Numbered from the stretch's first letter, positions 1 through 64,000 are shown. The stretch: 64,000 nucleotides of DNA from an uncultured Oscillospiraceae bacterium (GCA_964461815.1 CAYWVF010000008.1:11638-75637); one strand, 5' to 3'. Numbers and translations are program-made. The notes: generated by a model not told the origin, from the sequence alone.

Positions 1-884
1 CGGATCGTCAAAGGCTCGATACCGACTTCCTGCCGATGTTCTCACTGCTCTACTTCCTCGAGGAAATGATAGAGCGGATGGAAAAGCTCGGTCTGCCGTA
101 CAAGGTCATATCAGATACGCTCCAGGGCTTTGATGCGGAGATCAACGACTACTACGGCTTGTTTAACAGGAGCGGAATGAGGATATACGTAGGCTGGTTC
201 CTGCTTTTTGTAAAGGGTAAGCTTATCAGGATCGGACGACTCAACTTCGAAATGACAACGCTCAACGAGAAGATCAGAGCATATAAAAAGGGCGATGATA
301 TAAAAATACTCATCGACGGTCAGTATATGCATGAAAAGGGCATGGTATTCGGCTCGGAGGGACAGACGGATGAGTCGGGTAAGTACTATGCGGATATCGT
401 AGAGGATGGCGACACGGTAACAGGCTATGCGTGCAATGAATACGGCGAGTGTGTAAGAGAAAAAGTCACGCTTCAAGGCTATGAGGAGATACTTCGCTAC
501 GGCGATAAGGTCATAAATGTACATATCCCGGCAAATGAGCCGTTCAATGCTCAGCTGTGCGAGGAATCGTATGCAAATGCGAGAAAAATATTCGATAAGT
601 ATTTCCCGGAGCATAAATATAAGGCATTTTGCTGCTTCTCGTGGATGCTGGAGAAGAGACTGAAGCAGATCATGGGCAGAGATACGAATATAACGCTGTT
701 TGCAGATAAATTCAGCGGCTTCCCGATCAGATCGGGCAAGGAGGGCTGCATGACATACCTGTATCACACTAAAGGAAAGGTAGATATAGGTGAGCTGCCA
801 GAGAATAACTCGATGCAGAGAGCTGTAAAAAAATATTTCCTCGACGGCAATATTTATTATGAAAAGGGCGGACTGTTCCTGTAA
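1..884 (+). CDS. hypothetical protein, 5' end cut by window edge; possibly NAT_N/GNAT_C-type acyltransferase-fold protein
   Basis: The frame is open from nt 3 with no stop before the ATG at 36. It has coding-like composition and ends at a strong terminator hairpin. The family guess is from memory only. Confidence 0.5.
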   Translation, partial: DRQRLDTDFLPMFSLLYFLEEMIERMEKLGLPYKVISDTLQGFDAEINDYYGLFNRSGMRIYVGWFLLFVKGKLIRIGRLNFEMTTLNEKIRAYKKGDDIKILIDGQYMHEKGMVFGSEGQTDESGKYYADIVEDGDTVTGYACNEYGECVREKVTLQGYEEILRYGDKVINVHIPANEPFNAQLCEESYANARKIFDKYFPEHKYKAFCCFSWMLEKRLKQIMGRDTNITLFADKFSGFPIRSGKEGCMTYLYHTKGKVDIGELPENNSMQRAVKKYFLDGNIYYEKGGLFL

Positions 885-890
885 AAAATA

Positions 891-920
891 AGCACCCTAA
901 AAGCTTTGTCTTTTAGGGTG
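891..920. terminator. bidirectional intrinsic terminator between convergent genes
   Basis: 12-bp perfect stem gcaccctaaaag / cttttagggtgc with loop ctttgt. It is flanked by an A-run upstream and a T-rich run downstream. Confidence 0.8.
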
Positions 921-941
921 CATTAATTTTATGGTGTACTA

Positions 942-1487
942 TTAACCGAAGTATCTCTTCAGCAGACCCTCGAATGCTCTGCCGTGGCGAGCCTCGTCCT
1001 TTGCCATCTCGTGAACTGTATCATGGATAGCGTCGAGGTTGAGCTTCTTTGCGAGTGTTGCAAGCTCCTTCTTGCCCTTACATGCGCCACTCTCAGCTTC
1101 AACACGCAGCTCGAGGTTCTTCTTTGTGGAGTCTGTTACGACCTCACCGAGAAGCTCTGCAAACTTTGCAGCGTGCTCTGCTTCTTCATATGCTGCCTTT
1201 TCCCAGTAAAGACCGATCTCGGGATAGCCTTCACGATGAGCAACTCTCGCCATTGCAAGATACATACCAACCTCTGTGCATTCGCCTGTGAAGTTAGCTC
1301 TGAGTCCCTCGATGATAGCGGGATCAACGCCCTTTGCAACGCCAACTACATGCTCGTCAACCCACTCTGTCTTTGTCTCGTCTACTTCGTTGAACTTGGA
1401 AGCAGGAGCCTTGCACTGAGGACATGCTTCGGGAGCTTCATCACCTGTATGTACATAGCCGCAGATCGTGCAAACAAATTTCTTCAT
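942..1487 (-). CDS. rbr: reverse rubrerythrin (N-terminal rubredoxin-like domain plus ferritin-like diiron domain)
   Basis: The N-terminus [10 protein letters not shown]...CPQCKAP carries two CxxC pairs. It is followed by the diiron E..EExH-type motifs EAEHAAKF and AKDEARH. Confidence 0.9.
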
Positions 1488-1544
1488 AATAAATACCTTC
1501 CTTAAATCTATATTTTATTTTTTTATTTTCTTTATCGTGATTAA

Positions 1545-1573
1545 AGTATACCACATAGGTATAGTTTTTACAA
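1545..1573 (-). promoter_or_regulatory. sigma-A-type promoter of rubrerythrin with embedded inverted repeat
   Basis: On the minus strand: TTGTAA, 17-nt spacer, TGgTATACT (extended -10). The inverted repeat tatacc-N5-ggtata (1547-1563) overlaps the -10 and the spacer. Confidence 0.55.
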
Positions 1574-1611
1574 TCGGTAAAATGCACAATGTTATATATT
1601 TTTAGCAAGAG

Positions 1612-3078
1612 TTACTTGGCAAACTTGCTGCGAATAGCAGAAAGCTCCTGCTTTATCTCACCTGAGAGCGTCAGAGCTACGGCGTAAACGGCGATGCCGG
1701 CGATAACAGCGGCGGCGACTGCGAGGAATGCTGAGGAGATAGCCTCCGATACGATGTAGGCGACGAGCATACAGAGGATGCTCGGGATAAAGATATTGAG
1801 GAATCTGCGGAGCGGCAGCTTAAAGAGGAATATTTTTCTTGATCTTACAGCCGATATGGTAAAATACAGAGCAAAGGCTATGATGGAGCTTATTCCGGCT
1901 CCGAAAATACCCATCGACGGCAGGAGTACAAATGTAGCGGCGACCTTGACAGCCATGGAGATCAGAGCATTCTGCATTATCGGCTTTGTATCACCTCGAA
2001 GCTCCCAGGATTTTATCGCATACTCTGTCAGACCTGTAAAGAACATTGCTACTGCGCTGAGTCCGATTATATAGAAGCCCCAGACGTAGCTTTCCTCGAA
2101 CAGCAGCATACTCAGCTTGTGACCGATACCGATAAGACCTGCGGCGGCAGGCATTGCGACGAGCAGATATATCCTGACACTGTTATCGAGTACGCTTTGA
2201 GCGGATTTAAAGCCGCCCTCACGGTAGCTGCGGAGTATGGATGGGTAGACGGCACGCATGATACCTACCATGAGCATTGTAAATACCGAGGAGCTGATGG
2301 TATTATTGGTATAATATACGGCAAAATCCGCACCGAAAAAGATGATGACGAAGCGGTCTACGAAGTTGAGCAGTCCGACGCTGAGACTGACACCCATGAG
2401 CGGGACACCGTATTTTAGGAGTGTGGAGGTAAGCTTTTTTGAAAATGAGTTGAGCTTAAAGCTTTTCGGGATGCCCAGCAGGATAACGCCTGCTATGCCG
2501 GAGAGCAGCTCGGCGCATACGTATGCGATAACGGCAGGTATAGCACTGTCGGACTGAGTGCTGCGGCTCACGATAAAGCAGACCAGCCATATTATCGTAG
2601 GCTTTACTACGGCTGAGATGAGCGACAGAGAGATGCTTTCACGCTTTTTTCCTACCTGAACGAGCATGGCGAGCGTGATCTGATAGACGCTGTTTGCGGT
2701 GAACATAAAGCAGACGGCGAATATCGTCAGCTTATTTACATCCGAAGGGATGGCAGACAGTCCGACTCCGCAGATGTATACGAAAATATTTGTGGCTATC
2801 CATATCAAGCTGCACGTCGAGAAAAATGAGATGCGTCGCGAGTCGTCCTTTGATTCATCTCCGACGTAGCGTGCGGCAGAGTTTGTCAGCCAGCTTATAA
2901 GGAGCAGATATGAGAATGATACGATGGTATTGATCGAGCCGAAGGAATCGACCGCTCCGGTTGTGAGTGCATGAGAAATATATGACAGGGTAAAAATACC
3001 CACGAGTCCTTCGAGTATTTTTGCGGGAAGAAACAGCATGGTATCACGTGCCATACTGCGCTTGCTGTTGCTGTCCAA
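1612..3078 (-). CDS. polysaccharide/oligosaccharide flippase (Wzx/MOP superfamily)
   Basis: 488-aa protein that is hydrophobic throughout (about 12-14 TM), with the typical MOP flippase length. It is divergent from a glycosyltransferase gene. Confidence 0.75.
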   Translation of the reverse strand: MDSNSKRSMARDTMLFLPAKILEGLVGIFTLSYISHALTTGAVDSFGSINTIVSFSYLLLISWLTNSAARYVGDESKDDSRRISFFSTCSLIWIATNIFVYICGVGLSAIPSDVNKLTIFAVCFMFTANSVYQITLAMLVQVGKKRESISLSLISAVVKPTIIWLVCFIVSRSTQSDSAIPAVIAYVCAELLSGIAGVILLGIPKSFKLNSFSKKLTSTLLKYGVPLMGVSLSVGLLNFVDRFVIIFFGADFAVYYTNNTISSSVFTMLMVGIMRAVYPSILRSYREGGFKSAQSVLDNSVRIYLLVAMPAAAGLIGIGHKLSMLLFEESYVWGFYIIGLSAVAMFFTGLTEYAIKSWELRGDTKPIMQNALISMAVKVAATFVLLPSMGIFGAGISSIIAFALYFTISAVRSRKIFLFKLPLRRFLNIFIPSILCMLVAYIVSEAISSAFLAVAAAVIAGIAVYAVALTLSGEIKQELSAIRSKFAK

Positions 3079-3139
3079 TGGCTGTACCTCCGATATATAA
3101 ATATACTTTACTTTTTTCGCAGATTATTATATAATATTA

Positions 3140-3168
3140 TTGCATATAATTCAAGCTTATAGTATTAA
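3140..3168 (+). promoter_or_regulatory. candidate promoter for the GT4-CsaB gene
   Basis: TTGCAT, 17-nt spacer, TATTAA, about 25 nt upstream of the ATG at 3194. Confidence 0.45.
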
Positions 3169-3193
3169 CAAATGATTTTTGTGGGATGATAAT

Positions 3194-5407
3194 ATGAAAA
3201 TTTTACACGTTATAGGCGGTGGCGACGTAGGTGGTGCAAAGCCTGCGGTGATCTCGCTGCTGTCGAGGATAAGCAAAAGCTGTACGATAAAGCTTGTGAG
3301 CTTTCGAAGCGGAGTGTTCTCGGAGGAAGCGGAAAATGCAGGTATCGATACAGAGGTTATCGAAATAAAGAATCTCCATTCGGATTTCAAAAGACTGCTT
3401 GCGGTCTGCGATGAATTTAAGCCGGATATAATCCACAGTCACGGCGCAAGAGGAAACCTTATGGGAGTGATGCTTAAGAAAAAGAGAAAGCTCCCTCTCG
3501 TCACCACGCTCCATTCGGACTATAAGCGTGATTATATGGGCAGATCCATCGTAGGAAAGCTGTACGGGCTTATAAATTCATGTATGCTCAGGTTCGTGGA
3601 CTACTACACCTGTGTATCGGACAAGACTGCACGGCTCATGATATCGAGAGGCTTTGATACACAGTCGATGTTCGTGATATATAACGGCATAGACTTCGAC
3701 GGCGGCTATGAGCTCAGGGACAGAGCAGGCTATCTGAAGTCGCTCGGCTGTGAGTACAACGAGGGCGATGTTGTAGTAGGAATAGCGGCAAGGCTTACGG
3801 CGGTAAAGAATGTGTCGTCGCTGATCAAGGCACTGAATATCGCACTGGAGAAAGCTCCGCAGCTGAGGCTTGTCATTGCAGGCGACGGTGAAGAGCGTGA
3901 GATGCTGGAGTCGCTGGCAAAGGAGCTCGACATCAGCGACAGAGTGACCTTTGCAGGATGGATAGGAAACATAAGAGAGTTCCTTGCAGCAATAGACATA
4001 AACGTCATATGCTCGTTATCGGAGGCTTTTCCGTACAGTATACTCGAGGGCATACGTGAAAAATGTGCAACTGTAGTAACGAGGGTAGGCGGACTGCCCG
4101 AGGTAGTGAGTGATAATATAGATGGCTTTGTGGTAGAGCCGGGCTTTCCCGAATACCTTGCGGAAAGACTGGTACGGTATGCGAATAATGATGATCTTCG
4201 CAAGACATATGCGAGACGACTTTATGAAAAGGCAAGCAAGATGTGTTCGCTTGACAAGATGGCATCCGATCAGCTTGAGATATACAATACCGTGATGCGT
4301 AGATTCCCGAAGAAGAAGCAGCGCAACGGTGTGACGATATGCGGAGCCTACGGTAAGGGGAATGCAGGAGATGATGCAATACTTGATGCTATAATCGGAG
4401 AGCTTCGGTCGGTGGATCGTGATCTTCCGATATGCGTGATGTCAAAGGATCCGAAGGCGACGAAGCTTAAGTACAGAGTAGATGCCATATTCACCTTTAA
4501 TCTGCCTGCTATCATCTATAAGTTCAGCCGTTCGAAGCTCTATATCAACGGCGGCGGCAGTCTAATACAGGACATCACCTCAACCAGATCACTGTATTTT
4601 TACCTGTGGACGCTGTGGACTGCAAAGAAAGTCGGCTGCAAGGTGATGATGTACGGGTGCGGAATAGGACCTGTAAGGATCGAGCGCAACAGGGAGCTGA
4701 GTGCATCGGTGATAAACAGCAGCGTTGACGTGATAACTCTGCGTGAGGACGGCTCGGCATTAGAGCTTAAGAGGATGGGAATAGACAAGCCCGAGATAAT
4801 ACTTGCCGCAGACCCGGCGCTGACACTTACTCCGGCTTCACGGCTGATGATACGTAAGGTGATGGCTGAGGAGAGGATACCGTTTGACGGAAAATATCTG
4901 TGTCTGTGTATGCGCCCATGGGAGGGCTACGAGGAGATAACGGATGCTATAGCGGCAGCGGCAGACTATGCACTCGAAAAATACAAGATGAAAACGGTGA
5001 TACTTCCCATCGAGCTGCCACGTGACAGTGACGCAGGACAGATGATAGCGGACAAGATGAAAAGTAAGCCGTATATGGTCAAAAAGCGCTACGACAGTGC
5101 GATAACGATAGGTATCATATCTAGAATGGCGGCTGTTATGGGCATGAGACTTCACTCGCTTGTATTTGCATCAAACGTCGAGGTACCTGTCGCAGGGCTC
5201 ATGTACGATATGAAGGTCGAGGGCTTTATGAATTACATCGGAAAAGACCTGTATTGTGAGCTGAGCGAGGTAACGTATGAAAAATTGTGCGAGTTTATCG
5301 ATAAAATGGAGTCGTGCGACGGTGTAGCGCTCAAGGACAACATAGACCAGCTGCGAGTACTGGAAAAGGAAAACATAAATGCTGCAAAGAGGCTGCTGGG
5401 GTATTAA
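3194..5407 (+). CDS. fusion protein: GT4-family glycosyltransferase (N-terminal half) plus CsaB-type polysaccharide pyruvyl transferase (C-terminal half)
   Basis: The N-terminus MKILHVIGGGDVGGA and the EAFPYSILEGI...GGLPEVV region form a GT4 E-x7-E-type motif. After the KKKQRNG linker (about nt 4301-4330), ICGAYGKGNAGDDAILDAII is typical of CsaB/pyruvyl transferases. It is a single uninterrupted ORF. Confidence 0.8.
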   Translation: MKILHVIGGGDVGGAKPAVISLLSRISKSCTIKLVSFRSGVFSEEAENAGIDTEVIEIKNLHSDFKRLLAVCDEFKPDIIHSHGARGNLMGVMLKKKRKLPLVTTLHSDYKRDYMGRSIVGKLYGLINSCMLRFVDYYTCVSDKTARLMISRGFDTQSMFVIYNGIDFDGGYELRDRAGYLKSLGCEYNEGDVVVGIAARLTAVKNVSSLIKALNIALEKAPQLRLVIAGDGEEREMLESLAKELDISDRVTFAGWIGNIREFLAAIDINVICSLSEAFPYSILEGIREKCATVVTRVGGLPEVVSDNIDGFVVEPGFPEYLAERLVRYANNDDLRKTYARRLYEKASKMCSLDKMASDQLEIYNTVMRRFPKKKQRNGVTICGAYGKGNAGDDAILDAIIGELRSVDRDLPICVMSKDPKATKLKYRVDAIFTFNLPAIIYKFSRSKLYINGGGSLIQDITSTRSLYFYLWTLWTAKKVGCKVMMYGCGIGPVRIERNRELSASVINSSVDVITLREDGSALELKRMGIDKPEIILAADPALTLTPASRLMIRKVMAEERIPFDGKYLCLCMRPWEGYEEITDAIAAAADYALEKYKMKTVILPIELPRDSDAGQMIADKMKSKPYMVKKRYDSAITIGIISRMAAVMGMRLHSLVFASNVEVPVAGLMYDMKVEGFMNYIGKDLYCELSEVTYEKLCEFIDKMESCDGVALKDNIDQLRVLEKENINAAKRLLGY

Positions 5408-6864
5408 AGCTTACAGAGACTGAATGCAAAATCATTGAATTTAACATTGAACGTACCTTCGAGCACTGCTTTTGCTGCCTGAGATGCAGCGGAGCGGTGC
5501 TCCGGCATTGTATAGACAAAGCCGTGATACTTGCTCTCACTGAAGGATCTTACCCAGTCATCAACAGGGAATATCTCGTTGAGCGGAAGATATCCGTCGG
5601 AGTTCTTGATGATACACTGAGGTGCTTCCTTAAATACTGCGTGAGGCGGAAAGTCGAGCCATAAAAACTCGGACGGTATCTCATGCGACAGCTTGTCGGC
5701 AGAGTAGCTGCATATCTCGTTTATTACCGTACTGCGTATATCCTCGTCTGAAAATGCAGATATGATACGACCGAGCGCAGCAGGATTTTCAAGTGTTCTC
5801 GGAGAAACGCAGAATGCACGCTTCGGAAGTATCCTGTTTCTGAGCATGTTTATATACTCGCCGACCTCGGGAAGCTCACTTTTGAGATTGAACACATCAC
5901 TGTCGGTTATGTCGAGAAAATCATCGACAGTCGTAAGCTCCGGAGTCTTTTTGAAAATGCTTCTGAGCACGCAGCCTGCACAGCGCACTTTTTGATGTTG
6001 ATAGATCGTGGAGGTGAGCATCATCTTATTAAATATGATCTCTTCAAGCGCACTCACACCGCTAAAATCGATAGCAAGTCGAATGAGTCCCTCACGATCA
6101 CGGATGACGTCGAGCGTGTACATGAGTCTGGGCAGGTTCAGCGGCATATTTATACCTGTGCAGTGAGCATCACGCATGAGGTAGTCGAGCTTGTCTGCAT
6201 CGAACGCACCGTTGATGATGGCTACGGCGAATGCAAGCTCCGGCCGCTTCACACGGTCAACGTAGCCTACGATCATATCGCCCATAAAATCGAGGTCGAG
6301 ATATATACCGTAAAAGCCCTTGATGATCCTCTCGTTGTATTCACGCATAGGCTCACTTGTAACGATCATGAACGACAGTATCTCGTGAGCGCTTGCGCCG
6401 GAAAGACGAGGATTAGAGTGCTTGACCTCTGCGAGCTGAGACTTGAATACCTGCTCGGAGGAGTGGGAAAACGGCCCGTGACCGCAGTCGTGAAGAATAG
6501 CGGCGGCACGACAGTTGTTATAGATGTAGTCACGGTCGATATCACTCAGCAGAGGGTTCTTTGCGGTGAACAGAGCGTTCACCATATTGCCGGCAATAGT
6601 CGCAACTCCGACGGTATGCTCGAATCGGTTGTGGTTTGCAGCCGGAAATACGAGCGATGCCACGTCGGTCTGCGAAATATGGCGCAGTCGCTGTATAAGA
6701 GGCAGGTCGATCAGAGCGATCTCGTGACCGCTGAACATATTTGTACCGTGAATACTGTCATGAATGACCTTTTGTCCCGGTGTGGATGTAAGGTCGTAGT
6801 GCGAGAGTGACCTGCGTACATAATCATCGATAAGCTTTCTAAGCTGTGTTTCAGATAAAGTCAT
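5404..6864 (-). CDS. HD-domain dNTP triphosphohydrolase, SAMHD1/EF1143-like
   Basis: The motifs IHDSIHG, LIQRLRHISQ, NHNRFEHTVGV, ILHDCGHGPFSH and DADKLDYLMRD line up with the SAMHD1 catalytic core. The start is taken at MTLSETQL, with GGGGA 7 nt upstream. Confidence 0.85.
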   Translation of the reverse strand: MTLSETQLRKLIDDYVRRSLSHYDLTSTPGQKVIHDSIHGTNMFSGHEIALIDLPLIQRLRHISQTDVASLVFPAANHNRFEHTVGVATIAGNMVNALFTAKNPLLSDIDRDYIYNNCRAAAILHDCGHGPFSHSSEQVFKSQLAEVKHSNPRLSGASAHEILSFMIVTSEPMREYNERIIKGFYGIYLDLDFMGDMIVGYVDRVKRPELAFAVAIINGAFDADKLDYLMRDAHCTGINMPLNLPRLMYTLDVIRDREGLIRLAIDFSGVSALEEIIFNKMMLTSTIYQHQKVRCAGCVLRSIFKKTPELTTVDDFLDITDSDVFNLKSELPEVGEYINMLRNRILPKRAFCVSPRTLENPAALGRIISAFSDEDIRSTVINEICSYSADKLSHEIPSEFLWLDFPPHAVFKEAPQCIIKNSDGYLPLNEIFPVDDWVRSFSESKYHGFVYTMPEHRSAASQAAKAVLEGTFNVKFNDFAFSLCKL

Positions 6865-6881
6865 AGCTGTTCCCCATTCCG

Positions 6882-7292
6882 TTAGATGTGAGAGTCGATA
6901 AGAGCGCAAAGCCTTGCGGCGCATTCCTTTACTATATCCTCCATACCTATGCGAAAGAGCTTTTCATAGGAGCTTATAAGCTCACCGCAGTCATGGTTTA
7001 CGATATAGATACTGTATGACGGATTGGTAGCTGCAAGTATACCCGAGGTTTCCAGTCGGAACAGTACACCGTCAAGATCCTCCGAAAACGGAGATATGCC
7101 CGATTCGTCAAAGAGAAAGTCACGGAACAGCTCGGGGTATTCGCCCTTGAGCTTATATACTGTTTTATGCAGAAATGAGTTGCTTTTCGGTATTTCATGG
7201 CGTCCCGATGCGTGGAGCACGGCACTGAGTATATCGTCGGCGGTTATTCTCAGCTCGAGTCGTCTGCGAAGCTCTGATATGCTTTGTTTCAT
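6882..7292 (-). CDS. small YwgA-like (winged-helix / Panacea-related) protein, operonic with the HD dNTPase
   Basis: 136-aa protein with GAGG 7 nt before its ATG, ending 17 nt before the HD gene. The segment LHKTVYKLKGEYPELF...FDESGISPFSEDLDGVLFRLETSGIL resembles the LQKxxY...YGPYSxEL...L pattern of YwgA/SocA-type proteins (recalled, not searched). Confidence 0.55.
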   Translation of the reverse strand: MKQSISELRRRLELRITADDILSAVLHASGRHEIPKSNSFLHKTVYKLKGEYPELFRDFLFDESGISPFSEDLDGVLFRLETSGILAATNPSYSIYIVNHDCGELISSYEKLFRIGMEDIVKECAARLCALIDSHI

Positions 7293-7406
7293 ATTGTACC
7301 TCGTGAAAATTATATTTATAAGTCCGCTTTGAAGCTTGATAACGCTCCGAAAGCGGTCTTTTTACATGATCTGTGTATTAAGTATACCACAAACGGGTGA
7401 AAAGAA

Positions 7407-7439
7407 CAAGGGAAGAAAGCTTTTGACCTTCTTCCCTTG
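7407..7439 (-). terminator. intrinsic terminator after uxaC
   Basis: 11-bp stem caagggaagaa / ttcttcccttg. On the minus strand it is followed by ttcttttcac. Confidence 0.7.
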
Positions 7440-7444
7440 ATATT

Positions 7445-8845
7445 TTACTCAAAGAAATATCTCTTAGCGTTATTGTAGCTGATATCCTGAACTATAGAGC
7501 CGAGCATCTCACGGTCAAATGGTATTTCGCCTCGCTCTGCCCATGCACCGATGTGATTACAAAGGATACGTCTGAAATATTCGTGACGTGTGTAGGAGAG
7601 GAAGCTTCTGGAGTCGGTGAGCATACCTACGAAGCGTGAGAGCAGACCGATGTTTCCGAGCTCTGTCATCTGACGGATCATGCCGTCCTGCTGATCGTTG
7701 AACCACCAGCCGGAGCCGAGCTGCATCTTGCCGATGGAGTTACCGTCGTTGAAGCAGGTGGCGAGTGCGATGAGAGCCATGTTGTCGCTCTGGTTAAGGC
7801 TGTAGAGTATCGTCTTCGGAAGCTCACCCTTTTCCTCGAGCGTGCCGAGAAGCTGTGCGAGCGCTCTTGCATACGGACGATCCTCGATAGCATCATAGCC
7901 TGTGTCGGGGCCGAGAAGCTTGAACATACGAGGATTGTTGTCACGGAGAGCTGCAATGTGTATCTGCATCGCCCAGTTACGCTTAGCATACTGAGCACCG
8001 AGGAACAGCATGAGAGCTGTGCGATAAGCGCATTCCTCATCGGCGGCTACGAGCTCACCGTTCAGAGCATGTGAAAGTGCGCTGTTTACCTTGATCGGAT
8101 CGGGATTGGCAAAGGTGACTATGTCGAACGCATGGTCGGAAATGCAGCAGCCTATCTCTGCGAAGTAGTCGAGACGGCGGTTCAAAGCATCTGTAAGATC
8201 GTCAAAGGATCTGATCGTAACGCCGGAGACCTCGCTGAGTGACTTGATATAGTCGGCGAAGGTCGGCTTATTGATATTCAGAGCCTTATCGGGACGGAAG
8301 GACGGAAGCACCTTTACATCAAAGCTCTTGTCGGCTGCGATCTGCTTGTGGTAGCGGAGATCGTCTATCGGATCGTCTGTCGTGCAGATGACCTCAACGC
8401 CGGAGCGCTTGATGATACCTCTCGTTGTGAAGTCGGGCTGAGATAGTACCTTATTACACTGCTCCCAAACCTCCTTGGCATTCTTGCCGGAGAGCGGCTC
8501 ATACACGTCAAAGTAGCGCTGAAGCTCAAGATGTGTCCAGTGATAGAGCGGATTTCCGATGCAGTAGGGCATTGTCTGAGCCCAACGCTCGAATTTTTCA
8601 TAATGTGAAGCGTCGCCTGTTATATACTTTTCGGGAACGCCGTTACCTCTCATTGCTCTCCATTTGTAATGGTCGCCGCCGAGCCATACCTCGGTGATAT
8701 CGTTGTAGCTTGTATCGTCGGCTATCTGCTGAGTGATGAGATGGCAGTGGTAATCTATGATAGGCATCTTAGATGCATATTCGTGGTAGAGTATTTGAGC
8801 TGCCTGCGAATCGAGCAGGAAGTCTTTATCCATAAAAGCTTTCAT
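7445..8845 (-). CDS. uxaC: glucuronate isomerase
   Basis: The N-terminus MKAFMDKDFLL....A..LYH.YA...PIIDYHCHL is the UxaC signature. The 466-aa length fits. Confidence 0.9.
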   Translation of the reverse strand: MKAFMDKDFLLDSQAAQILYHEYASKMPIIDYHCHLITQQIADDTSYNDITEVWLGGDHYKWRAMRGNGVPEKYITGDASHYEKFERWAQTMPYCIGNPLYHWTHLELQRYFDVYEPLSGKNAKEVWEQCNKVLSQPDFTTRGIIKRSGVEVICTTDDPIDDLRYHKQIAADKSFDVKVLPSFRPDKALNINKPTFADYIKSLSEVSGVTIRSFDDLTDALNRRLDYFAEIGCCISDHAFDIVTFANPDPIKVNSALSHALNGELVAADEECAYRTALMLFLGAQYAKRNWAMQIHIAALRDNNPRMFKLLGPDTGYDAIEDRPYARALAQLLGTLEEKGELPKTILYSLNQSDNMALIALATCFNDGNSIGKMQLGSGWWFNDQQDGMIRQMTELGNIGLLSRFVGMLTDSRSFLSYTRHEYFRRILCNHIGAWAERGEIPFDREMLGSIVQDISYNNAKRYFFE

Positions 8846-8895
8846 GGTATTCGGTCACTCCTTCTTAAATCAGAATACGTTATATTTAAAACAGC

Positions 8896-10674
8896 TTAGA
8901 CGTCCTTCTTGACGATAGCGATATTGAGCTCGTCGAGCTGCTTCTGAGTGACCTCACTCGGAGCATCCATCATAACGTCCTGTGCGCTCTTGTTCATCGG
9001 GAACGGTATGATCTCACGAATGGACTCCTCACCTGCAAGAAGCATGACCATACGGTCAACGCCGGGAGCGATACCTGCATGAGGCGGAGCACCGTATGTA
9101 AACGCATTGTACATAGCGGGGAACTTAGCCTTAACATCCTCTTCACCGAGACGAACAAGCTCAAATGCCTTTATCATGATCTCGGGATCGTGGTTACGTA
9201 CAGCACCTGAGGAAAGCTCGATACCGTTGCAGACGAGGTCGTACTGGTTAGCCATGATATCGAGAGGATCGATCTCACCACGCTCAGCCTTGAGAAGTGT
9301 TTCAAGACCGCCGTTCGGCATAGAGAACGGATTGTGGCAGAATTCCAGCTCGCCGGACTCGTCGCCGATCTCGTACATCGGGAAGTCAACGATCCAGCAG
9401 AACTCGTAGCGCTCCTTGTCCATATGACCCTCACAGGCTGCACCGAGCTTGTTGCGGAGCACACCGGCTGTCTTTATCGCAGCATCCTTTTTGCCTGCCG
9501 ATACGCCTACGAAGCAGCCGGGCTTGAGTCCGAGCTTTGCGATGAGAGCGTCCTTCTTGTCGGCAAGGAACTTGGCAATACCGCCGGACAGCTCACCGTT
9601 TTCATCGAGCTTGAACCAGTAGGGCTTGTTTCCGGACTGTACCTCGACCTCGGCACACAGCTTATCTACAGCCTTACGTGCGAGCTTGCAGTCGGATACG
9701 CTGATAGCCTTGACTACAGCACCGTTTGCGAACGGCTCAAAGCCGCAGTCTGCTACCTCCGATGTGATATCCTGTACGATAAGGTCGATACGAAGGTCGG
9801 GCTTATCGGAGCCGTAGGTCTCCATAGCATCGTTATAAGCGATACGACGGAACGGAGCGGTGGAAGCTATATTATATGTACCGTATTTAGCGAAAACAGG
9901 AGGAAGTACATCCTCGATGATTGCGAAAACATCATCCTGGCAGGCGAATGCCATTTCCATATCGAGCTGGTAGAATTCACCGGGGCTGCGATCGCCGCGT
10001 GCATCCTCATCACGGAAGCAGGGTGCGATCTGGAAATAACGGTCAAAGCCTGAGGTCATGAGAAGCTGCTTGAACTGCTGGGGAGCCTGCGGAAGTGCAT
10101 AAAACTTACCCGGATGCTTTCTGGCAGGAACAAGATAGTCACGTGCGCCCTCGGGAGATGAAGCTGTAAGGATAGGTGTTGTGATCTCAAGGAAGTCATG
10201 CTCCATCATAGCCTTACGCAGAGCAGCTACAACCTTGCAGCGAAGCACGATCTTATCCTTGACAGCAGGATTACGCAGGTCAAGATAGCGATACTTGAGT
10301 CTCTGTGTTTCATCGGCGTCACGGCTGCGGTTGATCTCGAACGGCAGACTGTTGTGACGGCAGCGACCGAGCACCTCGATACTTTCGGGGACTACCTCGA
10401 TATCGCCTGTAGGCTGCTTCGGGTTCTTGCTTGCACGCTCACGAACGATACCTGTGATTTGAAGTGTGGATTCCTTATTGAGATCCTTGATAATATTCAT
10501 CATTGACTCGTCTTCGATAACGAGCTGAGTTGTGCCGTAGAAGTCACGGAGAACTACAAAGGCGAAGTTCGATCCGACAACACGGACATTTTCCATAAAG
10601 CCTGCAAGTGTGACCTGCTGCCCGACATTTTCTATACGGAGAGCTCCGCAGGTATGGGTACGGGACTGCATCAT
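8896..10674 (-). CDS. aspS: aspartate--tRNA ligase
   Basis: 592 aa with class II motifs: FYALPQAPQQFKQLLM, QIAPCFRDED and GIAPGVDR. Confidence 0.95.
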   Translation of the reverse strand: MMQSRTHTCGALRIENVGQQVTLAGFMENVRVVGSNFAFVVLRDFYGTTQLVIEDESMMNIIKDLNKESTLQITGIVRERASKNPKQPTGDIEVVPESIEVLGRCRHNSLPFEINRSRDADETQRLKYRYLDLRNPAVKDKIVLRCKVVAALRKAMMEHDFLEITTPILTASSPEGARDYLVPARKHPGKFYALPQAPQQFKQLLMTSGFDRYFQIAPCFRDEDARGDRSPGEFYQLDMEMAFACQDDVFAIIEDVLPPVFAKYGTYNIASTAPFRRIAYNDAMETYGSDKPDLRIDLIVQDITSEVADCGFEPFANGAVVKAISVSDCKLARKAVDKLCAEVEVQSGNKPYWFKLDENGELSGGIAKFLADKKDALIAKLGLKPGCFVGVSAGKKDAAIKTAGVLRNKLGAACEGHMDKERYEFCWIVDFPMYEIGDESGELEFCHNPFSMPNGGLETLLKAERGEIDPLDIMANQYDLVCNGIELSSGAVRNHDPEIMIKAFELVRLGEEDVKAKFPAMYNAFTYGAPPHAGIAPGVDRMVMLLAGEESIREIIPFPMNKSAQDVMMDAPSEVTQKQLDELNIAIVKKDV

Positions 10675-10704
10675 AGTGTATTATCTCCTCATAATTGTTT
10701 ATAT

Positions 10705-12054
10705 TTAGTCTTTTTTCGGTTCTACGATGACCGTATCGGCGGTCTGTCTGCCTGAAAGTATGATATTTATGACTTCATCGGCGGAGGCTGTGCTCTGCTC
10801 GCCTGTTGCCAGCTTTTTCAGTGTCACCTGACCTGATTTTGCCTCATCCTCACCCATAAATATTACATACGGTATCTTAAGCTTGTCGGCATAGCCGATC
10901 TTAGCCTTGAATTTCTTCTTTTCGTTGTTGATCTGAGTGCGTACTCCTGCCTGACGCAGCTTTGACGCAAGCTCGATGGACTCACCGAGAGTGTCACCCA
11001 TAGGTATGATGAGAACATCTGCCGGAGCTGCACCGAGAGCATCGTTAAGATAGCCCTGCTCACCGAGTATGTGGAACAGTCTCGTAACGCCGATAGAGAT
11101 ACCGACGCCCGGGAGCACCTTATCTGTGTAATACTCCGCAAGATGATCGTATCTGCCGCCGGAGCATATCGAGCCGATCTCGGGATGATCGAGCATCATC
11201 GTCTCATAGACCGTGCCTGTATAATAGTCAAGACCACGTGCGATAGTGAAGTCGATCTCGAAATGATCCTCGGGGATGCCGTAGCGCTTCATATATTCCG
11301 CTACTGTGCGAAGCTCGGACGCACCCTCGTCGAAGGTCGGATTCGTGCCCTCGTAACGCTCAAGCGTTGCGAGCTTGTCCTCTGCGGAGATGAACGAAAG
11401 TATCTCGTCTGCGCTTTCCGGTGTGAGTCCCTCATCGTCGATGAGTATATCACGCACGTTTTCGGGGCCGATCTTGTCAAGCTTGTCGATAGCACGCATG
11501 ATACCGCCGGAGGATTCCTTAAGGCCGAGTATCTCAAAGAAGCCGTTGAGCAGCTTACGGTTGTTGAATCTGATCTTGAAGCGCTGTAAGCCGAGAGAGG
11601 TGAATGCACGGTAGATGATAGAGGGTATCTCGGCCTCGTTTGATATGTCAAGAGCACCGTCACCGATTATATCGATATCAGCCTGGTAAAACTCACGGAA
11701 GCGTCCTCGCTGAGCACGCTCACCACGGTAGACCTTACCTATCTGATAACGCTTAAACGGGAAGGTGAGCTGAGAATAATTCAATGCAACATATTTTGCA
11801 AGCGGAACAGTCAGGTCAAAGCGGAGAGAGAGATCGCTGTCACCCTTCTGGAATCTGTATATCTGCTTTTCCGTCTCACCGCCGCCCTTTGCGAGAAGTA
11901 TCTCGCTTGACTCGATAACAGGTGTGTCGAGCGGAGTAAAGCCGTAAAGCTCGTATGTTCTTTTGAGTGTGTCGAGAATGACGTCAAACTGTATTTGCCG
12001 ATATGGCAGAAGCTCCATAAAACCGGACAGAGTCCTGGGTTTGATCTTTTCCAT
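10705..12054 (-). CDS. hisS: histidine--tRNA ligase
   Basis: 449 aa with YRGERAQRGRFREFYQ (motif 2) and GGRYD...GVGISIG (motif 3). An anticodon-binding C-terminus follows. Confidence 0.95.
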   Translation of the reverse strand: MEKIKPRTLSGFMELLPYRQIQFDVILDTLKRTYELYGFTPLDTPVIESSEILLAKGGGETEKQIYRFQKGDSDLSLRFDLTVPLAKYVALNYSQLTFPFKRYQIGKVYRGERAQRGRFREFYQADIDIIGDGALDISNEAEIPSIIYRAFTSLGLQRFKIRFNNRKLLNGFFEILGLKESSGGIMRAIDKLDKIGPENVRDILIDDEGLTPESADEILSFISAEDKLATLERYEGTNPTFDEGASELRTVAEYMKRYGIPEDHFEIDFTIARGLDYYTGTVYETMMLDHPEIGSICSGGRYDHLAEYYTDKVLPGVGISIGVTRLFHILGEQGYLNDALGAAPADVLIIPMGDTLGESIELASKLRQAGVRTQINNEKKKFKAKIGYADKLKIPYVIFMGEDEAKSGQVTLKKLATGEQSTASADEVINIILSGRQTADTVIVEPKKD

Positions 12055-12070
12055 GATAGATAGTAAACTC

Positions 12071-12490
12071 CTATTTGTTTTTTCTTAAGGGCTTTGGATT
12101 TGCGATATCACGCCAGGAGAGATATCCGTGATCCAAGCCGAGGATAAGCATTTCGGCTGTGGCGATGTTGGTGGCGATAGGGATATTGTGAATGTCACAA
12201 AGGCGAATAAGTGAATTTACATCAGGCTCACGCTGTGATTCACTGAGCGGATCACGCAAGAAAATAACCATATCTATTTCATTGTACGCCACACGTGCGC
12301 CGATCTGCTGGTCGCCTCCCTGTTCACCGGAAAGGAAGCGGTCGACGGCAAGACCTGTCTGCTCTGCAACAAGTTTACCCGTAGTTCCCGTGGCACATAG
12401 ACTATGCTTTGAAAGTATTCCGCAGTATGCCATGCAAAACTGAACCATTAGTTCCTTCTTCTTGTCATGAGCTATCAAGGCTATGTTCAT
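12071..12490 (-). CDS. mgsA: methylglyoxal synthase
   Basis: 139 aa with [16 protein letters not shown] and [12 protein letters not shown], which are typical MgsA motifs. Confidence 0.9.
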
Positions 12491-12537
12491 TTTAAGTCTT
12501 CACTCGCTTTCTTCTGTATTCTGTATAGTTAATTTGT

Positions 12538-13272
12538 TTACAACAATGTAAGATCATCGTACTCGATAAGCCGCTTTGCTATTTCTCTGTAGGCAGCTGC
12601 GGCTTTACTGCCGCGCTTTTTTGTTATCGGAGTACCGAGTGCCATCGATGTGATGACGGCTCTGTCCTCAGGTATGTAGCCCAGCAGCGGAAGTGCGGCA
12701 ATATCCATCGCATCATCGATGTTCGGCATACCGCCCTTGCCCGTGATCCTTTTGCTGACTCTGTTGACAGCCATTCGTATGTCCCCTACTCCGCAGGCAC
12801 TGAGCTTTGATGCTGCGATATCGGCACTGCGAAGACTTATTATATCGGCGGTGGCTACTATGATACCCTTGTCGGCAGCTGCGGCACATCGCTCGAACCC
12901 ACTGTCAAAGCCTGCCGGAGCGTCGATTATTATGATATCCGCTATGTCAGCCTTCCTTGCACGCTCGACTACAGAGCTGAGAGAGTCGGACTTGAGCTCC
13001 TTACGGTCGGTAGGCGCTGTGAGCACACATAAAGACGGGTATTCACTGTGGTGAACGACCGCATCGGTAAGCGATGCTCTGCCGGCATAGACATCGGAAA
13101 AATCGAATATCGCATCCTCGTATACCGACATTGCGGCATCGAGGCTTCTTGTCGCCGTATCACCGTCGATCACGAGTACACGGTAGGAAAACTCCGCAAA
13201 TGCAAACGAAAGCCCGGCTGAAAGGGCACTTTTACCTGTGCCTCCCTTTCCGGAAGCAACTACATATACCAT
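12538..13272 (-). CDS. MinD/ParA-family P-loop ATPase, no minC/minE partner in the window
   Basis: Deviant Walker A SGKGGTGKS. The start is at MVYVV, with GGAGGA 4 nt upstream. Confidence 0.8.
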   Translation of the reverse strand: MVYVVASGKGGTGKSALSAGLSFAFAEFSYRVLVIDGDTATRSLDAAMSVYEDAIFDFSDVYAGRASLTDAVVHHSEYPSLCVLTAPTDRKELKSDSLSSVVERARKADIADIIIIDAPAGFDSGFERCAAAADKGIIVATADIISLRSADIAASKLSACGVGDIRMAVNRVSKRITGKGGMPNIDDAMDIAALPLLGYIPEDRAVITSMALGTPITKKRGSKAAAAYREIAKRLIEYDDLTLL

Positions 13273-13370
13273 AGCTTCCTCCCATAATAAGCAACTCAAG
13301 AATCACACTTAATTATACACCATTTTTTGCATATTTACAAGTAGAGATTAGCATTTTTTTTAATAGATTG

Positions 13371-13399
13371 TTGACGAAGAAAGACGAAGTGTGTATAAT
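13371..13399 (+). promoter_or_regulatory. sigma-A promoter of the GH20 gene
   Basis: TTGACG, 17-nt spacer, TATAAT. Its position excludes the TTG start at 13368 given in the ORF track. Confidence 0.75.
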
Positions 13400-13442
13400 A
13401 TATCATAGAGTTAAAAAGACGGACGGAAAGGGAGAATATACT

Positions 13443-15563
13443 GTGGAATCTGTTAAATTATTTCCTTATCCCAAGAATTTGGAGCTTAAAGACGGAGAGC
13501 TTTGCCTTGACGGAGGAGTTTACACGGCTGATGTGAGCGATGAAGAGGCAGCTGCGTTTATCCGTGCGGTCAAGAGCATGGAGCTTACAAGCGGAGAGGG
13601 CAATATAAGACTTAAGCATGACAGCAGTATACAGTCCTCCGAGGGCTATGAGATAAGCGTAGGCGATACCGTCGAGATCAGATCACGCTCGGTGCTTGGA
13701 TTTTCGTATGCCGCCGCTACACTGTCTCAGCTGATATCCGATAAATACACCGTCAGCAGATTCGAAATAAAGGATGAGCCGTACAAGAAGATACGCGGAG
13801 TCCATATGTATCTGCCGCCGGATTATGCGATAGAGGAATTTTGTCATTTTGTGGATGTGCTCGTACAGCTGAAATACAACACGATCATCCTTGAGATGGG
13901 CGGAGGTATGGAATATGAGCGCCATCCGGAGATAAATACAGCATGGCATAAATTCTGCCGTGAAGCACGTGACTACCCGAGAGGCCCGCAGGGACTTCAG
14001 GCATCACAGTCCGACTGGAAAAACTCAACTCACGTAGAGCTTACAGACGGAGGTATACTTAAGAAGACTCAGGTCAAGTATATCGTAGACTATGCACGCT
14101 CCTGCGGTATGGAGGTCATACCGGAGATACAGGCGTTGAGTCACTGCTACTACCTGACACTTGCACATCGTGATATCGCCGAGCGTCCCTATGAGCCGTG
14201 GCCTGATACATACTGTCCGCTGAATGAGGACAGCTACAGGCTGTACTTTGATGTTGCGTCCGAGATACATGAGCTTCTGAACTTTAAGAGGGTATCTATC
14301 GGTCACGACGAGGTCAGGATAATAGGCTACTGTCCGAGGTGTAAGGAGCATACGGGTCACGAGCTGCTGGCATACGAGATAAACAGGCTCTATGATTTCT
14401 ATAAAGCGTTAGGTGTAGAGGTATGGATGTGGGGTGAAAAGCTCCAGAATTTCGAAACACATAAGGGAAGAGTCGGAGAGGGCTTTGAAAAATATGACCG
14501 CTTCGGCAGACTCTGGAAGCTCAACGAGACATACAAGGCTATAGACAAGATACCGACTGATATAGTAATGCTGGACTGGTACTATTCACATGCACCGTTC
14601 ACCGAGAAGGAGTTCATGGATCGAGGGATAAACGAGATCTACGGCAACTTCCTCGGCTCGTCTATCACAAACTGGCAGGAGAGATCAAAGCGTAAAAATG
14701 TACTTGGTGCAGAGGTCTCTACGTGGTGTCTTGTGAACGAGAATGAGATAGGAAGAAACGGCTGGATGCCCGAGCTTACGTTTTCAAGCGCAGTGCTGTG
14801 GCAGGATGACTACTGCGACGACAGACGTGACGAGTTCTACATGAAGACTGCGGAGAAAATGTCCGAGATACGTGCTGTCATGCGTGGTAAGAGCACGCTG
14901 CCGAAGAAAAATGATGATCCGCTGCTTCCCGTAGCGTCTCCCGTAGGCGGATATACCGTCACTGCGAAGACTTCACCGGAATATGCAAAGCACTTTATGG
15001 AAAGGCTCACAGCAGACGGCAAACTTATGTACGGTACGTCAAGTGACTCGTCCGAAATAATGCTCGGATGCAAAGCAGATGAGCTGACCTTCGTACATGC
15101 CGCAGATTTTACCGGCAGAAAGTGCTATGATTGGGTCAGAACAAACTCTTTCCTTGACAAATCACCGTATATTATGGCTCATTACGTATTTGAGTACGAG
15201 GACGGTATCGTCACGGCAGTACCGATAGAGTTCGGAGTACAGGTCGGAAATATCGCAAGCGACTTTTCGTGGCATTACCCCGAGGGCTACGTCAAGCGCT
15301 TTGACGATGAGGATCAGAGAGAGGCAAACAACGAGGTGAGCTTCAAAGCACCTGCGTGTGAGTATAATGATCGGTGGCTGAATGCTGCAATGTACTTTTC
15401 CGATGCATATCCCGTGGAGCTTGACGGAGTGAGGAAGGCTCTTTATGCGTGGAGCTACAGAAACCCACGACCGGAGACGGCAATAAAGAAAATAAGGCTC
15501 GTGCTCAACAATGAGGACAGTGCTCCGATAAAGCTTTTCGGCTGTTTTGTAGAAAATATTTAG
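13443..15563 (+). CDS. GH20-like beta-N-acetylhexosaminidase, no signal peptide
   Basis: GTG start with AAAGGGAG 8 nt upstream. It has IRGVHMYLP (the RGxHxD-type region) and the catalytic-pair-like SIGHDEV in a TIM-barrel-like core. Confidence 0.7.
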   Translation: MESVKLFPYPKNLELKDGELCLDGGVYTADVSDEEAAAFIRAVKSMELTSGEGNIRLKHDSSIQSSEGYEISVGDTVEIRSRSVLGFSYAAATLSQLISDKYTVSRFEIKDEPYKKIRGVHMYLPPDYAIEEFCHFVDVLVQLKYNTIILEMGGGMEYERHPEINTAWHKFCREARDYPRGPQGLQASQSDWKNSTHVELTDGGILKKTQVKYIVDYARSCGMEVIPEIQALSHCYYLTLAHRDIAERPYEPWPDTYCPLNEDSYRLYFDVASEIHELLNFKRVSIGHDEVRIIGYCPRCKEHTGHELLAYEINRLYDFYKALGVEVWMWGEKLQNFETHKGRVGEGFEKYDRFGRLWKLNETYKAIDKIPTDIVMLDWYYSHAPFTEKEFMDRGINEIYGNFLGSSITNWQERSKRKNVLGAEVSTWCLVNENEIGRNGWMPELTFSSAVLWQDDYCDDRRDEFYMKTAEKMSEIRAVMRGKSTLPKKNDDPLLPVASPVGGYTVTAKTSPEYAKHFMERLTADGKLMYGTSSDSSEIMLGCKADELTFVHAADFTGRKCYDWVRTNSFLDKSPYIMAHYVFEYEDGIVTAVPIEFGVQVGNIASDFSWHYPEGYVKRFDDEDQREANNEVSFKAPACEYNDRWLNAAMYFSDAYPVELDGVRKALYAWSYRNPRPETAIKKIRLVLNNEDSAPIKLFGCFVENI

Positions 15564-15604
15564 TTAAAAATTGAAAAATACAGCCGACTCATTAATATTT
15601 GCTG

Positions 15605-15633
15605 TTGACAAACAGAGGATTATAGTATATTAT
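15605..15633 (+). promoter_or_regulatory. sigma-A promoter upstream of ACP-nahK
   Basis: TTGACA, 17-nt spacer, TATTAT. Confidence 0.65.
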
Positions 15634-15671
15634 CTAAATAAAACCATAAATAAAAAACGGAGGTTCTTTAT

Positions 15672-15899
15672 ATGATATTCGACAAGGTAGTAGAGATTTT
15701 ATGCAATCAGCTGGGAGTGGATGAGGATTCCATAACAATGTATTCCGACGTTATGGAAGATCTCGGAGCCGATTCTCTCGATGTAGTGACACTCATCATG
15801 TCATTTGAGGATGAATACGGCATATCTATTTCCGATGAGGACGCTCAGAATTTCAGAACGGTTGGCGATATCGTATCTTATATTGAGAATAATATATAA
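15672..15899 (+). CDS. acyl carrier protein (stand-alone)
   Basis: 75 aa. LGADSLDVVTLIMSFEDEYG contains the DSL phosphopantetheine attachment motif. GGAGG lies 8 nt upstream. Confidence 0.85.
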   Translation: MIFDKVVEILCNQLGVDEDSITMYSDVMEDLGADSLDVVTLIMSFEDEYGISISDEDAQNFRTVGDIVSYIENNI

Positions 15900-15914
15900 A
15901 GGAGTTTGAATATA

Positions 15915-17021
15915 ATGCGTTGTTCAGAGACAAAGCTCATCGAAGCTATAAACAATATAGCATTCGAGGGCGAATTCGTAAAAGCAGAGCCGTACGGCAG
16001 CGGCCACATCAATGATACATATGCTGTATATTTTAAGGAAGCATCCGGCGAGGATCGCAGATATATTCTCCAGCGCATTAACACATCGATCTTTGATCCC
16101 GAAACACTCATGGAGAATATTGTCGGAGTAACATCTTTCCTTAAGAAGAAGATCATAGAGCGCGGCGGCGACTATACACGTGAGACACTCAACATAGTGC
16201 CGACAAAGGACGGAAAAGCATACTATCGTGACGACGAGGGCAACTGCTTCAGAGGCTACATATTTATCGAGAATGCCACAACGTTCCAGATCGTAGAAAA
16301 TCCGAAGGACTTCTACAACGCTGCACGTGCTTTCGGTAAGTTCCAGAATCTTCTTCGTGAATATCCTGCAAGCACGCTTCATGAGGCTATTCCCAATTTC
16401 CACAATACGGTAAAGAGATTCGAGGCTCTGAAGGAAGCGATAAAGGAAGACAAGCTGGGCAGAGCAAAGGATGTACAGCCCGAGATAGAGTTCGCACTTG
16501 CACGTGAGGCAGACACACATGTACTGCTCGACATGCTGGAAAAGGGCGAGCTGCCGTTAAAGGTAACTCATAATGATACAAAGCTCAACAACGTCATGAT
16601 CGACGATGCTACAGGCGAGGGTATCTGCGTTATCGACCTTGATACAGTAATGCCGGGTCTTGCACTGTATGATTTCGGCGACAGCATCCGTTTTGGTGCA
16701 TCCACAGGTGCAGAGGATGAAAAGGATCTCGATAAGGTCAACATGGACATCAACCTTTATGAGATATATCAGCGCGGCTTCATGGAGACTGCCGGCGACA
16801 GCATGACTCCGAATGAGATAAAGATGATGCCGATGGGCGCAAAGATAATGACATATGAATGCGGTATCCGCTTCCTGACAGACTATCTGAGCGGTGATAC
16901 ATACTTTAAGATTCACCGTCCGGAGCACAACCTTGACAGAACACGCACACAGTTCAAGCTCGTATGGGATATGGAGCGTCAGTGGAAGGAAATGTGCGCT
17001 CTGGGTGAGAGATATCTGTAA
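15915..17021 (+). CDS. nahK: N-acetylhexosamine 1-kinase (NahK/LnpB-like, APH-fold)
   Basis: EPYGSGHINDTY, RYILQRINTSIF, VTHNDTKLNNVM, IDLDTVMPG, FDFGDSIRFGAS and PEHNLDRTRTQFKL closely follow the recalled Bifidobacterium NahK sequence. The ATG at 15915 has GGAG 10 nt upstream. Confidence 0.85.
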   Translation: MRCSETKLIEAINNIAFEGEFVKAEPYGSGHINDTYAVYFKEASGEDRRYILQRINTSIFDPETLMENIVGVTSFLKKKIIERGGDYTRETLNIVPTKDGKAYYRDDEGNCFRGYIFIENATTFQIVENPKDFYNAARAFGKFQNLLREYPASTLHEAIPNFHNTVKRFEALKEAIKEDKLGRAKDVQPEIEFALAREADTHVLLDMLEKGELPLKVTHNDTKLNNVMIDDATGEGICVIDLDTVMPGLALYDFGDSIRFGASTGAEDEKDLDKVNMDINLYEIYQRGFMETAGDSMTPNEIKMMPMGAKIMTYECGIRFLTDYLSGDTYFKIHRPEHNLDRTRTQFKLVWDMERQWKEMCALGERYL

Positions 17022-17068
17022 AAGGGCGAGGATATTGAATATATCTGAATAAAAATATAAAATTTACC

Positions 17069-17096
17069 TTGACAAATACGAAAAATAGTGTATAAT
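17069..17096 (+). promoter_or_regulatory. sigma-A promoter of rpsF-ssb-rpsR
   Basis: TTGACA, 16-nt spacer, TATAAT. This leaves a leader of about 60 nt. Confidence 0.75.
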
Positions 17097-17163
17097 AGAA
17101 AGGTAAATGTCCTTGCTCCCGACATAAAAGGGGGCCATAAGTCCAAAAGGAGGTGCAAAAGAA

Positions 17164-17463
17164 ATGGCAAAAATCAGTGCAAAATACGAGGTTGTTTACA
17201 TTGTTAATTCCACACTCGGCGAAGAGGAGATCAATGCGATCGTAGCAAAGTTCAAGGCTCTTATCGAAGAGAACGGAACGATCGAGAAGCATGATGAGTG
17301 GGGCAAGCGTCGTCTTGCATACGCTATCCAGGACATGAATGAAGGCTACTATGTATACGCTTCCTTCACATCCGCTCCCGCATTCCCCGCTGAGCTTGAC
17401 CGTGTGTTTAAGATCACAGACGGTATCCTTCGCTCCATGATCGTCAATATCGACGAAAAGTAA
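17164..17463 (+). CDS. rpsF: 30S ribosomal protein S6
   Basis: 99 aa with YEVVYIV...WGKRRLAYAI. It sits in the canonical rpsF-ssb-rpsR order. Confidence 0.95.
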   Translation: MAKISAKYEVVYIVNSTLGEEEINAIVAKFKALIEENGTIEKHDEWGKRRLAYAIQDMNEGYYVYASFTSAPAFPAELDRVFKITDGILRSMIVNIDEK

Positions 17464-17491
17464 TTCTGACAGAAAAGAGAGGTGACCGCAC

Positions 17492-18016
17492 ATGCTTAAC
17501 AGAGCGATCATAATGGGAAGACTCACAAGAGACCCCGAGCTTCGTTACACTCCGAATAACGTACCTGTTACGACGGTGACAGTGGCGGTCGACCGCAGCT
17601 TTGCTAGACAGGGCGAAGAAAAGGAGACCGATTTTCTGGATGTAGTTTGCTGGCGTCAGCAGGCTGAGTTTGTCAGCAAATGGTTCAGAAAGGGTTCTAT
17701 GATCGTTGCCGATGGCAGGATCCAGACACGCAAATGGAAGGATAAGTTCGATCAGAACAGAGTAACGGTAGAGATCGTTGCCGATAATGTATATTTCGGT
17801 GAGAGCAAGGGCTCAGGCGAAAGCCGATCTCAGTACGAGCGTGTAGCGCCGCAGGATGATTACGGACAGGCTCCGTCGTATGATTACGGCAGAAGCGCAG
17901 CGCCGAGAGCCGAGACAGCACCGAGAGCTGACGCTCCGAAAAAGGAGTATAATTTCAGTACAGCTCCGATAGCTGACTTCAAAGAGCTCGCAGATGATGA
18001 TGACGTACCCTTCTAA
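17492..18016 (+). CDS. ssb: single-stranded DNA-binding protein
   Basis: [20 protein letters not shown] marks the OB fold. A Gly/Pro/Ala-rich linker follows, and the acidic tip is DDDDVPF. Confidence 0.95.
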
Positions 18017-18048
18017 AAATTAGAAAATATATAGAAAGGAATATAGCA

Positions 18049-18330
18049 ATGGACAACACGAATGTAAAGAGCGAAAACACAGCTCGTCGTGAAGACAGAA
18101 GTGCTCAGGCAGCAAAGCCCCGCAAGCGCCGTAAGGTTTGCAGCTTCTGCGCTGACAAGATAGCTCATATTGATTATAAAGATGTACCGAAGCTTCGCAG
18201 ATACGTTTCCGAGCGCGGAAAGATCCTTCCGTGCCGCATGACAGGAACATGTGCAGAGCATCAGCGTCAGCTCACAGTAGCTATTAAGCGCGCCAGATAC
18301 ATCGCTCTTCTGCCGTACGTAGCAGAGTAA
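18049..18330 (+). CDS. rpsR: 30S ribosomal protein S18
   Basis: [53 protein letters not shown]. Confidence 0.95.
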
Positions 18331-18345
18331 GCTGTTAAGAAAGAC

Positions 18346-18396
18346 AAAGAAGAAGTAGAACGCAGTAACGGCGGCTATTTCTTCTTTTTGTTTTTC
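18346..18396 (+). terminator. intrinsic terminator after rpsR
   Basis: 13-bp stem aaagaagaagtag / ctatttcttcttt with one G-U pair, followed by ttgtttttcc. Confidence 0.7.
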
Positions 18397-18506
18397 CAAG
18401 ATATCCCTGCTGTTATGCTCGATAGGAAATGGTCAGTCTGCCGTGCAGGGCGGCAGTAAATCACGATGAAAGGAAAACCCTTGTACATCAAGGTGTGGGA
18501 ACAGAT

Positions 18507-18998
18507 ATGACAAGACCCGATAAGATCAATTATTACCTTGACATAGCGGAAACTGTAATGTCACGCAGTACATGTCTTCGCAGAATGTACGGCGCAATAA
18601 TCGTAAAGAACGATACGATCATTTCTACAGGCTATAACGGAGCTCCGAGAGGCAGAAAAAATTGCAGCGACCTCGGCTACTGTCGTCGTGAGAAGCTGGA
18701 GATACCGAGAGGTCACAGGTACGAGCTGTGCAGAAGCGTGCATTCGGAGGCAAATGCGATAATCGCAGCTCCGAGACATGAGATGATCGGCTCGACTCTG
18801 TACATGACAGGCTGTGAAGCATCGACGGGTGAATATATCCCGAATGTCAATTCATGCAGCATGTGCAAGCGCCTGATAATAAATGCCGGTATAGAAAAGG
18901 TAGTGCTCAGACTCACAAAAACTGAGTACCGCATTATCGACGTTCAGACGGAATGGGTAGAGAATGACGACTCGCTCGACGGTGATGGAGGCTATTGA
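18507..18998 (+). CDS. dCMP deaminase (ComEB-like cytidine/deoxycytidylate deaminase)
   Basis: HSEANAI and CSMCKRLI are the zinc ligand motifs. The start is at MTRPDKINYYLDIA. Confidence 0.85.
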   Translation: MTRPDKINYYLDIAETVMSRSTCLRRMYGAIIVKNDTIISTGYNGAPRGRKNCSDLGYCRREKLEIPRGHRYELCRSVHSEANAIIAAPRHEMIGSTLYMTGCEASTGEYIPNVNSCSMCKRLIINAGIEKVVLRLTKTEYRIIDVQTEWVENDDSLDGDGGY

Positions 18999-19001
18999 TA
19001 G

Positions 19002-19679
19002 CTACATATAAGCACAGCCGTTTTCGATACGTATCATAACGTCCGCAGCATCGGCGACAGACCTGTCATGAGTTATAAGTATCACCGTTTTACCGCTGTC
19101 GGCAAGGCTTCTCAGGATATCGAGAATAGAGAGAGCACATTCACTGTCGAGGTTTCCCGTAGGCTCATCTGCTAGTATGATCGATGGGTCTGCTGCGATG
19201 GCACGTGCGATAGATGTGCGCTGCTGCTGCCCACCCGACATTTCCGCAGGCTTATGGTGTATCCTGTCACACAGCCCGACTGCTTTCAGTGCGCCGAGTG
19301 CGGCATCCCTGCGCTCACGCTTCCCTATCCCACGAAAGGTCAGCGGAAGCATCACATTTTCAAGCGCATCTATCTGCGATATCAGGTTGAAGCTCTGGAA
19401 TACAAAGCCGAAGACAGAGGAACGAAGCTCTGTACGCCTGCGACTGCTTGCAAGTGAAAGATTCTCATCCTGCAAAAAATAATCACCGCTGTCGGGACGA
19501 TCCAGACAGCCGAGTATCGATAGCAGAGTGGATTTTCCGGAGCCTGACGGCCCGAATACAGCTACGAGCTTCCCCTCGGGAATAGTTACGGAGACATTTT
19601 TAAGTGCCTCGACACAGCTGCCGCAGCGTTTGTACGTTTTTGAGATATTTTTAAGTTCGATCACAATAAACACCGCCAT
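19002..19679 (-). CDS. ABC transporter ATP-binding protein (MacB/LolD/FtsE-like), no permease gene adjacent
   Basis: Walker A GPSGSGKST, signature MSGGQQQR, Walker B ILADEPTGNLD. The start is uncertain because there is no SD upstream of the ATG at 19679. Confidence 0.8.
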   Translation of the reverse strand: MAVFIVIELKNISKTYKRCGSCVEALKNVSVTIPEGKLVAVFGPSGSGKSTLLSILGCLDRPDSGDYFLQDENLSLASSRRRTELRSSVFGFVFQSFNLISQIDALENVMLPLTFRGIGKRERRDAALGALKAVGLCDRIHHKPAEMSGGQQQRTSIARAIAADPSIILADEPTGNLDSECALSILDILRSLADSGKTVILITHDRSVADAADVMIRIENGCAYM

Positions 19680-19722
19680 AATAACATATTTATACATTAT
19701 TATGGCAATTACGGAGGAAATT

Positions 19723-20616
19723 ATGCAACTGTTCAATAATGAATTCAACTGGTACAAGGGAAATTTGCATACACATACGACAGTGAGTGACGGAGCTCTG
19801 TCACCGAAGGAAGTACTTCGCCTGTATAAGGAGAACGGCTACGATTTCATAGCGATCACCGACCACGACAGACTCAGTAAGCCCGGGATCGATGAGGGAA
19901 TGCTGATGCTTTCGGGAATAGAGCTTGCATTCAACGATATGGAGACAAGAGTCGCATACCATATCGTAGGTATAAATACAGACGAGCATACAGCCGACGG
20001 TATCGACTGCTCAATGTGGGAGCATAAGCCTCAGGCGATAATCGATCATATAAAGTCGCATGGAGGACTCGCCGTACTTTGCCACCCCGACTGGTCACTC
20101 ATGGGAATACATGATGCAATGGCTCTCACGGGCTACGATGCGGTCGAGATAATGAATTCCGTGTCCGACCCCGAGGCAAGAGGAAACAGCTCGAACTTCT
20201 GCGATGCACTTATTGCCAGAAGCAGGAAGAATTTCCGTACCTTTGCATCCGATGATGCACACTTCTACAACGGTGATGCATGCTACAGTGCAGTCTATGT
20301 CAACGCAAGGTCATTGACCACGGAGGATATCATGGAAGCTCTTTATGCAGGAAACTTCTATTCATCCTGCGGCCCGAGATTTACGAGCATTAACGTTGAA
20401 AAGGGAAAGATCACTGTACAGGCATCCCCCGTTAAGCTTATAAGATTTATGAGTGACAGCTTCTACACTCCGCACCGCCGCAAGCTTTGCGATACCTGTG
20501 ACAATTACGCAGAGTATCCCATCGACTCGAATGACAATTTTGTACGTGTCGAGCTTGTTGACGCTAACGGCAGACGTGCATGGAGTCAGTATATAGACGT
20601 CAGAGCGTACAGATGA
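19723..20616 (+). CDS. PHP-domain metallophosphoesterase (CehA/McbA-like)
   Basis: GNLHTHTTVSDG and FIAITDHD motifs. The ATG at 19723 has GGAGG 5 nt upstream. The upstream part of the track ORF overlaps the ABC gene and is discarded. Confidence 0.75.
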   Translation: MQLFNNEFNWYKGNLHTHTTVSDGALSPKEVLRLYKENGYDFIAITDHDRLSKPGIDEGMLMLSGIELAFNDMETRVAYHIVGINTDEHTADGIDCSMWEHKPQAIIDHIKSHGGLAVLCHPDWSLMGIHDAMALTGYDAVEIMNSVSDPEARGNSSNFCDALIARSRKNFRTFASDDAHFYNGDACYSAVYVNARSLTTEDIMEALYAGNFYSSCGPRFTSINVEKGKITVQASPVKLIRFMSDSFYTPHRRKLCDTCDNYAEYPIDSNDNFVRVELVDANGRRAWSQYIDVRAYR

Positions 20617-21998
20617 GACAGCTTCCTGAGAAATTTACAGCCATGATGCGTCCTCTTGCTGGTGATGCATTGATAGACGCACTTGAAAACGGTGAGCCGA
20701 AGCGAGGCTTGAGGGTAAATACGCTGAGACTGTCGTCAGAGGAGTTTAAAAGTATATCACCGTTCGGCTTAGAAGCTTCACCGCTTTGCCCCGACTCATT
20801 CATTATAGGTAACGATGAGCCTGCGGGAGTATGTGCATATCATGATGCAGGGCTATATTATCTGCAAGAGCCGAGCGCATCGAGCGTAGGTGAGGCGGCA
20901 GGTGCTGCACCGGGGATGAGAGTGCTCGATCTATGTGCTGCACCGGGAGGTAAATCCACGCATATCGCAGCAAAGCTTCGTGGAGAGGGTATACTTATTT
21001 CAAACGAGTGCGTAGGCTCACGTGTGAAGCCGCTGAGATCGAACCTTGAGCGCATGGGTGTGAGGAATGCAGCCATCACGAGCATGATGCCGTACGACCT
21101 TCGAAAGCATTTCATGGAGAGCTTTGACCTTGTGCTGACAGATGCACCGTGCTCCGGCGAGGGTATGTTCAGGCGTGAAAAAAATGCGCTGACCGAGTGG
21201 ACATACGAACATGCTCTATCCTGTGCCGAGCGTCAGACAGCTATTCTTGAGGATGCCGCCGCCATGACAGCGGTCGGTGGTGCGCTAGTCTACTCGACAT
21301 GCACTCTTAACGTGTATGAAAATGAGATGGTCATAGACAGCTTCCTGACCGCACATCCGGAATTTGAGATGGAAGAGATAGAGCACTTGAGTGCTTACAG
21401 TGCAAAGCCGGAGTGGTGCGGAGCTTCACATGAGAACATACGACTTGCAGCCAGGCTGATGCCGCACATCGTACCGGGTGAGGGTCATTTCGTAGCGAAA
21501 ATGCGTAAGCTAGACAGTCATGAAAGCGTCTCAAGACAGGAGAAAAGCTCATCACGGTACAAGCAGTGCGGAAAGGTCAGGCTCAGAGCACTGACAAGGG
21601 ATGAAAATGCATTATTCAGCTCATTTTGGAGCGATAATTTCAGCTCAGAGCCGTGGTACGAGCCTCTTGTATACGGTGACAATGTGTATCTCATTGCACC
21701 GGGCGTGCGTGAGCTGAGCATAGCCATTGCACAGGGAGTGCATGTCGGAGCGTTCAAGACAAAGCGGTTCGAGCCGACACATTCACTTTACATGGCAGCC
21801 GAGCCGAGGACAGTACTGCGAAGACTGGAGCTTGACGAGGACAGCTACAGAAGCTATGTGAGCGGAAGCGAGATCGAATGCAGCGAAAACGGCTATTGTG
21901 CCGTCACGGTGAGCGGATATATTATAGGATATGGAAAAGCATCCGGCGGAATACTTAAGAATAAGTACCCCACCGGACTGCGTAGAAGTATTAATTGA
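20613..21998 (+). CDS. RsmB/RsmF-family rRNA cytosine-C5 methyltransferase
   Basis: DLCAAPGGKST (SAM site), DAPCSGEGMFRR and YSTCT (catalytic Cys motifs). An ATGA overlap couples it to the PHP gene stop. Confidence 0.85.
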   Translation: MRQLPEKFTAMMRPLAGDALIDALENGEPKRGLRVNTLRLSSEEFKSISPFGLEASPLCPDSFIIGNDEPAGVCAYHDAGLYYLQEPSASSVGEAAGAAPGMRVLDLCAAPGGKSTHIAAKLRGEGILISNECVGSRVKPLRSNLERMGVRNAAITSMMPYDLRKHFMESFDLVLTDAPCSGEGMFRREKNALTEWTYEHALSCAERQTAILEDAAAMTAVGGALVYSTCTLNVYENEMVIDSFLTAHPEFEMEEIEHLSAYSAKPEWCGASHENIRLAARLMPHIVPGEGHFVAKMRKLDSHESVSRQEKSSSRYKQCGKVRLRALTRDENALFSSFWSDNFSSEPWYEPLVYGDNVYLIAPGVRELSIAIAQGVHVGAFKTKRFEPTHSLYMAAEPRTVLRRLELDEDSYRSYVSGSEIECSENGYCAVTVSGYIIGYGKASGGILKNKYPTGLRRSIN

Positions 21999-23394
21999 AT
22001 TTAAGAGCTCTCGGAATAACACCGTCGGGGATAGGGCAGACATAGCTGCTGCCGCCTCGGCGGTCATTTAGTTCTTCACGAGCTTTTTCGATGAGCTTGG
22101 GATCGTTCATAATATCGTAAGCCGTATATGCAAGCACTTTTGCGGCACATTCCATACCGTGGAAGCCGATAGAGCTTGAGGATGAGGCTGTTGTCTGCCA
22201 TGAGTGAGACGGAGTACCGAGCGGAGCACATGCGATGTTGAGTCTTGCGGTAGGAATGCATGAGCTGACGTCGCCGACATCCGTAGAGCCGGAGGTGACC
22301 AGCTCGGGATCGGGAGCAAAGGGACTGATATATGTAGCGAGTGCGCCTGAAAAATCCTCGGGAGCGTCATAGGGGATAGCAGCACCGCCGTAGCTTTCCG
22401 AGATAGCTTCCGCAAGAGCATGGTCGGCATCGGTAAACCTCGGAGCACCGACAGCCTTCAGGTTTTCGTACATGACCCTTGCAAGAGTGACGTTAGGGAT
22501 AACGCCGGAGCATGCCTTGACAAAGTCCATCTCCACGCTCGTACCTGTCATGAGCGCCGCACCACGTGCGATATCATTGACACGTTCAAAAAGACCGTGT
22601 ACCTCATCTATGAACGGTGCTCGCATGAGATAGAGAACAGATGCATTCGCCTGTACGACATTCGGAGAATAGCCGCCCGTATCGGTGATAGCGTAGTGGA
22701 CTCTGTAGGTCGTGGGGATATGCTCTCTCAGGAACTGCACTCCGATATTCATAAGCTCGACCGCATCGAGCGCGCTTCTCCCCTTTTCGGGCGAGCCTCC
22801 GGCATGTGATGCGATACCGTGGAAATGGTATATCGCCTGATAGTTTGCGAGAGTCCTGCTCACCTCGACAGCGTTTACAGATGCAGGATGCCAGTCGAGC
22901 GCAAAGTCAGCCTGCTCGAACAGTCCCTCACGTGCCATGAATGTCTTACCCGAGCCGCCCTCCTCTGCCGGACAGCCGAAGTATACTACTCTGCCCTTGA
23001 GCTCACCTGCTTCAATGGCACGTTTGAGAAGTATCGCCGCTCCGAGTGATGCTGCTCCGAGAAGATTGTGACCGCAGCCGTGACCGTTGCCGCCGGGTGT
23101 GACAGGCTCCTCTGACGGTGACGCTGCCTTTTGACTCAGCCCGGAAAGAGCATCATACTCACCGAGCAGTGCGATACACGGAGAATGATCACCGTACGAA
23201 GCTGTAAATGCAGTGTCTATCCCTGCTGCATTGCGGCATATGTCAAACCCCTCATCCTCGAGAAGGTCGATGAGCACCTTGACCGACTCATGCTCCGTAT
23301 ATGCAGTCTCGGCATAGCTCCATATCTTCATTGATGCCGTCGTGAGCTTGTCATAAAGCTCCGATGTGACCTCAAATAATGTGCTTTTGTCCAC
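21991..23394 (-). CDS. M20-family amidohydrolase (AbgB-like)
   Basis: 467 aa with the GHGCGHNLLG metal-binding motif and GCPAEEGGSGK. Confidence 0.8.
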   Translation of the reverse strand: MDKSTLFEVTSELYDKLTTASMKIWSYAETAYTEHESVKVLIDLLEDEGFDICRNAAGIDTAFTASYGDHSPCIALLGEYDALSGLSQKAASPSEEPVTPGGNGHGCGHNLLGAASLGAAILLKRAIEAGELKGRVVYFGCPAEEGGSGKTFMAREGLFEQADFALDWHPASVNAVEVSRTLANYQAIYHFHGIASHAGGSPEKGRSALDAVELMNIGVQFLREHIPTTYRVHYAITDTGGYSPNVVQANASVLYLMRAPFIDEVHGLFERVNDIARGAALMTGTSVEMDFVKACSGVIPNVTLARVMYENLKAVGAPRFTDADHALAEAISESYGGAAIPYDAPEDFSGALATYISPFAPDPELVTSGSTDVGDVSSCIPTARLNIACAPLGTPSHSWQTTASSSSSIGFHGMECAAKVLAYTAYDIMNDPKLIEKAREELNDRRGGSSYVCPIPDGVIPRALKFN

Positions 23395-23459
23395 TTTATA
23401 TGACTCCTTATATAGTGATAATATATTATAGCATAATAAATTATCAAAAACAAGCGAAG

Positions 23460-24368
23460 CTATGACAAAAACATATCCACGTCCTCGATGGTGATACCGT
23501 CGTGCAGCGAGACGTTCACTGCATAGCCTATGAGCTTCGATATATCCGACACACGCTGATCTATCTCCTTTGGCGTGACAATCACTCCCGACAGCTCACC
23601 CAGCTTATCGGGCGGCTCGATACCGCATTCCTCTATCAGATCGGCGGTGAGCGTAGCTGCATCCACAACTGTAGGTACTCCGACTGCGATCACAGGCACA
23701 CCGAGTGTAGCTTCATTTAGCGCACCTCTCGAATTGCCGATACCCGAGCCCGGAATTATGCCGCTGTTACTGAGCTGTACGGTAGAGCATAGTCGGTCGA
23801 GTCTGCGTGATGCGAGAGCATCAACGGCGATAACAAGCTCGGGCTTTATGCTCTCGACTGCGGAGCAAACAAGCTCACTGCTTTCTATGCCCGTAGTGCC
23901 GAGCACTCCGACTCTCAGTGCAGCTACAGAGCGAAAGGAGCCGAAGTATTCCGGAAGCTGCTGCTTGGCATGGCGAGTTACCATGATATTTTTCACCGTA
24001 AGCGGGCCGATAGCATCCGGAGTTATGCAGTCGTTGCCAAGTCCGACCACAAGCACGCATGAGTCTTTGCCGATATGCGTCAGCCCTCGAAGCTCGGCTG
24101 CAACCGTGGTGACTGCATTTGCAAAAGCGTCCTCCTCACGGCGCAGAAATGCACCGATATCCACCGTTATATACTCTCCGACACTCTTACCGACGGCACG
24201 AGCACCTGCATCGTTCTCGATCGTTACCTTTGTTACGGTGAATCCGCTTTTTTCCTGTTGAATAGCTGTTACACCGTCTATTTTGTCAAGACCGGAGGTG
24301 CTTTTTGTAAGCTCATGCGCTTCACATGCAAGATCGGTGCGACGTGCGACGATAAATCTATCTCCCAT
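23460..24368 (-). CDS. gpr: GPR germination (spore) protease
   Basis: RTDLACEA..., VVGLGNDCITPDAIGP, VTRH and VIAVGVPTVVDA follow the GPR pattern. GGAGG lies 6 nt before the ATG at 24368. Confidence 0.85.
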   Translation of the reverse strand: MGDRFIVARRTDLACEAHELTKSTSGLDKIDGVTAIQQEKSGFTVTKVTIENDAGARAVGKSVGEYITVDIGAFLRREEDAFANAVTTVAAELRGLTHIGKDSCVLVVGLGNDCITPDAIGPLTVKNIMVTRHAKQQLPEYFGSFRSVAALRVGVLGTTGIESSELVCSAVESIKPELVIAVDALASRRLDRLCSTVQLSNSGIIPGSGIGNSRGALNEATLGVPVIAVGVPTVVDAATLTADLIEECGIEPPDKLGELSGVIVTPKEIDQRVSDISKLIGYAVNVSLHDGITIEDVDMFLS

Positions 24369-24475
24369 TTTTATCCTCCGACTTTTTATTTTCACATATA
24401 TGCGACCGTCTGTTATTATCCTGCTTTTTTACTCGTATTTTCATGAAATAATGCTCCTTTCGGGCAAAATAAAAG

Positions 24476-24510
24476 CCTCATGCATTTAGTATTACCTAAA
24501 ATGCATGAGG
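24476..24510. terminator. hairpin terminator after the secreted-protein gene, T-rich on both sides
   Basis: 12-bp perfect stem cctcatgcattt / aaatgcatgagg. The minus strand then reads cttttattttg. Confidence 0.75.
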
Positions 24511-24528
24511 TTATTTTTAAAGAATATT

Positions 24529-25581
24529 TCAGATGATCCAGAAGTTTACATTTTTAACGACGGAATCACTGTTCGTGATATAGACGATCGTGGAGTCGGA
24601 GGATTCGCCGAGTCTTCTGTAATGAGCGTGTGACGAGATGAGCTTGCTCCACTCCTCGTTGCTGACAGCTACTATCGTTGCAGAGTCGGAATCGGAGGAG
24701 TACGATGTTTCGATATGATCTTCATTGTGGATGAGCACGTTTATTTCCTGAGTTGACGTGTCGTCGGAGGTGAACATGTAAGCATAGCCGACCTCAGACT
24801 TTATCATACGTCCGCTTTCAAATGCGTTATCGATCAGAACACGTGTAATATCGGTAGACATATAGGTCGTCCATGAGGTATTGACAACGTGTGCAGCTGC
24901 GTGAATACGCTTACCGTTGTGAGTGTAGTAGGATGAGCCTACCTTGAGAACATAGGTATCGTTGCCGCGCTCGGCTGTTACTGACTGTGTATCGCCGTCC
25001 CATGATACTGTATAGCCGAAGGCTTCAAGGGTCTTCCTGACGGGTGACATAGGAACTGAATTTACAGTCGTTTTGAAGCTTGCCAGCATTGCTTCTGCGA
25101 TATCCTCATCACTTTGATGGAGCGGAGTGTATATTTTATCTATATGGTTGAGTGAGGCTGTGAGTGCATCGTAGCGCTTGCCTACAGCATCCTCGTAGAT
25201 GTTTTCGTATGTTTTGTATGCGTAGGTGTAGCCGTTTTGATTGAACAGCGGCAATATTCCGCTTTCCGTCACCTTGTCGGTAAAGTCCTTTTCGTCTATG
25301 ACAAAAAGAGTGACGACATTTGAGCGTATGCCGGAGATCTCATAATCCTCGGGGTAGAAGGATACGTTGAGCTGATACTTGAAGATGGAGTGCTTTGATT
25401 CGTAGCCGGATATTTCGGTATTTCTGAGCCAAAGCTTTGGCATCCTCAATGCGAAATCATAATCATTATTATAATAGAGTGTGTAGAGTCTGCCGTCATC
25501 TGAAGCGGATGCGGTGAACGTACAGGAAAAAAGCATTATGACGGCGATGAGTATTATCGAAAATCTGGTATACTTTTTCAT
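24529..25581 (-). CDS. secreted hypothetical protein with a copper-amine-oxidase-N-terminal-like (stalk) domain
   Basis: Signal peptide MKKYTRFSIILIAVIMLFSCTFTASA. The segment VRKTLEAFGYTVSWDGDTQSVTAERGNDTYVLKVGS matches the Cu_amine_oxidN1-type repeat pattern. Confidence 0.6.
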   Translation of the reverse strand: MKKYTRFSIILIAVIMLFSCTFTASASDDGRLYTLYYNNDYDFALRMPKLWLRNTEISGYESKHSIFKYQLNVSFYPEDYEISGIRSNVVTLFVIDEKDFTDKVTESGILPLFNQNGYTYAYKTYENIYEDAVGKRYDALTASLNHIDKIYTPLHQSDEDIAEAMLASFKTTVNSVPMSPVRKTLEAFGYTVSWDGDTQSVTAERGNDTYVLKVGSSYYTHNGKRIHAAAHVVNTSWTTYMSTDITRVLIDNAFESGRMIKSEVGYAYMFTSDDTSTQEINVLIHNEDHIETSYSSDSDSATIVAVSNEEWSKLISSHAHYRRLGESSDSTIVYITNSDSVVKNVNFWII

Positions 25582-25610
25582 TGTTGTGACTACCTCTTGA
25601 TGCATTAATT

Positions 25611-25642
25611 AAGCTGACGCCGCATATATGCGAAATCAGCTT
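25611..25642 (-). terminator. possible terminator hairpin after murA (weak U tract)
   Basis: Outer stem aagctga / tcagctt encloses the palindrome cgcatatatgcg. The downstream sequence is only moderately T-rich. Confidence 0.35.
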
Positions 25643-25666
25643 GAAGGTCGTTGTAAATTTTCAGGC

Positions 25667-26965
25667 TCAGACGGACGCACCGTAGACCTCGTCCTCGCTC
25701 CTGACATCGACTGTCTTGATATCAGCGCCGAGTGACTTGAGCTTGTCGATGATGTTTTCATATCCACGCTCGATGTGTTCTATGCCGGAGATCTCGGTAA
25801 CACCCGAGGCTGCCATACCGGCGATAACGAGTGCGCTTCCGGCTCTTAGATCACATGCTTCTATTGGCGCACCCGAGAGCGTCTTCACACCCTCGATGAT
25901 AGCGCTTGAGCCATCCACCTGCACCTTAGCGCCCATGCGCTTAAGCTCATCCATATATTTGAATCTGTTCGGCCAAACCGTCTCTGTCAGTATGCTTGTG
26001 CCCTTCGCAAGACACAGAAGTACAGCCGTCTGGGGATTCATATCTGTCGGATATCCCGGATAGGGCAGTATCTTTATATTAGTACGTGTAAGCTCACCTG
26101 TTCTGCGTACTATTATAGCGTCGCCCAGATCCTCTACCTCAACACCCATCTCCGCAAGCTTTACCGAGATGCATTCGAGGTGCTTCGGGATGACATTGTT
26201 TATTTTTATCTCGCCGCCGGTAGCAGATACCGCTGCCATATATGTGCCGGCTTCGATCTGATCGGGGATGATGGAGTAAAATCCGCCGCGGAGCTGATTG
26301 ACACCGCGTATTTTGATAACATCCGTACCTGCGCCCTTGATATCGGCACCCATGGTGTTAAGGAAGTTCGCAAGATCTACGACATGAGGCTCTCTTGCCG
26401 CATTTTCAAGTATCGTCAGACCCTGAGCCTTGACAGCAGCCATCATAGCGTTCATTGTAGCGCCTACGCTGTTGACGTCGAAGTATACATGCGAGCCTAT
26501 CAAGCCCTGTGAAGCATCGGCATGAACGATACCGTTTTTCACATCGACAGTAGCACCGAGCTGCTCAAAGCTTTTTATATGCTGATCGATAGGACGAACA
26601 CCGCCGAAGTTACAGCCGCCGGACATAGATACATGTGCTGTTTTGAATCGACCGAGAAGTGCGCCGATAAAGTAATATGATGCACGTGTTTTTCTTGTGA
26701 GATCGTCGAAAAGTGCCTTAGATGTACGTATTCTTGAACAGTTGATCTTAACGGTCTTATCGTCTATGAGCTTGACATGTGCGCCGAGCTTTTTCAAAAT
26801 ATTCAAATGAACAGTTACATCACTGATCTTCGGCACATTCTCAATAATGCATGTCCCCTCTACCAGTACGGTAGCGGTAACGATGGCAAGAGCTGCATTT
26901 TTTGCACCGCTTACAGAGACTTCACCATATAAAGGCTTTCCGCCGTTAATAATATATTTTTCCAT
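25667..26965 (-). CDS. murA: UDP-N-acetylglucosamine 1-carboxyvinyltransferase
   Basis: The N-terminus is MEKYIINGGKPLYGEVSVSGAKNAAL, and the active-site region is GGCNFGGVRPID. Length is about 432 aa. Confidence 0.95.
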   Translation of the reverse strand: MEKYIINGGKPLYGEVSVSGAKNAALAIVTATVLVEGTCIIENVPKISDVTVHLNILKKLGAHVKLIDDKTVKINCSRIRTSKALFDDLTRKTRASYYFIGALLGRFKTAHVSMSGGCNFGGVRPIDQHIKSFEQLGATVDVKNGIVHADASQGLIGSHVYFDVNSVGATMNAMMAAVKAQGLTILENAAREPHVVDLANFLNTMGADIKGAGTDVIKIRGVNQLRGGFYSIIPDQIEAGTYMAAVSATGGEIKINNVIPKHLECISVKLAEMGVEVEDLGDAIIVRRTGELTRTNIKILPYPGYPTDMNPQTAVLLCLAKGTSILTETVWPNRFKYMDELKRMGAKVQVDGSSAIIEGVKTLSGAPIEACDLRAGSALVIAGMAASGVTEISGIEHIERGYENIIDKLKSLGADIKTVDVRSEDEVYGASV

Positions 26966-27044
26966 AACAATCTCCAGTCCGCCGACGTCAGCGGTCAAAT
27001 AATACGTCGATACTTATGATGCATAGTCATATCGATTATTGACA

Positions 27045-27101
27045 GGATGCAATGCTTTGATACGGATGCACTTAAATTCCGAAGCAAATATTGCAGGATG
27101 C
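27045..27101 (-). repeat. three direct copies of GGATGC (GCATCC in the mRNA sense) in the murA leader
   Basis: GGATGC occurs at 27045, 27064 and 27096. The outer two extend to ATTG(A)CAGGATGC. A degenerate fourth copy, AGATGC, lies at 27110. Confidence 0.6.
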
Positions 27102-27155
27102 GTTAGCTGAGATGCACATGCATAAATATAACATCATATTATACATAAGTACTAT

Positions 27156-27185
27156 ATTATACCACGAAAAATAGTATTATGTCAA
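27156..27185 (-). promoter_or_regulatory. sigma-A promoter upstream of murA
   Basis: On the minus strand: TTGACA, 18-nt spacer, TATAAT. This implies a leader of about 180 nt. Confidence 0.6.
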
Positions 27186-27199
27186 CCTTTTAATAATAT

Positions 27200-28024
27200 T
27201 TAATAAGTTTCGCTTAGAACGATGCTCCCGTCGGTCGCACTGATATAGGTGCTGTTCCCGTCTGCTGTTATTTTTAGCACAGGAAGCAAAATTATTCCTA
27301 TCTTTGTCATTTGCTGCACGATATATCCGTTTTCCACATTATCGATCGAGATAGTATTTACACCGCTGCGCTCCATATGCTCGACATACTTGATGATAAG
27401 CCCGGGAGGATCGATTTCGGTGTAGTCATCGAGCGCGACACCGTCACCTGTGAACCATCGCCCGGAGACCGTCGCACGGTCGTTTTCCTCACACCGTATG
27501 ACGAGCGAGCAGTTCATCACGCTGTCACCGCCAAGCCTCTTGTTGATCGTCAGAGTAAAGCCCAGCTCATCCGATTCGGCGGTGTACCCTGCTGTATGGA
27601 TGCCTGCGGCTTCAAGATAAGCGATAAGGACTGCTTCGTCACCGCTGTTGTATATACCGGGGACAGTGATATCAGCATCGAGCAAGGCTCCGCTTCGCCA
27701 CGTCGCAGTACCGTTGACTCCTGCGACGGTGATCGTGCTGCCTGCGGAGGTGACTTTATCTCCATTCACAAGAGATGAGGCGATGGCGATCTCGCTGTCC
27801 TCGGAGCGTTCTATGACTGTTGTTTTACGACTCCTGTTTTTTTCGGGTATGATATTTTCATCTATCGATATACCCTTGGAGTTCAGATATGCTACCGTGC
27901 CTGCGCTTGCCTCCTTCATGGCGATACGCTCATCCCGCATGAGTGAATAGAGATTTAGCAGCAGGAAGATATTTACCGCAGCGAGCAGCAGAATGATAAT
28001 GTTTTTTACTTTTTTCCACTCCAA
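27200..28024 (-). CDS. YycI-like membrane-anchored regulator of the WalK-type kinase
   Basis: TTG start with AAGGAG 9 nt upstream. The N-terminus (M)EWKKVKNIIILLLAAVNIFLL resembles the YycI MDWNKTK...FLILNxFL anchor. Length is about 274 aa. Confidence 0.6.
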   Translation of the reverse strand: MEWKKVKNIIILLLAAVNIFLLLNLYSLMRDERIAMKEASAGTVAYLNSKGISIDENIIPEKNRSRKTTVIERSEDSEIAIASSLVNGDKVTSAGSTITVAGVNGTATWRSGALLDADITVPGIYNSGDEAVLIAYLEAAGIHTAGYTAESDELGFTLTINKRLGGDSVMNCSLVIRCEENDRATVSGRWFTGDGVALDDYTEIDPPGLIIKYVEHMERSGVNTISIDNVENGYIVQQMTKIGIILLPVLKITADGNSTYISATDGSIVLSETY

Positions 28025-28038
28025 AGCTTTCACACTCC

Positions 28039-29361
28039 TTACTTGGAATAGAGCCAACATGCTTTGCCGGAGGAGGAGTAATACAGGTTGAAATCCTTAA
28101 GCTCACTGCCGTTGGCGGCAGCGGCTATTGATTGTACCGTGGGCAGCAGAGTTGTATTGACCTTATCCGGATGAAAGCTTTTCAGCGAAAGCTCCGCACT
28201 TACAAGCAGTGCGTTTTTATATTCGAATTTAGCGTAATAGCCGTTGTTGTTTATGATCGGGATAGAGGTATATTCGTTGCCGAACAGTATGATGAAGCGC
28301 TCACTGCTCTCGTTATAATATGCTCTGATCACATATGTCCCTATATTACCTGCATAGGAGGAAATAGACTGGCATATCCTGCTTGCTTCACCTATAAGCG
28401 AGGCTTTTTTCGCATCTGATATATCGACTCCGGGCAGCTCATCTACCTCGGGAGAGTAATATGTGAGGTAGCCGCCGGGGAAGATACGAAGTGTGTTCAG
28501 CTCCTCTACGTAAACGCTCACATCGTCTGACTCGGAGTAGCTTTTTGCGGTGTACGGATTGAAATCGAACGCTTCCAGGATAGTGTCTATCGCACGATTG
28601 GAGTCGAGTCCGGATAGCTCGTCGAGGATATTGGATATTCTCAGATCATATACATCCTGCTCGGTATATGATACGATAAATTCCGGAGGTGCGAGACTAC
28701 CCTCCGTTGATTCGGACATAAAGTAATATCCGTTGGGGAGATATTCGTCGAATAAGGACTGCATATACAGTGAATCGCAGCCGGTCTCCGATTTGTAAAT
28801 GCTTCTTGAGTCGGATTTGAAATATATATCCACGGTATCGCCCTCGTCTGCCGTGATGAGAATGTACCTTACGGACAGATCGGAGCTGTTGTTGAGCTCT
28901 GCACCGAGTGCGGCACACAGTGCTCGTACAGGCATCTCACCCTCGAAGTCGAGCAGCATCATGTTTTTCGAAAGCGCATCAGCCCAGTCCTTGTTCGTGA
29001 CCTGAACAGGAGGTGAAGCGGAGGACAGAGCTTCCGCAAGTGTAGGTGATACAGCTTCAAACATTGTCTGTGCATTGACTCTCGATGAGCTGTCGGCGGA
29101 GTATGAGTGATAAAGTCCCATATTCGTGCGGATAGTGCAGCGAAGAGGTGACATGACACTGAGCGTGTATGAGCTCTCCTCGTATTCCTCGAAAAAGTCG
29201 GAGCTGGTCTGCTCGCGTTTAAAGAGTGCGGAGAATGCACTCCCCGAGGAGCTGCCATAGAACCATACGTTATAGGTGAGAATGACAGCAGATATTATCA
29301 ATATAATAATTATAGCCGTTTTTATGGCTTCAATAAGTCGATCAGGTAATTTCTTTATCAT
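28039..29361 (-). CDS. YycH-like membrane-anchored regulator of the WalK-type kinase
   Basis: 440 aa. The N-terminal anchor IKTAIIIILIISAVILTYNVWFYG resembles the YycH anchor. An ATGA overlap couples it to the kinase stop. Confidence 0.6.
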   Translation of the reverse strand: MIKKLPDRLIEAIKTAIIIILIISAVILTYNVWFYGSSSGSAFSALFKREQTSSDFFEEYEESSYTLSVMSPLRCTIRTNMGLYHSYSADSSSRVNAQTMFEAVSPTLAEALSSASPPVQVTNKDWADALSKNMMLLDFEGEMPVRALCAALGAELNNSSDLSVRYILITADEGDTVDIYFKSDSRSIYKSETGCDSLYMQSLFDEYLPNGYYFMSESTEGSLAPPEFIVSYTEQDVYDLRISNILDELSGLDSNRAIDTILEAFDFNPYTAKSYSESDDVSVYVEELNTLRIFPGGYLTYYSPEVDELPGVDISDAKKASLIGEASRICQSISSYAGNIGTYVIRAYYNESSERFIILFGNEYTSIPIINNNGYYAKFEYKNALLVSAELSLKSFHPDKVNTTLLPTVQSIAAAANGSELKDFNLYYSSSGKACWLYSK

Positions 29362-31115
29362 TTTATCACCGAATCAAAGCGAAGCGGAAGCTTTATCGTA
29401 ACTGTAGTGCCGACGTCTAGCGTGGATTCGACGTTGATAGAGCCGTGATGATATTTTACTATCTCACCTGCAATGGCAAGACCGAGACCTGTACCGCCCT
29501 TTTCACGTGAGCGAGCCTTGTCCACTCGGTAAAAGCGCTCGAACAGACGTGGAATATCCTCCTTTGGAATACCGATACCGTTGTCGGTGACTGAAATAGC
29601 GGCCTCATTCTCCGTAGAATGAGCAGCTATCTTTATCCTGCCTCCGTTCGGAGTGTATTTGACGGAGTTTGCTACGATATTCACAACGACCTGCTCTATC
29701 CTTTCACGGTCGCCCTCGATATTCGGAAGTCCCTCCGCAAGATCGATCAGCAGCTCGTGGTTGTGATTTTTAGCCTCGAAGAGCATAGCATCGTAGACAG
29801 AGGTCAGCATCCTATCAAGTGGGAATATAGATATTTTAAGATCAAGCTTACCGTAGTCAAGACGTGAGAGAGTGAGAAGATCCTTTACGATACGTGCCAT
29901 TCTGTCAGCTTCATTATTGATAACGCCCAGGAATTTTTCCGAGAGCTCAGGCGGAAGATCGGGTGCATCGATAAGAGTTTCGGTGTAGCTCTTTATGCTT
30001 GTAAGCGGTGTACGCAGCTCATGCGATACATTCGCCACAAATTCACGTCGTGCCATCTCGAGCTTGTACTGCTCGGTGATATCGTGGATAACTGCCATGA
30101 CTCCCCTGCCGTGATCGGGAGATGCGATAGGTGCAAGGAAGATACGCAGCGTTCGGTTGTCCTGCTTGTACTCGACACCGTTTTGAATGTCGGGAGTGGA
30201 CAGGTCGGCATTGAGTCCGGGGAAGATCATATCGTATGTAAGGTCTTCGGAGAATTTCTTTGACAGCATTTCCTCTGCTGCCGGATTCATATGTATGATA
30301 TGTCCCGAGCTGTCAAAGGCGGCAACACCGTCGGTCATGTGCAGAAAGAGCGTGTTGAGCTTATTACGCTCGTTTTCAACTGTTTTGAGCGTTGACTGCA
30401 ATGCCTCAGCCATGTTGTTAAAGGTCTGCGTGAGCACACCTATCTCATCGTTTGATTGCACGGGAAGTGTACTTGAAAAGTTACCCTCAGCCAACAGCTT
30501 TGCGCCCTTTGTAACATTTTCAAGCGGAGTGGTCATTGTTTTCGAAAGGAAAAAGCTGAGTATAACGGAGAATACAAGACCGAACAAAATGACCTGTGCG
30601 ATAATGGAGAACAGCACCTGCGTAAGATTCGTAAGCTCGACCTTGTTATCCTTGACGTAGACTATATACGTGGCATCATCGGAGGATATCGGGATCGCAA
30701 GATCCATATATTTACTGCTCATGACTATGCTTGAGCCTACCTCACCGTTTATTGCCTTTATTATATTCGGGCTTTGCTCCAATGCAGCTCCGAGCACCTC
30801 ATTTGAGCCTGTGAGGTAACGACCAGATGAATCGAGGATATAGAAGTTTCTGTTCGAGCCTATACCGAGAGGGCCTGCGTATGCGTTTATGATATCACGC
30901 AGCTGTTCCGGGACGTCATCGGAAGCCTCTTCATCGACGGAGGATTCAAGCTCGCTGATGAGACGCTGAGTAAATACCGTCTCCATCTGTGTCTTGAAGT
31001 CGTCAAGATAAAATGTCGTTACACGGCTGACAAGCATCGTTCCGACTACCATCATTACCGACAGTATGAGAAGCACGAGGATCAGCACAAGCTTCATATG
31101 CAGAGAACGAAACAT
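29358..31115 (-). CDS. WalK-architecture sensor histidine kinase (2 TM, ectodomain, HAMP, PAS, HisKA, HATPase)
   Basis: H-box SHELRTPLTSIKSY; N/G boxes DNGIGIP and GGTGLGLAI; HAMP segment PLENVTKGAKLLAEGNF...DEIGVLTQTFNNMA. Confidence 0.85.
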   Translation of the reverse strand: MFRSLHMKLVLILVLLILSVMMVVGTMLVSRVTTFYLDDFKTQMETVFTQRLISELESSVDEEASDDVPEQLRDIINAYAGPLGIGSNRNFYILDSSGRYLTGSNEVLGAALEQSPNIIKAINGEVGSSIVMSSKYMDLAIPISSDDATYIVYVKDNKVELTNLTQVLFSIIAQVILFGLVFSVILSFFLSKTMTTPLENVTKGAKLLAEGNFSSTLPVQSNDEIGVLTQTFNNMAEALQSTLKTVENERNKLNTLFLHMTDGVAAFDSSGHIIHMNPAAEEMLSKKFSEDLTYDMIFPGLNADLSTPDIQNGVEYKQDNRTLRIFLAPIASPDHGRGVMAVIHDITEQYKLEMARREFVANVSHELRTPLTSIKSYTETLIDAPDLPPELSEKFLGVINNEADRMARIVKDLLTLSRLDYGKLDLKISIFPLDRMLTSVYDAMLFEAKNHNHELLIDLAEGLPNIEGDRERIEQVVVNIVANSVKYTPNGGRIKIAAHSTENEAAISVTDNGIGIPKEDIPRLFERFYRVDKARSREKGGTGLGLAIAGEIVKYHHGSINVESTLDVGTTVTIKLPLRFDSVIK

Positions 31116-31807
31116 TATTCAACCACGCTTTCTTTATATTCCTTTGTCGTGTAGATCAGACAGAAGCAGAGTGCCGACAGTATGCCAGATATGATCGAAA
31201 GGAATGTGTTTAAAGTGCTGCTGACGGAGAGCATCGTAATGAACGGCTGTATGTTCGTGCTCACAAACAGCATGTAGGATGCAAAGCAGGATACTGTATT
31301 TGATACGCCGAGTATTATGGTGAATACTGCTGATACGATACCGGAAATGCGGACAGCCGGTATATTTTCACGCTCAATGGCAAAAAGCAGCAGCATAGCT
31401 GCGATGAGCATTATACCGAGAGGTACGAATATCAGTGACAGCAGACTCGTGATGTCGGAGCTTCTAATGAGAGTGTACGCTGCGAGGTTGAACAGAGGTG
31501 TGATAAGCTCCCCTACAGCTCCGACGATAAATGCAGCCTTGTTCTTTCCATAGGCTGACTTAGCGCAAATGAGCAGAAGAATGCCCAATACAAGCGAAAA
31601 TATTGATTTTAACGCAAGATTAATATATGAAAATGATAGGACTGTGCTTGAAAGAAGCTCGGCAGCCACAAAGTCGGAAATGAATGCATTTATAAGCCTT
31701 GATGCTATCGCCCAGATGCTCGTAAATACAAGCATCACGGCGATAACGATACAAAGCGAGTTGTTTTTACTTAAAATACTGCGTGAGCTATTGCGTTCAG
31801 GCTGCAT
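31115..31807 (-). CDS. polytopic membrane protein of unknown function, translationally coupled to the kinase
   Basis: 230 aa with about 6 hydrophobic helices. The stop and start overlap as TAATG at 31113-31117. AGGAG lies upstream of the ATG. Confidence 0.65.
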   Translation of the reverse strand: MQPERNSSRSILSKNNSLCIVIAVMLVFTSIWAIASRLINAFISDFVAAELLSSTVLSFSYINLALKSIFSLVLGILLLICAKSAYGKNKAAFIVGAVGELITPLFNLAAYTLIRSSDITSLLSLIFVPLGIMLIAAMLLLFAIERENIPAVRISGIVSAVFTIILGVSNTVSCFASYMLFVSTNIQPFITMLSVSSTLNTFLSIISGILSALCFCLIYTTKEYKESVVE

Positions 31808-31869
31808 ACGGACTCCTTTCTGTCAGATAAGCTGTTAGTTACCGTGCTTTTAGATCAGACTGCGTGGCG

Positions 31870-33183
31870 CTACTTTTTCAGGATATCCGCCGCCGCTTCG
31901 ACGAGCTTCATTCCCACTTCCTCAAGCGGATATTTCAGAGTGCAGCCTGCCGCACACTTGTGTCCGCCACCGTCGAATTTCTTGCAGATCTGAGAAGCAT
32001 CTGCCTCGGCACCTGTGCGTACAGATACCTTGCAGCCCTCGTCACGCTCTGTGACGGTGATGCCTACCTCGACTCCCTCTATCGTGCGAGGAATGCCGGA
32101 AATGCCGTCGAGATCGTCGTTTGTGATATTATACTCACGGATGATATCACGGCTTATGAGCACGAGTGCAATCCTTCCGTTCTCGAAGAATTTCATACCG
32201 CTCTGTATTTCTCCGTCGAGCTTCATGCGTGACTGTGAGCGCAGCTCGAAATATTTTCTGTTGAGCAGCGCAGCGTCAGCACCTGCATCGAGGCAGCTTG
32301 CAGCTACACGGAGTGTGCGAGACGTTACGTTTGAAAACTTAAAGCAGCCGGTATCGGTGGAAACTGCCGAATATATCGCATTTGCAATGCTTTTATCGAT
32401 GGAAATGTTCATCATATTGATGATATCGTAGATTATCTCACCACATGCGGCAGCAGTCGGCTCGGAGTATGCAAGTCTGGCGAAATCGGGCAGTGAACGG
32501 TGATGATCGATCGCAAGATCGACATAGCCGATGTATTTTTCAGCATTTTTCGGGAAAAGCGAATTATCTGCGATATCCACTGTGACTATCGTGTCGGGAG
32601 TGTAGTCCTCCGGTGCGGTGATGCCCTCAAAAAGCGGCGCATAACGTGGCGTAAGCTCTGGATTTTCGAGAACAAATGCAGTTTTTTCGCACATATTCAG
32701 TGCTTTGCACAGTGCGGAGGCACAGCCTACAGTATCACCGTCGGGACGGACATGAGTCAGTATAAGGAAGTTATCACTTTCCTGCAAAAGCTTTACGACG
32801 TCGTTTATGTCAGCCTTTATCGTGACATTTACCTTTTTGGGAACGCTCTCGATGTCATTTAGCGTGCGGAGGATGGATGTACCTCTCTTGATGGAGTCGT
32901 CAAGTACGAAAACAGGCTCCGGAGCGGCACGAAGATTGATCCTTGACGCAACGTCGCGACGGATAAAGCCTGTGGCACTTTTCAGTCCCTTGAACGCAGC
33001 CTTAGCCTGTGCTTCGCTTCCGTAGACACTTACATATATTTTAGCATAACGGAGGTCGCCTGTGACCTCGCATTTAGTAATGCTTACAAATCCCTCGATA
33101 CGCGGATCCTTGAGTGTACGCATTGTCTCCGACAACGCCCTCAAGTATTCGTTTGAAATTCTGCTGATTCGCTGCTGAGACAT
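31870..33183 (-). CDS. rbfA: fusion protein: ribosome-binding factor A (aa 1-115) plus DHH/DHHA1 phosphoesterase (NrnA-like)
   Basis: The N-terminal part, RISRISNEYLRALSETM...DPRI.FVSITKCEVTGDLRYAKIYVSV, is RbfA. It is followed by FLILTHVRPDGDTVGC (DHH motifs I/II), AIDHH, and GGGHKCAAG (DHHA1). It is one open frame of 437 aa. Confidence 0.85.
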   Translation of the reverse strand: MSQQRISRISNEYLRALSETMRTLKDPRIEGFVSITKCEVTGDLRYAKIYVSVYGSEAQAKAAFKGLKSATGFIRRDVASRINLRAAPEPVFVLDDSIKRGTSILRTLNDIESVPKKVNVTIKADINDVVKLLQESDNFLILTHVRPDGDTVGCASALCKALNMCEKTAFVLENPELTPRYAPLFEGITAPEDYTPDTIVTVDIADNSLFPKNAEKYIGYVDLAIDHHRSLPDFARLAYSEPTAAACGEIIYDIINMMNISIDKSIANAIYSAVSTDTGCFKFSNVTSRTLRVAASCLDAGADAALLNRKYFELRSQSRMKLDGEIQSGMKFFENGRIALVLISRDIIREYNITNDDLDGISGIPRTIEGVEVGITVTERDEGCKVSVRTGAEADASQICKKFDGGGHKCAAGCTLKYPLEEVGMKLVEAAADILKK

Positions 33184-33230
33184 AAGTCAAACTTTGCTCC
33201 TTTGTTGTTTGTGTATGATAAAATTCAGAA

Positions 33231-33259
33231 AAGGCGGGCAGCTTTTACATACCCGCCTT
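33231..33259 (-). terminator. internal terminator/attenuator hairpin between infB and the rbfA fusion
   Basis: 8-bp GC-rich stem aaggcggg / cccgcctt. The minus strand then reads ttttctgaatttt. Confidence 0.6.
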
Positions 33260-33263
33260 AAAA

Positions 33264-35897
33264 TTATGGCTTAACTTCTTCCATTATATACGCTTCGATG
33301 CTGTCGCCTTCCTTGATATCCTGGAAGCGTTCGATGGTTATACCGCATTCATAGCCTGCAAGTACCTCACGAGCATCGTCCTTGAAGCGCTTGAGTGATG
33401 CAATCTCACCCTCATGGATAACGATACCGTCACGAACAAGGCGTATTTTGGACTGACGTGTGACCTTACCGTTCTGAACGTAGCAGCCTGCGATGGTTCC
33501 GAGTCCGCTGGCCTTAAAGGTCTGGCGAACCTCGATGTGACCGATAACGGATTCCTTGAACTTAGGTGCAAGCATACCCTTCATAGCAGCTTCCATCTCT
33601 TCAAGACAATCATAGATGACTCTGTACGTTCTTATGTCAACACCCTGACGTGCCGCACCCTCGGATGCATCGACAGAGGGTCTGACGTTGAAGCCGATGA
33701 TGATAGCATTGGAAGCACTGGCGAGCATAACGTCGGATTCATTTATAGCACCGACACCGGAATGGATGACACGTACCTTGACCTCCTCGTTTGACAGCTT
33801 CTCGAGAGATGCCTTGACTGCTTCACTTGTACCGTGAACGTCAGCCTTGACGATGAGGTTGAGCTCCTTGACCTCGCCCTCCTTGATATAATCAAAGAGT
33901 GAGTCGAGCGATACTCTTGCAACGCTCTTAGCCTGCTCTTCCTTTTCCTCCTCCTTACGCTGCTCGACAAGCTCTCTTGCCATACGCTCGTCGGCTACGG
34001 AGTAGAAGAGATCACCTGCATTCGGGACCTCGGAAAGACCGATGATCTCAACAGGGGTGGACGGACCTGCGGACTGTATCTTCTGCCCACGGTCGTTGTT
34101 CATAACTCTCACACGACCTACAGTCTTACCTGCGATTATAACGTCGCTCATATGGAGCGTACCATTCTGCACGAGCACAGTAGCAACAGGGCCGCGTCCG
34201 CGGTCGAGTCTTGCTTCGATGACAGTACCCTTTGCACTGCGGTCGGGATTTGCACGCAGCTCGAGCATATCTGCCGTAAGAAGTACCATCTCAAGCAGAT
34301 TTTCGATGCCCTCGCCCTTAAGAGCGGAGATCTTGCACACTATCGTGTCACCGCCCCATTCCTCGGGAACGAGACCGTACTCTGTCATCTGCTGGAGAAC
34401 ACGGTCAGGCTGTGCGTTTTCCTTATCTATCTTATTTACAGCTACGACTATCGGTACGTTAGCTGCCTTTGCGTGATTTATAGCCTCTATCGTCTGCGGC
34501 ATTATACCGTCATCCGCTGCAACAACGAGTATTACAACGTCTGTTACGGATGCACCGCGAGCACGCATCGATGTGAATGCGGCGTGACCCGGAGTATCAA
34601 GGAATGTGATCTCACGGTCGCCGAGCTTTACTCTGTAAGCACCTATGTGCTGAGTGATACCGCCTGCTTCACCTGCCGCAACGTTTGTACGGCGGATGCA
34701 GTCGAGCAGTGATGTCTTACCATGGTCAACGTGTCCCATAACGACTACAACAGGATCTCTCGGTACGAGATTTTCCTCAGCGTCCTCTGTGTTGTCGATG
34801 AGCTTATCCTCGATTGTGACTATGACCTCATGCTCTACCTTTGCACCGAGCTCCATAGCTACGAGCGATGCCGTATCAAAGTCGATGAACTGTGATATGC
34901 TTGCTATAACTCCGAGCTTCATGAGCTGCTTTATGACCTCGGCGGCAGTTTTCTTAAGTCTGAGTGCAAGCTCACCTACGGAGATCTCGTCCGGGATCAT
35001 GACCTTGATGGGCTGCTTTCTCATTACCTCCTGCTGGATCTTACGCAGCTTATCCTGCTCCTCCTGACGCTTTTTAGAGCCCATGAACTGAGACTGCTTC
35101 TTCTCACCGTTCTTCTTCGTGAGCTTCTGCTTTGTAGCGCCATGTGTAAACTCAGCCTTTTCGGGTACGAGCGAATCTATTCTGTCGTCATAGCGTGCGA
35201 GGTTTACGCTTGCACCTCGTGTATTGACGTAGGTACCCTTCTGAGATGATTTGGAGTGCTCTGACATTACCGTAACAGCTGCATCGGAGGAGTCACTTCC
35301 CTTGTGGATGAACTGATTCTGCTGCGGCTGCGGCTTTGGCTGCTGCTTTTCGGGACGCTTAGCATTATTCTTCTGCGGCTGTGTGAACTTGGGAGGAGCA
35401 AAGCGAGACTGATCCTTTGATGCACGGTAGTCGCTCTTTCCCTCTGCCTTTGCCGGACTGCCGATGTTTTCTGTCTTTGGTGTCTCCTGCTTGGGTGCTT
35501 CGGGTGCATTCTTCTTTTCCGGTTTAGTCTCTGCTGTCTTCACTTTATCTTCCACCTTCGGAGCATCTTCCTTCTTATCAGGTGCGGGCTTTTCAGCCTT
35601 ATGCTCAGTCTTCTTTTGTTCAGTCTTTTTAACCGGAGCCGTTTTTTTGGCAGGCTCTGTATTCTCATCAGCTGCCGGAGCTGACATTTGCTCGTTTAGA
35701 GCCTTTTCGATATTGTCCACCTGATTTTGCTGTGTCAGATATTCGAACAGATAATTGAGCTCTGCCTCTGTGAGCACCTGCATATGGTTCTTCGGAGGCT
35801 CTCCGTTATAGTCTGTAAGAATATTCATTATCACCTTAGATGTCAACTTAAAATCCTTTGCAAATTCGTGGATCCTGTACTTATCTCCTGCGCTCAA
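33264..35897 (-). CDS. infB: translation initiation factor IF-2
   Basis: 877 aa with a Lys/Pro/Glu-rich N-terminal region. G-domain motifs are [19 protein letters not shown] and NKID. The start codon is TTG, immediately after the upstream stop. Confidence 0.95.
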
Positions 35898-36317
35898 TTA
35901 TCGAACACCTCCGCTCGTATTGTCGTTATTTTTATATTTTCTTGCATGCTTTCTGTCTGCTTCAGCCTGAAGGCGTGAAGCACGTTCCGCAAATTTCTCG
36001 TCTGAAATACCTCTTTGCACGAGATGCGATGCAATGGCTGCTGCCATACCGGCATCACATACCGCCGCTATCGCACATTCCGCACGACCGAGTACATTGC
36101 CTATCTCCTGCTTTGTAAACGGAGTTACTACATGTACGACCTTATCCTCACCTGATGTGAGCCGTTCAAAGCGTTCGCGTGTGTTGTCGGACGCATCTGC
36201 CGCTATGAGTATCAGCTTGGCGTAGCCGTGCCTTATGGCATCGGATACCGCTTCCTGCCCTATTGCGGCTTTTCCTGCTTTTTTGCTGAGCCCCAGCATA
36301 GAAAGTTCTCTATCCAA
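35898..36317 (-). CDS. YlxQ-like L7Ae-family RNA-binding protein with a C-terminal charged extension
   Basis: LGLSKKAGKAAIGQEAVSDAIRHGYAKLILIAADAS is the L7Ae/YlxQ core. The start is either the TTG at 36317 or the ATG at 36299. The last 40 aa or so are an extra tail. Confidence 0.75.
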   Translation of the reverse strand: MDRELSMLGLSKKAGKAAIGQEAVSDAIRHGYAKLILIAADASDNTRERFERLTSGEDKVVHVVTPFTKQEIGNVLGRAECAIAAVCDAGMAAAIASHLVQRGISDEKFAERASRLQAEADRKHARKYKNNDNTSGGVR

Positions 36318-36585
36318 TGATCTGTTCCTCCATTTCCACGCTTAGCTGATCGTATACCTCATCCGGTACGGTGCATTCGAAGGCACGCTCGAGAGCCTTC
36401 GATTTGCGTATCTTTTTCAGGCATTCCTGATTCTTGCATATATACGCACCTCTGCCGGGCTTCTTGCCTTTGAAATCAAGCGATATTTCACCCTCGGGGC
36501 TACGCACGACCCTGATAAGCTCTTTTTTCGGAAAATGCTCTCTGCATCCAAGGCATTGGCGTATGGGAATTTTTTTCGGTTTCAT
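36310..36585 (-). CDS. ylxR: YlxR/RnpM (DUF448) protein
   Basis: MKPKKIPIRQCLGC....KKELIRVV....GEISLD..GKKPGRGAYIC matches the YlxR pattern. The homologous start is the ATG at 36585, not 36627. Confidence 0.85.
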   Translation of the reverse strand: MKPKKIPIRQCLGCREHFPKKELIRVVRSPEGEISLDFKGKKPGRGAYICKNQECLKKIRKSKALERAFECTVPDEVYDQLSVEMEEQIIG

Positions 36586-36732
36586 ATTTATACCATGCTT
36601 TGCCGTGCAAAGCATATATCCTTTCATCGGAATTTGTGGTGGTTTTCACGTAGGTGAAAATGAGCGACCGATCGTCGCAAGAACCACAAAAACGGACATC
36701 CCTCATTTCCCGTGGGTTACGTGATAAAATGA
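36586..36732 (-). promoter_or_regulatory. structured intergenic spacer between nusA and ylxR
   Basis: Outer helix gtggtt (36639-44) / aaccac (36682-87) encloses the hairpins ttcac-gtag-gtgaa and gcgac-cgatc-gtcgc. A separate 9-bp hairpin at 36595-36615 ends 10 nt before the ylxR ATG. Confidence 0.45.
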
Positions 36733-37839
36733 TTATTCCTCTGTCTTTTTTGCGGTCGTTTCGGCTTTAGCCTTGTTTTTATCATCAAATGCAGCTATCG
36801 CACGTGACTTTATATCGATCTTACAGCCTGTGAGCTTTACTGCGAGTCTTGCATTCTGTCCTTCCTTGCCTATCGCAAGTGAGAGCTGATCATCCGGAAC
36901 GATGACTCTGTAATTTTTAGGCTCGATCATATCTACCGACAAGACCTCTGCCGGAGCAAGTGCTGCTGCGATGAATTTTTCCATATCGTCGCTGTACTGA
37001 ACGATGTCTATCTTCTCACCGCCGAGCTCCGCTACGACTGCACTTACACGCTCACCTCTCGGGCCTACACATGCGCCTATAGCATCGATATCCTTTTCGG
37101 GTGAATATACGGCGATCTTCGTTCTGCCGCCGGCTTCACGTGAAATGCTCTTTATCTCAACAAGACCGTCTCTGATCTCAGGTACCTGAAGCTCAAAGAG
37201 TCTGCGTACAAGGCCGGGATGTGTACGTGAGATAAGTATCTTCGGACGGCCTCTGTCGTTCTTTACCTCTACGATGTATATCTTTATATGGTCGCCTTCC
37301 TTAAGCTTCTCATTCTTGATCTGCTCTGATGCGGGAAGCGGTATCTCGGACTTTTCAGCTCCCGAGCCCATCTCAAGTGTGATGGCACCGTTCTTCGGCT
37401 CGATGCGGCTTACTACCGCTGTCATGACCTCGTGCTCATTTGCCGTGAATTTTGCAAATACGAGTCCGAGCTCCTTTTCTCTGATGCCCTGGATTATGAC
37501 CTGCTTTGCTGTCTGAGCTGCGATACGTCCGAACTGCATCGCCTTTATCGGAACATTGACAATGCTTCCGAGCTCAGGATGACGTGTATATTTCAGTGCG
37601 TCCTCAGGCGTGATCTCGAGCGTGGGATTCTCCACAGCCTCGACTATCGTCTTCTTGGCGTACATACGAAGCTCTTTTTTCACTTCGTCCGGCTCGATAA
37701 CTATGTTTTCCGTTACTCCGTCATTATCACGCTTATATGCTGCGAGAAGTGCCTGAGATATTTTATCCAGCATATAGTCCTTAGGTATACCCTTTTCTTT
37801 TTCCAACGCTTCCAGTGCGCTAAATACGTTTTCACTCAT
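36733..37839 (-). CDS. nusA: transcription termination/antitermination factor NusA
   Basis: 368 aa with an N-terminal domain, S1, and two KH domains (GACVGPRGERV, AIGKEGQNARLA). Confidence 0.95.
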   Translation of the reverse strand: MSENVFSALEALEKEKGIPKDYMLDKISQALLAAYKRDNDGVTENIVIEPDEVKKELRMYAKKTIVEAVENPTLEITPEDALKYTRHPELGSIVNVPIKAMQFGRIAAQTAKQVIIQGIREKELGLVFAKFTANEHEVMTAVVSRIEPKNGAITLEMGSGAEKSEIPLPASEQIKNEKLKEGDHIKIYIVEVKNDRGRPKILISRTHPGLVRRLFELQVPEIRDGLVEIKSISREAGGRTKIAVYSPEKDIDAIGACVGPRGERVSAVVAELGGEKIDIVQYSDDMEKFIAAALAPAEVLSVDMIEPKNYRVIVPDDQLSLAIGKEGQNARLAVKLTGCKIDIKSRAIAAFDDKNKAKAETTAKKTEE

Positions 37840-37889
37840 TCCAAAAATACCACCCTTAATATCGCATTATATATCCGTTAAATTATGTT

Positions 37890-38360
37890 TTATGCTTTAA
37901 GACGAACACTTGCAACATCTGTTAAGACGAAAACGGTCTCACCGCTGCCGCTGTCTATTGTAACGCTGTCGTCACTGTAGGCTGTAAGCTTGCCGGAATA
38001 CTCCTTTGCACCGTCGATCGCATGATAGAGCTTTACAACGACTTCGCTTCCCATGCAGTGCTCGAAATGCTCAGGTCGTGACAGTGTACGCTCCGTACCG
38101 GCAGACGATACATAGAACATATACGCTCCGTCGATAGGATCCTCACGGTCGAGGATCGGGTCAAGTGCTCGACTCACCGCTTCGCAGTCGTCTATGGAGA
38201 TGCCGCCATCCTTGTCGATGAATACCGTCAGCTCATAGCTGCCTCCGAGCTTGACAAGAGTGACGTCCCAGAAGATCAGCCCGAGCTGCTCGACTGTCGG
38301 ACGAAGAAGTGCCTCTATGCGTGTTATGGAATTTCCCTGTTTGGATGCTTTCTTTTTCAT
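37890..38360 (-). CDS. rimP: ribosome maturation factor RimP
   Basis: 156 aa, positioned immediately upstream of nusA. It has the RimP-like pattern LGLIFWDV...L.VFIDKDGGISIDDCE.VSRAL. Confidence 0.9.
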   Translation of the reverse strand: MKKKASKQGNSITRIEALLRPTVEQLGLIFWDVTLVKLGGSYELTVFIDKDGGISIDDCEAVSRALDPILDREDPIDGAYMFYVSSAGTERTLSRPEHFEHCMGSEVVVKLYHAIDGAKEYSGKLTAYSDDSVTIDSGSGETVFVLTDVASVRLKA

Positions 38361-38427
38361 AATAAACAGTTCCTAATAAAAAATTTTGCCTTAAATGATA
38401 TCGTGTGTACGTCTGCTTTAACAATAA

Positions 38428-38451
38428 AGAGTGGGTTTGTTGACCCACTCT
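38428..38451 (-). promoter_or_regulatory. 5' leader hairpin of the rimP-nusA operon (candidate attenuator)
   Basis: 9-bp stem agagtgggt / acccactct with loop ttgttg. On the minus strand it lies about 10-30 nt after the predicted TSS and is followed by ttattgtt. Confidence 0.5.
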
Positions 38452-38466
38452 CCTTTTCTATCCTGT

Positions 38467-38495
38467 ATTATATCACTATCCTTAGTGAATTGCAA
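38467..38495 (-). promoter_or_regulatory. sigma-A promoter of rimP-nusA-ylxR-ylxQ-infB
   Basis: On the minus strand: TTGCAA, 17-nt spacer, TGaTATAAT (extended -10). Confidence 0.75.
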
Positions 38496-38586
38496 GCTTT
38501 TTTTATAAAAAATAGCTTATTTTTAAAGTTTTTCCAAAATAAGTCGAATTTATTTTATTTTATTGTTGGTTTTTGACTATCATATA

Positions 38587-38595
38587 TGATATAAT
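38587..38595 (+). promoter_or_regulatory. extended -10 promoter for the CPBP gene
   Basis: TGATATAAT lies about 30 nt upstream of the start. The -35 (TGGTTT) is weak. Confidence 0.55.
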
Positions 38596-38627
38596 AGAGT
38601 GAAAAAGCGAAACAGAGGACTGTGAAG

Positions 38628-39188
38628 ATGAGAGCTTTATCGGTGATGCTTGTCACTTTAGCTATGCTTGCGATGAAAAATATACTCGATCCGCTCGTAA
38701 GCTACGCACTTTATGCATTTATAGGTATCGTATATATCGTAAAATTCGGACAGAAGAAAAATAAGCTGAGACTCGGGAAGAGTCTCGGTATCGGCATACT
38801 TTGCGGCATAGCAGCCTTTGCAGTCGGCTTATGTATTACAGCGGCAGTGAGCTTTATATTGGATGCAGCCGATACTGCGGTGACGGATAACGGCTCGAAG
38901 CTTCTGAATGAGCTCATCCTGTCGGCGCTTATCCCCTGCGTATGCGAGGAGCTGTTTTTCAGGGGTATGCTGCAAACGGAGCTTGAGCGTGTCACGGATG
39001 GACGTGTGGCTGTGGCTGTGACGGCAATGTTTTTCGCATTGTTCCATCTGCCGGCAATAAAAATACCTGCCATGTTCACGGCAGGTATAGCGTTCGGTTA
39101 TGTGTATCTGAAGACGGGCAGACTTGAGGCTGCGGTAACAGCTCATTTCGTAAATAATGCCCTTGCGGTGATAATATCGAATATGTGA
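38628..39188 (+). CDS. CPBP-family intramembrane glutamic endopeptidase (CAAX protease-like)
   Basis: Motifs EELFFRG, FALFH and HFVNN in a polytopic protein. An alternative GTG start lies at 38622. Confidence 0.85.
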   Translation: MRALSVMLVTLAMLAMKNILDPLVSYALYAFIGIVYIVKFGQKKNKLRLGKSLGIGILCGIAAFAVGLCITAAVSFILDAADTAVTDNGSKLLNELILSALIPCVCEELFFRGMLQTELERVTDGRVAVAVTAMFFALFHLPAIKIPAMFTAGIAFGYVYLKTGRLEAAVTAHFVNNALAVIISNM

Positions 39189-39192
39189 GCAC

Positions 39193-39903
39193 CTACATCC
39201 AAAACCGCTCTACCACGAATTTCAGCACATGGCTCTGCGAGATCTCATCTATGGAGAAAAACGGCTCTGAATTGAGCAGCTCCGGCAGGAATGTCAGCAG
39301 CACCCATACCGGGATAAACAGGAAAACGAACCCTGTGATCGCTCCGAGTATCACGCCGAGCGTGATATTGACAGGACCTACGACAGGTATCTTATTGACG
39401 AAGTCGAGATGCTCTATCGCTACCTTAAGTATTGCATTTATCAGAGCAAAGACGAGGATGGATAGTATGAACGCAGTCAGAGAGTGGCTTATCATCGAGG
39501 AGACGCTTGTTACAAGACCGTCTATACCGTCGAGCTCGGTATCTTCCGAAGACGAGTCTTCCTTCGAAGCTGCATCCTCCTGCTCCTTATCGTCGGAGAT
39601 CATGTCGCTTACTATGGATACGATCTTGTCCGATGCCTTGACGATGGTCGATGCAAGCTCATCTCCGCTGTCACCGAGCGTCTCGTCTACCTTTTCACCG
39701 ATAAGAGCGGAGACCGCAGGTGCAATGTACCTGTCGGAAATAGCATTCGAGAAGCCGCCGACGATCGCAAAGGTCAGACACAGCGCTACGACGGTCGATA
39801 CCAGAGAAAGTACAGACCTGACAAAGCCGTTGCGAGCACCTATGTAGACGCAGTATGCGAATATTGCGACGAGTATTATGTCTATGATCAGTGCAGATGT
39901 CAT
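39193..39903 (-). CDS. cvpA: CvpA-family membrane protein
   Basis: The N-terminus IIDIILVAIFAYCVYIGARNGFVRSVLSLVS is typical of CvpA. An acidic Ser/Asp/Glu-rich insert lies mid-protein. Confidence 0.75.
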   Translation of the reverse strand: MTSALIIDIILVAIFAYCVYIGARNGFVRSVLSLVSTVVALCLTFAIVGGFSNAISDRYIAPAVSALIGEKVDETLGDSGDELASTIVKASDKIVSIVSDMISDDKEQEDAASKEDSSSEDTELDGIDGLVTSVSSMISHSLTAFILSILVFALINAILKVAIEHLDFVNKIPVVGPVNITLGVILGAITGFVFLFIPVWVLLTFLPELLNSEPFFSIDEISQSHVLKFVVERFWM

Positions 39904-39962
39904 GATAGTAATTATGCTTTGGTTTTAAAAGCATTCTCCTTATACTGGAATTTGCTTAAATT

Positions 39963-41186
39963 TTATTCGGATGCTTCCGAGGTGCTTTGAGCGTTTTTGA
40001 ACGGAGTGATAAAGTCAACATAGCCAGCTTCACTGGAATATATGAGAAGCACCTTGCCGTCACTGTTTACGAGAAGGTCACGCACTCCGTATACCTCTAC
40101 AGGCTGACCGTATGCTTTGAGCTTTCGGTCGTATACCTCAGTGCTTTGAGTATACAGAACTGCGACATAGTCTCCGTTTACCGATATCTTTCGTATCGCA
40201 TCGTCGGTGTAGATCGAAACAGGCTCGGTATGGTCGGCACTTATAGTGACAAGCTTTGCGCCGAGTCCGCTCGTCCTGTCTGTCAGCGACAGAGCGACGC
40301 AGTTTGAGCCTGCGGCATATGTTTTGAGCATATCGTTCCCATATTCATAGGAGCACAGCTCGAGACCGAGCTTATCTATTACGACTGTTCTGTTATCTCC
40401 TATGACACAGAGCTTATCGTCGTCAAGAAAATACATGTTTGTGGCGAGAGAGTTATCGAAAATGTAAGAAGCACCGAATTCCTCACGGCTGAGGTCGAAG
40501 AAGATTATCTTCGATCTGAACTCACCGCCGTCCTGAGTGAGAGCGGTAACGGCAATATGACTGCTGTCGGGAGACAGCACTGCACGGAGAAGATAATAAT
40601 CCGAGGTCTTCCACTGGTAGATAAGATTTTGAGAGTTGTCGTAAACGTTCACGACACTGCGGTAGTAATCATCATCACGTGTCACGGCGAGGAAGCCGGA
40701 ATCGTTCTGATCAAGTGATATTATATCGCCCTCCTCGGTGATCGTGGATACGAGTGAGGTCTGTCCTGTTATGATTATCGATCTGCCTCCACGGTCGTAG
40801 GCTGCAACATAGGTAGAGCCTGTCTCAAGTGCGGGTCGGCTGAAGCCGAGCTGAAGTGAAAGGAGCTCATTTCCGGCAGGAGCGTACATTTTCAGAGTAC
40901 CATGATTGAGTACGGTGAGATTGTAGTTGTAAAGTGAATAGAGGTTAGTGCTGTCAGGCTCAAAGTATATGCGTTCGATATCAGTCTCAGCCATGCTTTC
41001 AAGCTGATTTCTGGCTTTGAGTGATGCGTATGCCTCTGCCATATCGGTGCGGAAAGAATAAATACTGAGCACTGCCGATACAAAGATGCATAGCAGCACG
41101 ATCTTTCTTATGTGCTTTACCGCTTCAAGCCTCTTGTCACGAATAGCAGCCTCTGCGCTGTCGGACGGACGTATAGTGTAGTTCAC
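39963..41186 (-). CDS. membrane-anchored hypothetical protein, beta-rich ectodomain (possibly DUF5711-type)
   Basis: 407 aa with a single N-terminal TM (IVLLCIFVSAVLSIYSF). The rest has repetitive beta-strand-like composition, and I recognise no catalytic motif. Confidence 0.55.
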   Translation of the reverse strand: MNYTIRPSDSAEAAIRDKRLEAVKHIRKIVLLCIFVSAVLSIYSFRTDMAEAYASLKARNQLESMAETDIERIYFEPDSTNLYSLYNYNLTVLNHGTLKMYAPAGNELLSLQLGFSRPALETGSTYVAAYDRGGRSIIITGQTSLVSTITEEGDIISLDQNDSGFLAVTRDDDYYRSVVNVYDNSQNLIYQWKTSDYYLLRAVLSPDSSHIAVTALTQDGGEFRSKIIFFDLSREEFGASYIFDNSLATNMYFLDDDKLCVIGDNRTVVIDKLGLELCSYEYGNDMLKTYAAGSNCVALSLTDRTSGLGAKLVTISADHTEPVSIYTDDAIRKISVNGDYVAVLYTQSTEVYDRKLKAYGQPVEVYGVRDLLVNSDGKVLLIYSSEAGYVDFITPFKNAQSTSEASE

Positions 41187-41224
41187 TTACTTACTCCTTT
41201 TTATACTGAGAACGTGTTTGATGT

Positions 41225-41968
41225 TTATTCCGGGTACTTTACACCTGTCAAGCAAAGTCCGCAGGCTTTCATGACAGGGCCTGCACGCTTCCTGTCGCAG
41301 GAGAGAAGTATATCGCTTATCTCCTCCGGCTTTATCTTTCCGAGACCGACAAACATCAGAGTTCCGGCAATAGTTCTGACCATATTGTAGAGGAAGCCGT
41401 TTGCGGCGACACGAATACGGATGAGATCACCGTCTTTCGACAGATCACAGCGGTAGATCGTCCTGACGGTGGTTTTTACATTACTTCCGAGTGTACGCAT
41501 AGACGAGAAATCATGCTCGCCCACGAAGTAACGTGCTGCCTCCGACATTTTGTCGAAATCCAACGGTGCAGGGATATACGCCGCTCTGTCGGACAGAAAC
41601 GGATCACGTGTGCGTGAGTTCAGGATAGAAAATGTATATTCCTTTTCGATGCATGAGAAGGATGCATGAAAATCGTCGGGAACGATCTCAGCCTTATGCA
41701 CGGAAATGTCATCGGGAATAAAGGCATTTAAAGCTAGCGGCAGCTTTTCCACGGTAATAGTCGTGTTGAGAAAGACGTTTGCAACATAATTTCTTGCATG
41801 TACGCCGGCGTCGGTACGTCCGCAGCCGATTACGTGTACCTTTTCACCCGTCAGCTTGCCCAGAGCATACTCAAGTATTGCCTGGATCGTGAACGCATTG
41901 AGCTGACGCTGCCAGCCGTGATAATTTGTACCGATATACGATAATGTTAATTTATAATTTGTAGCCAT
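41225..41968 (-). CDS. truA: tRNA pseudouridine(38-40) synthase
   Basis: YIGTNYHGWQRQ and the catalytic GCGRTDAGVHA motif. The ATG lies 2 nt after the ecfT stop. Confidence 0.9.
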   Translation of the reverse strand: MATNYKLTLSYIGTNYHGWQRQLNAFTIQAILEYALGKLTGEKVHVIGCGRTDAGVHARNYVANVFLNTTITVEKLPLALNAFIPDDISVHKAEIVPDDFHASFSCIEKEYTFSILNSRTRDPFLSDRAAYIPAPLDFDKMSEAARYFVGEHDFSSMRTLGSNVKTTVRTIYRCDLSKDGDLIRIRVAANGFLYNMVRTIAGTLMFVGLGKIKPEEISDILLSCDRKRAGPVMKACGLCLTGVKYPE

Positions 41969-41970
41969 AA

Positions 41971-42774
41971 TCACCAAAATATTGCAGAGACGATGATCCC
42001 TGCTGTTAGTATGATGCTCACAGCGATAGCGCAGTAGTCCACACGCTGCATTTTGAGCACCTTAAGTCTTGTACGTCCAACACTTCCTCTATAGCAGCGG
42101 CATTCCATAGCTACTGCAAGCTCGTCTGCTCTGCGGAATGCGCTGATAAACAGTGGAACAAGTATAGGCACCAGAGCCTTTGCACGGTTGATAATATTGC
42201 CCGATTCGAAATCGGCTCCTCGTGCCTTCTGTGCGCTCATGATCTTATCTGTCTCCTCGATGAGCGTCGGGATAAATCGGAGTGCGATCGTCATCATCAT
42301 TGCAAGCTCATGAACGGGGAATTTTACCTTCTTGAGAGGGTTGAGCAGATGCTCGATACCGTCGGTGAGCATGATGGGAGATGTGGTGTAGGTCAGGAGC
42401 ACGAATGTGCCTGCAATGAGCATGGCGATACGAAGCGCCATGTATATTGCAGTCTCGACACCCTCATAGGAGATGCTGAATATCCAGAATTCTACGAGAG
42501 TGCGCCCTTCGATATAAAACATATTGAGAAGAGCAGTGAATATAATTATAAACAAAAGCGGCTTCATGCTTTTGAATATAACCTTGATGCTGATCCTTGA
42601 TACTGCGATAAGATAGATGAGCGCAGCAAGGCAGATACCGTAGCTTATAGGACCCTTTGCCACGAACAGCAATATGATATATGCAAGAGTGAGCGTTATC
42701 TTGACACGAGGGTCGAGCCGATGGACGATGCTGTCACCTGGGAAGTACTGACCGAGAGTGATATCCTTTATCAT
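41971..42774 (-). CDS. ecfT: ECF transporter transmembrane (T) component
   Basis: 267-aa polytopic protein. IALRFIPTL...AQKARG is the EcfT coupling-helix region. It follows two ECF ATPase genes. Confidence 0.9.
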   Translation of the reverse strand: MIKDITLGQYFPGDSIVHRLDPRVKITLTLAYIILLFVAKGPISYGICLAALIYLIAVSRISIKVIFKSMKPLLFIIIFTALLNMFYIEGRTLVEFWIFSISYEGVETAIYMALRIAMLIAGTFVLLTYTTSPIMLTDGIEHLLNPLKKVKFPVHELAMMMTIALRFIPTLIEETDKIMSAQKARGADFESGNIINRAKALVPILVPLFISAFRRADELAVAMECRCYRGSVGRTRLKVLKMQRVDYCAIAVSIILTAGIIVSAIFW

Positions 42775-43643
42775 TTGGACTGTCCTCCCTTCGAGATGAG
42801 CTCATCCACTATTTTTTTTGCATATTTTACGGTATATACCGATGTCGGGATATTGATACCGTACTTTTCCGATAGCTCCATGAATACCTTCGTTATCTGA
42901 GGCACTGCAAGACCGATGCTGTCGAGAAGCTCAGCCTCGAGGAATACGTTCTCGGGAGTATCGTTGAGCACTATCTTCGAGTCGTTCAGCACGATGAGAC
43001 GTTCAACGGTACGTGCGATATCCTCCATGCTGTGAGTTACGAAAAGTATCGTAGTACCACGCTCACGATGGTATGTCTTGATAAGCTTGAGTATACGCTC
43101 ACGACCGTGCGGATCGAGACCCGATGTAGGCTCGTCCAGTATGAGCACCTCGGGACGCATCGCAAGCACACCTGCGATAGCTACACGCCGCTTCTGACCG
43201 CCCGAAAGCTCGAACGGAGACTTGTCGAGCTGCTCGTCACGTATGCCTGTAAACCTTGCGGCCTCACGTACACGTGAGTCTACCTCCTCGTCGGAAAGCC
43301 CCATGTTCTTCGGACCGAAGGCGATATCCTTATATACCGTCTCCTCAAAGAGCTGATGCTCGGGGTACTGAAATACAAGTCCGACCTTGAAGCGCACGTC
43401 ACGCAGCTTGTAGCCCTTTTCGTGGATGCTCTGTCCGCGGAAGTATACCTCGCCGGAGGAAGGCTTGATGAGTCCGTTCAGCATTTGAACGAGTGTGGAT
43501 TTGCCCGAGCCTGTATGACCGATCAGGCCGATAAAATCGCCCTCCTCGATCTTAAAGGATATGTTATCGAGCGCCGTATGCTCAAACGGAGTTCCGACGC
43601 CGTATGTATATGTAAGATTTTTTGTTTCTATTATGGTTCCCAT
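42771..43643 (-). CDS. ecfA2: ECF transporter ATPase EcfA2
   Basis: Walker A GHTGSGKST, signature LSGGQKRRVAIA, Walker B LILDEPTSGLD. It overlaps ecfT. Confidence 0.9.
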   Translation of the reverse strand: MGTIIETKNLTYTYGVGTPFEHTALDNISFKIEEGDFIGLIGHTGSGKSTLVQMLNGLIKPSSGEVYFRGQSIHEKGYKLRDVRFKVGLVFQYPEHQLFEETVYKDIAFGPKNMGLSDEEVDSRVREAARFTGIRDEQLDKSPFELSGGQKRRVAIAGVLAMRPEVLILDEPTSGLDPHGRERILKLIKTYHRERGTTILFVTHSMEDIARTVERLIVLNDSKIVLNDTPENVFLEAELLDSIGLAVPQITKVFMELSEKYGINIPTSVYTVKYAKKIVDELISKGGQSK

Positions 43644-43668
43644 TTTGATAGATCCGTTCTGTGTAGAT

Positions 43669-44529
43669 TTAGAGAGAGGATTGAGCCTTTATGATATACT
43701 TAGCCAGAGCCTGAGCACATTCGCTGACTGTGAGGAGTCCCTCGGGCAGATCAGCTCCGTCGGCTCTGAGCAGCTGGAGAAGCTCCACGGGCTGAGGTAC
43801 TGCAAGCCCTGCATCGTACAGCTCATCCGGACGCCAGAATACCTCACGCGGAGTACCATCCATAATGACCTTGCCCTCGCTCATCACTATAACTCTGTCA
43901 GCCTCGGCAGCTTCATTCATGTGATGTGTTATGAGCACGACCGTTATGCCGAGCTCACGGTTCAGCATACGTATTGCTTTCATGACCTCACGTCTGCCAA
44001 CAGGGTCGAGCATCGCCGTAGGCTCGTCCAGTACGATGCACTCCGGCCGCATGGCTATGATACCGCCGATGGCAACACGCTGCTTTTGACCGCCTGAGAG
44101 CTTGTACGTGGCGTGAAGCTTGTATTTTGTCATGCCTACTGCTTCGAGCGCATCATCGACACGCTTTCTTATCTCCTCACGAGGCACGCCGAGGTTTTCG
44201 GGAGCAAATGCCACGTCCTCCTCGACTACTGTCGCAACTATCTGGTTGTCGGGATTCTGGAATACCATGCCGACGCATTGACGGATGTCGTATAGCAGCT
44301 CGTCATTTGCGGTATCCATGCCCTTTATCGTCATTTTACCCTCGGTAGGAACGAGGATGGCGTTCAAATGCTTCGCAAAGGTGGATTTACCTGAGCCGTT
44401 GTGCCCCAGTACAGCTACAAACTCGCCCTTTGAGATCGTTATGTCAAGCCCATTGAGCGCAGTGTGTGACTGCCCCTCCGCATTCTTATATTCAAATTTG
44501 ATATTATCGGATATTATAAAGTCTTTCAA
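43669..44529 (-). CDS. ecfA1: ECF transporter ATPase EcfA1
   Basis: Walker A GHNGSGKST, signature LSGGQKQRVAIG, Walker B IVLDEPTAMLD. Confidence 0.9.
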   Translation of the reverse strand: MKDFIISDNIKFEYKNAEGQSHTALNGLDITISKGEFVAVLGHNGSGKSTFAKHLNAILVPTEGKMTIKGMDTANDELLYDIRQCVGMVFQNPDNQIVATVVEEDVAFAPENLGVPREEIRKRVDDALEAVGMTKYKLHATYKLSGGQKQRVAIGGIIAMRPECIVLDEPTAMLDPVGRREVMKAIRMLNRELGITVVLITHHMNEAAEADRVIVMSEGKVIMDGTPREVFWRPDELYDAGLAVPQPVELLQLLRADGADLPEGLLTVSECAQALAKYIIKAQSSL

Positions 44530-44556
44530 TGTAATTCACGTCCAAAAAACAGTATG

Positions 44557-45429
44557 TTAAAAACTCAAACGTGCCGTAGCGCCACAGGGGAGTGCCATTC
44601 CGGTAGAGGATACGGGAAGCGCAAGCTCCGCACATTCGCACTTACCTCCGCCGAATCGCTTACCTGCGGTGAGTCCGAGTATGTAGCCCGAAACGGAGGG
44701 TGCAAGCCCCGTGGAATAGGAGCTTATCATTATGAAGTCGGGATCGTCCGACATTACCTGGGTACAAAGTGCTACGAAATCGTACAGATTATCCTCGATC
44801 TTCCATATCTCACCGGATGGACCTCGACCGTAGGACGGAGGATCCATGATAATGGCATCGTAGCGTCTGCCACGGCGTATCTCACGCTCGATAAACTTGG
44901 CGCAGTCATCGACTATCCAGCGTATCGGTGCATTTTCAAGCCCGGAAAGCCTTGCGTTTTCCTTTGCCCATGCGACCATGCCCTTTGCCGCATCGACATG
45001 ACATACCTCGGCACCTGCCGCAGCAGCCGAGATGGATGCAGCACCTGTGTATGCAAACAGATTCAGGACACGTGCCGGCTTGCCTGCCTTTATACGTGCC
45101 TTGATGCGCTCCGCTGCAAAATCCCAGTTCGAAGCCTGCTCCGGGAAAAGGCCGGTATGCTTGAACGTCATCGGCTTTAGGTTAAATGACAGGTCTCTGT
45201 AGCTTATCTTCCACGAATCGGGGAGCCGTCTGTTTTCCCAGTGACCGCCGCCGGAGGATGAGCGGATATATCTCGCATCGGCTTTGCGCCAACGGGGATC
45301 AGTCCTGCCGCTGCTCCATACAGCCTGCGGATCGGGACGGATAAGTATATATTTGCCCCAACGCTCCAGACGTTCGCCCTCGGAGCAGTCGAGTACTTCA
45401 AAATCGTTCCATTTATCGGATAAAAACAT
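44557..45429 (-). CDS. class I SAM-dependent methyltransferase (RlmI/RlmK-like catalytic domain)
   Basis: VLNLFAYTGAASI is the SAM-binding glycine-rich loop, and IIMDPPSYGRG is a DPP(Y/F)-type motif. Confidence 0.75.
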   Translation of the reverse strand: MFLSDKWNDFEVLDCSEGERLERWGKYILIRPDPQAVWSSGRTDPRWRKADARYIRSSSGGGHWENRRLPDSWKISYRDLSFNLKPMTFKHTGLFPEQASNWDFAAERIKARIKAGKPARVLNLFAYTGAASISAAAAGAEVCHVDAAKGMVAWAKENARLSGLENAPIRWIVDDCAKFIEREIRRGRRYDAIIMDPPSYGRGPSGEIWKIEDNLYDFVALCTQVMSDDPDFIMISSYSTGLAPSVSGYILGLTAGKRFGGGKCECAELALPVSSTGMALPCGATARLSF

Positions 45430-45554
45430 GTTTGACCTCTTTATTATAACTATTCATTTTATTTTATCACTAATATTTCCGCAAGTCAATTGTTATTGAG
45501 TATCTTTTTAATGAACTAAATGACAGATTATCATATAAATTAACAATTTGTTAC

Positions 45555-45583
45555 TTGACCGTACATATTTACTGTTGTAAAAT
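45555..45583 (+). promoter_or_regulatory. sigma-A promoter of the cyclophilin gene
   Basis: TTGACC, 17-nt spacer, TAAAAT. Confidence 0.65.
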
Positions 45584-45618
45584 GTATAAAGATATAAAAA
45601 TTTCGGAGGAAAATCAAA

Positions 45619-46218
45619 ATGAGACCCTACAAGAGACTATCGGTCATTCTGGCTTTCGTGCTCCTGATATGCACTGTCTTATCGGGCTGCGGAAAAAGCG
45701 CAAAGGTGATCACATCGGCCGATGAGCTGCCCATCGACTACAACACTTCCGCTACGATCAATTTCGAGATCGTAATGGAGGACGGAAATGTTATCGAGGG
45801 TGAGCTTTATCCGAAGGCTGCACCGATAACCGTTCGCAACTTCGTAACACTTGCGGAGAGCGGCTACTACGACGGAAAATGCTTTACACGTACAGTAGAC
45901 GATGTACTGATCCAGACCGAATCAGACCCCGACCCGGATTACTTTATCCGTGCCGAGGTAAAGAGCAACGGCTGGAACAATACACAGAGCCATGTTCGCG
46001 GCACGATCTCGATGGCGAGAAGAAGCGAATACGATACGGCGTACAGCTCATTCTTCATCCTGCTCGACGACAGAAAGAATTACGACGGTGAATATGCCGC
46101 ATTCGGTAAGGTAACCTCGGGACTTAAGTATGCTACAGAGTATTCACATGCCGAGGGCGAGGGTGAATACACAACAGAGGAAATAAAGATAAAGACTATA
46201 AATATCTATCAAAAGTAA
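45619..46218 (+). CDS. cyclophilin-type peptidyl-prolyl isomerase lipoprotein
   Basis: Lipobox LSGCG after the signal peptide. APITVRNFVTLAESGYYDG is the cyclophilin core. GGAGG lies upstream. Confidence 0.85.
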   Translation: MRPYKRLSVILAFVLLICTVLSGCGKSAKVITSADELPIDYNTSATINFEIVMEDGNVIEGELYPKAAPITVRNFVTLAESGYYDGKCFTRTVDDVLIQTESDPDPDYFIRAEVKSNGWNNTQSHVRGTISMARRSEYDTAYSSFFILLDDRKNYDGEYAAFGKVTSGLKYATEYSHAEGEGEYTTEEIKIKTINIYQK

Positions 46219-46753
46219 GTGTATATCGAGATGCTTTAACAGCGAAGCCGCCACCATAAGGCGGCTTCCATTCGTAATACGGCTTTTTCTCGGTGCAGTA
46301 AAGCTCCATGAGCGCACCGATAACTCCGCCGTGAAGTATGAATGCAGCCGAGCCGCAGTCGAGCTGCGACAGCTCATGTAAAAAGGCATCCGATACACGG
46401 CGAAAGAACGTGTTTTTGGATTCACCGCCGGGGCATATAAAGTCGCCGGAGACATCGGTGATCCAATCGATATAAGCCTTATCGAATTTAAGCTCCTCAT
46501 ATGAGTGCAGCTCAAATCGTCCGAAATCCATTTCACGGAGCTCGGACGATATTTTTATATTTCGATGTGGGAATAATATTTGTGCTGTTTCGATACAGCG
46601 CAGCAGCGGACTTGATATGACGATATCGGGCGAAAGAGACGATGGAGTCAATGCACCTCGCCCTTTTTCCGACAGCGGTACATCACTTGAGCCGCAGTAG
46701 AGGTGAGCTTCTCCGGCTTCGGTGGAGCCGTGGCGTATAAGATATATTTTCAT
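46196..46753 (-). CDS. cobC: histidine phosphatase family protein (alpha-ribazole phosphatase CobC-like)
   Basis: MKIYLIRHGSTE carries the RHG motif. It lies directly downstream of cobS. Its 3' end overlaps the convergent PPIase gene by 23 nt. Confidence 0.7.
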   Translation of the reverse strand: MKIYLIRHGSTEAGEAHLYCGSSDVPLSEKGRGALTPSSLSPDIVISSPLLRCIETAQILFPHRNIKISSELREMDFGRFELHSYEELKFDKAYIDWITDVSGDFICPGGESKNTFFRRVSDAFLHELSQLDCGSAAFILHGGVIGALMELYCTEKKPYYEWKPPYGGGFAVKASRYTLTFDRYL

Positions 46754-46770
46754 TTGAGCTGACCTCGAAT

Positions 46771-47508
46771 TTATATGATCGAGCCTGCAAGCATTGCTGC
46801 CTCGGTGATGCATACGAGGAAGCCTGTCACGTCACCGTTGATACCGCCGAGTGAACGGTATGCACTCATAAGTGCGACGGCGTATGATAATGCGGCAAGA
46901 ATAAGTGCATAGACTGAGCCTGTACAGACTGCGATGACTATGCCGATAACGAGAGAGAGCGAAAGGATGATGATATGCTTCGGTCTTTTGTTTTTTGTAA
47001 AATATGCACCGAGCGAGCTGCCCTGCAAGGGCTTCAGTGTGAGCAGCGCAAGACCTGCCGCACTGCGTGATATTATGGGTGAGGCGAGAAAAAGCAACGG
47101 TGAGACGGACTGCGAAGCAGCACCGTAGGTGCAGAAAAGCAGCACGGAGGACAGCATTACGAGCATAATGACTGCAAATGAGCCGCAATGAGCATCCTTT
47201 AGTATTTTCAGTCTGCCGTCTCTGTCACGATGCGAGAGCACGGCATCGGAAACGTCCATAAATCCGTCAAGATGAAGAAAGCCCGACAATATGTGAGGTA
47301 AAAATGCGAGTATCAATGCTGTGAGGATCAGAGCTGTGTCAAGGCGGTACAGCAGAGCGCAGACCGCCGCACATATCGCACCGATAATCAGACCCACGAC
47401 ACCGAACAGTGACAGAGCGGCCGCACCTCCGTGCTCATCCCACTCTATCTGCGGCATGGGGATTGCCGTAAACATCGATAAAGCTGTTATCAATGATCTC
47501 ATTCGCAT
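46771..47508 (-). CDS. cobS: adenosylcobinamide-GDP ribazoletransferase (cobalamin synthase)
   Basis: 245-aa polytopic protein with TAIPMP near the N-terminus and HLDGFMDVSDA, the CobS signature region. Confidence 0.85.
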   Translation of the reverse strand: MRMRSLITALSMFTAIPMPQIEWDEHGGAAALSLFGVVGLIIGAICAAVCALLYRLDTALILTALILAFLPHILSGFLHLDGFMDVSDAVLSHRDRDGRLKILKDAHCGSFAVIMLVMLSSVLLFCTYGAASQSVSPLLFLASPIISRSAAGLALLTLKPLQGSSLGAYFTKNKRPKHIIILSLSLVIGIVIAVCTGSVYALILAALSYAVALMSAYRSLGGINGDVTGFLVCITEAAMLAGSII

Positions 47509-48590
47509 TTGTAACCGATAGATTCATCGAAGTCACTCTGAGACATATCACGGCACACTTCAAGCAGTCTCATAAGCTCGACTGTATCCTCGAGCGGAAC
47601 GATCGGAGCCTTGTCCAGTGCGTAGTAATCGTAGCAGTGATCGTAGAAGTTCGTTTCATGCTCCGGCAGTATAGGATATTCCCTGAGCTTCCAGGGAATC
47701 GGATCCTCCTGAGAGTATTTTCTGCCTGCTGCCGCAAGACTGTCTGACAGCTCCAGCTTTTTAAGGTCGGCAGGATCGACGTACTTTACCTCAAATACAG
47801 TTGAGCCGTCCTCCTTAGTACGCATTACGACAGCACCGTTTTTACCGCATACGGTGAACGGCTCAAGGCTCTGAGAGGTACACTCATTGATGTCGATGTC
47901 AACTGTGATATGCTTATCTGTCTGAGCGAGTATCTTTACCACATCCTCTGCATCACCGAGGCTGAGTATCTTCTGACGGATGCAGTTTACATTCTTGACG
48001 CTTGCACTTCTGCCGTTCGAGCCGAGTATGTATAATGCCTGATCTAAATAGTGAGCACCGTAGTTATTGAGCATACCGCCGCCGAACCTACGCAGTGACT
48101 GCCAGTCACATCTGCGTGTGTAGGAGCAGTTGGCACGCTTGTACATGAATATCTCACCGAGAATGCCGGAGCTTATTATCTGACGAAGAACGTTCGTTTC
48201 GGGTCTTACACGGTGAGGCTGGAAGATCATGAGCTTTCTGCCTGTACGGTTTTTAGCCTCGACGATTTTTTCTACCTCCTCGAGATTTTTTGCCATCGGC
48301 TTATCGAGGAATACATCGCAGTCTGCCTCCATAGCTTCTATGGTCTGCTCCATATGAAGATGCGTAGGTGATGCGATGACTACAAGATCGGGGTGCTCCG
48401 AGGCGAGCATCTCTGTCAGTGAGGTGTAGCCCGTTACGCCGAACTTATCCTTTGCTTCCTGAAGTCTCTCCGTGCTGACATCTACGACAGCACAGGGGAT
48501 GAAGCCGTCATGCGATGCGGCACTCGGAAGATGCAGCTGAAAGCCTATCCTGCCCAGACCTACGATAGCGGTTCTTAATTTTTTATCCAT
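47499..48590 (-). CDS. Gfo/Idh/MocA-family NAD(P)-dependent oxidoreductase
   Basis: N-terminal Rossmann motif AIVGLGRIG, and the EKP-like LDKPMA motif. Confidence 0.8.
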   Translation of the reverse strand: MDKKLRTAIVGLGRIGFQLHLPSAASHDGFIPCAVVDVSTERLQEAKDKFGVTGYTSLTEMLASEHPDLVVIASPTHLHMEQTIEAMEADCDVFLDKPMAKNLEEVEKIVEAKNRTGRKLMIFQPHRVRPETNVLRQIISSGILGEIFMYKRANCSYTRRCDWQSLRRFGGGMLNNYGAHYLDQALYILGSNGRSASVKNVNCIRQKILSLGDAEDVVKILAQTDKHITVDIDINECTSQSLEPFTVCGKNGAVVMRTKEDGSTVFEVKYVDPADLKKLELSDSLAAAGRKYSQEDPIPWKLREYPILPEHETNFYDHCYDYYALDKAPIVPLEDTVELMRLLEVCRDMSQSDFDESIGYKCE

Positions 48591-48615
48591 AATATACTCT
48601 TCTTTCTGTATTGTT

Positions 48616-49533
48616 TTACAGTAATGAACGCAAATGCGTCAATATTCTTTCAAATTCCTCGGGCATGGGAGCTTCAAAGGTAGCTCTGCGCTCCTCACCG
48701 GGATATATGAACGACAGCTTACCGGCATGTAGGAACTGCCCTCCGATCTTGAACTCATCTCTGCCGCCGTAAACACTGTCGCCTGCGACAGGATGCCCCA
48801 GATATGCCATGTGTACCCTTATCTGATGAGTCCTGCCTGTTTCAAGACGACATTCGGTAAGAGTGTAGCCGGGGTACTCCTCCAGAACTCTGTAATGTGT
48901 TACGGCATGACGTGAGTTTTTGTCGGTAACAGCCATTTTCTTACGGTCTGCGGTGCTTCTTCCGATCGGAGCATCAACAGTACCCGACTCCGAGCGTAAA
49001 TGACCGCATATCAATGCAAAATATACTCTATACATTGAGTGGTCGGCAAGCTGGATCGCAAGCTCACGGTGTGCGAAGTCGTTTTTCGCTACCGCAAGCA
49101 GACCCGAGGTGTCCTTGTCTATACGATGAACGATACCCGGCCGCAGCTCACCGTTGATGCCGGACAGACTTTCGCCGCAGTGGTACAGCAGTGCATTGAC
49201 AAGAGTGCCGTCGGGATTACCGGGAGCGGGATGCACTACCATTCCGCGAGGCTTGTTTACAACTACGATATTATTATCCTCATATACTATATCAAGAGGT
49301 ATGTCCTGAGGTACGATCTCCGTTTCCTCCGGCTCCGGGATGTCTATGATATATATGTCTCCCACACACGTGCGCCGATTTTTCTTTATCGGCACACCGT
49401 TTAGCGTGACAAGACCGTTCTCTATGAGCTGCTGTGCAGCGGAGCGTGAAATACCATCGATCCCACGTGCAATAAATGTGTCTATTCGCTCACCCTCGTC
49501 GTGAGGCTCAGCCCTCAGTACTGTTATCGCCAT
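48616..49533 (-). CDS. rluD: RluA-family 23S rRNA pseudouridine synthase (RluD-like)
   Basis: N-terminal S4 domain, catalytic HRIDKDTSGLL, and TGRTHQIRVH. It follows lspA, as in the Bacillus lspA-rluD arrangement. Confidence 0.9.
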   Translation of the reverse strand: MAITVLRAEPHDEGERIDTFIARGIDGISRSAAQQLIENGLVTLNGVPIKKNRRTCVGDIYIIDIPEPEETEIVPQDIPLDIVYEDNNIVVVNKPRGMVVHPAPGNPDGTLVNALLYHCGESLSGINGELRPGIVHRIDKDTSGLLAVAKNDFAHRELAIQLADHSMYRVYFALICGHLRSESGTVDAPIGRSTADRKKMAVTDKNSRHAVTHYRVLEEYPGYTLTECRLETGRTHQIRVHMAYLGHPVAGDSVYGGRDEFKIGGQFLHAGKLSFIYPGEERRATFEAPMPEEFERILTHLRSLL

Positions 49534-50011
49534 TCTTAAGCTGTTCCTTTCTGCACATGATTATAACGTAGAGTACGAACAGTCCGCCTCCGACACATAC
49601 AAATACATCGGCTACGTTGAATATGGCGAAATTTATAAGACGAAAATCAAACAGATCGACTACGAAGCCGTAGCGTATCCTGTCGATGAGGTTTCCTATT
49701 GCACCTGCGATAACGAAATACGCTCCCCAACGTCCGAGCGCAGTTTCAAAATAGTTCTTAAACAGCATCACGATTATTGCGGCGATAGCGGCAACACTGA
49801 TTATCACGAGCGGCCAACGCTGTCCGCTGAACAGACTGAATGCCATGCCTGTGTTTTCGGCATAGGTCAGGTGGAATACATTTTCGATTATCGGGACAGT
49901 GCCCACATAGTACAGCTTCTCGGTCGTCCAGTATTTCACAAGCTGATCGAGCGCAACGGAAGCGGCTATAAATAATATCGGAAGCAATACAGATAATTTT
50001 TTATTTTTCAT
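49508..50011 (-). CDS. lspA: lipoprotein signal peptidase II
   Basis: 167 aa with 4 TM segments. It has NTGMAFS and the catalytic-Asp regions FNVADVF / GNLIDR. Confidence 0.9.
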   Translation of the reverse strand: MKNKKLSVLLPILFIAASVALDQLVKYWTTEKLYYVGTVPIIENVFHLTYAENTGMAFSLFSGQRWPLVIISVAAIAAIIVMLFKNYFETALGRWGAYFVIAGAIGNLIDRIRYGFVVDLFDFRLINFAIFNVADVFVCVGGGLFVLYVIIMCRKEQLKNGDNSTEG

Positions 50012-51009
50012 CAGTCAAGAATCTCATACTTGTCCATAGCTGCCTTCATATTTTCGATGCAGTGGATATGATTGTCAAGCTTTTCCTTCGTCGTCGGCTC
50101 CCACAGAGTCTGCATAAAGCCGATGAGGTTATCATCCGATATGACCTTATTTGAGAATCGGATGAGATTTTCAAAGTTGTATTCGTTATTCCAGGTGCTG
50201 CCTGCCGGGAGCTGCTTCAGACCTGCCTTGTCGAAGCGTGCGAACAGATCGACAAATTTATTGTGGTGCTCCAGTCGTGCCTCCGTCAGCTCCTCAGCCT
50301 TGACAGGCTCTGTAAAGTGAGCGTCCACGTCCTGCCAGTAATTCCAATAATACCAGTTGTTCTGTATGATATCGTGGTCGATCCTTTCCTCGAAGTCTGG
50401 GTAGTAGCGACCCATGTCCGACCACATTATAGGTGTGGCACCCTCTGCCTTAACAGCGTCAACAAGGAATTTGAGATCATGCCACCAGAGGTCATGCTGA
50501 CGTATCACAACGTACTGATATTCCAGCTGGCAGTCGAGATCCTCCTCGTCCATACCGATATGGAAGTACTGAGGATGATCGAATATCTCACATACCTCCT
50601 TTATGAGGTCGGCACAGAGAGTGTAATACTGAGGTGTGGAGACCATACGGCAGTATATTCCCATCCATTCGTCATGTGTTGTGGCGAAATTGAGCTTTGG
50701 TATCGGTGTGATCCCACGCTCACGCAGCTTCTTGAGCTCAGCTTTGAGGAAATCTACGCTCCATGCACCCTCTACCGCTATTTCGGGATGGCTCTCGTAC
50801 TTTATGCCCTCACCGAGGTCGAGCACGACAGTGTTCACTCCGGCTTCACAGAGCTTGTCTATGATAGTGTTGTACGTGTCCATGTCAAAGCGGAGAGTGC
50901 GAGATGAGGTGGAGAAGCAACGAGGATCGGTATTTCCTTCCTCTGCCCACATGTTATATCCTATATGGAGCAGATAGCTCCAGCATAAGTCTTTCTTCGA
51001 TTTTGCCAT
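50011..51009 (-). CDS. cytoplasmic GH20-like TIM-barrel protein (putative glycoside hydrolase)
   Basis: NTVVLDLGEGIKYESHPEI and FHIGMDEE parallel NTIILEMGGGMEYERHPEI and SIGHDEV of the GH20 gene at 13443. A TGATG overlap couples it to lspA. Confidence 0.55.
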   Translation of the reverse strand: MAKSKKDLCWSYLLHIGYNMWAEEGNTDPRCFSTSSRTLRFDMDTYNTIIDKLCEAGVNTVVLDLGEGIKYESHPEIAVEGAWSVDFLKAELKKLRERGITPIPKLNFATTHDEWMGIYCRMVSTPQYYTLCADLIKEVCEIFDHPQYFHIGMDEEDLDCQLEYQYVVIRQHDLWWHDLKFLVDAVKAEGATPIMWSDMGRYYPDFEERIDHDIIQNNWYYWNYWQDVDAHFTEPVKAEELTEARLEHHNKFVDLFARFDKAGLKQLPAGSTWNNEYNFENLIRFSNKVISDDNLIGFMQTLWEPTTKEKLDNHIHCIENMKAAMDKYEILD

Positions 51010-51052
51010 AAAAATGTATTCCTCCGTAAGATAAATAATATTTTACAAAGAG

Positions 51053-51081
51053 AGTATAACATCACGGAAAGAGACTGTCAA
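51053..51081 (-). promoter_or_regulatory. sigma-A promoter of the GH20-like/lspA/rluD operon
   Basis: On the minus strand: TTGACA, 17-nt spacer, TGtTATACT (extended -10). GGAGG precedes the ATG at 51009. Confidence 0.75.
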
Positions 51082-51183
51082 TCAAAAAATGTTGCTTTTT
51101 ACTATTTTATACTGTACAAAACAATGAAAATACCGTAATTACATATAAAATTGAAAAAAAGTTACAGAGATCAAAAAAAGTAC

Positions 51184-51212
51184 TTGCATTTTAAACAGCA
51201 TTGTGTTAAAAT
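51184..51212 (+). promoter_or_regulatory. sigma-A promoter of rpsT
   Basis: TTGCAT, 17-nt spacer, TGtTAAAAT (extended -10). Confidence 0.7.
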
Positions 51213-51291
51213 GATAAGTACTGACGAATACGCGCCGGATAATACGGTGCTAGCTTAAGATTTTGAAAGGATAGGAGGTGGACAAAAGCCA

Positions 51292-51552
51292 ATGCCGAAC
51301 ATTAAGTCTGCCGAAAAGCGTGTTATTGTAACAGCAAAGAAAAATGCTGAGAATAAGCAAGCAAAGACTGCACTGAAAACAGCACTTAAGAAATATTCCG
51401 CTACATTAGCCGAGAATCCGGAGAATGGTGAAGCTGCTTTAAAGGAAACAGTAAAGCAGGTCGATCGTGCCGTTGCAAAGGGACTGCTGCATAAGAATAC
51501 AGCTGCAAGACGTAAGAGCGCTATGGCTCGTGCGTTAAACAGCGCTAAGTAA
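51292..51552 (+). CDS. rpsT: 30S ribosomal protein S20
   Basis: MPNIKSAEKRV...NKQAK..LKTA.KK; 86 aa and basic. Confidence 0.95.
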   Translation: MPNIKSAEKRVIVTAKKNAENKQAKTALKTALKKYSATLAENPENGEAALKETVKQVDRAVAKGLLHKNTAARRKSAMARALNSAK

Positions 51553-51622
51553 TAAATACATCGGCTGAATGCCATGTGTATTTGTTGTGCGGAAATTTTG
51601 CTGATAAATGCAAAATCAATCT

Positions 51623-51656
51623 CCCACGCCGTGATCGGCGTGGGTTTTTGCTTTTT
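51623..51656 (+). terminator. intrinsic terminator after rpsT
   Basis: 8-bp stem cccacgcc / ggcgtggg with loop gtgatc, followed by tttttgcttttt. Confidence 0.85.
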
Positions 51657-51708
51657 ATAAGACAGCTCTGCGAGCTTATATAAGCACCGCAGCTCAAGAG
51701 GAAAGGAG

Positions 51709-51726
51709 TATGCTTAGTAAAGCATA
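51709..51726 (+). promoter_or_regulatory. hairpin between the Shine-Dalgarno sequence and the start codon of lrgA
   Basis: 7-bp stem tatgctt / aagcata with loop agta. It lies between GAGGAAAGGAG (51698-51708) and the ATG at 51736. Confidence 0.5.
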
Positions 51727-51735
51727 GCTTTAAAT

Positions 51736-52104
51736 ATGAAATATCTTATGCAATTCGGAATAATTGCCGTATTTTACTACATCGGTGAGGTGCTAAATCG
51801 CCTTATCGACCTGCCGATACCTGCAACGATATACGGACTGGCACTCCTGTTTATAGCGTTGTGCAGCGGAGTCATAAAGCTTGAGCAGGTGGAGGATGCG
51901 GCAAGTGCGCTGCTTTCGATGATGCCTATCATGTTTGCACCGGCAGGAGTAGGTATGCTGACTGTAATGGGAGTGCTGAAGGAAAGCGGTATAGCAATAG
52001 TCGTGACGAGCATAGTGACTACCTTTACTACTCTCTTTGTCACAGGTCACACGTGCCAGCTGCTCATAAAGCTGAGAGACAAGAGAGAGGGTGTGAGAAA
52101 ATGA
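51736..52104 (+). CDS. lrgA: CidA/LrgA-family holin-like protein
   Basis: 122 aa with 4 TM segments. It has the LrgA-like pattern L.QFGII..FYYIGE.L......PIP..IYGL.LLF. It is paired with lrgB. Confidence 0.85.
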   Translation: MKYLMQFGIIAVFYYIGEVLNRLIDLPIPATIYGLALLFIALCSGVIKLEQVEDAASALLSMMPIMFAPAGVGMLTVMGVLKESGIAIVVTSIVTTFTTLFVTGHTCQLLIKLRDKREGVRK

Positions 52105-52802
52105 CTGCGATCTGGGAAGCCTTTACGGGAAGTGCGTTTTTCGGAATACTCTTGACTCTTGCCACATTCAGGATGGGACAATGGATCGTCAAAAAGACAG
52201 GTATAAAGGCACTTAATCCGCTTTTTACATGTATCGTGCTGACGATAGCATTTCTTGTAGTAGTAGATGTTGATTATGAAGTATATAATGTAGGGGCGTC
52301 ATACATAACGATGCTGCTCGGCCCTACAACGGTAGCACTTGCTGTACCGCTTTATAAGCAGGTACAGCTACTGAGAAAAAATCTGCTGCTCATACTGGTG
52401 TCGGTAGCGGCAGGTGCGCTCAGTGCGGTCGCAGGAGTATTTATATTGTCAAAGCTGTTTTCACTTCAGCCTGAGATATTCTATTCCATCATGTCGAAGT
52501 CGGTGACTGCGGCTATAGCTCTTGGTATCACCGAGGAAACAGGCGGAGTTGCGGCGCTGACACTGTTCTCTATAACGATCACCGGCATGACAGGCGCATC
52601 CTGTGCGCTCGGTGCATGTAAGCTTTTCAGGATCACCGACCGTATGGCGGTAGGTCTGTCGATGGGTACGTGCTCACATGCGATAGGCACATCGGTGGCA
52701 CTGGAAAAGGGTGAGCTTGAGGGCGCGATGTCGAGTCTTGCGATAGTTGTGGCAGGCTTTACGACGGTATTTGCAGCTCCGTTTATCAATTATGTGCTGT
52801 GA
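52101..52802 (+). CDS. lrgB: LrgB-family membrane protein
   Basis: ATGA overlap with lrgA. It is polytopic, with KSVTAAIALGI and the GxSxG-rich C-terminal half typical of LrgB. Confidence 0.85.
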   Translation: MTAIWEAFTGSAFFGILLTLATFRMGQWIVKKTGIKALNPLFTCIVLTIAFLVVVDVDYEVYNVGASYITMLLGPTTVALAVPLYKQVQLLRKNLLLILVSVAAGALSAVAGVFILSKLFSLQPEIFYSIMSKSVTAAIALGITEETGGVAALTLFSITITGMTGASCALGACKLFRITDRMAVGLSMGTCSHAIGTSVALEKGELEGAMSSLAIVVAGFTTVFAAPFINYVL

Positions 52803-52854
52803 AAAAATGTGGGAAAAAATATAGAAAAAATTTTTAAAATTTTACCGATTTTCT

Positions 52855-52883
52855 TTGAAAAAGCAGCTGTTATATGATATGAT
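52855..52883 (+). promoter_or_regulatory. sigma-A promoter of proBA
   Basis: TTGAAA, 17-nt spacer, TATGAT. Confidence 0.65.
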
Positions 52884-52925
52884 AAATATGTGCTATATAA
52901 GAAGGAAAATTTTACTCGGAAAGGT

Positions 52926-53741
52926 ATGGATGTGATAATGGCTGACTTGAGAGGCGTCAGGCGCGTAGTGGTAAAGGTAGGCACGAGCACGCTGACGCAC
53001 GATAACGGAAGGCTTAACATAAGAAGAATAGAGCAGCTTGCCAGAACGCTGTCAGACTTAAAAAATAACGGTATGGAGATCATACTTGTTACCTCGGGTG
53101 CGGTAGGTCTGGGTATGGCAAGAATGGGTATACAGGGTAAGCCTAAGGACATAAGAATGAAGCAGGCTGCGGCTGCCGTAGGACAGAGCGAGCTTATGAA
53201 CATTTACTCTAAGCTGTTCGGTGAGTACGGCTACAAGGTAGCGCAGCTCCTTTTGACACGTGACGTTGCAGATACGGAGGAGCTGAGAAAGAATGTTTCA
53301 AATACGTTTAACACTCTTATCGAGCTGGATATAATCCCGATAGTCAATGAGAATGATACTATTTCCACCTTTGAGCTAAGTCATATAACGGCATTCGGTG
53401 ATAATGATACACTAAGTGCGGTAGTAGCCGAGCTTTGTGATGCGGATGCTCTTGTGATACTATCGGATATCGACGGTCTTTACGATGCAAATCCGCGTGA
53501 ATACGAGGAAGCACGTCTGATACCTGTCGTTCGTGAGATCACAGACGATATGAGACGCAGTGCAGGCGGAAGCGGCACTGCCAGAGGTACGGGAGGAATG
53601 GCAACGAAGCTCATTGCGGCTGAGAATATGATGTCCAAGGGCAAGGTGATGGTCATCATGGCAGGAGACAGACCGGAGCTGCTGTACGACTTATTCAACG
53701 GAAGAAGCGTAGGCACGATATTCCTGCCGACAGGGAGGTAA
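52926..53741 (+). CDS. proB: glutamate 5-kinase (short form without PUA domain)
   Basis: VVVKVGTSTLT, ILVTSGAVGLG and FGDNDTLSA motifs. The start is ambiguous among the ATG at 52926, the GTG at 52932 and the ATG at 52938. Confidence 0.9.
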   Translation: MDVIMADLRGVRRVVVKVGTSTLTHDNGRLNIRRIEQLARTLSDLKNNGMEIILVTSGAVGLGMARMGIQGKPKDIRMKQAAAAVGQSELMNIYSKLFGEYGYKVAQLLLTRDVADTEELRKNVSNTFNTLIELDIIPIVNENDTISTFELSHITAFGDNDTLSAVVAELCDADALVILSDIDGLYDANPREYEEARLIPVVREITDDMRRSAGGSGTARGTGGMATKLIAAENMMSKGKVMVIMAGDRPELLYDLFNGRSVGTIFLPTGR

Positions 53742-53745
53742 AAGC

Positions 53746-54981
53746 ATGAATTCAGTAGAGCTTTTGGCTTCAAGGGCAAAAAAAGCATCATTTAAGCTCT
53801 CTGTAGCGGGAAGTGAAGCGAAAAGAGCTGCTTTACGTGAGATATCCGCTGCATTATGGGAGAAAAGAGAAGTAATAATCAAAGCAAACGAAAAGGATAT
53901 AGCTGCCGGAGTGGAAAACGGAATGCGTCCGGGGCTTATCGATAGACTCAGACTTGATGAGAAGCGTATTCGTTCTGCTGCCGACGGTGTAGCATCGATC
54001 GCAGCAAACGAGGATCCGATCGGACTGGTAGACTCCATGTGGACGCTGCCTAACGGACTGAGAGTAGGCAAGAAGCGTGTGCCGCTCGGAGTTGTAGGTA
54101 TCATCTACGAGGCAAGACCTAATGTCACAGCCGATGCTGCGGCACTGTGCCTCATGACGGGAAATGCGTGTGTTCTTAGAGGCGGCAAGGAAGCGATAAA
54201 TTCAAATATTGCCATAGCGGAGATCATGCGTGAAGCCGTGAAGAAAGCGGGCTTCGATGAGGATGTTATAGCACTCGTTACCGACACCTCACGAGACAGC
54301 TCGGTGCAGATGATGAAGGCTACGGGACTGATCGATGTTCTTATCCCGAGAGGAAGCGCAGGTCTTATCAGATCGGTCGTTGAGAATGCGACAGTACCGG
54401 TCATCGAGACGGGGATCGGTATATGTCATGTGTATGTGGACGAGGGAGCAGATCTTGAAATGGCATTGGATATAGTTGAGAATGCCAAGTGCTCACGTCC
54501 GTCGGTGTGCAATGCTATGGAGGTGCTGCTGGTCAACGAGAACGAGGCGGAAGGGTTCCTGCCGATGGTAAAGGAAAGACTTACAAATGTGGAGCTGCGA
54601 GGGTGCGAGGCTACACAGAGGATCATCGAATGCCGTAAGGCGCAGGAGGAGGATTTCCGAACGGAGTTTCTCGACTACATAATGGCTGTGAAGGTAGTAA
54701 AGAATATAGAAGAGGCTATAGATGAGATCAACACGAACGGCAGCGGACACAGTGAAGCTATCGTTACGAGAAGCTATGAGCATTCGGAGCTGTTTCATGC
54801 CAAGGTAGATGCAGCGTGCGTATATGTCAATGCATCTACAAGATTTACGGACGGCGGCGAGTTCGGCTTCGGCGGTGAGATCGGTATTTCAACTCAGAAG
54901 CTTCATGCAAGAGGGCCTATGGGTTTAAAGGAGCTTACATCGTACAAGTATATCATTTACGGAAACGGTCAAATAAGATAG
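53746..54981 (+). CDS. proA: glutamate-5-semialdehyde dehydrogenase
   Basis: 411 aa with PLGVVGIIYEARPNVT and the catalytic Cys region VCNAMEVLLV. Confidence 0.95.
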   Translation: MNSVELLASRAKKASFKLSVAGSEAKRAALREISAALWEKREVIIKANEKDIAAGVENGMRPGLIDRLRLDEKRIRSAADGVASIAANEDPIGLVDSMWTLPNGLRVGKKRVPLGVVGIIYEARPNVTADAAALCLMTGNACVLRGGKEAINSNIAIAEIMREAVKKAGFDEDVIALVTDTSRDSSVQMMKATGLIDVLIPRGSAGLIRSVVENATVPVIETGIGICHVYVDEGADLEMALDIVENAKCSRPSVCNAMEVLLVNENEAEGFLPMVKERLTNVELRGCEATQRIIECRKAQEEDFRTEFLDYIMAVKVVKNIEEAIDEINTNGSGHSEAIVTRSYEHSELFHAKVDAACVYVNASTRFTDGGEFGFGGEIGISTQKLHARGPMGLKELTSYKYIIYGNGQIR

Positions 54982-55017
54982 TAGCTGAAAAATAAACGGC
55001 AAAGAGAGGGTAGCATC

Positions 55018-58000
55018 GTGGATTGGTATAAAAAAAGCGCAGATCAAGTCCTGAAGGAGCAAAACAGCGACATAAATGTCGGACTTACCGAATTTAACGC
55101 ATCTCACAGGCTTGAAAAATACGGCGAAAACAAGCTCCCGGATAAAGCAAAGAAGAGTATGCTTACAAAGATATGGGAGCAGGTAAGCGATTTTCTTATA
55201 ATAGTATTACTGATAGCGGCGGTCGTATCGGCGATAGTCGGAGAGTACCTTGATGCAGGAGTCATACTTGCGATAGTGGTGCTCAATGCGGCACTGGGAA
55301 TAATACAGGAGGGCAAGGCTGAGAAGGCTCTCGAGTCGCTTCAGAAGATGGCAGCACCGAATGCACGTGTGCTGCGTGACGGACGTGTGCAGATGGTACC
55401 TACGGCTAAGCTTGTACCGGGCGATATCGTAGTGCTTGAAGCAGGCGATATAATAGCGGCAGATATGAGACTTGTGGAGTCTGCAAATCTCAAGGTGGAC
55501 GAATCCTCCTTGACAGGTGAATCCGTGCCTGCCGAAAAGGATGCGGACGATATCATAAACGGTGATGCCGGTATCGGCGACAGATCAAATATGTGCTACA
55601 TGGGCTGCATAGTAAGCTACGGTCGAGGCAAGGGCTGCGTAGTCGAGACAGGTCTCAATACGGAAATAGGACGTATCGCAGGTAAGCTCCAGGATATCGA
55701 GGAGGATGAAACACCTCTTCAGCAGAGCCTTGCGAAGATGGGCAAGCTGCTCGGTATGATATGCCTCGCAGTATGTGCTCTCGTATTCATACTCGGACTT
55801 ATCCGTCAGGGCGTTGAGGGCGGCAATATCATGAATATGTTCATGATATCGGTAAGCCTTGCTGTTGCAGCTATCCCGGAGGGACTTCCGGCAGTAGTAA
55901 CGATAGTGCTTGCAATGGGCATGAAGCGTATGGTCACGAGAAATGCCATAGTCAAGAGACTGCTTGCGGTTGAAACGCTCGGCTCTGTCAGCGTTATATG
56001 CTCCGATAAAACAGGTACACTTACACAGAATGAGATGACGGTACAGTTTGCGTGGGCAGGCGGTCATGCATACAATGTAAGCGGTACGGGCTATGCTCCT
56101 GACGGCGAGTTTACAGATATTAACGGCAAGACGGTCGATGTATCGAAGAACCGCAGCCTTGCGATGATGCTTACAGGTGGCGTGCTTTGTAATGATGCTA
56201 CGGTAAGCTCAAATCCGAATGGCGGCTGGAGCATCACAGGCGATCCTACGGAGGCTGCACTTATCACGGCAGCATCCAAGGCAGGATTATCAAAGAGCGA
56301 TCTGAACGATATTTTCGCACGCTTCACGGAGCTCCCCTTTGATTCGGATCGCAAGATGATGACAACGTTCCATAAGGGACGTGTACATCCGATATCATAT
56401 ACAAAGGGCGCTCCCGATGTAGTCATATCGAGATGTAAATATATAGATATTGACGGCACTGTTCATCCTATGACGGATGAGATGAGAAAGAAGGCTATGG
56501 AGCTGAACTCATACATGGCAAAGCAGGCACTTCGTGTGCTGGCTGTTGCGTATCGTGAGTATACCGAGCTTCCGGCAGACTCATCAAGTGAGACAATAGA
56601 GAACAATATGGTGCTGCTCGGACTCGTAGGCATGTGCGATCCGGCAAGACCCGAGGCTGCGGCTGCGATAAAGGTATGCCGCACGGCAGGTATACGCCCT
56701 GTTATGATAACGGGTGACTATAAGGATACGGCTGTAGCTATAGCGCAGGATCTTGATCTTATGCGTGAGGGCGACGGCGTATTGACAGGCGCACAGGTCA
56801 CGGCTATGAGTGATGAGGAGCTGCGTGAAGCAGTCAAGAATACGGCTGTTTATGCGAGAGTATCGCCAGATGATAAGGTGAGAATAGTTACAGCACTCAG
56901 AGACAACGGTGAAGTGACGGCAATGACAGGCGACGGCGTTAACGATGCTATGGCATTGAAGCGTGCCGATATCGGCGTGAGCATGGGTATCACAGGCACG
57001 GACGTTGCGAAGAATACAGCCGACATGGTACTGACAGACGACAACTTCGCATCGATAGTTTCCGCCGTAGAAGAGGGCAGAACGATATATGCAAACATCA
57101 GAAAGTTTGTAAACTTCCTGCTTTCATGTAATATAGGTGAGATACTCATCGTATTTTTCGCAATACTTTTCGGACTTCCGATGCCGTTCACGGCTATCCA
57201 GCTGCTGTGGCTCAACCTCGTTACAGACAGCTTCCCGGCATTGGCACTCGGCTCTGAGCGCGGCGAGCGTGATGTAATGAAGCATAAGCCGAGAACAAAG
57301 GATGCTCAGATAATAGATAAGCGCATGATGTTCGGTATAGGCGTTCAGTCTGTCGTGCTTGCGATCACAGTCCTTGGCGGCTACATGTTCGCAAGACATA
57401 TAGGCTCGGGCAGAGGCTATAATGCCGATGAGCTCACAATGTATTCGCAGACCATCGCATTTGCAATGCTCATCTGCTGTGAGCTGCTTCGCAGCTTTGC
57501 ATGTCGCAGTGAACGCACACCGCTTTTGAAGCTCGGTATCGCAACAAATAAGAACCTTGTTTATTCCGTACTCGGAGCATTTGCTCTGCTGCTGTGCTCA
57601 CTGTATATCCCGTTCCTCCGTCCGCTGTTCAAGACAGTGGCGCTCGGCTTCGGTGATTGGCTGATAATACTCGTAGGCTGCTTTATCCCGCTGCTGGCAG
57701 GCGAGCTTTACAAGATGTTTGCAGTACCTGCACTTGAAAAAAGCAATATACTTTCGGTAAGCACCGCACATCACAGAGTGCATGAGACTGAGCCTAAGCA
57801 TAAAAAGAGAGGTATCATGTCAATGCTCGGAGGTAAGGATCCGACACAGTTTGACGATGATGAATACGAGGGTAAGGCATTCAGACCGAAGATAGGCGAC
57901 GACATCCCGGATATGCCGGCAAGCCTTGAGGAGCTTGGTGAAGCTGATCTCGACATTGCTGAGGATGAGCTTTACGATCCGCAGACACATGGTGAGCTCG

Positions 58001-58044
58001 GCGACAGCTCCGAGGACACAGACAACGAAAATAAAGAAGAATAA
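55018..58044 (+). CDS. P-type Ca2+-transporting ATPase (P2A/YloB-like) with an acidic C-terminal extension of about 107 aa
   Basis: Motifs: ICSDKTGTLTQNEM (phosphorylation site), TGES, MITGDYKDTA, MTGDGVNDAMALK, and PEGLP in TM4. GTG start with GAGGG 7 nt upstream. Confidence 0.9.
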   Translation: MDWYKKSADQVLKEQNSDINVGLTEFNASHRLEKYGENKLPDKAKKSMLTKIWEQVSDFLIIVLLIAAVVSAIVGEYLDAGVILAIVVLNAALGIIQEGKAEKALESLQKMAAPNARVLRDGRVQMVPTAKLVPGDIVVLEAGDIIAADMRLVESANLKVDESSLTGESVPAEKDADDIINGDAGIGDRSNMCYMGCIVSYGRGKGCVVETGLNTEIGRIAGKLQDIEEDETPLQQSLAKMGKLLGMICLAVCALVFILGLIRQGVEGGNIMNMFMISVSLAVAAIPEGLPAVVTIVLAMGMKRMVTRNAIVKRLLAVETLGSVSVICSDKTGTLTQNEMTVQFAWAGGHAYNVSGTGYAPDGEFTDINGKTVDVSKNRSLAMMLTGGVLCNDATVSSNPNGGWSITGDPTEAALITAASKAGLSKSDLNDIFARFTELPFDSDRKMMTTFHKGRVHPISYTKGAPDVVISRCKYIDIDGTVHPMTDEMRKKAMELNSYMAKQALRVLAVAYREYTELPADSSSETIENNMVLLGLVGMCDPARPEAAAAIKVCRTAGIRPVMITGDYKDTAVAIAQDLDLMREGDGVLTGAQVTAMSDEELREAVKNTAVYARVSPDDKVRIVTALRDNGEVTAMTGDGVNDAMALKRADIGVSMGITGTDVAKNTADMVLTDDNFASIVSAVEEGRTIYANIRKFVNFLLSCNIGEILIVFFAILFGLPMPFTAIQLLWLNLVTDSFPALALGSERGERDVMKHKPRTKDAQIIDKRMMFGIGVQSVVLAITVLGGYMFARHIGSGRGYNADELTMYSQTIAFAMLICCELLRSFACRSERTPLLKLGIATNKNLVYSVLGAFALLLCSLYIPFLRPLFKTVALGFGDWLIILVGCFIPLLAGELYKMFAVPALEKSNILSVSTAHHRVHETEPKHKKRGIMSMLGGKDPTQFDDDEYEGKAFRPKIGDDIPDMPASLEELGEADLDIAEDELYDPQTHGELGDSSEDTDNENKEE

Positions 58045-58050
58045 GCTGAA

Positions 58051-58083
58051 AAATATCGGAACGCTATCTGCGTTCCGATATTT
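58051..58083 (+). terminator. hairpin terminator after the ATPase gene
   Basis: 14-bp perfect stem aaatatcggaacgc / gcgttccgatattt with loop tatct. The T tract is partly inside the stem. Confidence 0.65.
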
Positions 58084-58107
58084 ACATGCATAAGAGGATA
58101 AAATGCC

Positions 58108-59217
58108 ATGGATAAAGTGAAAAGATTTTGCAAAGACGAGATAGTGCTTATAATTTCGTTCGTTCTTGCGGTCATATCGTCGTTTATCGTAAAGCCCTGC
58201 GCCGAATACATAGATTACATCGATTTTCGCACACTTTCACTGCTTTTCTGTCTGATGCTTGTCATGGCAGGACTCAGCGGACTGGGAATATTCAAAATAT
58301 TAGCTCAGCTGCTGCTAAGAAAAGTGGGTACTGTTCGAGGACTGAGCTTATCACTGTGCTTAGTGTGCTTTTTCTCGTCAATGGTGATCACAAATGACGT
58401 AGCACTTATCACATTCGTGCCATTCACGATTGTGACACTGAAAATGTCGGGGAAAATGTCAAGGCTCATACCCCTTGTAACACTGGAAACGATAGCAGCG
58501 AATCTCGGAAGTATGCTGACACCTATAGGTAATCCGCAGAACCTGTATCTGTTCTCCGCATTCGATATGAGCATGAGCGATTTTCTTACGACGATAATGC
58601 CGTATGCACTGCTCAGTCTTGTAATGATAGTGATATCGACGATGCTTATCGGACGGGAAAGGGTAAAGCTTGAGGAAAACGAGACGCAGGATAGCGCGGT
58701 CGATGTAAGACGCTGTGTGATATACGCAGTACTGTTCATTATCGCACTGCTGACCGTGTTTCGTGTGATACCGTATATCGTAACGCTTGCGGTGACTGTT
58801 GCGGCGGTGCTTGTGAGCGACAGACGGACGATCACGAGAGTAGACTACAGTTTGCTTTTGACCTTCGTTTTCCTTTTCATATTTATAGGAAACCTCGGAA
58901 ATATAGATACTGTAAATGAGCTTCTGAGAGGTATCGTTTCGGGAAATGAGGTAGTTGTAGGCGTATTGGCAAGTCAGGTATTTTCAAATGTGCCTGCTGC
59001 ACTGCTGCTGTCGGGCTTTACAGATAATGCGAGAGCACTGCTCATCGGTGTGAACCTCGGAGGACTCGGAACGTTGATAGCATCGATGGCGAGCCTTATC
59101 TCATTTAAGCTGATAGCAAAGGAAAATGTAAGCACGGCACGGTATTTATGCGTATTTACGGTAGTAAATGTAGTATTTCTGGCAGCAAATATGGCACTTT
59201 GGCTGTGCATCGCTTGA
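58108..59217 (+). CDS. ArsB/NhaD/CitMHS-superfamily anion permease
   Basis: 369-aa polytopic protein. It has TNDVALITFVPFT and the repeated motif SMLTPIGNPQNL typical of this superfamily. GAGGA lies 9 nt upstream. Confidence 0.7.
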   Translation: MDKVKRFCKDEIVLIISFVLAVISSFIVKPCAEYIDYIDFRTLSLLFCLMLVMAGLSGLGIFKILAQLLLRKVGTVRGLSLSLCLVCFFSSMVITNDVALITFVPFTIVTLKMSGKMSRLIPLVTLETIAANLGSMLTPIGNPQNLYLFSAFDMSMSDFLTTIMPYALLSLVMIVISTMLIGRERVKLEENETQDSAVDVRRCVIYAVLFIIALLTVFRVIPYIVTLAVTVAAVLVSDRRTITRVDYSLLLTFVFLFIFIGNLGNIDTVNELLRGIVSGNEVVVGVLASQVFSNVPAALLLSGFTDNARALLIGVNLGGLGTLIASMASLISFKLIAKENVSTARYLCVFTVVNVVFLAANMALWLCIA

Positions 59218-59254
59218 TCGGTGCAATATATAATAATAAAAGGAGATCACGTTC

Positions 59255-59671
59255 ATGAGATCATACAGAAAAGAGCTTCGATTCAATCTTCCCACACGCA
59301 GAGCTATAGTCAATATCACTCCGGATGTAGAGCAGGCAGTACGTGAGTCGGGAGTCAAAGAGGGACTTGTGCTTGTCAATGCAATGAATATTACGGCAAG
59401 TGTGTTTATAAATGACGACGAAGAGGGACTGCACAGCGACTTTGAAAAGTGGCTTGAGGGGATCGCACCCGAAAAGCCGTATTCACGCTATGCACATAAC
59501 GGCTTCGAGGACAATGCAGATGCACATCTCAAGCGCACGATAATGGGACGTGAGACTGTAGTTGCGATAACTGACGGCAAGCTCGACTTCGGTACATGGG
59601 AGCAGATATTCTATTATGAATTTGACGGTAAGAGAACGAAGCATGTGCTTGTAAAGATCATCGGTGAATAA
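59255..59671 (+). CDS. yjbQ: YjbQ/UPF0047 family protein (secondary thiamine-phosphate synthase)
   Basis: 138 aa with ITPDV...V..SG...G...V...H.TAS......E.GL..D.......AP........H......NADAHLK..I.G. Confidence 0.85.
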
Positions 59672-59792
59672 CAAAGCCGTGACTTTTCCACTGTACAGGG
59701 GTAATCCTATGTAAGAATAAAAATGACATGCATGTGACAGACAGAGCATATACCTTTACTGCCTGTCGGTAAGAAAAAAGGAGAAAATACAA

Positions 59793-60446
59793 ATGAAAAG
59801 CAAAGCAAAAAAGCAGCTGATCACGGGAGCGGTACTTTTTATCGTATTCATACTGTATACTATATCACTTACGTTTGCGGATATGCAGCCGATAGGCCCG
59901 AATGGGTCGTATGTAGCATACGCAGGTATCAACAAAGCGGTGCATGAGCTGTTCGGAGTACATATGGTGCTTTATGATATAACCGATTGGGCAGGAGTTG
60001 CAGCAATACTGGTCGCATTCGGCTTTGCTGTGCTCGGACTGGTGCAGTTAGTAAAGAGGAAAAGTCTCCGCAAGGTAGACAGCAGCATAATAGTGCTTGG
60101 TGCATTTTACATTTTTGTATTTTGCGTCTATGCGTTCTTTGAATTGAATGTGATAAATCGACGTCCTGTGCTGATAAACGGTATTCTCGAGGCATCCTAT
60201 CCGTCGTCTACGACGATGCTTGCAATGTGCATCCTGCCGACGGCTATGATGCAGCTCCACCGTCTGATCAAAAACATAAAGCTCAGGAGCACGGTGAACA
60301 TCCTGCTCGGTCTGTTTACGGCATTTATGGTCATCGGACGTCTTATCTGCGGTGTGCATTGGTTTACGGATATACTTGGAGGCTTGATCTTCAGCGTATC
60401 GGCTATCCTGCTCTACTGCGCTGCGACAGGCTTTGTCGAGCAATAA
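59793..60446 (+). CDS. PAP2-family phosphatase (membrane)
   Basis: Polytopic protein. PSSTT and GVHWFTDILGG match PAP2 motifs C2 and C3. Confidence 0.75.
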   Translation: MKSKAKKQLITGAVLFIVFILYTISLTFADMQPIGPNGSYVAYAGINKAVHELFGVHMVLYDITDWAGVAAILVAFGFAVLGLVQLVKRKSLRKVDSSIIVLGAFYIFVFCVYAFFELNVINRRPVLINGILEASYPSSTTMLAMCILPTAMMQLHRLIKNIKLRSTVNILLGLFTAFMVIGRLICGVHWFTDILGGLIFSVSAILLYCAATGFVEQ

Positions 60447-60479
60447 AGAGCAAGTCAAATAAGAGAAGAGGTGTGTCGG

Positions 60480-60992
60480 GTGGCTACTAATGGACGTGAG
60501 ATTTCCGATACATATTCTCGCTGCACAGCACATAAAGGCTGCCGTATCGTCAGGCTGACGGACGAGCCTGAAATGAAGAGTGCGGCAGCGGAGTGGTTTC
60601 ACGAGAAGTGGGGAATACCGGTGTCTGCATATCTCGACAGCATGGATGAGTGTTTGAAAAGCAGCTCTGCTGTTCCGCAGTGGTATATGGCATTAGACGA
60701 CGGCAACAGGCTTATAGGCGGAATGGGCGTTATCGATAACGATTTCCACGACCGCAAGGAGCTGACACCGAATGTTTGTGCCGTATATGTGGAGGAGCAG
60801 TGGCGAGGTCAAAGGCTCGCAGGTAAAATACTCGATCATGTGTACTGTGATATGAAGACGAACGGCATAGATACTCTTTACCTTGTTACCGATCATGTCG
60901 GTCTTTACGAGCGGTACGGCTGGGAATTTCTCTGCATGGTGCAGGGTGACGGAGAGGATCACAAATCAAGGATGTATATGAAGAAGCTGTAA
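60480..60992 (+). CDS. GNAT-family N-acetyltransferase
   Basis: VYVEEQWRGQRLAGKILDHV is GNAT motif A (Q/RxxGxG/A-like). The start is uncertain: GTG at 60480, GTG at 60471, or a later ATG. Confidence 0.7.
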   Translation: MATNGREISDTYSRCTAHKGCRIVRLTDEPEMKSAAAEWFHEKWGIPVSAYLDSMDECLKSSSAVPQWYMALDDGNRLIGGMGVIDNDFHDRKELTPNVCAVYVEEQWRGQRLAGKILDHVYCDMKTNGIDTLYLVTDHVGLYERYGWEFLCMVQGDGEDHKSRMYMKKL

Positions 60993-61159
60993 GAGGATAA
61001 AGTATTCGGTGTGAAGCTCGACTTTGCACCTTTTTCGACGGTGCGTATGCTCGTTTTCAGTGAAAGCTGCTGCAAATTCCGAAGAAGGAGAGTCGAAATT
61101 ATGGGAAACGGGTTGTATATATTTATTATTCTTCTTATTATTATCGCATGTGAGCGGTT

Positions 61160-61197
61160 CAGAAGAAGAAAAAATGCGGCGATCATAAGTCGCCGCA
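61160..61197 (-). terminator. minus-strand intrinsic terminator about 250 nt beyond the MATE stop
   Basis: 8-bp GC-rich stem tgcggcga / tcgccgca (61175-61197). On the minus strand it is followed by ttttttcttcttct. Confidence 0.55.
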
Positions 61198-61226
61198 GTA
61201 ATCATAGAAATAAGGAGTGCAAAAGA

Positions 61227-61445
61227 ATGAAAGGATTAGCTGAAAAATTTATCGGTAAGGAATGCCTGGTATATACCATTACAAGTGATACCACAAGCAT
61301 TAAGGGTACGATAACGGAGGTCACCGACAACGGTATTTTGGTTGAATATAACGGCAATATCCAGGCTGTAAATCTCGAATACGTAACACGCATTCAGGAG
61401 TGGCCGAAAAATTCAAAGGGAAAGAAGAAGTCTATCCTTGCTTAA
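61227..61445 (+). CDS. small hypothetical protein (72 aa, beta-rich, Lys-rich tail); an in-frame longer form could start at 61101
   Basis: TAAGGAG lies 9 nt before the ATG at 61227. An upstream in-frame ATG at 61101, with AAGGAG 10 nt upstream, would add a TM helix LYIFIILLIIIAC. Confidence 0.55.
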   Translation: MKGLAEKFIGKECLVYTITSDTTSIKGTITEVTDNGILVEYNGNIQAVNLEYVTRIQEWPKNSKGKKKSILA

Positions 61446-61449
61446 TGTC

Positions 61450-62823
61450 TTAGCCCTTACTTGGCAGATTTTGCCTTGCTTTTTTCAGCCAATTGCCCTT
61501 GAAATAGTAGACTGAGAATGCGATAACGTTTACGAGCCATGAAGCAGGGTAGCAGCAGGTGATGACGTGGATATTGTCTATCAAAGGAACTAAGACGAAG
61601 AGATAGACGATCCTAAATATGCACAGCGTTACGATCGAGATCATCATCGGAGGAGTCGAGACGCCTGCACCGCGTATACTGCCCGACATGGCTTCGGCGA
61701 TAGCAAGAATAAAATACAGTGATGCGAATATTTTTACGAAGTCGCCGCCGTACGATATGACAGCAGGATCACTGCTCAGAAGTGAGATGAGCGGCTCGGA
61801 GAAGATCGCAGCGACGATACCGAATACAAAGGTCATCGATGCGCTGAGAAGTATACATGTCCTTGAGCCTTTTTTCACTCTGTCGAGATTTCCGGAGCCT
61901 ATGTTTTGCCCGACGAAGGTCGTTACTGTAAGTGCGAGAGCGCTTATCGGCATGTAGATGAATGCATCTATTTTCGCAGCGGCGGCAAAGCCTGCCATTA
62001 TGGTAGAGCCCTCCGCATTTACGAATGACTGAACTATAACGCTGGACAGGTTCATTATCGCAGACTGCATACCTGCCGGAATGCCGATACGGATTATTTC
62101 CTTGAATTGCTGAGTGTCGATACCTATGCTTTTTATAACGAGACGGTAGACATCCTTTGTGCGTATGAGTCTTGCCATGACAAGCACAGCGGATATAGCC
62201 TGGGCAATGATTGTAGCCAATGCGGCACCGTTTATGCCCATATCAAATACCATGACGAATAAAAGGTCAAGCACGATATTCGTCACAGCGGAGGCTGCAA
62301 GATAATACAGCGGACGCTGTGAATCGCCGACTGCACGAAGTATGCCGCTGCCGATGTTGTAGAGCGTTGTAAAGAGCATACCTGCAAAAATAATACGCAG
62401 ATAAGCTACTGCTGCATCAAATACATCCGAGGGAGTTTTTGTAAGCGTGAGTATTTGCGGAGCGAAGATGATGCCGACAACACCGAGCACTATTCCTATG
62501 ATTATCGCCACTGCGAAAGAGGTATGTACCGCCTTATGCAGTCTGTCGTTGTCACGTGCGCCGTATGCCTGCGAGACTACGACTCCGGCACCTGTGCTCA
62601 CTCCGACAAAAAAGCCGATAAACAGGTTTGTGATCTGTCCTGTAGAGCCGACAGCCGCCAAAGCTATCTTACCCAGATACTGTCCTACGATTATCGAGTC
62701 GATAGTGTTGTACAGCTGCTGCAAAAGATTTGTAAGCAGAATAGGAATGGCAAACAGAAGCACTTTTTTCCATATAACGCCCTCTGTCATGTCGACTTTA
62801 GCTGATCTTGCGGATGCACTCAT
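61450..62823 (-). CDS. MATE-family efflux transporter
   Basis: 457 aa with 12 TM segments. The N-terminus W.K.LLFAIPILLTNLLQQLYN.IDSIIVG is typical of MATE/NorM. Confidence 0.9.
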   Translation of the reverse strand: MSASARSAKVDMTEGVIWKKVLLFAIPILLTNLLQQLYNTIDSIIVGQYLGKIALAAVGSTGQITNLFIGFFVGVSTGAGVVVSQAYGARDNDRLHKAVHTSFAVAIIIGIVLGVVGIIFAPQILTLTKTPSDVFDAAVAYLRIIFAGMLFTTLYNIGSGILRAVGDSQRPLYYLAASAVTNIVLDLLFVMVFDMGINGAALATIIAQAISAVLVMARLIRTKDVYRLVIKSIGIDTQQFKEIIRIGIPAGMQSAIMNLSSVIVQSFVNAEGSTIMAGFAAAAKIDAFIYMPISALALTVTTFVGQNIGSGNLDRVKKGSRTCILLSASMTFVFGIVAAIFSEPLISLLSSDPAVISYGGDFVKIFASLYFILAIAEAMSGSIRGAGVSTPPMMISIVTLCIFRIVYLFVLVPLIDNIHVITCCYPASWLVNVIAFSVYYFKGNWLKKARQNLPSKG

Positions 62824-62837
62824 GCGGCTTCAACCTC

Positions 62838-62889
62838 TTTCACATTAATATGTACTTTGATTATAGCACATATTAATGTGAAAATGCAA
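62838..62889 (-). promoter_or_regulatory. MATE promoter with an embedded 16-bp perfect inverted repeat (candidate operator)
   Basis: On the minus strand: TTGCAT (62889-62884), 18-nt spacer, TGcTATAAT. The inverted repeat tttcacattaatatgt (62838-53) / acatattaatgtgaaa (62868-83) brackets the -10 box. Confidence 0.65.
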
Positions 62890-62917
62890 TATTCAGCCTA
62901 AAAAATATACTTTTCTC

Positions 62918-64000
62918 TTACTTCCAATCCGTATAACCGTATTTGGAGAGCACATCGAAAAGAGGCTCGAGCTTATTAAACATGTCGATAAGCTCCTCAT
63001 CCTTTTCATGGTGAAGCTCAAGTGCTGTGCGTACAGAGATCTCCCATAAATTACGTTTTCCGTCTGCCCAGAACAGAGGTGTATAATGATCTGTTCTCAG
63101 GGCAGCTTCTTTTCTTATTTCGGGATGTGTTGCAAAATTCAGCGGCCCTTTGACGATACGAACGGGAATGCGCTCGCCACCGTTTGCTTTGACCGACTCG
63201 GGCATATCGTACTTTTCCTCGATCACAGCCGACTCGGGAATATATGTTTCACATATTCTCGTGAGCGAAGCAAGAGAACGGATGAGTGATTCCTTTAGCA
63301 GAGCATGTCTCTTTTCGAAGTCGTATTTTTCATTTTTAAATATCTCATGAAGCTTTTTTTCAAGTATGCTGCATATCTCCATGTCGGTATCGGCAAGCAT
63401 GTACAGCACATCGCCTACGATCATGCCGTTTCTCTTGAGTATGTCAGGCTCGATGCAGTCGGGTGTGTCCATAGATGAGTGGTAGCTCAGAGCGGGATAG
63501 TTTCCGAATGAGACTGACGGAGTGTCAAGTATAGGATCGCTTATCACATTATCGGATCCGGGCCAGAACGGTCTGGTGGATACAAAGTGAGATGTGCTTG
63601 CATAGTCATCGTAACGCTCATTTGCTGTAAGCATTGCGGCATCCATATATGATCTGTTTGCGAGAGGTGCAAGACACACGTCCATATGTGTACGGTCTAC
63701 CGTCTCATTGCCTACCATATCAGCTACGCACAGGCAAAGTCTTTTGCGGTCGGGATAGTAATAAGTATATCCGATAGAGCCGTCATATTCAGGGCCGAGT
63801 ATGAATCTGATGGTGTGCTTCGGACGTGGGAGCAAACCTTTCTTTATTGCATCGGTAAGACAGCAGCCCAGCTCAAGCAGTGCTGATGCACCCGATGCAT
63901 TGTCATTTGCACCTGGCTCGTCGAGATGAGCATATGCACATACCTCGGGAAGTGACGGGTCTGTACCGAGGATAGCACCTGAGATCACGTATAATGAACC
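62918..64000 (-). CDS. M28-like aminopeptidase-fold protein (DUF4910-type), 5' end beyond the window
   Basis: HLDEPGANDNASGASALLELG is an M28-type metal-ligand region. The frame stays open to nt 64000, so the GTG at 63988 is not the true start. Confidence 0.65.
   Translation of the reverse strand, partial: GSLYVISGAILGTDPSLPEVCAYAHLDEPGANDNASGASALLELGCCLTDAIKKGLLPRPKHTIRFILGPEYDGSIGYTYYYPDRKRLCLCVADMVGNETVDRTHMDVCLAPLANRSYMDAAMLTANERYDDYASTSHFVSTRPFWPGSDNVISDPILDTPSVSFGNYPALSYHSSMDTPDCIEPDILKRNGMIVGDVLYMLADTDMEICSILEKKLHEIFKNEKYDFEKRHALLKESLIRSLASLTRICETYIPESAVIEEKYDMPESVKANGGERIPVRIVKGPLNFATHPEIRKEAALRTDHYTPLFWADGKRNLWEISVRTALELHHEKDEELIDMFNKLEPLFDVLSKYGYTDWK

Follow-up and report, generated by a model that had tools for sequence, protein, structure and literature searches.

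The closest described counterpart of the locus analysed here is the WalRK-WalHIJ (YycFGHIJ) system of Bacillus subtilis and other Bacilli, whose five-gene wal cluster is described as strikingly conserved and vertically inherited (PMC4801191). The kinase of this system combines two transmembrane (TM) segments, an ectodomain, and HAMP, PAS, HisKA and HATPase domains, and its gene is followed by genes for two single-pass extracytoplasmic proteins of ~440 and ~270 residues, joined by start/stop overlaps. As also in related Oscillospirales-type loci, a gene for a YycF-like response regulator lies upstream of the kinase gene, and genes for a metallo-beta-lactamase and RlmH lie downstream.

Three further systems provide partial parallels. 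In Clostridioides difficile, the wal operon (walA-walR-walK-truA2; PMC9210968) is likewise a Clostridia WalRK-type cell-envelope system with a lineage-specific extra gene at its front; there, a lipoprotein is the product of the extra gene, the operon includes walR, WalK has no cytoplasmic PAS domain, and the operon is described without walH or walI. The mycobacterial MtrAB-LpqB system (cited in PMC9210968) likewise pairs a WalK-like kinase with a co-encoded extracytoplasmic accessory protein, which in this case is a lipoprotein, alongside an adjacent regulator and a kinase that has no PAS domain inside the cell. The nearest precedent for an extra membrane subunit is SpdC of Staphylococcus aureus, a multi-pass membrane protein that is reported to control WalK activity (PMC5854430) and that lies outside the five-gene wal locus as described (PMC4801191).

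Here, we analyse a 64-kb stretch of DNA (hereafter, the window) from an uncultured Clostridia (Oscillospirales-type) bacterium, together with relatives covered by short contigs. The window carries the same kinase layout and the same pair of single-pass partners as the Bacilli locus, but departs from it in several respects: its clade has no walR adjacent to the kinase gene; the window holds no walJ-like gene; its counterparts of WalH and WalI have diverged beyond the reach of the Pfam models; an inserted murA follows the WalI-position gene; a polytopic membrane-protein gene precedes walK; and the whole unit is attached to an infB-rbfA block. Unlike in C. difficile, the extra gene is polytopic, walR is absent locally, and both the PAS domain and the WalH/WalI-position genes are present. 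The locus is probably a reshuffled version of a known system, a modest operon variant rather than a new signalling complex.

Organization of the locus

A sequence-only reading of this DNA had described four chained minus-strand genes, and all four open reading frames (ORFs) were recovered at the coordinates that it gave (Table 1). The fourth ORF spans 27200-28060, and we place its most likely true start at the TTG at 28024, giving 274 aa, because an AAGGAG motif lies 9 nt before this codon and the MEW... start occupies the same position in an alignment with relatives. Coordinates and sequence also agree with the two overlaps in that description, in which the stop codon of the membrane-protein gene meets the kinase start (TAATG, 31113-31117) and the kinase stop meets the start of the 440-aa gene (ATGA, 29358-29361).

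Table 1. Features of the module and its flanks in the window.
Feature	Coordinates	Strand	Basis
WalI/YycI-position protein, 274 aa	27200..28024	(-)	Size, anchor, position, homologues in relatives
WalH/YycH-like protein, 440 aa	28039..29361	(-)	Weak YycH sequence and fold signals, position
WalK-type kinase, 585 aa	29358..31115	(-)	Pfam, NCBIfam
Polytopic membrane protein, 230 aa	31115..31807	(-)	~6 hydrophobic segments, no known family
Spacer, 62 nt, rbfA-DHH to membrane-protein gene	31808..31869	(-)	Sequence, promoter/terminator scan
RbfA fused to DHH/DHHA1 phosphoesterase, 437 aa	31870..33183	(-)	Pfam RBFA, DHH and DHHA1
Consensus sigma-70-type promoter for murA	27156..27185	(-)	TTGACA-18-TATAAT with TG, 12/12 match
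murA (UDP-GlcNAc enolpyruvyl transferase)	25667..26965	(-)	Pfam EPSP_synthase, 310 bits

The gap of 62 nt between the rbfA-DHH gene and the module was confirmed, as was its freedom from terminator-like sites: the spacer carries a ribosome-binding site, GAAAGGAG, and the promoter/terminator scan found in it neither a terminator-like site nor a good promoter-like one. The rbfA-DHH gene, with the NusA and RimP genes upstream of it, is the last gene of a rimP-nusA-infB-rbfA block, an order that recurs in the relative L002, and this block probably supplies transcription into the module. On the other side, Pfam bears out the presence of murA after the module, and the promoter that directly follows the module is conserved in the relative L005. 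The murA leader folds unremarkably, and GCATCC repeats within it were dropped as a candidate element, not being conserved in L005; Rfam returned no match anywhere in the 64-kb window. A germination protease gene lies nearby (Pfam), and the organism is therefore probably a spore-former.

A WalK-type kinase under purifying selection

The assignment of the kinase to the WalK type is borne out by profile comparison. Its best match among 105 NCBIfam families is HK_WalK (NF033092), aligned end to end (kinase residues 1-578 to positions 1-594 of 594) with 484 bits, short of the strict curated cutoff of 725 bits set for this equivalog model; the MtrB model scores 227 bits on the same protein. The Pfam domains comprise HAMP (189-240), PAS_8/PAS_4 (251-350), HisKA (355-422) and HATPase_c (468-579), and a hydropathy scan places hydrophobic segments at 9-27 and 167-185, with an ectodomain of ~140 aa between them (~150 aa in the earlier estimate). 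The order is thus that of WalK (TM, ectodomain, TM, HAMP, PAS, HisKA, HATPase_c), with a cytoplasmic PAS domain, the expected H-box SHELRTPLTS, and H365 as the HisKA histidine. We found at least 120 full-length homologues at 54-84% identity, several of which are named WalK by PGAP. A scan of genome contigs with an alignment of the kinase N-terminal region, for which the patterns chosen from TM segments were poor, matched only the known contig of a metagenome-assembled genome (MAG) and one unrelated kinase.

All four genes of the module are under purifying selection, with dN far below dS in each; the kinase has a dN/dS of ~0.06 and the 230-aa gene one of 0.15-0.23, values that are rough because dS is saturated. 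We regard it as very improbable that the locus is a decaying copy and that a complete walRK-walHI locus exists at another place in the genome: the catalytic motifs and domains of the kinase are all intact, its dN/dS is similar to that of the neighbouring housekeeping genes, and three lineages have preserved the three-gene unit. Moreover, murA comes after the unit here as it does in other lineages whose loci contain walR, and this speaks for the present locus being the original one.

WalH-like and WalI-position proteins

The 440-aa protein has a single hydrophobic segment in a hydropathy scan, located near the N-terminus and forming its anchor, and it shares with WalH this anchor, a size of ~450 aa and a gene directly after walK. 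Pfam YycH (PF07435) matches it with E=1.4e-3 and 18.2 bits, below the gathering score of 27 bits, and residues 11-193 lie in register with model positions 1-170; the same model is matched weakly by four of the seven members of the WalH-like family (best E 1.1e-4) and is the top family each time. A profile search of PDB sequences with the WalH-like family returned no YycH. The AlphaFold model of the protein, built on a four-sequence alignment, is poor (pLDDT 48.8, pTM 0.37). When this low-confidence model was compared by Foldseek with 350,542 PDB chains, the first match was 9a5d_B (E 2.3e-5), which is the YycH chain of a WalK-YycH model, and the second was 2fgt (E 6.6e-3, with an rmsd of 4.3 across 155 alignment columns), the crystal structure of B. 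subtilis YycH; the remaining matches had E values of at least 0.03. The protein is also homologous to the protein encoded after walK in L013 (32%, E 9e-56) and L015 (E 3e-12), two of the regulator-linked loci described below. The weak Pfam match, the two top-ranking folds and the homology to proteins encoded after walRK together uphold its description as YycH-like, an assignment that rests on sub-threshold sequence matches and on the low-pLDDT model. A scan of metagenomes with the WalH-like alignment matched only two short human-gut contigs.

The 274-aa protein resembles WalI in its N-terminal anchor (one N-terminal hydrophobic segment in the hydropathy scan), its size near 280 aa and the place of its gene directly after walH, and it is homologous to the second protein after walK in L013 (28%, E 2e-26) and L014 (E 1e-12). 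With E values as high as 10 allowed, none of six members of the family matched Pfam YycI, a profile search of PDB sequences with the WalI-position family found no YycI, and hhalign detected no similarity between this family and the WalH-like family beyond the anchor. The single-sequence structure model is unusable (pLDDT 37.6), and its PDB matches are noise. The proposed likeness to YycI is consequently retained for size, anchor and position and finds no support in the Pfam, PDB-profile and fold searches. Comparison with the two family models, which the sequence-only reading had put forward as a check that would tell against its claim if the models did not hit, leaves both proteins below threshold, the one with its weak YycH match and the other with no YycI match.

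Orthologous loci that retain walR

Full-length orthologues of the kinase, at 54-66% identity, are encoded in four Oscillospirales-type loci (L013, L019, L014 and L015), all of which have the order NUDIX, OmpR-type regulator, kinase, and two unannotated proteins of 438-454 and 259-272 aa. Half of them (L014 and L015) continue with murA, a Lactamase_B (metallo-beta-lactamase) gene and a SPOUT methyltransferase gene (rlmH), and murA holds the same position in the window and in L005. The regulators of L013, L014 and L015 find their best NCBIfam match in 'response regulator YycF' at 304-309 bits (cutoff 340). A fifth case is provided by a human-gut contig with a WalH-like gene, ~1.8 kb upstream of which lies a walR orthologue.

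A regulator gene thus adjoins the kinase gene in each of these four loci and not in the window. Neighbour joining places the kinases that lack an adjacent regulator (that of the window, P0016 and P0017) in one clade nested among the regulator-linked ones, and a kinase gene without an adjacent regulator occurs only in this narrow, derived clade, within which kinase identity is at least 74%.

Absence of a local regulator

Homology and profile searches both support the earlier statement that the 64 kb contain no receiver-domain gene. With WalR, Spo0A and CheY as queries, tblastn of the 64 kb returned nothing below E=1, and WalR orthologues from the related loci gave no match in the window; a receiver-domain HMM run against 733 six-frame segments of the window reached 9.8 bits at best, on a ProA-type aldehyde dehydrogenase, compared with 192 bits for the positive control. 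This weak match, at 53746-54981, was rejected as a receiver candidate. Orthologues of walR, the NUDIX gene, the walJ-like gene and rlmH were all absent from the window and from the contigs of close relatives. A search of the window for the WalR-box pattern gave 0 matches where 0.15 were expected, numbers too small to inform.

In the DHp domain of the kinase, the regulator-docking helices (SHELRTPLTSIKSYTETL and NNEADRMARIVKDLLTLSRLD) do not differ from those of P0018 and other orthologues linked to a regulator, except for single substitutions in two of the closest seven. No domain of the kinase is better conserved than DHp, with 93-95% inside the clade and 71-87% against the other orthologues in the comparison. 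Because the docking helices match those of walR-linked orthologues, walR is probably encoded elsewhere in the genome, and WalK most likely still phosphorylates its product.

The same helices bear on a second explanation, in which walR was lost and the kinase signals to another regulator, for instance directly to Spo0A, or serves only as a scaffold or phosphatase. The lack of receiver domains in the 64 kb and in the relatives' contigs is in keeping with such a loss, and a probable spore-former with a germination protease gene close by would offer Spo0A as a target; orphan sporulation kinases in clostridia feed Spo0A. However, a new partner would be expected to alter the docking residues, so that their identity in the most conserved domain of the protein counts against a change of partner, and WalR is reported to be essential in the Firmicutes studied (PMC9210968, PMC4801191). 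We consider the loss of walR quite improbable.

The polytopic membrane protein

The hydropathy scan finds six hydrophobic segments in the 230-aa protein, in agreement with the ~6 TM segments first proposed. The protein matches no Pfam or NCBIfam family, and none of the 11 members of its own family matches the Abi/CAAX families at E up to 10. The family amounts to nine clusters at 50% identity among 1.84 billion representatives, and all 11 members together have diverged too far for their alignment to serve in a locus scan.

The gene immediately precedes that of the kinase in the window and in L001, L003/L002 and L006, a place that it keeps in each of the three lineages sampled from the clade; in two of these the TAATG overlap persists despite saturated synonymous divergence, and the third has a 2-nt gap instead. 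The gene upstream of it in L006 encodes an unrelated 474-aa protein rather than RbfA-DHH. The distant members of the family, 27-34% identical, adjoin DHH or unrelated genes and never a kinase gene: P0008 (L010 and L011) and P0013 (L016) come directly after a DHH-DHHA1 gene, with no kinase beside them, and P0010 and P0011 have unrelated neighbours. The regulator-linked orthologous wal loci carry no gene of this kind. Conservation of the 230-aa gene beside the kinase, on which the sequence-only reading had made its claim depend, holds among the closest relatives and not elsewhere.

This distribution can be set against the idea that the protein was recruited within the clade as an extra subunit or modulator of WalK-WalH-WalI, which would act via membrane helix-helix contacts in a way comparable in principle with that of SpdC on WalK in S. 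aureus. The adjacency of the two genes could likewise reflect a functional partnership: walK has the membrane-protein gene immediately upstream in three of three lineages, with a 1-nt overlap in two and a 2-nt gap in the third, this adjacency outlasts the change of upstream neighbour in L006, the membrane-protein gene is under purifying selection, and polytopic modulators of WalK are known (SpdC; PMC5854430). We nevertheless judge recruitment unlikely, since members of the family never adjoin a kinase gene outside the clade and two of them follow DHH genes, the regulator-linked wal loci do without it, and dependence on read-through, following loss of walK's own promoter along with walR, would account for the adjacency just as well. 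Nor does family membership help, as SpdC belongs to the Abi/CAAX family, whereas the 230-aa protein has neither an Abi signal nor one of any other Pfam family.

A role of the membrane protein as a replacement for walR, or as an extra sensor subunit, finds no support: a YycF-like regulator fills the slot in four orthologous loci, the fifth, human-gut contig also carries a walR orthologue, and the family is not kinase-linked outside the window's narrow clade. Between the two readings that had been offered, a partner encoded elsewhere is favoured over the membrane protein as an additional sensor or regulatory subunit, and the membrane protein appears to be mainly a positional neighbour.

A model for a probable rearrangement of the locus

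The explanation that we favour, and hold to be probable, is that the locus is the lineage's own orthologous wal locus, from which walR was moved away by a rearrangement that left the membrane-protein gene in its slot. We propose the following organization and course of events:

(i) The module would be the membrane sensor part of WalRK cell-wall homeostasis, in which WalK is accompanied by WalH-like and WalI-position single-pass extracytoplasmic partners.

(ii) The ancestral gene order would have been NUDIX-walR-walK-walH-walI, after which some lineages would have had murA, a walJ-like gene and rlmH.

(iii) In the narrow clade of the window, a break would have occurred between walR and walK, and walK-walH-walI-murA would have become attached to the end of the rimP-nusA-infB-rbfA/DHH block, behind the small membrane-protein gene. 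Distant homologues of that gene follow DHH genes in two other lineages.

(iv) The sensor genes now probably share a transcript with the membrane-protein gene, one that perhaps includes the upstream operon, and the start-stop overlaps on both sides of walK suggest translational coupling.

(v) Signalling would most likely still run from WalK to a WalR that is encoded elsewhere.

A more far-reaching variant, in which the removal of walR went together with recruitment of the six-segment membrane protein into the WalK-WalH-WalI sensor, or in which WalK was rewired to a different output, seems unlikely to us. If either were true, expression of an essential cell-wall sensor would be tied to a translation-factor operon (nusA-infB-rbfA).

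Concluding remarks

These findings leave the present view of how the Wal system works unaltered. A limited literature search found no report of walK-walH-walI detached from walR, and a unit cut from walR and placed on another operon would be a natural experiment on how far an essential pair needs to be co-expressed. The more useful point may be that a Bacillus-type wal cluster, comprising walR, walK, the genes in the WalH and WalI positions, a walJ-like gene and rlmH, is present in Oscillospirales-type Clostridia, where the accessory proteins have been left unannotated because they are too diverged for current family models.

Architecture of the module

All four minus-strand ORFs that the sequence-only reading had taken for a WalK-type kinase, YycH/YycI-like partners and a membrane protein in the walR slot are present, with TAATG and ATGA overlaps and, after the rbfA-DHH gene, a 62-nt gap in which a promoter/terminator scan found no terminator-like and no good promoter-like site. 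A hydropathy scan gave six hydrophobic segments in the 230-aa protein and two in the kinase, as claimed, and a single N-terminal anchor in each of the 440-aa and 274-aa proteins; the kinase ectodomain is ~140 aa rather than ~150 aa. The likely TTG start of the last ORF lies behind AAGGAG and agrees with the MEW... start of relatives.

Features of the window and of related loci
Feature	Location	Strand	Remark
Polytopic membrane protein, 230 aa	31115-31807	minus	ORF
WalK-type kinase, 585 aa	29358-31115	minus	ORF
440-aa protein	28039-29361	minus	ORF
Last ORF of module	27200-28060	minus	likely start TTG at 28024, giving 274 aa
RbfA fused to DHH/DHHA1 (NrnA-like) phosphoesterase, 437 aa	31870-33183	minus	single protein
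murA promoter, perfect extended sigma-70-type (TTGACA-18-TG-TATAAT)	27156-27185	minus	~190 nt upstream of murA
358-aa secreted-looking protein, copper amine oxidase N-terminal-type domain	24529-25605	minus	between murA and germination protease gene
wal cluster of relatives	L013:8694-13951; L014:8719-16765; L015:8704-16734; L019:8639-13908
474-aa protein, no Pfam family	L006:46-1470		upstream of membrane-protein-walK unit
Perfect 12-bp hairpin (CAGGCTCCAAAG...CTTTGGAGCCTG)	L016:581-643		spacer between DHH gene and membrane-protein homologue

The WalK assignment holds: Pfam finds HAMP, PAS, HisKA and HATPase_c domains, and NCBIfam ranks HK_WalK first, in an end-to-end alignment that scores 484 bits, below that model's strict equivalog cutoff of 725 bits. 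The 90%-identity cluster to which a protein collection assigns the kinase (29361-31115, minus) has as its representative a 54-aa fragment annotated 'RNA polymerase primary sigma factor'; this looks like a database clustering artefact, not biology.

The proposed YycH likeness of the 440-aa protein is partly upheld. Its Pfam YycH match, which lines up in register with the first 170 positions of the model and recurs in four of seven family members, is weak (18.2 bits, cutoff 27). Although AlphaFold modelled this protein poorly (pLDDT 48.8), YycH takes the first two places among the 350,542 PDB chains compared with the model, once as a chain of the WalK-YycH integrative model 9a5d (E 2.3e-5) and once as the crystallised B. 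subtilis protein (2fgt, E 6.6e-3); every other match has E of at least 0.03. For the 274-aa protein, neither Pfam nor PDB profile searches nor a fold search, the last made with an unusable single-sequence model, showed the proposed YycI likeness. The 230-aa protein matches no family in Pfam or NCBIfam.

Orthologous loci with a regulator

Many full-length kinase homologues occur at 54-66% identity, labelled Ruminococcaceae, Oscillospiraceae, Intestinibacillus, Butyricicoccus or Agathobaculum, several of them named WalK by PGAP. We read the gene order at four such loci from different lineages (L013, L014, L015, L019), and all four carry NUDIX, an OmpR-type regulator, the kinase, and unannotated proteins of 438-454 aa and 259-272 aa; the regulator thus occupies the slot that the membrane protein fills in the window. 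NCBIfam 'response regulator YycF' scores highest for the regulators of L013, L014 and L015 (304-309 bits, cutoff 340), and at a fifth locus, L018, a walR orthologue lies ~1.8 kb upstream of a WalH-like gene. After the 259-272-aa gene, L014 and L015 continue with murA, a metallo-beta-lactamase gene that resembles walJ in family, size and position, and an rlmH-like SPOUT methyltransferase. Oscillospirales-type genomes carry a Bacillus-like wal cluster, YycF-like regulator included, which annotation does not recognise because its two accessory anchor proteins have no Pfam match on record.

Homology links the 440-aa and 274-aa proteins to their positional counterparts in walR-containing loci (32%, E 9e-56, and E 3e-12 for the former; 28%, E 2e-26, and E 1e-12 for the latter), and murA lies downstream in the window too. 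This is therefore the orthologous wal locus, and the two genes after the kinase are its WalH- and WalI-position genes.

The five-gene walRKHIJ cluster of Bacilli has been described as ancestral and vertically inherited (PMC4801191). C. difficile has walA-walR-walK-truA2, with a WalK that, unlike the window kinase, lacks a cytoplasmic PAS domain (PMC9210968).

A clade without an adjacent regulator

The claimed absence of a receiver-domain gene from the 64 kb is borne out: tblastn with WalR, Spo0A and CheY gave nothing below E=1, WalR orthologues of related loci found no match, and a receiver HMM (positive control 192 bits) run against all six-frame segments peaked at 9.8 bits. That match is a ProA-type dehydrogenase, not a receiver. 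Orthologues of walR, NUDIX, walJ-like and rlmH genes are absent from the window and from the contigs of L006, L002, L003 and L008.

Only in the window's closest relatives is walR missing before the kinase; the membrane-protein gene fills its slot in L006 (kinase 84% identical) and in L002, L003 and L008 (74%, MAG GCA_012514045.1). A neighbour-joining tree places these kinases together in a single clade, nested among regulator-linked kinases; lacking an adjacent regulator is a derived condition of narrow distribution. All module genes have dN far below dS (dN/dS ~0.06 for the kinase, 0.08 for the 274-aa protein and 0.15-0.23 for the membrane protein, rough values because dS is saturated), so they are not decaying. 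DHp, which docks the regulator, is the most conserved part of the kinase, at 93-95% identity among clade members and 71-87% to the remaining orthologues in the comparison, and regulator-linked orthologues such as P0018 have two helices identical to those of DHp here. From this conservation we infer that the partner is probably still a WalR orthologue, encoded elsewhere in the genome.

Origin of the junction

HMMER, run exhaustively against 1.84 billion representatives, returned only nine clusters of the membrane-protein family. Conservation beside the kinase is confined to the closest clade (family identity at least 40%), where the gene always lies directly upstream, with a TAATG overlap in the window and L003 and a 2-nt gap in L006. 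Outside it, no kinase adjoins the homologues: P0008 (34% identical; L010, L011) lies after a DHH-DHHA1 gene, whose end it overlaps, and before an AsnC-type regulator, P0013 (30%; L016) lies 62 nt after a DHH-DHHA1 gene, and P0010 and P0011 have unrelated neighbours. Owing to the hairpin in the L016 spacer, the two genes there may be transcribed separately. L002 and L003 share the RbfA-DHH/DHHA1 fusion, at 439 aa. The gene call in L010 gives the DHH protein a gene of its own, with 341 aa and a start 114 nt away from the contig end. In L006 the membrane-protein gene is preceded not by rbfA-DHH but by the unrelated 474-aa protein, which reveals another rearrangement breakpoint immediately before the membrane-protein gene.

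On the simplest reading, the membrane-protein gene would once have stood at the end of the rbfA/DHH block, and a rearrangement would have placed walK-walH-walI-murA behind it. Operon constraints may have kept the junction in place, walK having lost its promoter region along with walR; a newly acquired functional link may be the reason instead. As the data do not separate the two, we keep the alternative that the membrane protein is an accessory subunit, which we consider unlikely.

Downstream, conservation with the related locus L005 covers the murA promoter and the first ~35 nt of its leader, which runs to 26965, but not the remainder with its three or four GCATCC repeats. There is no Rfam match, and the leader's folding is unremarkable. 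In L005 the germination protease gene directly follows murA, so the 358-aa protein gene looks like a lineage-specific insertion.

WalK most likely senses cell-wall status together with its membrane partners, the WalH-like and WalI-position proteins, and sets the phosphorylation of a WalR regulator whose gene lies elsewhere, with transcription probably entering from the membrane-protein gene and perhaps also from the rimP-nusA-infB-rbfA/DHH block. The observation behind the sequence-only reading is confirmed and its interpretation supported in part: the module is a known system whose operon has been rearranged in this lineage, a modest variant.
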